Part shown: positions 1-64,000 of the stretch, one piece after another
Numbering within the stretch: position 1 is the first letter of the stretch
How the letters are laid out: every line of letters starts with the position of its first letter
DNA from: the human T2T-CHM13v2.0 reference genome, Homo sapiens
Assembly: GCF_009914755.1 (NCBI RefSeq)
Contig: NC_060947.1
DNA: 64,000 bases
Direction: 5' to 3' (one strand)
Made by a program: the position numbers and the translations under genes
The notes under the pieces: model-generated
Database searches by the model: none
Seen by the model: only the letters and a program-made list of their open reading frames with translations
Told to the model about the DNA's origin: nothing

Positions 1-3108
<3,108 letters not shown>

Positions 3109-3146
3109 ACAATGGGAACTTCATTACCTACTCAAAAGCTACTGTC

Positions 3147-3930
3147 CTCAAAAAGGAAACTCATATAATGTTGATGAGAATGTAAATTAGCTCAATCAGT
3201 GTGGAAATCAGTATGGAGGTTTTTCAAAATAATTACAAATAGGATTGCCATATAATCCAGTAATCCCACTATGAGGTATATGTCCAAAAAGAGCAAATCA
3301 GTATATCAAAGGGATACCTGTATCACCATGTTTATTACAGCATTATTCACAATAGCCATGGTGTGTAATCAACCTAAATATCCATCAGTGGATTACATGA
3401 ATAAAGAATATGTGTTATATGTACACAATGGAATACTATTCAGCCACAAAAAAGAATATAATCATGTCATTTTCATCAACACGAATGAAACTGAAAGTCA
3501 TTATGTTAAGTGAAATAAGCCAGGTACAGAAATACAAATATTGTATCTTCTCACTCATATGTGGGAGCTAAAAATGTTGATCTCATGGAGATAGAGAGTA
3601 GAATGCTGGTTGCTAGAGGCTGGGAAGGCTGAGTAGGAGATGAAGAGACATTGGTTAATAGGTACAAACATACTCTTAGATAGAAGGAATAAGTTCTGTT
3701 TGATAGCGCAGTAGCATGACTATAGTTAATAATTTGGTGTATATTTCAAAATAGCTAAAAGAGAAGATTTAAAATGTTCCAAATACAAAGAAATGATAAA
3801 CACTTGAAGTGATGGATGTTATAATACCCCAATTTGATAATTACACATTGTATATATGTGTCAAAATATTACATGCACCCCCAAAATATGTACAATTATT
3901 TTGTATCATTTTTTAATTATGAAAAAATTT
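3147..3930 (+). mobile_element. L1MA-type 3' fragment with TSD
   Basis: L1MA-style ORF2 end and 3'UTR (gatctcatggagatagagagtagaatg...). AAGCTACTGTC is duplicated at 3136-3146 and 3931-3941. Confidence 0.8.
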
Positions 3931-3999
3931 AAGCTACTGTCTTCTTGTTTCTTGCTTAAGGTACCTCACTTTTGTCTGGAATGGCAATATATCCCTGCC

Positions 4000-4470
4000 T
4001 CAGAGACAACCATGATTAGTTGAAGCCATTCAAAGTACTTCCATATCTTTTTGGCCAAATTCTTACCTTCCCAGACTCTCTTGCAACTAGAAGTGTTCAT
4101 ATGATAACATTTTGTCCAAAGAAATGTAATGTGGAGTTTTTTGGAAGGCTTTTATGGAAGATATTTTTAAGCTTTCTCCACCCTAATGAGAAGAAAACCT
4201 TATATCTGCAGCCCTTTTTTGCATAAGTATGAGAATGCCGTGCCGACAGCTGCTGCAATTATCTTGCAACAATGAAGCAACAAGAATGAAGACAAAAAGC
4301 CATATACTGAAAGGATGGAGCAAAAGAATAGAAAGTTAGGTCTTTCATGACATCATTGAGCCATTGATGTAACCCTGGAACCACCACCTCCAGACTTCCT
4401 GATAAGTAAACAAAAATTGCATTATGGTTTGAGCCACTGTTAATCAGGTTTTCTGCTACTTGCAGATAAT
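4000..4470. mobile_element. Old MaLR solo LTR (MLT1J/K-like)
   Basis: MLT1-like motifs ccagactctcttgcaactag, cctccagacttcctg, gtttgagccactgttaatcaggttttctg. Confidence 0.5.
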
Positions 4471-4479
4471 AAAATTTAC

Positions 4480-4700
4480 ATGTATTGGGCACCTATTATC
4501 TGCCAGGCAAAAAATGGTGTTTAACATATTTTATCTCATTTAATTGAATCCAACAAATCCATGGGATGGGTATTACCATCAGTCTTTTTCCAATAAAGCT
4601 TAAAAAGGGTTCAGTGTGTTGTCCAAGGCCACAAAACTACTGAGTGATAGAACCAAGATTAAAACTTGTATATGTCCGTCTCCAAAACTCTTCCCACTAA
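4480..4700. mobile_element. MIR SINE
   Basis: MIR-like core: tattgggcacctattatctgccaggc...tatctcatttaat...tccaaggccaca. Confidence 0.6.
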
Positions 4701-4841
4701 AAATATATTCATAACTATAATACATCATAGAAAGCTGTGCACTGAGAAATAGGTACAACTTATCTATTTAAAAGGGGGAAGAAGGCAGGAGAACAGTCTA
4801 AACCAGCAATTACTACCTTTTGCTGTTGTTTTAAGCCACAA

Positions 4842-6431
4842 GCCTCAAACCCCTCAAAGTCATTCATGAGAGTTGGAATCAACTTCCTCTAAACTTTAGT
4901 TAATGTTGACATTTTGACCTCCTCCCATGAATTACAAATCTTCTTAATGACAACTAGAATGGTGAATCCTTTTCAGAAGGTTTTCAATTGACTTTTTCTA
5001 GATCCATCAAAGGAAACACTATCTATTTCAGCTATAACCTTATGAAAAGTATTTCTTAAATAATAAGACTTGAAAGTTGGAATTACTTCTTGATCCATGG
5101 GTTCCAAAATGGATGTTGTGTTAGCAGGCATGAAAACATTAATCTCCTCATTCATCTCCATCAGAGATCTTTGGTAAGCAGGTGTATTATCAACAAGCAG
5201 CACTATTTTAAAAAGAATCTTTTTTCTGTGCAGTAGGTCTTAACAATGGGCTTAAAATATTCATTAGATCATACAGTAAACAGATATGTTGTTATCTAGG
5301 CTTTGTTGCTCCATATATACAGCAAAGTCACAGTAGATTTAGCATAATTATGCAGGGCCATAGGAGATTCAGAATAGTAAATGAGTGTTGCCTTCAACCT
5401 AAAGTCACCAGCAACATTAGCCCCAGCAAGACAGTCATTCTGTTCTTCAAAGTTTGGAAACCAGGCACTGACTTTTCTCTCTACCTAAAGAAGTCCTAAA
5501 TGTCACCCTTTTCCAATAGAAGACTGTTTTGTCTACATTGAATATCTCTTGTTTAGTGTAGCCACCTTCATCAATTAGCTAGATCTTCTGTTTAACTTGA
5601 TGCAGCTTCTACATTAGCACTTGCTGCTTCACCTTGTGCTTTTATGTTATAGAGATGGCTTCTTTCCTTAAACTTTCAAACTTTTCTTCTGCAACTTCCT
5701 CACCTCTTTCAGCCTTGATATAATTAAAAACAGAAGGGCTTTGCTCAGGATTAGGCTTTGACTTAAGGGAAAGTTGTGGCTGGTTTGATCTATCCAGACC
5801 ACTACTAGGTTCTCTATATCAGCAGTAAGGTTATTTCACATTCTTATTTTTAGCAAGTTCACTGGAGTAATGCTTTGAATTTCCTTTAAGAACTTTTTCT
5901 TTGCACTAACAACTTGACTGTTCGGCACAAGAGACCTGGCTATCACTAAGCATAATTATTTCTAGCTTTTGACTTAAAGTGAGAGATGTGCAACTCTTTC
6001 TTTCACTTGAACACGTAGAGGCCATTGTAGTGTAATTAACTGGATTAATTTCAATATTTTTGTGTCTCAAGGAATAGGGATACCCAAAGATAGAGACAGG
6101 GATAGGCAAATGGCCAGTTAGTGGAGCCATCAGAACACATGCAACATGTATCAATTAAGTTTGCTGTCTTATATGGGTGTGGTTCTTGGTGCCCAAAACA
6201 ATTATGAAGTTACATCAAAGAAAACTGATCACAGATTATTATAACAGATATAAAAATAATGAAAAAGTTTGAAGTATTGTGAAAATTGCCAAAATGTGAT
6301 GCAGAAACACTAAGTGAGCACATGCTGGTGGAAAAATAGTACCAATAGATATGTTCAGTGCAGGGTTGCTACAAATCTTCAATTTGTAAAAATGCAATAT
6401 CTGCAAAGTACAATAAAATAAGGTATGCTTG
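4842..6431 (-). mobile_element. Tigger1 DNA transposon fragment, internally deleted
   Basis: Terminus caataaaataaggtatgcttg followed by TA at 6432 is the reverse complement of the Tigger1 end. Minus ORFs give pogo-family transposase pieces: SERKSCTSLTLSQKLEII (5906-6154) and [34 protein letters not shown] (4973-5203). Confidence 0.9.
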
Positions 6432-7104
6432 TATTTGCGATGCTTGGTTGCCAGTCAAAATAATTTGTATGCTATGCTATGGGCAATAGAGAGTATTAAA
6501 GATTTTTAGATATACGAGTAATATGATCAAAGGCATATATGATTTACTAGTAAATTTTTAAACAGTTTTCAGTCTAACATACTGCAACATATTCAGGGAG
6601 CACTTCTCACACCTGCCAAGGCAAAATTCCATTCCAGTTTATATGACAACGGGTCTTACGCAAAAGCATATTCAAGGGCATAGCTTCAAAATGACAGATA
6701 GTATCAATCATTTTTAACATATCATTTATCATAAAATAAAGAATTCTTTTGAGAAAAAAAGATACATTCTATTTCTCCTGATGGTTCTTTTGCTACCCAA
6801 CTTGGAATAACCTATTTATAAAAATTAAAAAAAAACTTAATTCAAAACACACTTATTTAATATAATAAAAAGTTTTCTTAAAGTAAATGGTACTGTTAAA
6901 ATCACTGTATTTTTGTGTTTCTAAAGACGATTGCCTCAGCTTTATTAATCATCAAACTCTAAAACAAGATTTATTTGCACTTAGCCAGCTCCTATTTGCC
7001 AACAAGCACATATGCCACTTTGGAAATATATGGTGTAAATATTTCTTAATTTCAATTATTATAGTACTGACAACTCTACCCTCCTAGTCAAAATACAGCA
7101 GAAG

Positions 7105-7598
7105 AGGTGACATTAGTGAAAGTGGTAGAGTACACCATTCCAAAGGCCCATTCCACTACAGGAAAAAAAAAAAGAAAATAAGTAAAAATTGTCAGTATCA
7201 ACATTTTCAGAACTCTGAAAAATATTCAAAGATTTACAGCAACAAACTGAACACTGAGTTAAGTAAAAGTGACTAAAACAAGCTAGGAGGAGAGTTTTGA
7301 AGCTGTTAATTCAAATTTTCTCTGCACTCACCCCAGTAAAGTGACAGTCTTGAAGACAGCAGCCCATGTTCAGGTGTAGATACCTGGTTTCTGGAGGAAC
7401 AAAGTGAACCTTTTTCTAAAGTAATTTTGTTCAAGTTTGACCTCTCTTGGGGTTTACTGATGAATTAATGCTAGGTGTTTGAAAATCCAGAACATTTTCA
7501 GGGAAGAAAAGTATTTGTGTGGAAGGTATTTTTTAAAAGCATTGAAAGGCAAATGAACAATCTGTTGCCACCTGAGGCAAAATATTACAATTGGAGAA
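7105..7598 (+). mobile_element. Ancient L1M 5' region, left part (continues at ~13928)
   Basis: L1M-type 5'UTR motifs. Ends in AATTGGAGAA, which is repeated at 13928-13937. Confidence 0.55.
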
Positions 7599-7634
7599 CG
7601 ACATAATAAAACTGATAAAGCCAAAAAGCACAAT

Positions 7635-9319
7635 GCTTAATGAAATAAAAGAGGACACAAAGAGATGGAAGAACATTTCATGCTCATGGATAGAAAGAAT
7701 CAATATTGTGAAAATGGCCATACTGTCCAAGGTAACTTACAGATTCAGTGCTATCCCCATCAAGCTACCACTGACTTTTGTCACAGAAATGGAAAAAACT
7801 ACTTTAAATTTCATATGGAACCAAAAAAGAGCACAAATAGCCAAGACAATCCTAAGCAGAAAGAACAAAGCTGGAGGCATCACGCTACCTGAACTACCTG
7901 ACTTCAAACCATACTACAAGGCTACAGTAACCAAAACAGCATGGCACTGGTATCAAAACAGAGATATAGACCAATGGAACAGAACAGAGCCCCCAGAAAC
8001 AACACCACACATCTACAACCATCTGATCTTTGACAAATCTGAGAAAAACAAGAAATGGGGAAACGATTCCCTATTTAATAAATGGTGCTGGGAAAACTGG
8101 CTAGTCATATGTACAAAGCTGAAACTGGATCCCTTCCTTTCACCTTATACAAAAATTAACTCAACATGGATTAAAGACTTAAATGTAAGACCTAAAACCA
8201 TAAAAACCATAGAACAAAACCAGGCAATACCATTCAGGACATAGGCATGGGCAAAGACTTCATGACTAAAACACCAAAAGCAATGGCAACAAAAGCCAAA
8301 ATAGACAAGTGGGATCTAATTGAAGTAAAGAGCTTCCGCATGGCAAAAGAAACCACCATCAGAGTGAAGAGGCAACCTACAGAATGGGAGAAAATGTTAG
8401 CAATCTATTCATCTGACAAAGGGCTAATATCTCGAATCTACAAGGAACTTAAACAAATCTACAAGAAAAAAAACAACCCCAACAAAACTTGGGCCAAGGA
8501 TATGAACAGACACTTCTCAAAACAAGACTCATATGCAGCCAACAGACATATGAAAAAAATGCTCATCATCACTGGCCATCAGAGAAATGCAAATCAAAAC
8601 CACAATGAGATACCATCTCACACCAGTTAGAATGGTGATCATTAATAAGTCAGGAAACAGATGCTGGAGAGGATATGGAGAAATAGGAACACTTTTACAC
8701 TGTTCGTGGGAGTGTAAATTAGTTCATCCATTGTGGAAGACAGAGGGCGATTCCCCAAGGATCTAGAACCAGAAATACCATTTGACCCAGCAATTCCATT
8801 ACTGGGTATATACCCAAATGATTATAAATCATGCTACTATAAAGACACATGCACATGTATGTTTATTGTGGCATTATTCACAATAGCAAAGACTTGGAAC
8901 CAACCCAAATGTCAATCAATAATAGACTGAATAAAGAAAATGTGGCACATATACACCATGGAATACTGTGCAGCCGTAAAAAAGGATGAGTTCATGTCCT
9001 TTGCAGGGACATGGATGAAGCTGGAGACCATCATTCTCAGCAAAATATCACAAGGACAGAAAATCAAACACAGCATGTTCTCACTCATAAGTGGGAGTTG
9101 AACAATGAGAACACATGGACACAGGGAGGAGATCATCACATACCAGGGCCTGTTGGGGGGTGGGGGACTAGGGGAGGGATAGAGTTAGAAGAAATCCCTA
9201 ATATAAATGACTAGTTGATGGGTGCAGCAAACCAACATGGCACATGTATACATAACAAACCTGCACCTTGTGCACGTGTACCCTAGAACTTAAAATATAA
9301 TTTAAAAAAGGAAAAAAAA
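7635..9319 (+). mobile_element. 5'-truncated L1PA7-like LINE-1
   Basis: ORF2 C-terminal fragments in ORFs 7591-8244, 8247-8630 and 8733-8930; L1PA7-type 3'UTR; A-tail 9304-9319. Confidence 0.9.
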
Positions 9320-9420
9320 GAGTTTCAAGACAGCTACCACACAGCATTAAACCAAATGTGAGCTTTTCTCAGAGGGGGGCCTTTGTGACTTCACAGGTTA
9401 CCTGCCATGAAGCCCTCCCT
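9320..9420 (-). mobile_element. MER45 (hAT) single-end fragment
   Basis: tttcaagacag..cagcattaaaccaa..ggggcctttgtgacttcacagg..catgaagcc is the reverse complement of a MER45 end and resembles 35560-35664. Confidence 0.7.
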
Positions 9421-10189
9421 TGGAGACAAGCATCATGAATGATCAGCAGTAGGATAGAGCTTGTCTCTCTGAATCCGCACCTCGGCTCAAAGAGGTAATC
9501 AGTGCAACCTTTAGCGACCACAGCATGTTTTCTAAGAGCTGAAGGCGGTATCCCAGAAAAGAATAGAACACATGTAAGTGTATTCTTCCAAATTTGATGT
9601 TGATATTAAGAAAAACATAGGACATGTTTTTCGGTACAGGCTGCACAAAAAGCATTTCTTGGTGAAAGCTTCCTAAAACTCTCAGCAAGCCCCAAACAGA
9701 GCTGCGGTGTGGGGAGTTCTGGATCAAAGCCTGCCTGCTGAATGTAGAAAGTAGTGAGTTTCTACTAATGAGGCCCATTCAGCGTCTAGTCAAATCTTTC
9801 TCTATTCTGTGCCTGGCGAACACGTCAAGTTGTTATCAAACCACAGAGGGAGATGCAGATAAATGCTCTCTGATCCTGTCCTTGGTAAAAACTGTAATTT
9901 ACAGGCTATCTTAGGGGATAACTGTAATTGGAACTTTTATGTTATGTTTTACTTTCAGTTGTGATTACCCACAACTACATTTGCTTAGATACATCTAAAG
10001 GGCACCTGTACTTGGGTCTGGTTATGACCTTGTACGTGGTGTGAGTGGGTGTGAGTGTATGTGAGTGTGTGTTCATACATACACACGTACCCTTTTGTGA
10101 AATTTGCACATATATAAATATGAAGTGGTTAATTACTTTATTTGCTTTGTTTCTGTTAAGCCTTAAAAAAGCTGGTAATACCAAAGACA

Positions 10190-10757
10190 TCAGAAATACC
10201 ATTTCCTTGTTGACCCAGCAATCCCATTACTGGGTATATACCTAAAGGATTATAAATCATTCTACTATAAAGACACATGCACACATATGTTTATCGCAGC
10301 ACTATTTACAATAGCAAAGACTTGCAACCAAACCAAATGCCCATAAATGATAGACTGGATAAAGAAAGTGTGGCACATATATACCATGGAATACTATGCA
10401 GACATAAAAAAGAATAAGTTCATGTCTTTTGCAGGGACATGGATGAAGCTGGAAGCCATCAGTCTCAGCAAACTAACACAGGAACCAAAAAACAAACACC
10501 ACATGTTCTCACTCATAAGTGGGAGTTGAACAATGAGAACACATGGACACAGGGAGGGGAACATCACATATTGGGGCCTTTTGGGGGTGGGGGACAAGGG
10601 GAGGGAGAGCATCAGGACAAATACCTAATGCATGTGGGGCTTAAAACCTAGATGACGGCTTGATAGGTGGAGCAAACCACCATGGCACATGTATATCTAT
10701 GTAACAAACCTGCATGTTCTGCACACGTAATACAGAACTTAAAGTGAAATAAAAAAT
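10190..10757 (+). mobile_element. L1PA8-10-like 3' end fragment
   Basis: ORF 10347-10529 [17 protein letters not shown]...FSLISGS; 3'UTR with cttaaaacctagatgacgg; AATAAA at 10748. Confidence 0.85.
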
Positions 10758-10773
10758 ATATATGTTGGTTTGA

Positions 10774-13700
10774 AAAAAGCACAATAAAAGAATTGCATAA
10801 TGCAATCACAAGTATTAATAGCAGAATAGACCAACCTGAGGAAAGAATCTCAGAGCTGGAAGACTGTCTTTCTGAAATGAGATAAGCACACAAGAATAGA
10901 GAAAAACATATGGAATCGTGTAAAGAGACCAAATCTGTGGCTGACTGGTATACCTGAAGTAGATGGGGAGAATGGAACCAATTTGGAAAGCATATTTCAG
11001 CATATTTTCCATGACAGCTTCTCTAACCTAGCTAAGCAAGCCAACATTCAGATTCAGGTAATGCAGAGAACCCCGGTAAAATACTCCATGAGAAGGTAAC
11101 CCCGAAACATATAATTATCAGATTCTCCTAAGTCAAAATGAAAGAAAAAATATTGAAGGCAGCTAGAGAGGAAGGCCGGATCACCTACAATAGGAAGCCC
11201 ATCACACTAACAGCAGACTTCTCAGCTGAAAACTTACAAGCCAAAAGTGACTGGGACCTACACACAACAGTTGCAAAAAAAAAAAAAAAAAAGAAAAGAA
11301 AAAGAAAAGAAGGGAGGAAGGAAAGAAAGAAAGAAAGAAAGAGAGAGAAAGAAAGAGAAAAAAGAAATTCCAACACAAAATTCCATATCTGGCCAAACTA
11401 AGTTTCATAAGAGAATAAGAAATAAGATCCTTTACAGACAAGCAAATGCTGAAGAAATTTGTTAAAACCGGGCCTGACTCACAAGAGCTCCTGAAGGAAG
11501 CACTAAATATGGAAAGGTAATACCACTACTAGCCACTAACAAACACACTGAAGTACACAGAACAGTGACACTATAAAGCCACCACATAAACAAGTTCATA
11601 AAATAACCAGCTAGCATTATGATGACAGGATCAAATCCACACATATAAATACTAATCTGAAATATAAATGAGCTAAATGCCCCCAAGTAAAAGATACAGA
11701 GTGGCAAGCTGAAAGTACCAAGACCCATTGGTATACTGTCTTCAAGAGACCATCTCATATGCAAAGACACACACAGGCTCAAAATAAAGGGATGAAGGAA
11801 ATTTTACCAAGCAAATGGAAAGCAGAAAAAAGCAGGGGTTGCAATCCAAGTTTCTGACAAAACAGACTTTAAGCCAACAAATATTATTAGAGACAAAGAA
11901 GGGCATTAAATAATGGTAAAGGGCTCAATTCAACAAGAAAAGCTAACTATCCTAAATATATATGCTCCCAATACAGGAGCACCTAGATTCATAAAACAAG
12001 TTCTTAAAGACCTACAAAAAATCTTAGACTCCCACATAATAATCGTGTGAGATTTTAGCATCCAACTGACAATATTAGACAGATCATCAACATAGAAAAT
12101 TAACAAAGATATTCGGGACCTAAAATCAATACTGGATCAAATGGACATGGAGGTATCTACAGAAATCTCCACCCAAAAATAACAAAATATACATTTTTTA
12201 TTGCCACATGGCACTCACTCTAAAATCAGTCACATAATCAGAAATAAAACACTCCTAAACAAACGCAAAAGAACTGAAATCATAACAAACAGTATCTTGG
12301 ACCACGGTACAATCAAATTAGAAATCTAGCAAGAAATCTACTCAAAACTATATAATTACGTAGACATTTAATAACCTGCTCCTGAGTGACTTGGGTAAAT
12401 AATAAAATTAAGGCAGAAATCAAGAAGTTCTTTGAAACTATTAAGAACAAATATACAATGTACCACAATCTCTGGGACACAGCTAAGGCATTGTTAAGAG
12501 AGAAACTTATAGCAATACATGCCCACAACCAAAGGAAGAAAGATATCAAGTTAACAACCTTACAGCACAACTAATAAAACTAGAGAACCAAGAGAAAACA
12601 AATTCCAAAGCTAGCAGAAGACAATAAATAACCAAAATCAGAGCTGAACTGAAGGAGATAGAGTCATAAAAAGCCGTTCAAAAGATCAACGAATCCAGGA
12701 GCTGGTTTAGTGAAAAATAATGATAAAATAGACCACTAGCTAGACTAACAAAGAAGAAAACAGAGATGATTCAAACAAATACAATAAGAAATGATAAAAA
12801 AAAGAAAGAAATGATAAGGCAGATGTCACCACTGACCCCACAGAAATACAAACAACCATCAGATAACACTATAAACATCTATATGCACATAAATTAGAGA
12901 ATCTAGAAGAAATCGATAAATTTCTGTCCACGTACTACTTCCGAAGACTGACCCAGGAAGAAATTGAATCCCTGAAAAGATCAATAATGAGTTATGAAAT
13001 TGAGGCCATTCATCTGAAAAAGGTGTAATATCCAGAATCTACAAGGAATTTAAGCAAATTTACAAGAAAGAAACAAATAGCCCCATCAAAAAGTGGACAA
13101 AGGGCATGAACAGACATTTCTCAAAAGAAGACATACACGTGGCCAACAAACATGAAAAGAAGCTCAACATCATTGATCACTAGAGAAATGCAAATCAAAA
13201 TCACAATGAGATAACATCACATAAGAGTTAAAGTGGTGATTATTAAAAAGTCAAAAAGCAACAGATTGTTGGCAAGGTTGCAGAGAAATAGGAAAGTTTT
13301 ACACTGTTGATGGAAATGTAAATTAGTTCAACCATTGTGGAATACTGTTGGCAATTCCTCAGAGACTTAGAACTGGAAATGCCATTTGAACCAGCAATCC
13401 CATTACTGAATATACCCAAATGAATATTAATCATTCTATTATAAAGATACATCCATGTGTATGTTAATTGCAGCACTATTTACAATAGCAAAGGCATGGA
13501 ATCAACCCAAATGCTCATCAATGATAGATTGGATAAAGAAGATGTGGTACATATACACCATGGAATACTATGCAACCACAAAAAAGAAGGAGATCATATC
13601 CTTTGCAGGGACATGAATGAAGCTGGAAGCCATTGTACCCAGCAAACTAATGCAGGAATGGAAAATAAAACACTGCATTTTCTCACTTATAACTGGGAGC

Positions 13701-13927
13701 TGAGCAATGAAGACACATGGACACAGGGAAGAAAACAACACACATTGGGGCCTGTCAGAGGAGGGCAGTGGGGAGAGCACATCAGGAAAATAACTAATGC
13801 ATACCAGGCTTAATACCTAGGTGATGGGTTGATAGGTGCAGCAAACCACCATGGCACACTTTTACCTATGTAACAAATCTGCACATTCTGCACAAATACC
13901 CCAGAACTTTAAAATAAAATAAAAATA
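10774..13927 (+). mobile_element. L1PA10-13-like LINE-1 (ORF1 part, EN, internal deletion at ~13005, 3' end); its first ~25 nt lie at ~7610-7634
   Basis: ORF1 piece MKEKILKAAREEGRITY..PITLTADFSAE. ORF2 start ATGACAGGATCAAATCCAC at ~11622. Jump gaaattgaggc|cattcatctga from pre-RT to the C-terminus. Tail 13911-13927. Confidence 0.85.
11275..11368 (+). repeat. A-run/(GAAA)n purine microsatellite within L1 ORF1
   Basis: A17 followed by gaaaa/gaag/gaaa/gaga units. Confidence 0.9.
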
Positions 13928-15246
13928 AATTGGAGAAAAGTTAATAGAAATTATCCAAACTAAAAGATAGAAAGTAAGAGCCACACACCTGCCCAAGATA
14001 GGGTACATGTTCAGAAAATACCTCAAAAGAACTTACCTCTCATCTCTGGCTAATCTTTACGCTCTGTGAAAGCAGGAAGTGAAGGCTAAGACAGAGTGTT
14101 AACTGGACCACCTTAATCTTAAAGGAGTGGCCCAAAACAAAGACAGTCTGCAAAGAATGGAACAGTTTTGTGTCTTTTTCAGTCCAACTGTTTAAGAAAA
14201 ATCTGTCAAATTGCTAGCTGACCATCAACTAAAGAAACAGAAATTTCAGAGACCATACACAGCCAATAATAAGGTCTTTTAAAATTACATAAAAATTAGA
14301 TTTAAAAGCAGTCAATAGACAAACAGTTACAACTCACAGCAAGCAACAACAACTCCTGCTATGGGAGGTGGAGAATCTATTTTCCGAGCTACCACATTAT
14401 CATTGCCAAAAGGCTCATTTTAACAAAAAAATATGAAGCATGCAAAGGAACAAAAACTATGTCTCATTTTCTTAAGAAAGTAACAGAAATTGTTTCTAAG
14501 GAAACACAGATCATGGTACTTACTGCTCAAAAAATATTGTTAACTGTCTTAAATATGCTCAAAGAGCTAAATGAAACCATGGACAAAGAACTAAAGGAAG
14601 TCATAAGGAAAACATTCTAAGAAATAGAGAATATCAATAAAGAAAAAATGTATTTTTCAAAAAAAATTCTACAGCCGAAAACTAAAATAATTCAAAAACA
14701 AAATTCACTAGAGGTTTTCAACAGCAGATTTGAGCAAGCAGAAAATAATTAGTGAACTGGAAGACAGGAAATTGAAATTATCCAGTCTGAGAAACAGAAA
14801 AAAAGAAGAAAAATGAACAGAGTCCAAGAGGCCTGTGGGAAACCATCAAGTGTACCAATATAGAATGTGACAATAGGAGTTCCAGAAATAGAGGAAAGAG
14901 AAAAAAGCAATGTAAGAATGTATAAAAAATGGTTTAAAAGTCCCAAATTTGATTAAAAAAACATGATCTAAACATACAGGAAGCTCAATGAACTACAAGT
15001 TATTTAAACGAACAGTTATACTCCAATACATAATCAAACTGACCAAAAAAAAATCTTGAAAGCAGCAAAAGATAAGCTACTTGACACATTCAAGAAATAG
15101 TCATCAACATTGGCAGCTATTTTCTCACCAGAAACTATGAATGCCCTAAAAAGTAGGGTGACATATTTAAAGTATTGAAAGAAAAAACTTTCAACCAAGT
15201 ATTTAATATCCAGCAAAACTATCATTTAAAAAGAAGGAGAATTAGG
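13928..15246 (+). mobile_element. Ancient L1M 5'UTR/ORF1 continuation
   Basis: L1M ORF1-like DNA (aacagcagatttgagcaagcagaa..., ttctcaccagaaactatg..., tatccagcaaaactatc). Confidence 0.7.
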
Positions 15247-18200
15247 ATTCAGGCAAGATAGCTGAATACACACAGCCAGATGGAACACCTGCCACTAAGG
15301 GATCAGGACAACTGGCACACTCTTAACAGATCATCAGAGGGAAGGCACTGAGAGCAAATGGATGGAAGACACAGAAGCTGGGCTGAAGATGGAGAAAGCT
15401 GGGAACCTTCCACCGGGCTACTACCCTGTGGCCACAATACAGGGGATCATTCCTGGCCACCAATGACTTCAGGGGAACGGGTGAGTCAAACTGGCAGAGA
15501 GCAACCTGCTTTTGCCATGGACCTCTGGAATCCTGTCAGGAGGAGACCTCTCAACCACCAGACTCTTATGTTGGCAGGAAGAGCTGTTTAGAGAAGTGGT
15601 AGGGGCAGCCAGTGTCAAGCCCAGAGGGTTTGGTGTGGGAGTGTCTGTGGCAGAACATGGCTAAGGACTCCCATCCTCCTGGGCTCAACTTGCTTCCATA
15701 GAAAACTTTAGCCCTAAGGGAACTTCTACACCTGAAATCTGCAGGGTGGTCTTGCCCTTCAAATGGGGTCAGTCTGACCTGAGCACCTCTTGGTCTGCTG
15801 GCCTCTATCGGGACCCCATCCTGGCCACACCTACTTGCAGTGCAGCCTTAAGTTCCCTGAGGACCCACATCATACCTCTTGCACTAAAAGACCATGCCTA
15901 ACTGACAGAAAGCTCCAGTAGGTTTGTCTCCATGCCACTGACCAGCCCATCTGCTCTCTCCCATCACTGCAGCTTTCCCTAGGCCCATGGCAATCCCCCC
16001 ACATCACTTTGCCAGTGTGTATATGCATGGAGAAATTTTGCCATACTTATCCCACCAGCACTTGTGTGCATGTGCACCATGCCCTATAACTTCTGCCAGC
16101 AGAAATGCACTCTGATCCCCCACCCACCCACTGTACCTCCACTGCCTTTGGAGCCCTGGTAGGCACAGAGCCTCTCAGCCCTGCCCTAACCAGCCTTTTG
16201 CCCCAGTGACAACATGGGTGCTAGAGTGAAACTAGGCATGAACAGCAGACCTTCCCCTACTATGAGCAGCCACAGAGTGCACACATAAACCTGTGCCCAC
16301 CAGTGCCTTGTCCCCATGCTAACACCACCACCAGAGCAATGGCATGCACAGTGGCCAGCAGGGGGCGCCTCTCCGCCTGAGCCATGCTGCCTCCACCTCT
16401 GCTATGAATGAATGCACAAAGACAGGCACCCCAGCACCCACTAGCATTCTTCCTCAGCCAATGAGTGTGCACTCTGCCATGCTGGCTGCTGCACCTGGCA
16501 TATGCAAGGATGGATCCTGCTGCCACCACCCTATAAAATGTTTTAACTGGCACCACTGATCAAAGTGTGGTAACCAGCAGTCCAAGAGCACATTGCCTTC
16601 ACAGAGCAGTGAGTTGCTCACATAGAGGAGCCAAAGAACAAAGCCAAGGTGCAATACAAGTCCCCCAGAGATAGAGTAGGCAGTCCAGAAATTGGGAGCT
16701 GAAACTTGGACCCTAAAATTTTCCAGAAATGAAGCCAGTCAACTGAACCCACCTTATACTATAATAAAATGCTCAAGATTATCAGATAGGATAAAAGGAA
16801 AAATCCAAAAAACAGCAATTTCAAAGACTGAAGTAACACCAGCACAGAAAGATGAGAAAGAACCAGAACTAGAAATCTGACAGCTCAAAAAGCCAGAGTG
16901 CCTTCTTTACTCCAAACAATCACACTAGCTTTAAAACTGGGGTTCTGAGCTGGGCTGAGATGGCTAAAATGACAGAAATAGAATTCAGAATATAAATAGG
17001 AATTAAGATAATTGAGATTCAGGGTACGTTCAAAGCCAATACAAGGAAGAAAATCAATAAAATAATACAGAAGCTGAGAGACAAAATAGCCAGTATAGTA
17101 AAAAACATAATCAACCTGACAGAGCTGTAAAGCACACTGCAATAGTTTTATAATTTAATCATAAATATTAAGAACAGAATAAACAAAGCTTAGGAAAGAA
17201 TCTCAGAGCTTGAAGACTGGCTTTCTGAAATAAGACAGTCAGACAATAATAGAGAAAAAAGGATGAAAAGAAAAAAACAAAATCTCTGAATAATATGGAA
17301 CTGTGTAAGGAGATCAAAACTATGACCCATTGCTGTCTCTGAAATAGATGGGGAGAATGGAAGAAACTCAGGAAACATATTCTGGGATATCATTCATGAC
17401 AACTTCCTCAACCTAGCTAGACAGGCCAATAGGCAAATTCAGAAAATGCAGAGAAACTCAGTAAGATACTTCCCAAGAAGATCATCCCCAAGACACATAA
17501 TCATCAGATTCTCCAATGTCAAAATGTAAGAAAACAATGTTAAAGGCAGCTAGAGAGAAAGGCCAAGTAACCTACAAAGAGAAGTCCATCAAGCTAACAG
17601 CACACATCTCAGCAGCAACCCTATAAAGAAGAAGAGATTTGGGGCCAATATTCAACATCATTAAAGAAATTCCAAGCCAAAATAAGCTTTATAAGCAAAG
17701 AAGAAATAAGATACTTCTCAAACAAGCAAATGCTGAAGGAATTCATTACCATCAGACCTGCCTTACAAGAGCTCCTGAAGAAAGCACTAAATATAAAAAA
17801 GACCATTACCAGCCACAACAAAAACACACTGAAGTATACAAATCAGTGACACTATAAAGCAACCACATAAACCAGTCTGTAAAATAACCAGCTAATGTTA
17901 TAATGACAGAATCAAATCCATACATATCAATACTAACCTTGAATTTGAATAGGCTAAATGCCCCAATTAAAGACACAGAGTGACAAGCTGGATAACAAAC
18001 AAAGACCCATTAGTATGCTGTCTTCAAGAGACCAATTTCACATGAAATGCCACTCATAGACTCAAAATAAAAAGATGAAGAGAAATTTACCAAGCAAAAG
18101 GAAAACAGAAAAAAGCAGAGGTTACAAACCTAATTTCAGACAAAACAGACTTTAAACCTAAAAAGATTTTTAAAAGACAAAAAGGGCATTACATAATGGT

Positions 18201-18565
18201 AAAGGGTTCAATTCAATGAGAAAAGCTAACTATCCTAAGTATATATGCACCCAAGACAGGAGCACCCAGATTTATGAATTTATAAAGATCTTAAAAGCAA
18301 GTTCTTACAGACCTTGAAAAAGATGTGAACTCCCACACTGGAAATTTCAACACCCTACTGACAGTTTTATATCATAGAGGCACAAAGTTAACAAAGATAT
18401 TCAGGACCTAAACTCAGCACTAGATCAAATGGACCCAATAGACGTCTGCAGAACTCTCCTCTCAAAAACAACAAATATACATTCTTCTTATTGCTACATG
18501 GCACATACTCTAAAATTAATCACATAATTGATCATAAAAAAACTTCTCACAAATGTAAAAAAAAA
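15247..18565 (+). mobile_element. L1PA15/16 or L1PB-like 5'UTR, ORF1 and EN domain
   Basis: caagatagctga start, long pyrimidine-rich 5'UTR, degraded ORF1 from ~16852, ORF2 ATGACAGAATCAAATCC at ~17902. Confidence 0.75.
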
Positions 18566-20025
18566 AAACTCACACACCTACAGTGAACTCATTTTGGACA
18601 AAGGTACCAAGAACATACACTGGAGAAAAGACAGTCTTTTCAATAAATGGTGCTGGAAAAACTGGATATTCATATGCAGAAGAATGAAACCAGACCCTAT
18701 CTCTCAAATCAAAATGGAATAAAGTCTTAAATCTAAGATCTCAAACTATTAAACTACTACAAGAAAACATTGGGAAAACTCTCCTGGACATTGGTCTGGA
18801 CAAAGACTTATTGAGTAATACCCCACATGCACAGGCAACCAAAGCAAACATGGACAAATGAGACCACATCAAGATAGAAAGCTTTTGCTCAGCAAAGCAA
18901 ACAATCAACAAAGTGAAGGCACAACCCACAGAATGGAAGAAAATATTTGCAAACTACCAATCTGACAAGGAATTATTAATGGGAATATATGAGAAGCTTG
19001 AACAACTCTATAGAAAAAAATTCTAATAATACGATTTAAATATGGGTGAAAGATATGAATAGACATTTCTCAAAAGAAGACCTACAAATGGAAAACAGGG
19101 ATATGAATTGGTACTCAATACCTTTGTTCATCAGAGAAATGCAAATCAAAACTATAATGAGATATAATCCCACCCCAATTAAAATGGCTCATATCCAAAA
19201 GACAGGCAATAACAAATGTTGGTGAGGATATGGAGAAAAGGGAACACACATACACTCTTGGTGGGAGTGTGTATTAGTAAAACTACTAGGAAGAACAACT
19301 TGGACAGCTCTATTTTATAACACTAGAGCTATCATATGTTCCAACAATCTCATTGCTGGGTATAGACCCAAAAGAAAAAAAAATTAGAATATTGAAGATA
19401 TATCTGCACTCTCATGTTTGTTGCAGCTGTCTTCACAATTGCCAAGATTTGGAAGCAACCTAAGTGTTCATCTACATATGAATGAATAAAGAAAATGTAC
19501 TTACACGCTACTATTCAGCCATAAAAAAGAATGAGATTTAGTCATTTGCAACATTATGAATGAAACTGGAGCTCATTATGTTAAATGAAATAAGCCAGGC
19601 ACAAAAGGACAAAGCACATGTTTACACTTACTTGTGGGATTTAAAAATTAAAACAATTGATCTCATGGAGATAGAGAGTAGAAAGGTGGTTACCAGAGGC
19701 TAGGAAAGGTAGTGGTTGGGCGGGAGAGATGTGGGGATTGTTAATGTGTACAAAAAGGTAACTAGAGTAAATGAATAAGACCTATTATTTGATAGCACAA
19801 CCACTTAACTATAGTCAATAATTTAGTTGTACATTTTAAAATAACTGAAAGAGTATAATTAGATTGTTTGTAATGCAAAAGATAAATGCTTGAGGGGATG
19901 GGTATCTCACTTCTTATGATGTGATTATTTTACACTGCATGCCTCTGTCAAAATATCTTATGAACCCCATAAATACATACACTTACTATGTACTCATAAA
20001 ACTTAAAAATAAAGAAGTATTTAAA
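18566..20025 (+). mobile_element. L1MA1-3-like ORF2 3' part and 3'UTR
   Basis: [28 protein letters not shown]; L1MA 3'UTR motifs. Confidence 0.75.
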
Positions 20026-20029
20026 TAAA

Positions 20030-20857
20030 GAAATGGACAAAGGGCCTGAATGGATATTTATCACTAATGATCAGGAAAATGCAAATCAAAACCACACACA
20101 GATATCACCTCACTCCTGTTAGGGTGTTACTACAACAAGTCAAATAACATATGTTGACAAGAATTTGTAGAAAAGGGAACACTTGTACATCATAGGTGGG
20201 AATGTAAATTGGTACAACCATTATGTAAACAGTATGGAGCTTTCCCCAAAAAATAAATATAGGCCATATGACCTGGGAAACCCACTTCTGGATATATACG
20301 CAAAGAAAATAAAATGACTGTCCTGAAAAGACATTTACCTTCCCATGTTCACTGCAGTTTCATTTACAATAGCCAGGTATGGAAACAACTTATGTGTTCG
20401 TCAACAGATGAATGAATAGAGAAAATGTGTATATACACAATAAAATACTATTCAGCCTTTTAAAAAGGAGGAAATCTTGCCATTTTCAACTACATGGATG
20501 AACCTGAAAGACATTATGCTCAGTAAAATAAGCCAGACACAGAAAGACAAGTACTGTATGATTTTACTTATATGGGGAATCTAAAAAAGTTGGACTTATA
20601 GAAGCTGAGAGTGGAATGATGGTTGTCAGGTTTGGAGGGGTGGAGAAAAATAGGTTAGTCAAAGGATGCAGACTTTCAGTTAAAAAGTGAAAAGTTATGG
20701 AGCTATAATGTACATCATGGTGAATATTGTTAATAGTAATGTATACTTGAAATTTGCTAGGAAAATAGATCTTCAGCATTCTCATCGAAGAAGGGGCAAA
20801 TATGTGAGGTGGTTAATAGGTTAATTAGCTTAATTGGAGGAATTGTTTCACAACGTA
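20030..20857 (+). mobile_element. L1MA8/9-like 3' fragment; terminus resumes at ~25275-25330
   Basis: 3'UTR breaks after ttgtttcacaacgtat and resumes at taccttaaat...cataaaaaagtggg. Confidence 0.6.
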
Positions 20858-21435
20858 TTTTTCATTATTTTTAAATTTTTAATTTTTGTGTGTACATAGT
20901 ATGTGTATATATTTATGGGGTACATGAGATGTTCTGATACAGACATGCAATGCATATCATGGATAATGGGATATTTATCTCCTCAAACATTTATCCTTTG
21001 TGTTACAATCTGATTGTACTTTTTTAAGTTATTTTATATGTACAATTAAATTATTATTTACTATATTCACCCTGTGGTGTTATCAAATATTAGGTCTTAT
21101 TCATTCTTTTCTACTTTGTACATATTAACTATCCCCACCTTTCCCCATCAACCCCACCCCACTAACCTTCCCAGCCTCTTATGACCATCCTTCTACTCTT
21201 TATGTCCATTAGATCAATTGTTTTGATTTTTACATCCCACAAATAAGGGAGAATATGCAAAGTTTGTCTTTCTGTCTCTGGCTTATTTCTCTAAACATAA
21301 TGATGTCCAGTACCATCTATGTAGTTGCAAATGACAAGATCTCATTCTTTTTTATGGCTGAATAGTACTCCATTGTGTGTATATGTATCACATTTTCTTT
21401 ATCCACCCATTAGTCAATGGGCACTTAAGTTGGTT
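20858..21435 (-). mobile_element. L1MA-like 3' end, antisense
   Basis: T-rich tail followed by ggggtacatgagatgttctgatacagacatgcaatg. Confidence 0.75.
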
Positions 21436-24400
21436 CTTTTTAAATTTTTAAAAATATATATATTTTATTTACATAGCTTTTGGGGTACAAGTGGTTTTTT
21501 GTTACATGGATGAATTATATAGTGGCTAATTGTGAGATTTTGGTGCACCCATCACCCAGGTAGTGTACATTGTACTTAATGTTTTTTTATCCCTACACCC
21601 CTCCTAACCTCTCCCTTCTGAGTCTCTTAAGTCCATTACATCACTCTATATGCCTTTGTGTACTAGTAGCTTAGCTCTGACTTATAAGTGAGAATATATG
21701 GTTTTTGGTTAAGTCCTGTGTTATTTCACTTAAAATAATGGCTTTCTGCTCCAATCAAGTTACTGCAAAGACATTATTTTATTCCTTTTTATGGCTGAGT
21801 AGTATTCCATGGTGTATTTATACTATATTTTCTTCATCCACTCATTAGTTGATGGGCACTTAAGTTGGTTCCACATCTTTGCAATTGTGAATTGTGTTGC
21901 AATGCATGTCGTTTTCAGATAATGACTCTTCTTCCTTTGTGTGAATACACAGTAGTGGGACTGCTGGGTCGAATGATAGATCTACTTTTCGCTCTGTAAG
22001 GAATCTTCAATACTGTTTTTCACAGAAGTTGTACTAATTTATATTCAGCCAGCAGGATATAAGTGTTCTCTTTTCCTCACATCCACATCAATATTTATTG
22101 TTGTTTGACTTTTTAATAATGGTTATTCTTGCAGGAGTAAAGGTGTGTCTCACTGTGGTTTTAATTGGCATTTTTCTGATGATTAGAAATGTTGAGCATT
22201 TTTCCATATGACTGTTGGCCATTTGTATATCTTCTTTTTAGAAATGTCTATTCATGTCATTTGCCCACTTTTTGATGGGATTATTTGGGTTTTATTCTTG
22301 TGAATTTCTTTGGGTTCCTTGTAGAGTCTAGATATTAGTCCTTTGCTGGATGCATAGATTGCAAATATTTTCTCCCATTCTGTGGGTTGTCTGTTTACTC
22401 TGGTATTATTATTATTTAACTGTGCAGAAACCTTTTTAGTTTAATTAGGTCCCATTTATTTATTTTTGTTTTGTTGCACTTGCTTTAAGGATCTTAGTCC
22501 TGAATTATTTGTGTAAGCTTATGTCTAGAAGAGTTTTTCCAATGTTGTGTTGTAGAATTGTTATGGTTTCATGTATTATATTTAAGTCTTTGAACCATCT
22601 TGCATTGATTTTTGTATAAGGTGAGAGATAAAATCCAGTTTCATTCTTCTACATGTGGCTTTCCAGTTTTCCCAGCACCATTTATTAAATAGGGTATCCA
22701 TTCTCCAATTATATTTTTTATGCCTTGCCAATGATCAGTTGGTTGCACATATTTGGTTTACTTCTGGATTCTCTATTCTGGTCCATTTGGTCTATGTATC
22801 TACTTTTATAACAGTACCATGCTGTTTTTGTGACTATAGCCTTGTTGTATAATTTTAAGTGTGGCAATGCAATGTTCCCTGAATTGTTCTTTTTGCTTAG
22901 GATTACTTTGGCTATTTGGGCCCTTTTTATTCCATATAAATTTCAGAATTGCTTTTTCTAATTCAGTAAAAAATGATATTCATATTTTGATGGGAATTGC
23001 ATTAAATCTGTAAATTACTTTCAGCCATCTGGTCATTTTCACAATATTGATTCTTCCAATCCATGAATATGTAATATGCTTCCATTTGTTTGTGTTATCT
23101 ATAATTTCTTTCAGCAGTGTTTTGTAGTTCTTTTTGTAGATATCTGTCACCTCCTTGGTTAAGTATATTCCTAGGGTTTTCTTGCAGCCGTTGTAAAAGG
23201 GATTGAGTTCTTGATTTAATTCTCAGCATGACTGTTGTTAGTGTATAGCAGTGCTACTCATTTGTGTACATTGATTTTGTAACCTGATACTTCGAATTTT
23301 TTAAATCAAATCTAAGAGTCTTTTGGAGGAGTCTTTAGGATTTTCTAGGTATATAATCATATCATTTGCAATCAGTGATAGTTTGACTTCCTCTTTTTCA
23401 ATTTTGACGCCCTTCATTTTTTTCCCTTGCCTAATTGCTCTGGCTAGGACTTCCAGAATTATGTTGTATAGGAGTGGTAAAAGTGGGAAAACTTGCCTTG
23501 TTCCTGTTCTCAGGGGGAATACTTTCAACTTTTCCCCATTCAGTACGATGTTGACTCTGTGTTTGTCTTACATAACATTATTTTGAGGTAGGTTCTTTTG
23601 ATGCCTAGTTTGTTGAGTGTTTTTATCATAAAGGAAAGCTGAATTTTATGGAATGCTTTTTCTCCATCTCTTGAGATAATGATATGGTTTTTGTGTTTAA
23701 TTCTGTTCATGCAATGTATCACATTTATTGATTTATGTATGTTAAACCATCCCTGAATCTCTGGGATAAAACTCACTTTATCATGATGTGTTCTTTTTGA
23801 TGTGTTGTTGGATCAGTTAGTATTTTGTTGAGGATTTTTTTAGTCCCTCAGCAGTGGGTAGCAGCACCAGATCTAATAAGAGTGGAAGGTAAATGACATA
23901 GACTCTGTGGTATTCCTGGGTTATGAGAGTCTTAGCATGTTGGCTTTCTCAAATGGCAGCTATTGCAGTAATGAACTGGTTATGTGGACAGACTCAGGAC
24001 CTCCTGGTTAGCCAGAGTGGTGCAGGCAGTGGTAATAGCTGAGGTCACACAGCTATTTTCTCTTTCCTGGGCACAGTGTTATTCTATCAAGAGATGTCGT
24101 AATAAATTGTGTTGGTTGGCCTCCAGCCAGGAAATGGTGCTTGCAAAAGAGCAACAGGCACAATAGTAGCAGTGGGATTTTTCTTCCCTTATGTTGCCCA
24201 GGGTGGGTACTCTGGTTTTTCAGACAATGGGGAGAGCCTTATAGCTCCCCAAAGTTTCTGTCTTTTGTGTTAAGCTACCAGGGCTGGTGGTGGGGCAAAG
24301 TAAGGTGGGGACTGGGTCAGGTGGGTTTGTGGTTTCACTCTCCATGTGCAGTGCAAGCAGCAGCCCCTGTGGGTGTTTGGGGGTAGGGGGGTTCTAAAGC

Positions 24401-25267
24401 TTCTGGGTTGATGATCCAGAGCAGAATGATGCTGCCTCTGCTGCACAGAAAAGTTCACACAGGGAATGGGGAGTATCAGGTGGCAGTAAGACCCACATAG
24501 ATCCCACACACTTGGTGAGGCAGATCCATTCCCACAGTATTCCACTGGCAACAGAAAACTAAGTTCCAGGCAGCCTGCACTCAGAAATTGCAACTGCCAT
24601 AGGTTATAAACTTTCCCTGCAGAGACACCAATTATGGGTTTCCAGCCATACCCTTTCTCTTCACCCACAAAACCAGGTGCCTGGTTCCTGCACTCGTGGA
24701 TGCAGCTTGCTTTTCACTGGCCCCCCCAGCCCTGGCAAACGGAATTCATCCCCACGTGAGGTTACATTATGAAACCCAGTTGGGGACTTCTTTCAACCTA
24801 CAACCACTGTCTGAACTATTTGGCTGACTTTCACATGGTCCCCTGTGAGGAATAATAAAGAATGGTTTCCTTTGGTGTGCACCGGTGATTGGAAGTGCAT
24901 ACAAGGGTCTTCCCACCACTGCTCCTACTTTTATATTCCATGACTCTTCCCAAGTTGGTTCCTGCACTGGGTAGGGTTAAGGCCTTCCCCCATAGCCTGA
25001 ACTTTCAAGCTCCCTAGTGAGGTTGTAGATCCCAGAGTCAGTCTTTCCCTCTCACAGTTTGGGGACTCATAGCCTTTCACCTGACGCACAGTGTAGTCTG
25101 CAGCCTGCCAGCTCCTTCAAAAGGTCTGTGGATTCCTTCAGTTTTACTGTTTAGTTCCCATGTCACTTCTTGGAAATAAAGAACATTTACAGTGTGAATC
25201 TCTACACACTATTTTGTTCTTCTAAGTGAGACAAGTAAGCTAGCAATGCCTCTAATCTGCCATCTTC
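21436..25267 (-). mobile_element. L1PB-like LINE-1, antisense, with a large internal deletion at ~23840 joining RT directly to the 5'UTR
   Basis: L1PB 3'UTR; minus RT ORFs 23301-23528 and 23540-23776; 5' start gcctctaatctgccatctt (rc AAGATGGCAGATTAGAGGC) at ~25248-25266. Confidence 0.8.
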
Positions 25268-25334
25268 AAAAAAACTTTTATACCTTAAATGGATGCATTT
25301 TTTATCACTCATACTGCCATAAAAAAGTGGGCAA

Positions 25335-26425
25335 CTGTTCATGACTTTAGATTTAGAGATGAATTCTTAGCTATGACAGCAAAAGCACAAAAAAAGCAAA
25401 AGAAAAATAGATCAATTGGATCTTTACAAAATTAAAAAATATATACACATAAAAGAACACTATTACAAAGTGAAAAGACAATCCACAGAATGAGAAAAAT
25501 TATTTGCAAACCATATTTCTGATAAAGGTGTAGTACCCAAAATATTTAAACAATGTTTACAATTCAATAACAAGAAGACAAAGAAACCCAATGATACAAA
25601 TAAGCAAATGACTTAAACATATATTTCTCTAAAGAAGATATACAAAGAACCAATAAACACATGAAATGATGCTCAACATTATTAGCCATCAGGAAAATGC
25701 AAATCAAAACCACATTGTGATACTACTTCACATCCACCAAATATGAAGTGTTGGTGAGAATGTAGAATAATTAGAACCCTCATACATTGCTACTCAAAAT
25801 CTAAAATATCATAGTTGCTATGGAAAGCATTGTGGCATTTCCTCAAACTGTTAAACACAGAACTACCATGTGACTCAGCAATTCTGCTTGTAGATATATT
25901 TCCAAAAGAATTGATAATAGGTATTCAATCAAGAACTTGTACAGAAATTGTACTGTAGTGTTGTGTTTTATAGCAGCACTATTCACAATAGTCCAAAGTT
26001 GAAAACAAACCAAATACGTCCACCAATGATAAATGGATGATAATCCAAATGTGGTATATCCATATAATAAAATATGATTCAGCCAAAAAAGGAATGACAT
26101 ACTGATACATGCCATAACAAAAATGAACTTGGAAAAATGATGTTAAATAAAAGAAATCATACAAAAAAGGTCACATATTGTATGATTACATTTATATTAA
26201 ATATTCAGAATAGGTAAATCCATAGAGACAGAAGGAAAAAGTCATCAGAAGTGGTTAGGAGGATAGCACGAATGGGGAGTGATTGGTTAATGTGAATGGA
26301 ATTTCCTTTTAGGGTGATAAAGATGTTTTAGAACTAGATAGAGGTGATAGTTGCACACTGTTACAAATGTACTAAATTGTACACATTGAAGTGGTTAATT
26401 TTATGTTATGTGAGTTTCACTTTAA
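25335..26425 (+). mobile_element. L1MB-like ORF2 3' end and 3'UTR
   Basis: Degraded ORF2 C-terminus; L1MB 3'UTR (ggtaaatccatagagacagaa..., tagaggtgatagttgcac). Confidence 0.75.
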
Positions 26426-26429
26426 AAGA

Positions 26430-28560
26430 GAAAGAAACAAAGGTCATTTAAATTGTAAAGAAGGACGTAAAATTGTCCCTGTTTGCAGACATGATGTTTT
26501 AAATAGAAAAGCATAAAGATTTCACCAAAAAAACGTTTAGAACTTATAAACAAATTTAGTAATAAGGTTGCAGGATACAAAATCAATCTACAAATTCAGC
26601 AGCATTTCTACACATACACAAAAAAGTAGCTGAAAAGTAAATCAAGAAAGAAATTCCATTTACAAATAGCTACCAAAAAATAAAATACCTAAGTATAAAT
26701 TTAACCAAGGAGGTGAAAGATCTCTATAAGAAAAACTATAAAACACTGATGAAAAAAATTAAAGAGGATATAAACAAATGGAAAGACATCCCATGTTCAT
26801 GGATCACAAGAATTATATTTTTAAAATGACCATACTACTCAAAGAAATCTGGATTCAAGGTAATCTCTATCAAAATACTAATGACATTCTTCACAGAAAT
26901 AGGAAAAAAAATCCTAAAAATTTTTGTGGAACCACAAAAGACCCAGAATAGCCAAAGCCATCCTGAGCAAAAAGAACAAGCTGGAGCTATCACACTACCA
27001 TGTTTCAAAATGTACTGCAAAGCTACAGTAACAAGCACAGCATGGTACTGGTATAAAAATAGACACACAGACCAATGAAAGAGAGGAAATAACCCAGAAA
27101 TTAATATAAGAATCTACAGCCAACTTGTGTTTTACAAAAGTGCCAAGAACATTCATTGGGGAAAGAATAGTCTCTTCAATAAATGGTGCTTTCAAACTAG
27201 GTATCCATGTGTAGAAATATAAGACTAGACCCACACCTCTCATCCTATAGAAAAATCAACTCAAAATGAATCAAAGACATAAATGTAAGACCCAAGACTA
27301 CAAAACTACTAGAAGAAAACCCAGGGGAAACAGTCTAGGATATTGGTCTGGAAAAATACTTTTTGAATAAGACCACGAAAGCACAGACAACCAAAGTAAA
27401 AATAAACAAATGGGATTATATCAAACTGCAAAGCTCCTTCATAGCAAAAGAAACAATCAACAGAGTGAAAATACAACCTACAGAATGGGAGAAAACATTT
27501 GCAAACTACTCATCTGGCAGGGGATCAATACCCAGAATATAAAAGACATTCAAATATCTCAACAGCAAAAAAAAAAAAAACAAAAAATCTGATTTTAAAA
27601 TGAGAAAATTATCTGAACATACATTTCTCAAAAGAAGACATACAAGTGGCCTAGAAATATATTTTAAAAATTGATGATCGTTATTACTAATGATGACTAA
27701 CAGTGATGATAATAATATCACTAATCATTACAGAAATGCAAATCAAATCCACAATGAGGTACTGTTACATCCCAGTTAGAATCACTATTATCAAAAACAC
27801 AAAAAATAACAAGTGCTGCCAAAGATGCAGAGAAAAAAAACATTTGATTGACTCTTGGTGGGAATGTAAGCTAGTACAGCCACTATGGAGAACAATATGA
27901 AGCTTCCTCACAAAACTACACATAGAACTACCATATGATTCAGCAATCCCACTACAGAATATTTATCCAAAAGAAAGGAAATGGAGATATTGAGGAGATA
28001 TCTGCTGCCCTACCCTTGTTTATTGCAGCACTATTTACAATAGACAAGACATGGAATCTAACTAGATGTCCAACAACAGATGAATGGATAAAGAAAATCT
28101 GTTTATATACAGTGGAATAATATTTTGCCATAAAAAGAATGAAATCCTGTCATTCATGCAACATGAATGGAATTAGAGGGCATTATGTTAAGTAAAATAA
28201 GCCAGGAAAAGAAAATTAAGCACTGCATGTTTTCACACATATGTGAAAGCTTAAAAAAAAAAAAAACAGGTTGATCTCAGAGAAGTTAAAAAGTAGATCA
28301 AAGGATGCTAGGGGTTAGGAAGAGTAGGGGGAAGGAATGCATAGGGAGAGGTTTTATTAGGAGAAATAAGTTATTGTAATCTATACCACCATAGGATGGC
28401 TACAGTTAACAGTTTTATATATATATGATAAATATTTAAGATGATGGATACACTAATTATTCTTTTCTCATCACCATACATTATATGTATTGAAACATCA
28501 TTATGTGTCCTGTGAATATGTGCAATTGTTATATGTCAACTAAAAATAAAATAAAATAAT
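26430..28560 (+). mobile_element. L1MA-like 5'-truncated LINE-1 (RT to 3' end)
   Basis: gtccctgtttgcagac (FAD region), [14 protein letters not shown], 3'UTR and taaaa tail. Confidence 0.8.
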
Positions 28561-28659
28561 TTTTTCAATGTTTTAAGTCAGCAGATAAACAAAGTATAAG
28601 AGAAACCCAGTCATCCCAAGGATCTCCCTTGAAACCCAAATGTTTCAAGACTATGATTT

Positions 28660-28875
28660 GGAAACAGTGGGAGGCAGGAGAAAGACCCTTGGGATGAGTT
28701 TATAAATCAAAATTTACACTCCATTATTAATTAGTTGCATGAGCTGAGGCAAGTTATGTAACATCTTTGAGGGTCAGTTTTTGCATTTTCAAAATGGGGA
28801 ATATCAAATTTGCTGTCCTTACCAGAAAAAGTTTCAGGAAAGTAACACACAATAAGTGTTCTATAAAAGCAGCAT
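28660..28875. mobile_element. MIR SINE
   Basis: ggcaagttatgtaacatctttgagggtcagtttttgcattttcaaaatgggg core. Confidence 0.6.
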
Positions 28876-28999
28876 ATGCATTAATGTCCCCAAAAACCAA
28901 CTCCATGGACTTGTTGTGAGAGAAAAATGAGTCAATGAGTGAAAAATTACTTGATGTCAAAGGGCTAGCTGAATAGTCAAATATATACCTGCTCCTTTC

Positions 29000-30345
29000 A
29001 TTCTCTCAGAAAGCAACCATTGAGCACTTACTATATGCCAAACAGTGTGCTAGGATAGAGATAAGTTACACACTGTCTCTTCAAGAGCAGTATAATCTAG
29101 TGGGCAACACAGGTGAAGAGATAATTATAATAGGGTGTGATAATGAGATATGATATGGAATGTGATGGGATGCTATGAGATCACAGAAGGGTACCACCTC
29201 ACTCAGTCTGGAAAGACTTCTGGGGTTAAGTAATAAAAGGTTAGCCAGACAAAATAATAAGTAGGGAAGACCCAATTCAAGAAGGCAACACAAACAGTTA
29301 CACAAACAAAACAGTGTCTGTGGGGTACTTCAAAGAGATCAGTGTTGCTAGAGCATAAAGAGCAATCCAAGGGGTGGCAAAAAACAAGGCTTCTGAAATA
29401 AGTAGGGACAGAATCATATAAGGCCTTGTGGGCCCTGAAAGGAATTTGAGATTTATTTTAAAGGCAATGGGCAGGTGTATTAGTCTGTTTTCACACTGCT
29501 ATAAAGAACTACCTAAGACTGGGTAATTTATAAAGAAAAGAGGTTTGACTTACAGTTCTGTAAGGCTGGGGAGGCCTCAGGAAATTTACAAACATGGCAG
29601 AAGGGGAAGCAAGGCACGTCTTACATGGAAGCAGGAGAGAGAGAGCAAGGGGAGAAGTGCCAAACTTTTAAACCATCAGATCTCATGAGAACTCACTCGC
29701 TATCATGAGAACAGCATGGGGGAAATCCACCCTCATGATCCAATCTCCTTCCACCAAGTCCCTCCCCTGACACATGAGGATTACAATTCAACAATTGTGG
29801 GTTGGGGACACAGAGCCAAATCATATCAGTAGCCATTGTAGGGCCTTAAGCACCTCGAGTACCATAATCAGATTTATATTTTAAAATTATTTTGGCAGTG
29901 TGGAGGATGAAGTGGAAGGGGCCCAGATTGGAGACAGGGACATCAGGAAGCAGTTGTTTGGATATGAAGTAATGAGGGCTTGAATTAAGGCAGTAGAAAC
30001 AAAATTAAGTGGACAGATTTGAAATATATTTAGGAGATAAAAATCAGTAGGACTTGATGATGGATTTGGGTCTAACAGGAAAGGAAAGAAGGTGATTCAA
30101 GGATGACTCCATAGTTTCTAGGTTAGGTCGCTGGTAAGTAGTGGTGCCACCAAGTAAAACTGAAACTCAGGAGTAGAATGATGTTGAAGGGGTAATATGG
30201 TAAGTTCCACCTTGGTCATGTTAGGTTCATGGTACCTGTGATACATCTGAGTGGCAGACAACTTGATATTAATTTGTAACTTGGGCATGAGGATGGGATA
30301 TAGAATCAAGGGTCATCAGAGTACAAATGGTAGCTGAAAGAGAGT
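29000..30345 (-). mobile_element. L2 LINE fragment, split by an LTR
   Basis: ttgagcacttactatatgcca..gtgctagg (rc of the L2 3' end); aaggcaatggg|agccattg is continuous across the LTR. Confidence 0.75.
29476..29828 (-). mobile_element. THE1D/MSTA-like solo LTR (MaLR)
   Basis: TGTATTAGTCTGTTTTCACACTGCTATAAAG ... GAGCCAAATCATATCA termini, ~350 bp. Confidence 0.88.
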
Positions 30346-32259
30346 TGGTGCCTCAAAAGGATATATTACATATTCTTTGGTAATCTGCCAGCTTCAAAAT
30401 TAAGAATCCTTCATGGTTATTCTTTTATTGTCTTTCATTTAGATTAAATCTTCTGTGAAAGTGAAAGTGATAAGTTTTCAGGAAACAACTGAATAGAGTA
30501 AAAAAGACAGCATAACAGATAATAAATAGAAGACTGTTCTAGATAGGAAGGGAATATAGGCAAGAAAAAATAAGTTTAAGATCTTCTGGTAAAGCAGATT
30601 GCAAAGTCAGTCAGCTATTGAAATAGATATACAAAGCTCCAACTAAGCCATCTACATCTTGGTGTTTGTCAAGATACCACTGTTGCTACCAGTGTCTTGG
30701 CATTGCAAGTTGGCACCAGATGGTGGTACCTAGAGGCTCATGACTGGGACTACCAGTGCAGTGGCCTGGGAACTATGTTTGGAAATCCCTGTGCATGACT
30801 TCTCTGCTCTGCCTCCAAATGGAGGAAATTCACTTGGCTGATTTTCAGAAACTCTCTAGGAGGAATGTGAAGCAGGTTTCTAATCTTGCTCTGCTTAGAC
30901 ATAAATTAAGATCTTGTTTGTTCAGAATGACTACTACCCAATCCTGCCAGAAACTCCACTGTGCTCTCTGGGGTGCAAAACCTCTATTTATTAGGTTATA
31001 TTTTTGGCCAGGAGTTCACACTGTGCTTTGTTCTCATTGCTCTGCCACTCCCATGGACTGGCTGCCGAGCAAACCAGACACTGACCCCTGATTCACTCTT
31101 CCATCAATTCTATTCATATCTCTTCATTGTCTTTGCAAGATGTGACCAAGCACCTCAAAGCAAATGCTGAGAGCCTTTTGTATTACTCCAGAGTGACAAG
31201 CTCCTCCCAGGCCCTGGAGACACAGAGGCAATCCAGCTGCAATGCTTATCCTCCTGGCCCCACCCAACAATGGTACTACAGTTGAAGATACAGAGCTCTG
31301 AAATTCTAGCTCTCTTAGAATTCTTTAAGTATCAGCAAGGCTGGCCCGGTTTAAAAGAAGTGCATGCAACTGCCTACCAGGAATTTTGAGCAGAACCAAA
31401 AGGCCTCTCTATCCTAAAACATATTCACTCACTCATCTACACTCCTTTTGGTTAAGGAAAATGTGCCTGCAAAAATGCCCCAGAGGCAAATTTATATATG
31501 GGAAAGGGCCTACAAGTAGGCATTAAGTTACCTAGCTTCTAGCCCCAACTAATATGCATGATATTGGGAAAGTCCCTTCCCATTTCTGGGTTTCAGTTTC
31601 CTCAATATACTATAGAAGGAGGGAAATAGATAAGTTCATCTCAAAGGCCCCTTATGACTAAAACATTCTACATTATTATGACCCAAGTACAAGCTCAAAT
31701 GTTACTTTGCAGGACTACAAGTATTCATTTATTCATTTGTTAGAATTGACCAGACATGTCCCTGGAAAAGTAGAAATCCAGAGACATGGATTGATTACAA
31801 AGATATCCCAGAGGCATAGAAACTCTTCATGGAAACAAATCCTCACAGGACAATCAGAGATTAGAGAGCTACTGTTCTCCTTTCTGCCATGACTGTCTTA
31901 TCTCCACCCCAAAACTGACCATGTCAGCTGGAGAAGGTAAAAGCTAGCTAGAAGGTAGAGAAGCACATATGGGAAGATGAACAGACCTTCCAAGTTGGAG
32001 AAACAAGACCAAATCCTAGAATAGCTGTTTTCTAAAGAGGTCCAGTTTGAGGACTCATATACAGTAGCCCCAGAGTACCATACCATGGGTGAGCAGAAGC
32101 TGACCTTCTCCAAAGGTAGTTGAGGTATGTGTCAGGAGGTCTAGGAAGTCAACCATTAGGCAGTCTTTTTTCTCAGAGAGAAGGTAAAGGCTATATCCTG
32201 AAATCCCAGATACTGTAACCTGGTTTCCTCAGGATAACCCAGGGAAGGGTCCTATAAAA

Positions 32260-32730
32260 AATAATATTACCTAATATTTATTAGCACTTAATATGTGTCA
32301 GGTAATATTCTAAGGGCTTCAGGTAAATTGAAACAATTAATCTTTATTAAAATCCTATAAGGCAAGTACTGTTACTATTCCCATTTTACAGTTGAAGGTA
32401 GTGAAGCATAGAGTGGTTAGTTTGTTTAAGGTCACTCAGTCAGGAAAGGGTAAGTCCAAGACATAAACCCAGGCAGCCTGGCTCCAGACTTCATGATCTT
32501 AACCCAACTAAAGGAGGGTAAGTATCCTCCCAAGTGTTACAAATTAGAGCTGGGAAGATCCTTAGGGACCATCAAGGGCCATCTCTTCATTTTATACATG
32601 AGGGAACTGAAACTCTGAGAGAGAAAATAATCTGCCAAAGGCTATACAGCAAACAAGTAAGAGCATAATAGAGCCAGAACCAGAGCCTCAGTCTGCTGAC
32701 TCCCAATCCAGTGCTCTTTCCACTATTGCT
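32260..32730. mobile_element. Two adjacent MIR SINE fragments
   Basis: tttattagcacttaatatgtgtcagg..cccattttacagttgaagg; cattttatacatgagggaactgaaactctgagag. Confidence 0.65.
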
Positions 32731-34319
32731 TCTGATCGTTTGTTGAGTCTCTTCCTTAAATTGCCTTCCCATCACCTCACTCTGCTGACTTTGCCAGTTT
32801 GATCACTCCCAAACTCCGTCCAACAAGATTGCAGAAGAGCAGCCATCTGAGGTACAGGTCATTATCCTCACTTTCCAAAATATAAATGAGTCTAGAACTG
32901 GCTACAATCAAGCATTTTCCAAATGATTAGATCCCTAAATCCCAATATCACCTCTGTGAGGGTTACTGATAGAATGCAAAACCAATATTTTCCATCCATA
33001 AACACATCAACACTCAACCATGCCAAGGCCTCGACCTTCTGAGATGAGTGTTCAATGATGTATGAGGTCCGCCTCCTGCTCAGACAGATCTGTGGACTCA
33101 AATCTGAACTTTTTAAGGGTCATTTGGGGAAACCAATACCGAGCCCACATGGAAAAATTCTGCCTGATTCATTGAGAAATGATGAGTAGAGCCTATGAAA
33201 GTGGAAACTAGGGCTGGACAGTGGGCTCTGGAGGGAGTGAACCTAGCCTGGTTTATAATGCCACCAATGTGTGCTGGCCAGTGGCAAGGAAACAGACATC
33301 CCAGGTCCTACAAAGGCCCAGGCTACTTTTCTGTCGGTATTTATGGCTCACTGCCTCAAGATGTTGGATTTCACAAAGCCATCCTCCTGACTCCACATCC
33401 TACTCCACCCTTCCAGAGGGTGTGGGAAACAAAAGGCTCAAGTATAGATGGGAAGTTTTAATGGCCTCTTGTGGGGCTGAGCCTTTAACCCACATGAGGA
33501 ACCCTGGCCATTTTCCCAATTCCTTTATGGGCCTCTGAGCTGGGCACACACCCCTGAGCATAGTGAGGCAGGGCAGACCTATCTCTCCCTGAGGATGGGA
33601 GCTGTGAATCCAAGGACCTTAGGCAGGAGGTTGGAAAAAGAGAAAAATCTTTCCTAGGCAATATAAAGAGAGTGGTCTCAAAAGGCTAGCTGATGTCTCA
33701 GGGCAGTATCAGCCACGCTTTCTATCTTGTTTGGACTTTCTACAGCATAGGCTTGGCACAAAACCTTTTTACAATGAAAGAGGAGCAAATGGTTGATTCT
33801 GAAGCCACTGTGTGGTAAAATACAAATAATAGTCACCACATTCACTCACTTCTTTATTTATCCACACAACAGTTATTGTGTACCTACTATGTGCAAAATT
33901 TCATAGAGAGTAGAAATATACAAAGCAGGAGGTTCATTTTGCAAAAACTCACATCCATAAAAGGACATGACGTTTACACATAACCAATGTCACTCAGCTG
34001 TAGATGGAAAAGGTCTTTAAATTATATAAATGAGAGAATCACAGTGTCCCAATCTGAAGGAACTTAAGAAAGAACCATCTCATCCAACCTCTTCATTGTA
34101 CAAGTAAAGACACAAACCTAGAGAGAGATAAAGCATTCTCAATAGTTACACAGCCATGTAATAACAAAGCTGACCTTTCTACTAATCACTAAAGGGCTTA
34201 AAAATTAGTGGTTTGATATGAAATGTCAAGAAAAAACTTCATAGGGTGTTGTGTGAGTATTTAAAGAACAGGTAAGACATTACCCAAAAGTATATTATGA
34301 AAAATGTCAAACATACAGC

Positions 34320-35664
34320 CAGAGACAGCTACATAATTTGTGGGGCCTAGTGCAAAATGAAAATGTGGGACCTCTCTTTGAAAAAGCAGGGAGAAAGTAC
34401 TGTTAACGTAAAAAGTGTTTTCATTCGTTGGTGCATTCACATGCTCTGTCTCTCTTACATATATATCTTTCTCTTTCTCTCTCTCACCATGGTATCTTCT
34501 ACTTGCTATTTAATGTTGTTCTATATAAGGAATAATTAAAAATTGAAATTATTAGTATGAACTTTACTGTTCATTTTTATATTATGCAATGTTGGATTTA
34601 ACTGCAAATATAAGAACATTTAGGCCAGGCACAGTGGCTTATACCTGTAATCTCAACACTTTGAGAGACCAAGGCAGGAGGATCACTTGAGCCCAGGGGT
34701 TTGAGACCAGACTGGGCAACATTAAAAGACCCTGTCTCTACAAAATATATATAAATAAAAATCAGCCAAGTGTGGTGGTGCACACCTCTGGACCCAGCTA
34801 CTCAGGAGGCTTAGGTAGAAGAATCACTTTTGCCTCAGAGGTCAAGGCTGCAGTGAGCCATGATTGCACCACTGCACTCCAGCCTGGGAGATAGAGCAAG
34901 ATCCTATCTCAAAAAGGATTTAACTCATATTCACAGTCACCAAAATTACACAATTTGTATTTCATAGCTTATACATGCATATGTATTTTCTGCTTACCAG
35001 AAGAGTGGAAATGCTGCACAAAGCTAATTCAAGTATTTTCTATTTCACTTTTTGATATGTCCACATTCTACCAACAGTCTTTACTTTCAGTTCACTGATG
35101 AAAGGACTGAAAGGAGTAACTACTACGGGTTGCCCTATCTTTCCCTTTCCTTTTAAATCATCATATTTAGCAATAGTAGTTGGCTAATATAGGGAAGTAG
35201 CATGAGTAAAATAGAATACGATAGAGTTCCTTGGTCATTCGTGTTTCTTAGAACATAATTGCTTTTTTTGCATTCAAAGGAAGTTCTGATTTAAAAGGAA
35301 AGTATAGCCTCTTAAGGTTGTCAGTACTCCCACTTGGTTTTACACATAAATCACTTACCTTGCACTCAGTTTGAGCCTTGCTGAACTCCCACACATTGTA
35401 GGTGTACTGGAATTCCTCACTCATGGAGCATTACAAACACTATATATACCTGGGGTGGCAAGGAATAGTAGATACATATTATGTGTATCTACTCTGCTTA
35501 TGTGCATACTCCATTGTCCTATTGGATTTTTAACACAAGTTCAAAGATGAAATTATTAAGAACTTCGAAAACATGACAACAGAGCATTAAACCAAGCACA
35601 ATGCCCTTCTGTGCATGGGGCCCTGCATGACTCCACAGGTCACAAACCCTTGAAGATTATCCTG
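34320..35664 (-). mobile_element. MER45B-like hAT element with both ends and an 8-bp TSD
   Basis: Ends cagagacagctacataatttgtggggcc and ...cttgaagattatcctg. TSD CATACAGC (34312-34319) / CATATAGC (35665-35672). Confidence 0.8.
34623..34915 (+). mobile_element. AluJ
   Basis: ggccaggcacagtggct..., ggaggatcacttgagcccagg, gaggtcaaggctgcagtgagccatgatt (J diagnostics). Confidence 0.9.
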
Positions 35665-35721
35665 CATATAGCAAAATATAAAGAATTATATAGTGAACAC
35701 CAGTATACCCACCACCTAGAT

Positions 35722-36022
35722 AATTTTTTTATCTTTCTGAGACGGAGTCTCACTGTGTCACCCAGGCTGGAGTGCAGTGGCATGATCTTGGCTTACTGCA
35801 ACCTCTGCCTCCTGGGTTCAAGCAAGTCTCCCTGCCTCAGCCTCCTGAGCAGCTGGGATTACAGGTGCCTGCCACCATGCCCAGCTAATTTTTGTATTTT
35901 TTACTAGAGACGGGGTTTTGCCATGTTGGCCAGGCTGGTCTGGAGCTCCTGCCCTCAGGTGATCTGCCCACCTCTAACTACAAAAGTGCTGGGATTACAG
36001 ATATAAGCTACTGTGCCCGGCC
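35722..36022 (-). mobile_element. AluS (Sx-like) with TSD
   Basis: Full dimer. TACCCACCA(C/T)CTAGAT at 35706-35721 and 36023-36038. Confidence 0.9.
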
Positions 36023-36545
36023 TACCCACCATCTAGATTCTACTACATTTGCTTCATCATATATCTATCCATTTCTCTATCCATTCTTTAAGCTATTTTA
36101 TTTTCTGTTGCACTTCAAAGAAAGTAACAGACATTAGTACACTTCACCAACAAACACTTCTCCATGCATATCATTAACTAAAATTTAATGTACATGTACA
36201 GTTTTTTTTAGGTAAATGTACATACATTTATATCACAAACATTAAGGGAACATTTGCTAAACTCTGACAAATGCATTTACCTATGTAGCCCAAACACCTA
36301 TCAAAACATAGAATCTTATCATCATCACAGAAATCTCCCCTTTCCAGTCAGTCCTGACTGGTCCATCACCCTCAGAGGCAACCACAAAAACAGATAGCAA
36401 TTTGATCAGTGAAGATTATGACAGAGTCAAAGGGAAAGAAAAAAAACGGCTTTTGAGGCTAGCAGATGGAAAAGCTTGTTGGAAGTAAACATTTTGTACA
36501 ATAATGTTAGGAGGTAACATTTGTTGAACAGTGTTTCTCAGGCAC

Positions 36546-38966
36546 TGATATGATTTGGATCTGCATCCCTACCAAATCTCATGTCAAGTTGTAATCCCCA
36601 ATATTGGAGGTGGGGACTGGGGATTGGATCATTGGGGATGGTTTCTCATGAATGGTTTAGCACTATCTCCCTTGGTACAGTCCTGGTGATATCTGGTCAT
36701 TTAAAAGTGTGTAACACCTCCCCCCTCCATCTTATTCGTTCCTAGTCCAGTCATGTGACATGCATTCACACCCTTTACCTTCCACCATAATAGTAAATTT
36801 CTGATGCCTCCCCAGAAGCCAAGCAGATGCTAGCATCATGCTTCCTGTACAGTCTGCAGAACCATGAACCAATTAAACCTCTTTTCTCTATAAATTACCC
36901 AGTCTCACGTATTTCTTTATAGCAGTGTAACAACAGACTAATACAGAAAATTGGTATGAAGGAGTAGGACATTGCTATAAAGATACCTGAAAATGTGGAA
37001 GCAACTTTGGAACTAGGTAACAAGCAGAGTTTGGAAGAGAATAGAGGGCTCAGAAGAAAACAGAAAGATGAGGAAAAGTTTGGAACTTCCTACAGACTAG
37101 TTGAATAGTTGTTACCAAAATGCTGATAGTGATATGGACAGAGAAGGCCAGGCTAAAAATAAAAAGGACTCAGATGAACATGAGGAATGTATTATGATCT
37201 GGAGCAAGGGTCACTTTTGTTATGTCTTAGCAAATTACTTGACTGAATTGTGCCTCTGCCCTAGGGATCTGTAGAACTTAGAACTTGAGAGTGATGATTT
37301 AGGGTATCTGGAGGACGAAATTTCTAAGCAACAAAAAATTCAAGAAGTGGCCTGGCTGCTTCTCACAGCCTATCTCATATGTATGAGCAAAGAAATGACC
37401 TAAAGTCAAATATACAGTTAAAGGGGAAGTAGAGCATAAAAACTTGGAAAATTTGCAGCCTAGCCATGTAGTAGAAAATAAAAGCCCATTTTCAGGGGAG
37501 GAATTCAAGCAGGCTCCAGAAATTTGTATAAGTAAATAAGAGCCACGTGCCAATAGACAATACAATGGGGAAAAGGCCTCAAAGGCATTTAAGAGACCAT
37601 TGTGGCAGTCCTTCCCATCACAGGCCCAGAGGCCTAGGACAATTGAATGGTTTCTTAGGCCAGGCCGAGAGCCTGTCTCAAGACACTGCTCCCTGTATCC
37701 CAGCTGCTCCAACTCTAGTTGTGGCTCAAAGGGAGCCAGATACAGCTCATGCCACTGCTCCAGAGGGTGCAAGTTATAAGCCTTGGTAGTTTTCACGTGG
37801 TGTTAATCCTGCAGGTACATGGAATGCAAGAGTGGAGGCTTGGAATCCTCCACCTAGGTTTCAGAGGATGTATGAAAAATCCCTATTGTCCAGGCAGAAG
37901 GCTGCTACAGGGGCAGAGCCATTATGCAGAACCTCTACTAGGGAAGTGCAGAGGGGTTGAAGCCCCCACACAGAGTTCCCACTGGGACACTGCATAGTGA
38001 AGCTATGAGAAGAGGGCCGCCATCCTCCAGACTCCAAAACAGTAGATCCACTGACAACTTCCACTCTGCTCCTGGAAAAGCCACAGGCACTCAATTCCAG
38101 CTCATGAGAGTAATGGTGGGGGTTGAATCCTGCAAAGCCTCAAGATCTTGGGAGCCCACCCCTGCCAACAGTGTGCTCTGGATGTGTGACAAGGTGTCAA
38201 AGGATATTGTTTTGGAGTGTTAAGATTTAATGACTGCCCTGTTGGGTTTCAGCCTTGCATAGGGCCTGTAGCCTCATTCTTTTGGTGGATTTCTCCATTT
38301 TGGAATGGAAGTATTTACCCAATACCTGTAACCCCATTGTATCTTGGAAGTAACTAACTGTTTTTTTTTTGCTTGTTTTGTTTTGTTTTTCATGCTCATA
38401 GTTGGAAGGGACTAGCCTTGTCTCAGATGAGACTTTGGACTTTGAACTTTTGAGTTAATGCTGAAATAAGTTAAGATTTTGGGGGACTGTTGAGAAGGGA
38501 TAATTGTATTTTGCAATATGAGAAGGACACAAGATTTGAGTGGGGCAGTGGTGAAATAATATAGTTTGAATCTGTGTCCTCAGCAAATTTCATGTCAAGT
38601 TGTAGGCTCCAATATCAGAGATGAAACCTGGTGGGACATAATTGGATCACAGGGGTGAGTTTCTCATGAATGGTTTAGCATCATCTCTCAGTACTGTACT
38701 CACAACAGTGAGTGAGTTTTTGTGAGATCTGATTATTTAAAAGTGTGTAGCACTTCCACCCTCTCTCTTTCTTGCTCCTACTCTGGCTATGTGATGTGTG
38801 TGCTTCCCTATTACCCTCTGCCATGATTGTAACTGACCCAGAAGCTGAGCAGATGCCAGTATCAGGTTCCTGTACAGTCTGAGTAACCAGGAGCCAATTA
38901 TACCTCTTCTCTTTATAAACTATCCAATTTTAGGTATTGATAGCAGTGTAAGAATGGACTAATACA
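36546..38966 (+). mobile_element. Full-structure MSTA-like MaLR element (LTR 36546-36945, internal region, LTR 38557-38966) inserted in a MIR
   Basis: TGATATG...TAATACA LTR ends, MaLR internal region with decayed ORF, purine tract before the 3' LTR, perfect TSD GGCAC at 36541-36545 and 38967-38971. Confidence 0.92.
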
Positions 38967-39239
38967 GGCACCGTGCTGCTCAAAAAAATTAACTCAATTT
39001 TTTATCTTTATTACAACACTATTAAATAGACACTATTAGTATCACATCTGACAAATGAGAAACTGAGTCACCACAAGGCAGTACCAGGATTTGAATGCAG
39101 GTCGTATGGAAAATGAGAAAGAAACGTGAGCCCTGATCAGTGAGGATCATGAATAACAGAGTAAGGAATTTTGACTCTATCCTTAAGGTCATGGGAAATA
39201 GTCAAAGATTTTTCAAATATAGAACACTGTAAAAAAGCA

Positions 39240-39612
39240 GTATTCTTAAGCCAAAAAAATGAACTTCATTCTAAACTTCATACCTTATACAAAAAATAAA
39301 CTCAAACTGGATCACACACTTAAATGTAAAATATGGAACTATAAAACGTTTAGGAGATAACACTAGAGAAAGTATTCAGGACCTAGAGCTTTACAAAGTG
39401 TTCTTGGACATGACATCAGAAGCATAAGTCATTAAATAAACTGATAAACTATCTCATCAAAATTTAAAACTTCTGTGAATGATCCTATTAAGAAAATGAG
39501 AAGAAAAACGATACACTGGAGAAAATATTTGCAAATCACGGATCTGGCAAAGCACTTGAATATGTAAAGAACATTCAAAACTCAACAGTAAAAAGTAATA
39601 ATAATTCTTTTT
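39240..39612 (+). mobile_element. L1MC/MD-like ORF2 fragment; a related piece resumes at ~46474-46590
   Basis: cataccttatacaaaaaataaactcaaa...; downstream aactaatacatgcaaccacttggatggat. Confidence 0.6.
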
Positions 39613-39614
39613 TT

Positions 39615-40333
39615 TCAATATTAACCTTAAATGTAAATGGGCTAAATGCTCCAATTAAAAGACACAGAATGGCAAATTGGATAAAGAGTCAAGACCCATC
39701 AGTGAGCTATATCCAGGAAACCCATCTCATGTGCAGGTACACATGTAGGATCAAAATAAAGGGATAGAGGAAGATCTATCAAGCAAATGGAAAACAAAAA
39801 AAGACAGGGGTTGCAATCCTAGTCTCTGATAAAACAGACTTTAAACCAACAAAGATCAAAAGAGACAAAGAAGGCCATTATATAATGGTAAAGGGATCAA
39901 TTCAACAAGAAGAGCTAACTGTCCTAAATATATATGCACCCAATACAGGAGCACCCAGATTCATAAAGCAAGTCCTTAGAGACCTACAAAGAGACTTAGA
40001 CTCCCACACAATAATAATGGGAGACTTTAACATCACACTATCAACATTAGACAGATCTACAAGACAGACAGTTAACAAGGATATCTAGGAATTGAACTCA
40101 GCTCTGCACCAAGCAGACCTCATAGACATCTACAGAACTCTCCACCCCAAATCAACAGAATATAAATTCTTTTCAGCACCACACCACACTTATTCCAAAA
40201 TTGACCACATAGTGGGAAGTAAAGCACTCCTCAGCAAATGTAAAAGAACAGAAATTATAACAAACTGTCTCTCAGACCACAATGCAATCAAACTAGAACT
40301 CAGGATTAAGAAACTCACTCAAAATCACTCAAA
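39615..40333 (+). mobile_element. L1PA5/6-like endonuclease-domain-only fragment
   Basis: ORFs MVKGSIQQEELTVLNIYAPNTGAPRFIKQ..MGDFN and YSKIDHIVGSK..SDHNAIKLEL. Confidence 0.9.
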
Positions 40334-40334
40334 T

Positions 40335-43300
40335 GGGGTGGAGCCAACATGGCCAAATAGGAACAGCTCAAGTCTACAGCTCCCAGTGTGAGTGACACAG
40401 AAGATGGGTGATTTCTGCATTTTCAACTGAGGTACTGGGTTCATCTCACTGGGGAGTGCTGCACAGTGGGTGCAGGACAGTGGATGCAGTGCACTGTGCA
40501 TGAGCCAAAGGAGGGTGAAACATTGCCTCACCCAGGAAGCACAAAGGGTCAGGGAATTCCCTTTCCTAGTCAAAGAAAGGGGTGACAGATGGCACCTAGA
40601 AAATCGGGTCACTCCCACCCTAATACTGTGCTCTTCCAAAGGGCTTAACAAACGGCACACCAGGAGATTATATCCTGCACATGGCTCGGAGGGTACTATG
40701 CCCACGGAGCCTTGCTCATTGCTAGCACAGCAGTCTGAGATTAAACTGCAAGGTGGTAGCGAGGGTGGGGGAGGGGTGCCCACCATTGCTCAGGCTTTAG
40801 TAGGTAAACAAAGCTGCTGGGAAACTCGAACTGGGTGGAGCCCACCACAGCTCAAGGAGGCCTGCCTGCCTCTGTAGGCTCCACCTCTGGGAGCAGGGCA
40901 CAGACAAACAAAAGACAACAAAAACCTCTGCAGACTTAAAAGTCCCTGTCTGACAGATTTGAAGACAGTAGTGGTTCTCCCAGCATGCAGCTTGAGATCT
41001 GAGAATGGGCAGACTGCCTCCTCAAGTGGGTCCCTGGCTCCCAAGTACCCTAACTGGGAGGCACCCCCAAGTAGGGGCGGACTGACACCTCACACGGCCA
41101 GGTACTCCTCTGAGACAAAACTTCCAGAGGAAGAATCAGGCAGCAGCATTTGCGGTTCACCAATACCCGTTGTTCTGCAGCCACTGCTGCTGATTCCCAG
41201 ACAAACAGGGTCTCTAGTGGACCTCCAGCAAACTCCAACAAACCTGCAGCTGAGGATGCAGACTGTTAGAAGGAAAATTGACAACCAGAAAGGACATCAA
41301 AACAAAACACCCATCTGTACATCACCAAAATCAAAGACCAAAGGTAGATAAAACCATAAAGATGGGGAAAAAACAGAGCAGAAAAACCAGAAACTCTAAA
41401 AATCAGAGCACCTCTCCTCTTTCAAAGGAACGCAGCTCCTCACCAGCAATGGAACAAAGCTGGATGGAGAATGACTTTGACGAGTTGAGAGAGGAAGGCT
41501 TCAGAAGATCAAACTACTCCCAGCTAAAGGAGGAAGTTTGAACAAATGGCAAAGAAGTTAAAAACTTTGAAAAAAATTTAGACGAATGGATAACTAGAAT
41601 AACCAATGCAGAGAAGTCCTTAAAGGACCTGATGGAGCTGAAAACCACAGCATAAGAACTACGTGACAAATGCACAAGCCTCAGTAACCGATGCGATCAA
41701 CTGGAAGAAAGGGTATCAGTGATGCAAGACAAAATGAATGAAATGAAGCGTGAAGACAAGTTTAGAGAAAAAAGAATAAAAAGAAATGAACAAAGCCTCC
41801 AAGAAATATGGGACTATGTGAAAAGACCAAATCTACATCTCATTGCTGTACTGGAAAGTGACAGGGAGAATGGAACCAAGTTGGAAAACACTCTGCAGGA
41901 TATTATCCAGGACAACTTCCCCAATCTAGTAAGGGAGGCCAACATTTAGATTCAGGAAATACAGAGAATGCCACAAAGATGCTCTTCGAGAAGAGCAACT
42001 CCAAGACACATAATTGTCAGATTCATCAAAGTTGAAATGAAGGAAAAAATGTTAAGGGCAGCCAGAGAGAAAGGTCGGGTTACCCACAAAGAGAAACCCA
42101 TCAGAGTAACAGCAGACCTCTCGGCAGAAGCTCTACAAGCCAGAAGAGAGTGGTGGCCAATATTCAACATTTTTAAGAAAAGAATTTTCAACCCAGAATT
42201 TCATATCCAGCCAAACTAAGCTTCATAAGTGAAGGAGAAATAAAATCCTTTACAGACAACCAAATGCTGAGAGATTTTGTCACCACCAGGCCTGCCCTAA
42301 AAGACCTCCTGAAGGAAGCACTAAACATGGAAAGGAAAAACCGGTACCAGCCACTGCAAAAACATACCAAATTGTAAAGATGATCAAGGCTAGGAAGAAA
42401 TTGCATCAACTAACGAGCAAAATCACCAGCTAACATCATAATGACAGGATCAAATTCACACATAACAATATTAAACTTAAATGTAAATGGGCTAAATGCT
42501 CCAATTAAAAGACACAGAATGGTAAATTGGATAAAGAGTCAAGACCCATCAGTGTGCTGTATTCAGGAAACCCATCTCACGTGCAGAGACACACATAGGC
42601 TCAAAATAAAGGGATGGAGGAAGATCTACCAAGCAAATGGAAAACAAAAAGAGGCAGGGGTTGAAATCCTAGTCTCAGATAAAACAGACTTTAAACCAAC
42701 AAAGATCAAAAGAGACAAAGAAAGCCATTACATAATGGTAAAGGGATCATTTCAACAAGAAGAACTAAATAACCTAAATATACATGCACCCTATACGGGA
42801 GCACCCAGATTCATAAAGCAAGTCCTTAGTGACCTACAAAGAGACTTAGACTCCCACACAATAATAATGGGAGAATTTAACACACCACTGTCAACATTAG
42901 ACAGATCAATGAGACAGAAAGTTAACAAGGATATCCAGGAATCGAACTCAGCTCTGCACCAAGTGGACCTAATAGACATCTACAGAACTCTCCACCCCAA
43001 ATCAACAGAATATGCATTCTTTTCAGCACCACACCACACCTATTCCAAAATTGACCATAGTTGGAAGCAAAGAATTCCTCAGCAAATGTAAAAGAACAGA
43101 AATTATAACAAACTGTCTCTCAGACCACAGTGCAGTCAAACTAGAACTCAGGATTAAGAAACTCACTCAAAACCGCTCAACTACATGGAAACTGAACAAT
43201 CTGCTCCTGAATGACTACTGGATACATAAAGAAATGAGGGCAGAAATAAAGATGTTCTTTGAAACAAACGAGAACAAATACACAACATACCAGAACCTCT

Positions 43301-46300
43301 GAGACATATTCAAAGCAGTGTGTAGATGGAAATTTCTAGCACTACATGCCCACAAAAGAAAACAGGAAAGATCTAAAATTGACACCCAGACATCACAATT
43401 AAAACAACTAGAGAAGCAAGAGCAAACACATTCAAAAGCTAGTAGAACACAAGAAATAATTAAGATCAGAGCAGAATTGAAGGAAATAGAGACACAAAAA
43501 ACCCTTCAAAAAATTAATGAATCCTGGAGCTGCTTTTTCACAAACATCAACAAAACTGATAGACCGCTAGCAAGAATAATAAAGAAGAAAAGAGAGAATA
43601 ATCAAATAGACACAATAAAAAATGACAAAGGGGATATCACCACCGATCCCACAGAAATACAAACTACCATCAGAGAACACTATAAATACCTCTATGCAAA
43701 TAAACTAGAAAATCTAGAAGAAATGGATAAATTCCTCGACACATACACTCTTCCAAGACTAAACCAGGAAGAAGTTGGATATCTGAATAGACCAATAACA
43801 GGCTCTGAAATTGAGGCAATAATTAATAGCTAACCAACCAAAGAAAGTCCAGGACCAGATGGATAAACAGCAGAAATCTACAAGAGGTACAAGGAGAAGC
43901 TGGTAACATTCCTTCTGAAATTATTCCACTCAATAGAAAAAGAGGGAATCCTCCCTAACTCATTTTATAAGGCCAGCATCATCCTGATACCAAAGCCTGG
44001 CAGAGACACAACAAAAAAAGAGAATTTTAGACCAATATTCCAGATGAACATCAATGCAAAAATCCTCAATAAAATACTGGCAAACTGAATCCCGCTGCAC
44101 ATCAAAAAGCTTATCCACCATGATCAAGTGGGCTTCATCCCTGGGACGCAAGGCTGGTTCAAAATATGCAAATCAATAAACGTAATCCAGCATATAAACA
44201 GAACCAAAGACAAAAACCACATGATTATCTCAATAGATGCAGAAAAGGCCTTTGACAAAATTCAACACCCCTTCATGCTAAAAACTCTCAATAAATTAGG
44301 TATTGATGGGACGTATCTCCAAATAATAAGAGCTATCTATGACAAATCCACAGCCAATATCATACTGAATGGGCAAAAACTGGAAGCATTCCCCTTGAAA
44401 AATGGCGTAAGACAGGGAAGCCCTCTCTCACCACTCCTATTCAACATAGTGTTCGAAGTTCTGGCCAGGGCAATCAGGCAGGAGAAGGAAATAAAGGGTA
44501 TTCAATTAGGAAAAGAGGAAGTCAAATTGTCCCTGTTTGCAGATGACGTGATTGTATATCTAGAAAACCCCATTGTCTCAGCCCAAAATCTCCTTAAGCT
44601 GAGAAGCAACTTCAGCAAAGTCTCAGGATACAAAATCAATGTGCAAAAATCACAAGCATTCTTATTCACCAATAACACACAAATAGAGTGCCAAATCATA
44701 AGTGAACTCCCATTCACAGTTGCTTCAAAGAGAATAAAATACCTAGGAATTCAACTTACAAGGGATGTGAAGGACCTCTTCAAGGAGAACTACAAACCAC
44801 TGCTCAATGAAATCAAAGAAGATACAAACAAATGGAAGAACATTCCATGCTCCTGGGTAGGAAGAGTCAATATCGTGAAAATGGCCATACTGCCCAAGGT
44901 AATTTATAGATTCAATGCCATCCCCATCATGCTGCCAATGACTTTCTTCACAGAATTGGAAAAAACTACTTTAAAGTTCATATGGAACCAAAAAAGAGCC
45001 GGCATCGCCAAGGCAATCCTAAGCCAAAAGAACAAAGCTGGAGGCATCACACTACCTGACTTCAAACTATACTACAAGGCTACAGTAAGCAAAACAGCAT
45101 GGTACTGGTACCAAAACAGATATAGACCAATGGAAGAGAACAGAGCACTCAGAAATAACACCACACATCTACAACCATCTGATCTTGACAAACCTGACAA
45201 AAACAAGAAATGGGGAAAGGATTCCCTATTTAATAAATGGTGCTGGGAAAACTGGCTAGCCATATGGAGACAGTTGAAATTGGATCCCTTCCTTACACCT
45301 TATACAAAAATTAATTCAAGATGGATTAAAGACTGAAATGTTAGACCTAAAACCATAAAATCCCCAGAAGAAAACCTAGGCAATACCATTCAGGACATAG
45401 GCATGGACAAGGACTTCATGTCTAAACCACCAAAAGCAATGGCAACAAAAGCCAAAATTGACAAATGGGATCTAATTAAACGAAAGAGCTTCTGCACAGC
45501 AAAAGAAACTACCATCAGAGTGAACAGGCAACCTACAGAATGGGAGAAAATTTTTGCAATCTACTCATCTGACCAAGGCGTAATATCCAGAATCTACAAT
45601 GAACACCAACAACTTTACAAGAAAAAAACAAACAACCCCATCAAAAAGTGGGTGAAGGATATGAACAGACACTTCTCAAAAGAAGACATTTATGCAGCCA
45701 AAAGACACATGAAAAAATGCTCCTCATCACTGGCCATCAGAGAAATGTAAATCAAAACCACAATGAGATACCATCTCACACCAGTTAGAATGACGATCAT
45801 TGAAGTCAGGAAACAACAGGTGCTGGAGAGGATGTGGAGAAATAGGAACACTTTTACACTGTTGGTGAGACTGTAAACTAGTTCAACCATTGTGGAAGTC
45901 AGTGTGGCGATTCCTCAGGGATCTAGAACTAGAAATACCATTTGACCCAGCCATCCCATTACTGGGTATATACCCAAAGGTTTATAAATCATGCTGCTAT
46001 AAAGACACATGCACACGTATGTTTATTGCGGCACTATTCACAATAGCAAAGACTTGGAACCAACACAAATGTCCAACAATGATAGACTGGTTTAAGAAAA
46101 TGTGGCACATATACACCATGGAATACTATACAACCACAAAAAATGATGAGTTCATGTCCTTTGTAGGGACATGGATGAAGCTGGAAACCATCATTCTCAG
46201 CAAACTATCGCAAGGACAAAAAACCAAACACCGCATGTTCTCACTCATAGGTGGGAATTGAACAATGAGAACACATGGACACAGGAAGGGGAACATCACA

Positions 46301-46473
46301 CACAGGGACCTGTTGTGGGGTGGGGGGAGGGGGGAGGGATAGCATTAGGAGATATACTTAGTGTTAAATGACGAGTTAATGGGTGCAGCGCACCAACATG
46401 GCACATGTATACATATGTAACAAACCTGCATGTTGTGCACATGTACCCTAAAACTTAAAGTATAATAAAAAAA
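40335..46473 (+). mobile_element. Full-length, inactive L1PA4/5-like LINE-1
   Basis: 5'UTR GGGGTGGAGCCAACATGGCC; ORF1 ATG at 41362 with stops; ORF2 MTGSNSHITIL at 42441 with several frameshifts and stops; FADD retained; 3'UTR gacgagttaatggg; short A tail. Confidence 0.95.
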
Positions 46474-47271
46474 ATGAACAAACTAATACATGCAACCACT
46501 TGGATGGATCCCAAAGGCATAATACTGAGTGAAAAAAAAAAAGGAAACCTCAAAACGTCATATACTGTAGGATTACTTTTGCATAACATTCTTTTTTAAA
46601 AAAATTATATTCAGGGGGTACATGTGCATGCTTGCTAAGGGTACATGGTGTGAAGCTGATGTTTGGGCTTCTAATGATCCCATCACTCATATAGTGAAAA
46701 TAGTACCCGGTAGAAAGTGTTTTAGCCTCTCCCCTCCTCATTCAATCCCTTCCCCCTTTTGGAATACCTAGTGCCTATTGTTTCCATCATTATGTCCAGG
46801 TGTGCCCAATGTTTACCTCCCACTTTGAAGTGAGAATATTTAATATTTGGTATTCTCTTTATGCAATAATTCACTTAGAATGATGGCCTGCACCTACATC
46901 CATGTTGCTGCAAAGGATATAACTTCATTCCTTTTTATGGCTGCACAGTATTCCATGGTGTATAGGTACCACATTTACTTTATCCAATATGGCATTGAGA
47001 AACACCTAGGTTGATTCCATAGTTTTGCTACTGCAAACTGTGCTGTAATAAACATAAGAGTGCAGGTATCTTTTAATGTTTTCCTTTCAATATACACACA
47101 GTAATAGGATTGCTGGGTCAGATGGTGGTTCTATTTTTCAATCTTTGATAAATCTTCAAACTGCTTTCCACAGTGGCTGAATTAATTTATGTTTCCAAAA
47201 ACAGTGTAAAAGTCTTCTATTTTCTCTGCAGCCTCATAAGCATCTGTCATGCTTTGACTTTTTAATAATAG

Positions 47272-50565
<3,294 letters not shown>

Positions 50566-50639
50566 GAATTGTAAAAAAAAAAAATTATAAATAAAACAAA
50601 GAAGAATATGTGAGAGGAGCTGAATGTGCCCCATAAAGC

Positions 50640-50680
<41 letters not shown>
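50566..50680 (+). other. L1 3' transduction with a second poly(A) tail
   Basis: GAATTGT-A12-TTATAAATAAAACAAAGAAGAATATGTGAGAGGAGCTGAATGTGCCCCATAAAGCCT-A39 lies between the L1 poly(A) and the 3' TSD copy. Confidence 0.93.
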
Positions 50681-50682
<2 letters not shown>

Positions 50683-50769
50683 ATAGTCATTCGACTAGTG
50701 TGAGATGGTATCTTATTGTGGTTTTGATTTGCATTTCTCTAATGATAAGTGATATTGAGCTTTTTAAAA

Positions 50770-53700
50770 TTTTTTTCTACTATGCTTTAAGTTCTGGGGT
50801 ACATGTACAGAATATGGAGGTTTGCTACATAGGTATACACGTGACAAGGTGGTTTGCTGGATACATCAAACTGTCATCTATGTGATGTATTTCTCCTAAT
50901 GCTATCTGTCCCCTAGCCTCCCATTCCCTGAAAAGCCCCAGTGTGTGACGTTCTCCTCCATGTGCCCATGCATTCTCACTGTTCAACTCCCAACTCCCAC
51001 TTATGAGTGAGAACATGTGCTGTTTGGTTTTCTGTTCCTGTGTTAGTTTGCTGAGAATGATGGTTTCCAGCTTCATCCATGTCCCTGCAAAGGACATGAA
51101 CTCATCGTTTTTTATGGCTGCATAGTAGTCCATGGTGTATATGTGCCACATTTTCTTTATCCAGTCTATCATTGATGGGCATTTGAGTTGGTTCCAAGTC
51201 TTTGCTATTGTGAATAGTGCCACAATAAACATACGTGTGCATGTGTCTTTATAGTAGAATGATTTATAATCCTTTGGGTATATACCCAGTAATGGGATTG
51301 CTGGATCAAATGGTATTTCTACTTCTAGATCCCTTAGGAATTGCCACACTGTCTTCCACAATGGTTGAACTAATTTACACTCCCACCAACAGTGTAAAAG
51401 CGTTCCTATTTCTCCACATCCTCTCCAGCATCTGTTGTTTCCTGACTTTTTAATGATCATCATTCTAATTGGTGTGAGATGATATCTCATTGTGGTTTTG
51501 TTTTGCATTTCTCTCATGACCAGTGATGATAAGCATTTTTTCATATGTCTGTTGGCTGCATAAATGTCTTCTTTTGAGAACTGCCTGTTCGTATCCCTCA
51601 CCCACTTTTCAATGAAGATGTTTGGTTTCTCTGGTAAATTTGTTTACATTTTTATAGATTCTGCATATTAGCCCTTTGTCAGATGAGTAGATTGCAAAAT
51701 TTTTCTCCCATTCTGTAGGTTGCCTGTTCACTCTCATGATAGTTTATTTTGCTGTTCAGAAGCTCCTTAGTTTAATTAGATCCCATTTGTCTATTGTGGC
51801 TTTTGTTGCCATTGTGTTTGGTGTTTTATTCATGAAGTCTTTGTCCATTCCTATGTCCTGAATCGTATTGACTAAGTTTTCCTCTAGGATTTTTATGGTT
51901 TTAGGTCTTATGCCTAAGTCTTTAATTTATCTTGAGTTAACTTTTGTATAAGGTGTAAGGAAGGGGTCCAGTTTCAGTTGTCTGCATATGGCTAGCCAGT
52001 TTTCCCAACAATATTTATTAAATAGGGAATATTTTCCCCATTTCTTGTTTTTGTCAGGTTTGTCAAGATCAGATGGTTGTAGATGTGTGGTGTGATTTCT
52101 GAGGCCTCTGTTCTGTTCCATCATTCTATATATCTGTTTTAGTAGCAGTACCATGCTGTTTTGCTTACTGGAGCCTTGTAGTATAGTTTGAAGTCAAGTA
52201 GTGTGATGCCTCCAGATTTGTTCTTTTTGCTTAGGATTGTCTTGGCTATGTGGACTCTTTTTTGGTTATATATGAAATTTAACGTAGTTTTTTCTAATTC
52301 CATAAAAAAAGACAAAGGTAGCTAAATGGGGATACCATTGAATCTATAAATTACTTTGGGCCATATGGCCATTTTCACGATATTGATTCTTCCTATCCAT
52401 GAGCATGGAATCTTTTTCCAATTATTTTTGCCCTCTCATTTCCTTACATAGTGGTTTCTAGTTCTCCATGAAGAGTTCCTTCACATACCTTGTAAGTTGT
52501 ATTCCTAGGTATTTTATACTCTTTGTACCAATTGTGAATGGGAGTTCACTCATGATTTGGCTCTGTTTATCTATTATTGGTGTATAGGAATCCTTGTGAT
52601 TTTTGCACATTGATTTTGTATCCTGAGACTTAACTGAAGTTGCTTATCAGTTTAAGGAGATTTGGTGCTGAGATGATGAGGTTTTCTCAATACAGAATCA
52701 TGTCATCTGCAAACAGACAATTTGACTTCCCTTTTCCTATTTGAATACCCTTTATTTCTTTCTCTTTCCTGATTGGCCTGGCCAGAACTTCCAATACTAT
52801 GTTGAATAGCAGTGGTCAGAGAGGGCATCCTTGTCTTGTGCCAGTTTTCAAAGGGAATGCTTCCAGCTTTTGCCCATTCAGTGTGATATTGGCTGTAGGT
52901 CTGTCATAAATATCTCTTATTATTTTGAGATACTTTCCATCAATACCTAATTTTTGAGACTTTCTGTCATGAAGGTTGTTGAATTTTGTCAGAGGCCTTT
53001 TCTTCATCTATTGAGATAATCATGTGGTTTTGTCATTGGTTCTATTTAAGTAATGGATTACATTTATTGATTTATGTATGTTCAATCAGCCTTACATACC
53101 ATGGTTGAAGCCGAGTTGATCGTGGTGGATAAGCTTTTTTGATGTGCTTTTGGATTCGGTTTGCCAGTATTGTGTTGAGGATTTTTGCATTGATGTTCAT
53201 CAGGGATTTCAGGGATATTGGCCTGAAATTTCTTTTTTGTGTGTCTCTGCCAGGTTTTGGTATCAGGATGATGATGGCCTCATAAAATGAGTTAAGAAGG
53301 ATTTCCTCTTTTTCTGTTGTTTGAAATAATTTCAGAAGCAGTGGTACCAGCTCCTCTTTGCACCTCTGCTAAAATTCCACTGTGAATCTGTCTGGTCCTG
53401 GACATTTTTTGGATGGTAGGATATTAATTACTGCCTCAATTGCAAAACTTGTTATTGGTCTATTGAGGGATTCTACTTCTTTTTTGTTTAGACTTGGGAG
53501 AGTGTGTGTGTCCAGGAATTTATCCATTTCTTCTTAATTTTCTAGTTTATTTAAGTAGAGGTGTTCATAGTATTCTCTGATGGTAGTTTTTATTTCTGTG
53601 GGATCAGCGGTGATTACTCCTTTATCATTTTTTATTGCAACTATTTGATTCTTCTCTCTTTTCTTCTTTGTTAGTCTGGCTACTGGTCTATCTATTTTGT

Positions 53701-56700
53701 TGGAGTTTTCAAAAAACCAGCTCCTGGATTCATTTATTTTTTGAAGGTTTTTTTTCATGTCTCTATCTTCATTTCTGCTCTGATCTTAGTTATTTGTTGT
53801 CTTCTTCTAGCTTTTGAATTTGTTTGCTCTTCCTTCTCTAGTTCTTTTAATTGCGATGTTAGAGTGTCAATTTTAGATCTTTCCTGCTTTCTCTTGTGGG
53901 CATTTAGTGCAATAAATTTCCCTTTAAACACTGCTTTAAGTATGTCCCAGAGATTCTGGTATGCTGTGTCTTTGTTCTCATTAATTTCAAAGAACATCTT
54001 TATTTCTGCCTTAATTTTGTTATTATCCAGTAGTCAGGAGCAGGTTGTTCAGTTTCTATGTAGTTGTGTGGTTTTGAGTGAATTTCTTAAACCTGAGTTC
54101 TAATTTGATTGCACTGTGGTCTGAGAGACTGTTTTTTATAATTTCGTATTTGCCAGGAGTGTTTTACTTACAATTAAATGGTCAATTTTACAATAAGTGC
54201 GATGTGGTGCTGAGAAGAAAGTATATTCTGTTGATTTGGGGTGGAGAGTTTTGTAGATGTCTGTTAGGTTCACTTGGTCCAGAACTGAGTTCAAGTCCTG
54301 AACATCCTTGTAAATTTTCTGTCTCACTGATTTTTCTAATATTAACAGTGGGGTGTTAAACTATCCCACTCTTATTGTATGGGAGTCTAAGTCTCTTTGT
54401 AGGTCTCTAAGGACTCACTTTATGATTCTGGGTGCCCCCGTATTGGGTGCATATTTGTTTAGAATAGTTAGTTCTTGTTGCATTGATCTCTTTACAATTA
54501 TGTAATGGCCTTCTTTGTATTTTTTTTATCTTTGTTGGTTTAAAGTCTGTTTTATCAGAGACTAGGATTACAATCCCTGCTTTTATTGCTTTCCATTTGC
54601 TTGGTAAATATTCCTCCATCCATTTATTTTGGGCTTATGTGTGTCTTTGCACCCAAGATGCATCTCCTGAATACAGCACACTGATGGGTCTTGACTCTTC
54701 ATCCAATTTGCCAGTCTTTTAATTGGGATATTTATCCCATTTACATTTAAGGTTAATATTGATATGTGTGAATTAGATGCTGTCATTATGATGATAGCTT
54801 GTTATTTTGCCTGTTAGTTGATGCTGTTTCTTCATAGTGTAATCATCTTTAAAATTTGGTATGTTTTTGCAGTGGCTGGTACCAATTTTTCCTTTCCATT
54901 TTTAGTGCTTCCTTCAGGAGCTCTGGTAAGGCAAGCCTGCTGGTGACAAAATCTTTCAGCATTTGCTTGTCTGAAAAGGATTTTATTTCTTCTTCACTTA
55001 TGAAGCTTAGTTTGGCTGAATACGAAATTCTGGGTTTAAATTTCTTTTCTTTACAAATGTTAAATATTAGCCCCCACTCTCTTCTGGCTTGTAGGGATTC
55101 TGCAGAGAGATCCGCTGTTATTCTGAGGGCTTCCAATTGTCAGCAACCCGACCTTTCTCTCTGGCTGCCCTTAACATTTTTTCCTTCATTTCAACCTTGG
55201 TGAATCTGATGATTATATGTCTTGAGATTGCTCTTCTCGAGGAATATCTTCATGGTGTTCTCTGTGTTTCCTGAATTTGAATGTTGAACTATCTTGCTAG
55301 TTGAGGAAGTTCTCCTGGATTATATTCTGAAGTGTTTTCCAACATGGTTCCATTTTCCTTGTCACTTTCAGGTACCCCAATCAAACATGGATTTGATCTT
55401 TTCACATACTCCCATATTTCTTGGAAGCTTTGTTCATTCCTTTTCTTTCTTTTTTCTCTAATCTTGTCTTCTCACTTTATTTCATTAAGTTGAACTTCAA
55501 TCTCTCATATCCTTTCTTCTGCCTGATCATTTTGGCTTTGGATACTTGTGTATGCTTCACGAAGTTCTTGTGCTGTGTTTTACAGCTCCTTCAAGTCATT
55601 TATGTTCTTCTCTAAACTGGTTATTCTAGTTAGCATTTTGTCTAACCTTTTTTCAAGGTTCTTAGCTTTCTTGCATTGGGTTAGAACATGCTCCTTTAGC
55701 TTGGAGGAGTTTATTATCCACCTTCTGAATCCAACTTCTGTCAATTCATCAAACTCATTCTACATCCAGTTTTGTTCCCTTGCTGGCAATAAGTTGTAAT
55801 CCTTTAGAGGAGAAGAGGCATTCTGGTTTTTTGAATTTTTAGCTTTTTTGCGCTTGTTTCTCCCAATCTTTGTGGATTTATCTACCTTTGGTGTTTGATG
55901 TTGGTGACCTTCAGATGCGGTTTCTTAGTGTATGTCCTTTTATTGATGTTGATGATATTCCTTTCTGTTTGCTAGTTTTCCTTCTAACAGGCCCCTCTTC
56001 TGCAGGTCTGCTGGAGTTTCCTGGAGGTCCACTCCAGACCCTGTTTCCTGGATATCACCAGCGGAGGCTGCAGAACAGCAAAGATTGCTGCCTGTTCCTT
56101 CCTCTGGAAGATTTGTCCCAGAAGGGCACCTGCCAGATGCCAGCCAGAGCTCTCCTGTATGAGGTGTCTGTCAGCACATACTGGGAGGTGTCCCCCAGTC
56201 AGGAGACACCGGGGTCAGGGACTCACTTGAGGAGACAGTCTGACCCTTAGCAGAGCTCAAACGCTGTGCTAGGAAATCTGCTGCTCTCTTCAGAACCTTC
56301 AGGTAGGGACGATTAAGTCTGCTGAAGCTTCACCCACAGCCGCCCCTTCCCCCAGGTGCTTTGTCCTAGGAAGTTGGGGGTTTTATCTATTAGCCCATGA
56401 TTGGGGCTGCTTTCTTTTTTTTCAGAGATGCCCTGCCCAGGGAGGAGAAATCTAGTGGGGTAGTCTGGCCACAGTGACCTTGCTGAGCTGTGGTGGGCTC
56501 CGCCAAGTTTGAACTTCCCAGCAGCTTTGTTTACACTGTGAAGGTAAAACGGCCTACTCAAACCTCAGTAATGCTGAACGCTCCTCCCCTCACCAAGCTT
56601 GAGCGTCCCAGGTCTACCTCAGATTGCTGTACTGACAGCAAGAATTTCAAGCCGGTGGATCTTAGCTTGCTGGGCTCTGTGGTGATGGGAACTGCCGAGC

Positions 56701-56735
56701 CAGACCACTTGGCTCCCTGGCTTCAGCCCCCTTTC
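50770..56735 (-). mobile_element. Near full-length inactive L1PA7/8-like LINE-1, antisense
   Basis: Minus ORF2 pieces (50825-51601, 53534-53997), ORF2 start MTASNSHISILTLNVNG at 54786, ORF1 pieces, 5'UTR truncated at ~56735. Confidence 0.92.
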
Positions 56736-57096
56736 CATTTTTTACATTAGCCACTTCTATAACATCTTTTCAGAAGGATCTGTTTTTGTCCTTTGACCCA
56801 CTTTTTAATGGCATTATTTGTTTTTTCTTGTTGATTTGTGTAAGTATTTTATAGATTCTGAGTATTAGTCGTTTTTTTCGATGCATAGGTGGCAAATATT
56901 TTCTCCCATTCTGTAGGTTGTCTGTTTGCTCTGCTGATAGTTCCTTTTGCTGTGCAGAAGTTCTTTCAGTTAATTTGGTTACAGAAGATCTTTAGGTAAA
57001 TTAGGTTCAACTTGTCAATTTTTGGTTTTGTTGTATTGCTTTTGGGGACTTAGCCAAAAGAAATTCTGGCCAAGGCTGATTTCAAGAATATTTACA

Positions 57097-57250
57097 GGCA
57101 AGGTGCAGTGGCTCATGACTGTAATTCTAGCAATTTAGGAGGCTGAGGCCGGTGGATTACCTGAGCCCAGAAGTTCAAGCCCAGGCTAGGCAACATTGTG
57201 AGACCCAGTGTCTATAAAAAAAAAAAAAAAAGTAAGAAATAAATAAAAAG
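57097..57250 (+). mobile_element. FLAM / free left Alu monomer with A tail
   Basis: ggcaaggtgcagtggctcatg...gcaacattgtgagaccc followed by an A-run. Confidence 0.8.
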
Positions 57251-57896
57251 AAGGGTATTTCATAGGTTTACTTCTAGGATTTTTATAGTTTGAGGGTTTA
57301 TTGTTAAGTCTTTAATCCATGTAGAGTTAATTTTTCTATATGGAAGAAACGTAGAAATTGTTTCATTATTCTGCTTATGGTTAGCTACTTTTCTCAGAAA
57401 CATTTATTACATAAGAAATCCTTCCTCGATTGTTTATTTTTGTGTAGTTTGTTGAAGATCAGTTTATTTCTGGTTCTCTACTCTATTCCATTGTTCCATC
57501 TGCTTATTTTGGTACCAGTACCATGCTGTTTTGGTTACTGTAGTCTTATAGTATAGTTCGAAGTCAGGTAATGTGATGCCTCCAATTTTGTTCTTTTAAA
57601 ATTGCTTTGGCTATTTGTATTCTTTTTTGGTTTCATATAAGTTTTAGAATAGTTTTCTCTAATTCTGTGAATAAAAACCATGTGGTAATTTGATAGAAAT
57701 AGCACTGAGTCTGTAGATTGCTTTGGCTTGTAGAAACATTTTTATGATATTGTATCTTCCAATGCATGACCATGAAATGCTTATTTGTTTGTGTAATCTA
57801 TGACTTTTTTCTTCAGTGTTTTGTAGTTCTCATAGAGATCTTTCCTTCTTGGTTAGATGTATTCCTAGGTATTTTGTGTGTGTGTGACTATTATAA

Positions 57897-58291
<395 letters not shown>

Positions 58292-58870
58292 CTAAAATTT
58301 TATTTAAGTGGCTTATCATATCTAGGATCCTTTTGGTGGAAACTTTAGGGTTTTCTAGGTATAAAATCATATCATCTGCAAAAAGAGGTAATTTAACTTC
58401 TTTTCCAATTTTGATACCCTTTATTTTTTCTTCTTGCCTGATTCCTGTAAGACTTTCAGTACCATGTTGAATAACACTGGTGAGAGTGAAAATTCTTACC
58501 TTGTTCTAGTTCTTAGAGGTATGATTCTACTTTTTTGCCCATTCAGTATGATATTGGCTGTGGGTTTCTTACAGATGGCTCTTATTATTTTGAGGTATGT
58601 TCCTTTGATGCCTAAAATGTTCATGGTTTTTATCATAAAGGGATATTTGATTTTATTTAATGTTTTTTCTGCATCTATTAAAATGAAGTCAGGTAACATG
58701 ATTCTTCCAGCTTTGTTCCTTTTTGCTTTGGATTGCCTTGGCTATTCAGGTGATTTATTAATTCCATATAAATTTTAAAACAATTTTTCTAGGTCTGTAA
58801 AGAATGTCATTGGTAGTTTGATAGGAATAGCATTGAATCTGTACATTGCTTTAGGTAATGTAGCCATTTT

Positions 58871-59435
58871 TTTATTATACTTTAAGTTTTAGGGTACATG
58901 TGCACAACGTGCAGATTTGTTACATATGTATACATGTGCCATGTTGGTGTGCTGCACCCATTAACTCGTCATTTAACATTAGGCATATCTCTTAATGCTA
59001 TCCCTCCCCCCGCCACCACACAACAGGCCCCAGTGTGTGATGTTCCCCTTCCTGTGTCCATGTGTTCTCATTGTTCAATTCCCCCACCTATGAGTGAGAA
59101 CATGCGATGTTTGTTTTTTTGTCCTTGTGATAGTTTACTGAGAATGATGGTTTCCAGCTTCATCCATGTCCCTACAAAGGACATGAACTCATCATTTTTT
59201 ATGGCTGCATAGTATTCCACGGTGTATATGTGCCACATTTTCTTAATCCAGTCTATCATTGTTGGACATTTGGGTTGGTTCCAAGTCTTTGCTATTGTGA
59301 ATAGTGCCAAAATAAACATACGTGTGCATGTGTCTTTATAGCAGCATGTTTCATAATCCTTTGGGTATATACCCAGTAATGGAATGGCTGGGTCAAATGG
59401 TATTTCTAGTTCTAGATCCCTGAGGAATCGCCCAG
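58871..59435 (-). mobile_element. Short 5'-truncated L1PA4-like element with TSD
   Basis: 3'UTR ttaactcgtcatttaacattagg; TGTAGCCATTTT at 58859-58870 and 59436-59447. Confidence 0.9.
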
Positions 59436-59984
59436 TGTAGCCATTTTAATAATTTTTGTTCTTCCTATCCATGATCATGGGATGTTTTTCCATTTGTTTG
59501 TGTCTTCTCTAATTTCTTTGACCAGTGTTTTGTAATTCTCATTATAGAGATCTTTGACTTCCCCAGTTAGCTTTATTCCAAGGTATTTTATTCCATTTGT
59601 GGCAATTTTGAATGGGATTGCCTTTCTGATTTGGATCTCAGTTTAGCTGTTTTTGGTGTATGGGAATGCTACTGATGTTTGTACACGAATTTTTTATCCT
59701 GCAACTTTGCCGAAGTTGTTCGTCAGCTGAAGGAGCTTTGGGGCCAAGACTATGGGGTCATCTAGCTATAGAATTATATCATCTGTAAACAAAGATAGTT
59801 TGACTTCCTCTCTTCCTATTTGGATGCCCTTTATTTCTATCTCTTGCCTGATTGCTCTGGCTAAGCCTTTCAATACTATGTTGAATACATGTGGTGAGAG
59901 AGGGCATCCTTGTCTTGAGCTGGTTTTCAAGGGAAATAATTTCAGCTTTTGCCCACTCACGATAACGTTGGCTATGCATTTGTC

Positions 59985-60255
59985 AAAATAGTAAGATGAC
60001 TCTATTTGTGCTGCTATAATATAAATTTACAGTAGTAATATAAATATATTTGTGCTGCTGTTATAGTAGTAATATAAATTTAAATTTATTAAATTTGTTT
60101 ATTATTATTCCTTTTATATTATTTATATTTATATTTATTATTTACCAGATTTATTAAATAAATTTAATACATAATTTATTAGTTTAAATATATTACATTT
60201 ATTAAATAACTTCAAATATATAACTAAAATAGTAAAATGGCTATTTCGTGTTGCT
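59985..60255. repeat. AT-rich low-complexity insert built from short local repeats
   Basis: AAAATAGTAA x2, TATTTGTGCTGCT x2, TAGTAATATAAAT x2, ATTTATTAAAT x3. Confidence 0.75.
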
Positions 60256-61245
60256 GAATTTGGTGTGTCAGTATTTTGTTGAGGATTTTTGCATCAATGT
60301 TCATCAAGGATATTGGCCTGAAGTTTCTTTGTCGTAGTGTCTCTGCCAGATTTTAAAATAAAGATAATGCTGGCCCCATAGAATGAGTTTAAGAGAAGTC
60401 CTTCCTTCTCAATTTTTAGGAATAGTTTCTGTAGAAATGGTATGAGCTCTTCTTTAACATTTGGTAGAGTTTGGCTGGGAATCCACTGGGTACTGGACTT
60501 TTCTCAGATGGTAAGCTATTTATTGCTGATTCAATTTTGAAGCTCACTACTGGTCAGTTCAGGGAATCAATTTCTTCCTGATTCAGTCTTGGGAGGGTGT
60601 ATGTGTACATGAATTTATCCATCTCTTCTATGTTTTCTAGTTTGTGTGCATAGAGGTGTTCATAGTAGTTTCTGATGATTGTTTTACTTCTGTGGAGTCA
60701 GTGGTAATATTCCCTTCATCATTTCTGATTGTATTTATTTGGATCTTCTCTCTTTTCTTCTTAATTAGTCTGGCTAATAGCCTACTTTCTTAATAAATAA
60801 ACAACGAATTCCTTTATTCATTCATCTTTTGACTGGTTTTCTGTGTCTCAATTTTCTTCACTTCAGCTTTAATTTTTGTTATTTCTCATATTCTGCTAAA
60901 ATTGGGGTTGATTTGTTCTAGCTGTTCTGATTATTTTACTTCTGAAGTAAGCTTGTTAATTTGAGATCTTTGTAACTTTGGGGCATGGGCATTTAGTAAC
61001 ATAAATTTCCCTCTTAACACTGTCCTTGCTGTGTCCTAGAGATTGTGGTACATTTTATCTTTGTTTTTACTACTTTCTAAGAACTTCTTGAGTTCTGCCT
61101 TAACTTTATTATTTACACAAAAGTCATTCAGAAGAAGGTTGTTCAATTTACATGGAATTGTATGGTTTTGAGCAATTTTCTTAGTCCTGATTTCCAATTT
61201 TATTGTGCTGTTGTCAAACAGAGTAGTTGTTATAACTTCATGATT

Positions 61246-64000
<2,755 letters not shown>

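What the first reader, a model, noticed from the sequence alone, without database searches (positions are those of the whole stretch)
7623..10785. Probable ancient ~1.45-kb 3' transduction carried by an L1PA7-like insertion
Seen: AAAAAGCACAAT occurs at 7623-7634, just before the truncated L1PA7, and again at 10774-10785, not after its A tail at 9319. Removing everything between the two copies restores continuous host ORF1 (ctgataaagcc-aaaaagcacaat-aaaagaattgcataatgcaatc). The enclosed extra DNA (9320-10773) is half a MER45, ~770 bp of non-L1 sequence with a GT-rich tract, and an L1 3' end whose AATAAA (10748) lies ~20 nt before the second copy. Inference: the source L1 sat inside a MER45 elsewhere, read through its own poly(A) signal and used the downstream one. 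This explains why unique DNA sits in the middle of an L1 ORF1.
Basis: partly seen in the sequence, partly recalled or inferred. Interest (0 to 1): 0.72.

Follow-up and report, generated by a model that had tools for sequence, protein, structure and literature searches.

The report
L1 transduction from a vanished source
A 1.45-kb piece of chromosome 8 DNA from between MYC and PVT1 sits on the X chromosome directly behind a LINE-1 jumping gene, likely carried there about 30 million years ago by a parent LINE-1 that is missing from the chromosome 8 site in this genome: a known process, but a tidy fossil of a lost element.

Summary
The 12-mer occurs only at 7623 and 10774, and one copy fits host ORF1 without gaps. 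Window 9318-10762 has one paralog: C8:128899959-128901404, 90% identical over 1451 bp, 32 kb downstream of MYC and 21 kb upstream of a PVT1 match. On C8 the MER45-like element is whole and holds no L1. Homology begins at CT|AAGAA, the same nucleotide at which an independent Alu inserted into another MER45 copy. Homology ends 19 nt after the first AATAAA of the block. The L1 and its cargo have matching branch lengths on X (0.052 and 0.049). Best reading (0.87): 3' transduction from a full-length L1 that once sat at the C8 site and probably never became fixed. The source L1 itself is inferred, not seen; no primate genomes were available. Subfamily names are recalled, not tested. 3' transduction and donor-less source loci are both in print. 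Verdict: new member of a known kind, modest interest.

The parts
7050..7598 (+). Outer, oldest element (old L1 5' region; the L1M label is recalled), left part, split by the host L1
   Evidence: 7090-7229 and 7381-7594 align to L082 860-997 and 1172-1385; the right part resumes at L082 about 1446 (window 13943)
7589..7598 (+). Likely 5' target-site duplication of the host L1 (AATTGGAGAA); second copy at 13928-13937
   Evidence: exact 10-mer; outer element continues across it
7599..7622 (+). 5' stub of the truncated host L1 (ORF1)
   Evidence: 17 of 24 positions match the majority of 24 paralogs, ungapped
7623..7634 (+). Target-site duplication, first copy; bottom-strand nick site TTTTT/GG
7635..9300 (+). 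5'-truncated younger L1 (3' part of ORF2 and 3' UTR), no open frame left; 1-nt microhomology at the 5' junction
   Evidence: best 39 other scored copies 88-91%; 11-29 stops per frame over 410 codons; 36 of 37 diagnostic columns like its neighbour set
9301..9319 (+). Internal A-rich tail of the source L1; no AATAAA in 9295-9325
9318..9419 (+).
   Evidence: X matches the C8 element only from query position 120; family copies match across the junction
9420..10190 (+). Transduced unique DNA from the MYC-PVT1 interval
   Evidence: one full-length paralog (C8, 91%); the other 3 of 4 non-self hits are about 45-nt matches to the GT tract
10191..10763 (+). Transduced 3' end of an older-subfamily L1; supplies AATAAA at 10748-10753
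   Evidence: best non-self hit of the C8 copy is this X copy; sister to the C8 copy, 99/74; 36 of 37 diagnostics like the other neighbour set
10764..10773 (+). Last 9 nt of C8 flank beyond the old tail (7 of 9 identical), then one A
10774..10785 (+). Target-site duplication, second copy
10786..13927 (+). Remainder of the host L1 (ORF1, start of ORF2, internal deletion near 12990-13010, 3' end)
   Evidence: other scored copies 73-85%

Best explanation
Window 7635-10773 is one insertion between two copies of a 12-bp target duplication, made of a truncated L1 and 1.45 kb of chromosome 8 DNA, and it is likely a 3' transduction from a full-length L1 that is inferred to have sat inside the MER45-like element at C8:128899958/9 and is absent there in this genome. 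Steps: (1, inferred) a full-length L1 inserted at the CT|AAGAA site, in the same sense as MYC and PVT1. (2, inferred) Its transcript ran past its own tail, which in the X copy has no AATAAA, skipped ATTAAA at 9346 and other variant hexamers, and was cleaved about 19 nt after the first AATAAA, supplied by an older L1 3' end 1.4 kb downstream. (3, structure shown, process inferred) Target-primed reverse transcription at TTTTT/GG in the ORF1 of an older L1 on X copied 3.14 kb and stopped in ORF2. (4, inferred) The X copy persisted; the source allele was most likely polymorphic and lost (about 0.8 of this explanation), less likely precisely excised or lost only in the human lineage. Date: roughly 22-38 Myr under assumed rates.
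For: TSD and ungapped ORF1 restoration. One colinear paralog, 90% over 1451 bp. The MER45-like element is complete on C8, with no extra bases at the junction against 8 family copies; 18 derived MER45 sites and 8 derived L1 sites are shared by X and C8. An Alu with a 12-bp TSD (AAGAATTTCAGG) sits at the homologous nucleotide of another MER45 copy on C5, so this position is a used endonuclease target. YY|RRRRR sites make up 17 of 1446 block positions, 12.5% of AA dinucleotides. The 3' end lies 19 nt after the only AATAAA of the block, in both copies. Equal age of L1 and cargo on X: terminal branches 0.052 and 0.049; 53 of 900 against 22 of 538, Fisher p=0.14. The two L1 3' ends belong to different subfamilies, so this is no local duplication.
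Against: The source L1 is not seen: C8 is empty, and the nearest L1 (128896650-128899401) is on the minus strand, falls in another subclade and shares 2 of 28 private sites with the X element. No sibling offspring were found, though would miss some copies at 10% divergence and searches scored only 40 of 765 and 40 of 2033 candidates. There is only one A outside the TSD (six with it); among 24 neighbours the longest A run was 6 or less in 12, so this is weak. The lack of AATAAA at the L1's own tail is not special: 13 of 24 neighbours also lack it. The stricter endonuclease motifs were chosen after seeing the site.
Confidence: 0.87

Rival explanations
1. Template-switch chimera: L1 reverse transcriptase started on an unrelated RNA from the MYC-PVT1 interval (ended at the old L1's AATAAA), then jumped to the poly(A) end of an L1 mRNA. 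No L1 ever sat on C8.
For: It explains the empty C8 site with no loss event. The junction has an AA microhomology. Template switching is named as a source of retrocopies in PMC2912911 (passages).
Against: The switch point would have to fall by chance on an endonuclease-type site (12.5% of AA dinucleotides for the loose motif, 0.7-3% for post hoc stricter ones), at the very nucleotide used by an independent Alu insertion. An internal L1 tail followed directly by target-like sequence is the hallmark layout of a transduction (PMC6425141 passages).
Confidence: 0.07
2. The direct source was an intermediate copy (an earlier transduced copy or a duplicated segment carrying the L1) that has since been deleted; C8 is only the grandparent or sister locus.
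For: No test here can exclude a lost intermediate; multi-step transduction families exist (PMC6425141 passages).
Against: No second internal A tract or extra segment in the block; no third copy found; X-only and C8-only changes are balanced, 22 and 29 (p=0.40). For serial transduction the first source would still have been at the C8 site.
Confidence: 0.04
3. DNA-level duplication or repair capture of the C8 block next to an L1 that was already on X.
For: Near absence of a separate 3' poly(A) tail.
Against: One TSD encloses both L1 and block, there is no TSD copy after the L1's own tail, both ends of the block fall on RNA-level landmarks (endonuclease site, AATAAA+19), and the ages match.
Confidence: 0.02

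Closest known systems
L1 3' transduction (e.g. the L1-Ta transduction family of Sanchez-Luque et al. 2019, PMC6425141; passages seen)
   Same: TSD around L1 plus flank, degenerate TT/AAAA-type target, internal A tract before the transduced DNA, end at a downstream poly(A) signal.
   Different: About 30 Myr old rather than human-specific; 1.45 kb, longer than the 7-997 nt range of polymorphic events in PMC9311842 (passage seen; short-read calls); terminal tail almost gone; donor not present.
Donor-less source loci, class (1) of Tica et al. 2016 (PMC4862182; sections 14 and 15 read)
   Same: Transduced sequence maps to a locus without a full-length donor L1; explained there by the donor segregating separately from the target.
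   Different: Those are polymorphic non-reference events in living primates; this one is an old reference insertion, and the donor's position is resolved to the nucleotide by the split MER45 and a parallel Alu insertion.
T2T-CHM13 transduction catalogue of Hoyt et al. (bioRxiv 10.1101/2021.07.12.451456; passages seen)
   Same: Same genome and class: 183 highest-confidence L1 3' transductions, mostly interchromosomal.
   Different: Whether this locus is listed (any confidence bin) could not be checked; the supplement was not readable.
Lost SVA source elements (Damert 2018, PMC6139936; passages seen)
   Same: Source elements inferred from offspring but no longer present; loss put down to lineage sorting or, less likely, precise deletion.
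   Different: There inferred from diagnostic substitutions without a locus; here the locus is given by the transduced flank.

Membership tests
L1 3' transduction | One TSD encloses L1 and extra DNA | tested here: met
L1 3' transduction | Endonuclease-type target at the insertion site | tested here: met
   TTTTT/GG on the bottom strand, a degenerate form of the TTTT/AA motif (motif from PMC2912911 and PMC6425141 passages)
L1 3' transduction | Internal A tract between L1 and extra DNA | tested here: met
   9301-9319
L1 3' transduction | Extra DNA has a paralog at an ancestral locus | tested here: met
   C8 keeps the whole MER45-like element and both flanks
L1 3' transduction | Ends 10-40 nt after a poly(A) signal (range from PMC9311842 passage) | tested here: met
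   19 nt after AATAAA
L1 3' transduction | Terminal poly(A) tail | tested here: inconclusive
   one A outside the TSD, six with it; 12 of 24 neighbours have runs of 6 or less
L1 3' transduction | Full-length donor L1 directly upstream at the source | tested here: not met
   C8 site empty in this genome. This is required to name a donor, not to call a transduction: donor-less sources are an accepted class (PMC4862182)
L1 3' transduction | Presence/absence pattern in primate orthologs | not testable with these tools
   no primate genomes are held
L1PA7 subfamily | Diagnostic 3' UTR positions against curated consensus sequences | not testable with these tools
   no Dfam/Repbase library. The element is 5.9% from the majority of its 24 nearest fetched copies; from recall its 3' UTR looks L1PA6/L1PA7 grade
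MER45 | Match to the curated consensus and terminal inverted repeats | tested here: inconclusive
   a dispersed repeat of about 175 bp with 765 candidates; a scan for inverted ends found no clear pair on C8; the name is recalled

The most novel reading that the evidence does not exclude
The X insertion is the only surviving trace of an active full-length L1 that sat in sense orientation between MYC and PVT1 in a primate ancestor and was purged by selection (or cut out precisely). Old transductions with empty, endonuclease-marked source sites would then form a genome-wide fossil record of 'ghost' source elements, from which the fraction of active L1s that never fixed, and where they were purged, can be measured in deep time.
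Probability: 0.2. Interest if true: 0.62.

Novelty: new member of a known kind. Interest (0 to 1): 0.38.

Why it matters
It places, to the nucleotide, a once-active L1 that is missing from the reference, in the MYC-PVT1 interval. It shows that old transductions can locate source elements that left no copy at their own site, which offers a way to count lost sources. As a single event it has no shown function: no gene or functional element is annotated in the window, and the hint of constraint in the middle of the block is weak.

Tried and rejected
The minus-strand L1 560 bp upstream on C8 as donor: wrong orientation, 88% identity, different subclade, 2 of 28 private sites shared; rejected. Local tandem duplication of an L1 3' end: the two ends differ at 36 of 37 diagnostic columns; rejected. 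The C5 hit of the junction pattern as a sibling: it is an Alu in another MER45 copy; rejected as sibling, kept as a control. Longer sibling transductions: the first 165 nt of the C8 flank downstream of the end point had no second hit; the rest is an old repeat at 67-75%. A heritable weak poly(A) signal as the cause of read-through: 4 of 24 neighbours begin TATAATTT by eye (the scripted count was off by one base and printed 0) and 13 of 24 lack AATAAA; not diagnostic. Constraint on the middle of the block (9618-10019, 5% divergence): permutation p=0.02-0.15 over three window sizes, 0.08-0.46 without CpG sites; not claimed. No Rfam match in the 29 kb fetched from C8. A prokaryotic promoter scan was uninformative. 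Szak 2003, Pickeral 2000 and the journal version of Hoyt 2022 were not held. Searches for this locus or for ancient donor-less transductions listed no paper on it; I saw only listings for most hits.
Full report
Observation. The 12-mer AAAAAGCACAAT occurs at 7623 and 10774 and nowhere else in the window, and extends on neither side. Its chance of occurring anywhere in 9300-11000 is 5.6e-4. To test ORF1 continuity I fetched 24 of the 40 non-self matches to the right flank and read their upstream bases without gaps. Window 7599-7634 matches the column majority at 26 of 36 positions; the bases before the second copy match at 5 of 24. One copy of the 12-mer is thus the original host sequence. The host L1 is itself 5'-truncated near 7599: a 10-bp repeat lies at 7589 and 13928, and an older element aligns to one paralog on both sides of it (one paralog only). 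A competing partial match of 7575-7598 to ORF1 (15 of 24) makes that outer boundary less certain. The order of events is outer element, host L1, then the insertion studied here.

Source. A search of the own genome with 9420-10190 gave one full-length paralog, C8:128900064-128900833 at 91%; the other 3 of 4 non-self hits are about 45-nt matches to the GT tract. Homology covers window 9318-10762 against C8:128899959-128901404, 90% over 1451 bp, colinear. The Myc_N domain maps to C8:128865720-128868127 and Rfam PVT1_1 to C8:128922046, so the block lies 31.8 kb after the first and 20.6 kb before the second, on the same strand. C8 is the ancestral locus: its MER45-like element is whole, matching family copies across the junction, whereas X matches only from the middle; 8 fetched family copies show no extra bases on C8 at the junction. 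There is no L1 at this site. The nearest one is on the minus strand and unrelated.

The 5' end of the block. Homology starts at ATGTTACT|AAGAATTTC, bottom strand TTCTT/AG. L1 endonuclease prefers TTTT/AA, degenerately (PMC2912911 and PMC6425141, passages). A genome-wide pattern search with the tail-plus-MER45 junction gave 2 matches: the window itself and C5:150999584 (control 0). The C5 match is an Alu inserted in another MER45 copy at the homologous nucleotide, with the TSD AAGAATTTCAGG and the left MER45 half upstream. This is one independent example that the position is a real target. Loose YY|RRRRR sites make up 17 of 1446 block positions and 12.5% of AA dinucleotides, so a random template switch at an AA would land on one about one time in eight, and less often for stricter motifs, which I chose after the fact.

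The 3' end. The block holds a single AATAAA in each copy (X 10748), in an older L1 3' end. Homology continues 9 nt past that element's tail (7 of 9 identical; on C8 the tail has expanded into a TA microsatellite) and stops 19 nt after the signal. ATTAAA at 9346 and several weaker hexamers were passed over. Only one A lies outside the TSD. This is a weakness, but 12 of 24 copies of similar age have a longest A run of 6 or less. The young L1's own tail lacks AATAAA, as do 13 of 24 neighbours, so that is compatible with read-through but does not explain it.

Age. Pairwise divergence of the block is 131 of 1434 sites, K2P 0.098. In the L1 part, polarised with 12 family copies (12 of the 39 non-self hits), 22 of 538 changes are X-only, 29 C8-only and 8 shared. 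In a tree of 41 sequences the X and C8 copies are sisters (99/74, not starred; bootstrap rough), and the X terminal branches of the young L1 and of the cargo are 0.052 and 0.049. Both arrived together as far as this can show. With rates of 1.3-2.2e-9 per site per year (assumed, from recall) the date is 22-38 Myr. A preprint puts L1PA7 at about 30 and L1PA8 and the New/Old World monkey split at about 40 Myr (10.1101/2021.04.06.438727, passages).

Mechanism. Shown: the composite structure, the TSD, the single paralog, the empty and endonuclease-like source site, the end point after AATAAA, matching ages. Inferred: that a full-length L1 occupied the C8 site, read through, and was later lost. A never-fixed allele is the simplest way to lose it, because an empty allele and a precisely excised allele have the same sequence and precise deletion is described as the less likely route (PMC6139936, passage). 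I give 0.87 to transduction from a lost donor, 0.07 to a template-switch chimera, 0.04 to a lost intermediate copy and 0.02 to DNA-level capture.

What is known. 3' transduction accompanies about 7.5-10% of human L1 insertions (PMC4862182, sections 14 and 15 read; PMC2768975, passages). In non-human primates that study found no clear full-length donor at source loci but one, and classed 23 of 80 validated events as having no L1 fragment within 5 kb. Hoyt et al. annotated 183 highest-confidence L1 3' transductions in CHM13 (passages); its supplement was not readable, so this locus may already be listed. Szak 2003 and Pickeral 2000, which treat reference transductions, were not held. Searches listed no paper on this locus or on dating lost donors from old transductions; most subscription papers are outside the library.

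Verdict. A real, well-resolved, old L1 3' transduction: a new member of a known kind. The extra point is the empty source between MYC and PVT1, fixed to the nucleotide by a split DNA transposon and a parallel Alu insertion. No function is shown for either copy. Interest 0.38; 0.62 if the donor proves to have been purged or excised and the same approach yields a census of lost sources.

Noticed in passing
L060 (G000:C5:150999584, minus strand): An Alu with a 12-bp TSD sits at the same MER45 nucleotide as the inferred source L1; this MER45 position may be a recurrent insertion target.
   Followed up: partly
L007:2395-2545 (C8) against window 10754-10763: The old L1 tail is about 10 nt on X but a TA microsatellite of about 150 nt on C8: the X copy preserves a state from before the expansion (or has contracted).
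   Followed up: no
window 9618-10019: Divergence from C8 is about 5%, half that of the rest of the block; permutation p=0.02-0.15, weaker without CpG sites. Could reflect constraint on the C8 copy.
   Followed up: partly
window 7599-13937: The host L1 is 5'-truncated in ORF1 and has a large internal ORF2 deletion near 12990-13010; an A/AAAG tract interrupts ORF1 at about 11274-11365.
   Followed up: no
window 7884-7901: A short tandem duplication (about 9 nt) in ORF2 of the young L1, seen by eye; a private marker that could identify siblings.
   Followed up: no
G000:C8:128896650-128899401 (L006/L007): A 2.75-kb minus-strand truncated L1 of a younger subclade, abutting an Alu piece, 560 bp upstream of the source site.
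   Followed up: partly
L016 and L017 (C23:153.59 and 153.72 Mb): Two host-family L1 copies with identical printed sequence on opposite strands, probably arms of an inverted segmental duplication on X.
   Followed up: no

What the first reader, a model, noticed from the sequence alone, without database searches (positions are those of the whole stretch)
50540..50694. Two-tier 3' transduction: a lineage barcode for an active source L1
Seen: inside the TSDs the L1 tail reads A26, GAATTGT, A12, 57 nt of non-L1 DNA (50585-50641, AATAAA at 50590), then A39. The distal part GAAGAATATGTGAGAGGAGCTGAATGTGCCCCATAAAGCCT(AAAA) resembles my recollection of the MER58B hAT end (gaagaatatgcgacagagac..tgtggccc.caaagcctaaaa). 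Known: L1 transcripts read through their weak poly(A) signal and mobilise flanking DNA, and serial events stack poly(A)-separated tags. Inference: the 57-mer is the parent's genomic flank, and GAATTGT-A12 is a tag inherited from a grandparent. This records up to three generations of a recently active Ta-1 family.
Basis: partly seen in the sequence, partly recalled or inferred. Interest (0 to 1): 0.85.

Follow-up and report, generated by a model that had tools for sequence, protein, structure and literature searches.

The report
One-step L1 tag, published family
This is a truncated copy of the human jumping gene L1 that carried a 76-base tag from an already published parent element on chromosome 11, and the supposed 'grandparent' tag is only the parent's own insertion scar, so the finding is largely ordinary.

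Summary
The tail is exactly as described: A26, GAATTGT, A12, a 57-mer, A39, all inside 14-16 nt target-site duplications.

The element is a 5'-truncated L1HS-Ta at 47280-50539. It keeps ORF2 from residue 259 onward and has no promoter or ORF1.

A whole-genome search places the 57-mer as native flank directly 3' of a full-length L1 at chr11:95,443,397-95,449,413.

That chr11 element has ...AAAGAATTGTA immediately before its 5' end. GAATTGT is therefore its own target-site duplication, and the following A-run is native chr11 DNA.

The chr11 element is the published 'lineage progenitor' of a 14-member transduction family (Salvador-Palomeque 2019, PMC6425141). Its coordinate, duplication and cloning primer all match.

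This chrX copy is not among the 14. Nor are two other copies in this genome: a full-length one in chr1 centromeric satellite, and a chr14 short-arm copy.

The chr14 copy is a genuine serial transduction, chr11 to chr1 to chr14.

Base differences make chrX a direct daughter of chr11 rather than of the chr1 sibling.

Verdict: observation confirmed, source found, two-tier reading wrong. It is a new member of a known, well-described family, of low to moderate interest.

The parts
47264..47279 (+). 5' copy of the target-site duplication (AA)TAATAGTCATTCGA, within an older host L1
47280..50539 (+). 5'-truncated L1HS-Ta body. It starts at position 2758 of the chr11 parent and holds ORF2 residue 259 to the native stop with no internal stop, plus the 3' UTR. 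It has no 5' UTR, ORF1 or endonuclease domain.
50540..50565 (+). A26, a copy of the parent's genomically encoded poly(A) tail (A30 at chr11 in this genome)
50563..50573 (+). AAAGAATTGTA, a copy of the 3' target-site duplication of the chr11 parent element. It is not a grandparent tag.
   Evidence: same 11-mer directly 5' of the chr11 L1; published TSD
50573..50584 (+). A12, the native A-run of the chr11 target site. It is A11 at chr11 and in all 6 other copies, so this copy has one extra A.
50585..50641 (+). 57 nt of chr11 flank (AATAAA at 50590), identical to chr11:95449462-95449518
50642..50680 (+). A39, the new poly(A) tail of this insertion
50679..50694 (+). 3' copy of the target-site duplication. 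The host older L1 continues after it.

Best explanation
The chrX element is a dead-on-arrival, 5'-truncated L1HS-Ta insertion made by target-primed reverse transcription of a read-through transcript. The transcript came from the full-length L1 at chr11:95,443,397-95,449,413 (hg19 Chr11:95169381), the published 'lineage progenitor'.

The transcript skipped the L1's own poly(A) signal. It ran through the parent's encoded A-tail, its 3' target-site duplication (AAAGAATTGTA), a native A11 run and 57 nt of chr11 flank. It was cleaved after ...AAAGCCT and polyadenylated.

The cDNA was primed at a TATT/AAAA-like site inside an older L1 on chrX and stopped at L1 position 2758. The tail is therefore a single-tier 76-nt 3' transduction.

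Shown: the anatomy, the source locus, the identity of GAATTGTA with the parent's duplication, and family membership.

Inferred: direct descent from chr11 (from an allele with ORF2 Q159/D523) rather than through a sibling, and the mechanism itself.
For: 1. Source locus. The 57-mer is exact at 4 places. Only at chr11 does it continue into unique DNA with no poly(A). The next 377 nt of chr11 flank are single-copy: 2 of 2 candidates were scored, and the only other hit was a 43-nt match at 88%.

2. GAATTGT is the parent's duplication. The chr11 5' junction reads ...TTTTTAAAGAATTGTA|GGGGAGGAGCC, and the 3' side reads A30-GAATTGTA-A10....

3. The parent is published. Table 3 of PMC6425141 lists the lineage progenitor at Chr11:95169381 with TSD AAAGAATTGTA. 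Its cloning primer ends ...TTACATTTTTAAAGAATTGTAGGGGAG, and its reverse genomic primer matches the chr11 3' flank.

4. Insertion hallmarks on chrX. There is a 14-16 nt duplication, a terminal A39 and 5' truncation.

5. Body differences. chrX has 2 private differences in 3,259 bp. It shares none of the 3 chr1a-private sites in the overlap (2776, 4369, 5720). At 5581 it has G, like chr11 and chr3, whereas chr1a has A.

6. The 5 sites where chrX differs from this genome's chr11 copy (3445-3551) are private to chr11. The other three copies that the table covers at those sites (chr1a, chr3, chr1cen) all agree with chrX. That chr11 copy carries ORF2 H159/H523, which is the paper's 'allele 1'.
Against: 1. 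Only chr1a, its daughter chr14 and chrX, 3 of the 7 offspring copies, use the distal cleavage site after ...AAAGCCT. This could mean shared descent rather than two independent uses of one site.

2. No canonical AATAAA lies 10-30 nt upstream of that site. The AATAAA is 46 nt upstream and a CATAAA is 4 nt upstream, as read from the sequence.

3. The chr11 copy in this genome differs from chrX at 7 positions. The actual parent allele is therefore inferred, not observed.

4. The chrX copy is not among the 14 published members.
Confidence: 0.9

Rival explanations
1. chrX is a granddaughter. It was copied from the chr1p31.1 sibling (chr1:83,892,692-83,899,397), which already carries the 57-mer followed by an encoded A30. 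A chr1 transcript ending in that A-tract would give the same tail.
For: chr1a is full-length with both ORFs open. It has produced at least one daughter, the chr14 copy that carries 515 nt of chr1 flank. chrX and chr1a share the rare distal end point.
Against: chrX shares 0 of the 3 chr1a-private sites in the overlap and differs at 5581. It carries no chr1 flank. Its A-run lengths (A26, A12) differ from chr1a and chr14 (A31, A11).
Confidence: 0.12
2. One reading: GAATTGT-A12 is a tag inherited from a grandparent locus, and the 57-mer was added by the parent.
For: The poly(A)-tag-poly(A)-tag-poly(A) layout looks superficially like stacked transductions.
Against: AAAGAATTGTA flanks the chr11 element on both sides, so it is that element's target-site duplication. 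All 8 copies with the tag trace to chr11, and no other locus holds GAATTGT-A(n) as native flank.
Confidence: 0.02
3. The parent is an unsampled sibling that is absent from this genome but carries the same long tag.
For: Six of the 14 published members are non-reference polymorphisms. The chr7q21.3 member appears absent here, with a single duplication copy and no L1 within 1 kb on either side. Unseen siblings are therefore plausible.
Against: No positive evidence supports it. chrX needs only 2 private changes from the state shared by all offspring.
Confidence: 0.06

Closest known systems
The Chr11:95169381 'lineage progenitor' L1 transduction family (Salvador-Palomeque et al. 2019, Mol Cell Biol, PMC6425141; sections 6 and 7, Tables 2-3 and passages read)
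   Same: The transduced tag begins with the progenitor's duplication AAAGAATTGTA and its A11 run. The internal variants are shared. My independent reconstruction of the chr1p31.1 member matches the paper: an untemplated G, a 539-nt spliced 5' transduction from a HERV-H LTR 126.4 kb upstream, and duplication (A)GAAAAACAAATCA.
   Different: This chrX copy (duplication TAATAGTCATTCGA) is not in the 14-member Table 3. It carries the long 76-nt form of the tag rather than the 44-nt form described for the donor and de novo elements. It is 5'-truncated and cannot act as a source.
Classical L1 3' transduction (Moran 1999; Goodier 2000; Pickeral 2000; seen only as entries in the reference list of PMC2768975)
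   Same: Read-through of the weak L1 poly(A) signal, downstream cleavage, and duplications enclosing the L1 plus its tag.
   Different: Nothing mechanistic differs. The internal 'second tag' is simply the parent's duplication, which every 3' transduction necessarily contains.
Serial (stacked) transductions used to trace L1 lineages (TS-ATLAS of Macfarlane et al., seen only as a passage in PMC4862182)
   Same: The chr14 short-arm copy in this genome is such a case: chr11 tag, then A30, then 515 nt of chr1 flank, then a poly(A).
   Different: The chrX copy under review has only one tier.

Membership tests
L1 3' transduction made by target-primed reverse transcription | Non-L1 DNA between an internal A-tract and the terminal poly(A), matching the 3' flank of a full-length L1 elsewhere | tested here: met
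   The 57-mer is 100% identical to chr11:95449462-95449518, directly 3' of a 6,016-bp L1 with both ORFs open.
L1 3' transduction made by target-primed reverse transcription | Target-site duplications enclosing the L1 plus the transduced DNA, and a terminal poly(A) | tested here: met
   A 14-16 nt duplication at 47264-47279 and 50679-50694, and A39.
L1 3' transduction made by target-primed reverse transcription | Endonuclease-type T-rich/A target site | tested here: met
   The pre-insertion top strand reads ...GACTTTTT|AATAAT..., which gives a bottom-strand nick at TATT/AAAA (read). The consensus TTTT/AA is recalled.
Chr11:95169381 transduction family (PMC6425141) | Tag begins with the progenitor's duplication AAAGAATTGTA, followed by the A-run and chr11 flank | tested here: met
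Chr11:95169381 transduction family (PMC6425141) | Internal variants shared with other members | tested here: met
   chrX matches chr1a, chr3 and chr1cen at all 5 sites (3445-3551) where this genome's chr11 allele is private, and has only 2 private sites.
Chr11:95169381 transduction family (PMC6425141) | Listed among the 14 published members | tested here: not met
   No entry in Table 3 has this duplication or an Xq position. The 3' junction string is absent from supplementary Table S1, although cells there are cut at 400 characters.
Two-tier (serial) 3' transduction | Two tags that are native flanks of two different source loci | tested here: not met
   The proximal 'tag' is the chr11 duplication plus native chr11 A-run. 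The feature is met only by the chr14 copy.
L1HS-Ta / Ta-1 | ACA in the 3' UTR for Ta; the 5536/5539 pair for Ta-1 (both diagnostics recalled) | tested here: inconclusive
   ACA is present in ...GATGACACATTAGTGG. The paper calls the family L1-Ta. Ta-1 against Ta-0 was not tested, for lack of a numbered reference.
MER58B hAT element as the origin of the 57-mer | Match to the MER58B consensus | not testable with these tools
   No repeat library was available. One search shows 14 diverged paralogues (75-90% identity), 11 of which extend to query position 81 or beyond. The flank is therefore an old interspersed repeat of unverified name.

The most novel reading that the evidence does not exclude
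Three copies in this complete genome extend the published 14-member family:
- this chrX copy;
- a full-length copy with both ORFs open, inside chr1 centromeric alpha-satellite (chr1:126,641,705-126,647,811);
- a 133-bp copy on the chr14 short arm.

The chr14 copy carries the chr11 tag, then A30, then 515 nt of chr1p31.1 flank, then a poly(A). This would be the first evidence that the chr1p31.1 element has produced offspring in vivo. That element was itself launched from a HERV-H LTR promoter through a spliced transcript. The result is a documented three-generation chain, chr11 to chr1 to chr14, two of whose sites are visible only in telomere-to-telomere assemblies.
Probability: 0.5. Interest if true: 0.35.

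Novelty: new member of a known kind. Interest (0 to 1): 0.25.

Why it matters
Little changes for L1 biology. The lineage, its chr11 progenitor, its in-vitro activity and even the HERV-H-driven 5' transduction of the chr1 sibling were published in 2019.

The work has three modest uses:
- It corrects a tempting misreading. The first 'tag' after an internal A-tract in any 3' transduction is the parent's own target-site duplication.
- It adds three copies to a family known to be active in induced pluripotent stem cells and, according to the paper, in tumours. Two of these lie in sequence absent from older references.
- It shows that the chr1p31.1 member has been a source in vivo.

Tried and rejected
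Searches that found nothing further:
- Longer transductions. The 377 nt of chr11 flank beyond the 57-mer are single-copy.
- Other daughters of chr1a. Its 515-nt flank is at 100% only at chr1 and chr14, with 40 of 1,832 candidates scored. Its 533-nt 5' extension is complete only at chr1, with 40 of 2,130 scored.

Rejected alternative:
- Segmental duplication as the origin of the chr14 copy. Homology to chr1 ends exactly at a poly(A) 12 nt after an AATAAA, and the older host L1 resumes after it.

Literature with no hit for this locus:
- Searches.
- 'Find' look-ups in PMC4866827, bioRxiv 10.1101/179705, PMC9311842 and PMC4862182.
- The 11q21 element in PMC2768975 (hg18 chr11:92.5 Mb) is a different locus.

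Material I could not reach:
- Szak 2003 and the Science version of the T2T repeat paper were not held.
- Paper reading closed, so the supplements of PMC9311842 were not seen. Any of these tables may already list the chrX, chr14 or chr1-centromere copies.

MER58B naming could not be tested.

Full report
**Observation**

The L1 3' end stops at 50539. It is followed by:
- A26 at 50540-50565;
- GAATTGT at 50566-50572;
- A12 at 50573-50584;
- a 57-nt non-L1 stretch at 50585-50641, with AATAAA at 50590;
- A39 at 50642-50680.

The whole is bracketed by (AA)TAATAGTCATTCGA at 47264-47279 and 50679-50694.

The L1 is not full-length. Its body starts at 47280, which is position 2758 of the chr11 relative. 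It encodes ORF2 from residue 259 to the native stop without interruption, and has no 5' UTR, ORF1 or endonuclease domain.

It sits in an older L1 whose sequence continues across the empty site. The pre-insertion top strand ...CTTTTT|AATAAT... gives a TATT/AAAA-type nick site.

**Source**

The window's own genome could be searched. The 57-mer is exact at four places, and the reversed control gave 0:
- chr11:95,449,462 (+);
- chr1:83,892,722 (-);
- chr14:6,284,551 (+);
- the window itself.

Only at chr11 does the 57-mer continue straight into non-A sequence (...AAAGCCTAAAATATTTAATCTC...). At the other three places it is followed by a long poly(A).

The chr11 flank beyond the 57-mer is single-copy. 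Two of 2 candidates were scored, and the only other hit was 43 nt at 88%.

The chr11 L1 is 6,016 bp, at chr11:95,443,397-95,449,413. Its ORF1 (338 aa) and ORF2 (1,275 aa) are open.

**The 'grandparent tier'**

At chr11 the 5' junction reads ...ACATTTTTAAAGAATTGTA|GGGGAGGAGCC. The 3' side reads A30-GAATTGTA-A10-TTATAAATAAAAC....

AAAGAATTGTA is therefore the chr11 element's own target-site duplication, and the A-run is part of the chr11 target site. The chrX tail is a single 76-nt transduction: duplication, A-run and 57-mer.

**Already published**

A literature search led to Salvador-Palomeque et al. 2019 (PMC6425141). I read sections 6 and 7, Tables 2 and 3, and further passages.

Table 3 lists a 'lineage progenitor L1' at hg19 Chr11:95169381 with TSD AAAGAATTGTA. 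Its cloning primer ends ...TTACATTTTTAAAGAATTGTAGGGGAG, and its reverse genomic primer matches the chr11 3' flank I fetched.

The paper describes 14 family members and two progenitor alleles. Allele 1 carries Q159H and D523H in ORF2. Both alleles retrotranspose at or above the level of L1.3 in HeLa cells.

The chr11 copy in this genome has H159 and H523, so it is allele 1. All three other full-length copies have Q and D.

**The chr1 sibling, derived before I found the paper**

The layout at chr1 is:
- duplication GAAAAACAAATCA;
- one untemplated G;
- 539 nt of non-L1 sequence;
- a full-length L1;
- the same 76-nt tag;
- A30.

The 539 nt break down as follows:
- 176 nt identical to chr11:95,316,977-95,317,152, which is a HERV-H LTR U5 end plus a tRNA-His-type primer-binding site (the names are recalled);
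- 356 nt identical to chr11:95,318,824-95,319,179;
- the 7 nt (AATTGTA) directly upstream of the chr11 L1.

All three junctions obey GT-AG. The start lies 126,420 bp upstream of the L1.

The paper reports the same: a 539-nt 5' transduction, an untemplated G, and an LTR7Y of a HERV-H about 126 kb upstream, spliced. This agreement validates the search tools but adds nothing new.

**Family census in this genome**

The tag pattern GAATTGT-A(8 or more)-TTATAAATAAAAC matches 8 places, and the control gave 0. A 26-mer from the tag gives the same 8, all with 0 mismatches, while the reversed control gave 3 hits at up to 2 mismatches.

By published duplication, five correspond to listed members:
- the chr11 progenitor;
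- chr1p31.1_a;
- chr1p31.1_b;
- chr9p23;
- the chr3 'donor L1', which is non-reference in hg19 but present here with the published 44-nt tag.

The published chr7q21.3 member seems to be an empty site here. There is one duplication copy near the expected place and no L1 within 1 kb on either side. That 15-mer lies in an old repeat with 72 genome-wide hits, so this is only probable.

Three copies are not in Table 3: chrX, chr1:126.64 Mb and chr14:6.28 Mb.

**Cleavage sites**

| Transduced sequence ends after | Copies |
|---|---|
| ...GAAGAAT(A) | chr9, chr1cen |
| ...GAATATG | chr3 |
| ...GTGAGAGG | chr1b |
| ...AAAGCCT | chr1a, chr14, chrX |

**Who is the chrX parent?**

There are 33 variable sites among the 8 copies over 6,016 columns, and 22 of them fall in the range chrX covers.

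- chrX has 2 private sites (3241, 3528).
- It differs from this genome's chr11 copy at 5 more sites (3445, 3450, 3462, 3529, 3551). At all 5, chr11 is alone and every other covered copy agrees with chrX. One of them is the D523H change.
- It shares none of the 3 chr1a-private sites in its range (2776, 4369, 5720).
- At 5581 it has G, with chr11 and chr3. chr1a, chr1cen, chr1b and chr9 have A.

The simplest reading is a direct daughter of an allele-2-like chr11 progenitor. Descent through chr1a would need all chr1a-specific changes to postdate the event.

Two private changes in 3,259 bp (0.06%) imply a young insertion. With a recalled neutral rate of about 0.5e-9 per site per year this is of the order of 1 Myr, with very wide error, and reverse-transcription errors are not separable.

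Whether the insertion is polymorphic could not be tested. The paper aligned the tag to hg19 and reports five reference members, none on Xq. This suggests, but does not prove, that the chrX copy is absent from hg19.

**A real serial transduction elsewhere**

The chr14 short-arm copy (chr14:6,284,368-6,285,179) is made up of:
- 133 bp of L1 3' end;
- the chr11 tag, with chr1a's exact A-run lengths (A31, A11, A30);
- 515 nt that are 100% identical to the chr1p31.1 flank;
- a 32-A run (5 native, at least 27 added) beginning 12 nt after an AATAAA.

After it, the older host L1 tail resumes. Its duplication is short and ambiguous, about 3 nt.

This is chr11 to chr1 to chr14.

The paper lists no offspring of chr1p31.1_a (Fig. 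2 legend).

**MER58B claim**

A 138-nt query across the chr11 flank finds 14 diverged paralogues at 75-90% identity on many chromosomes (19 of 19 candidates scored). Eleven of them extend to query position 81 or beyond, which is past the cleavage point at 57-61.

The flank is therefore part of an old interspersed repeat, and the transduced piece is internal to it, not its end. The name could not be checked.

**Verdict**

- The grandparent tier is refuted.
- The lineage is already published in detail.
- The chrX copy is an unlisted, inert member of that family.

**Open points**

- The T2T transduction tables and the supplements of PMC9311842 could not be read. They may already list the three extra copies.
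- Pattern searches of this genome are stated by the tool to skip simple repeats and very common words. A copy whose tag is heavily mutated could have been missed.

Noticed in passing
L007:5369-6180 (chr14:6,284,368-6,285,179 of the own genome): A short-arm chr14 copy made of 133 bp of L1 3' end, the chr11 tag, A30, 515 nt of chr1p31.1 flank at 100% identity, and a poly(A) 12 nt after an AATAAA. It is inserted in an older L1 tail. This is a true serial transduction (chr11 to chr1 to chr14) and is not in the published 14-member table.
   Followed up: yes
L048:906-7012 (chr1:126,641,705-126,647,811): A full-length family member with ORF1 and ORF2 open and duplication GAAAAGCAAGGTTA, inserted in sequence that looks like alpha-satellite (name recalled) near the chr1 centromere. 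It carries the short form of the tag and is not in the published table.
   Followed up: partly
L005:4842-4948 (positions 3445-3551 of the chr11 L1): This genome's chr11 progenitor has 5 private base differences within 107 bp, one of which gives D523H, plus Q159H further upstream. The clustering suggests a gene-conversion tract rather than independent mutations. The paper speaks of only four variants between its two alleles.
   Followed up: partly
L050:1002-1016 on the + strand (chr7:98,082,301-98,082,315): The published reference member chr7q21.3 appears to be an empty site in this genome, with one duplication copy and no L1 within 1 kb on either side. That reference L1 would then be polymorphic. 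The 15-mer lies in an old repeat (72 genome-wide hits), so orthology is only probable.
   Followed up: partly
L049 (chr9:12,565,700-12,573,100, minus strand): The chr9p23 member has a 5' inversion. L1 positions 3314-4071 are inverted and joined to 4068-end, the pattern expected from twin priming.
   Followed up: no
position 5581 of the family alignment: A G/A difference at a CpG splits the family: chr11, chr3 and chrX have G, while chr1a, chr1cen, chr1b and chr9 have A. It is either a polymorphism of the progenitor that marks two waves of offspring, or a recurrent CpG transition.
   Followed up: no
window 40337-40370: The 5' end of an older full-length-looking L1 (3 mismatches to the young L1 5' motif in 31 nt). 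It may be the start of the roughly 7-kb host element that the young L1 interrupts at 47279/50695.
   Followed up: no
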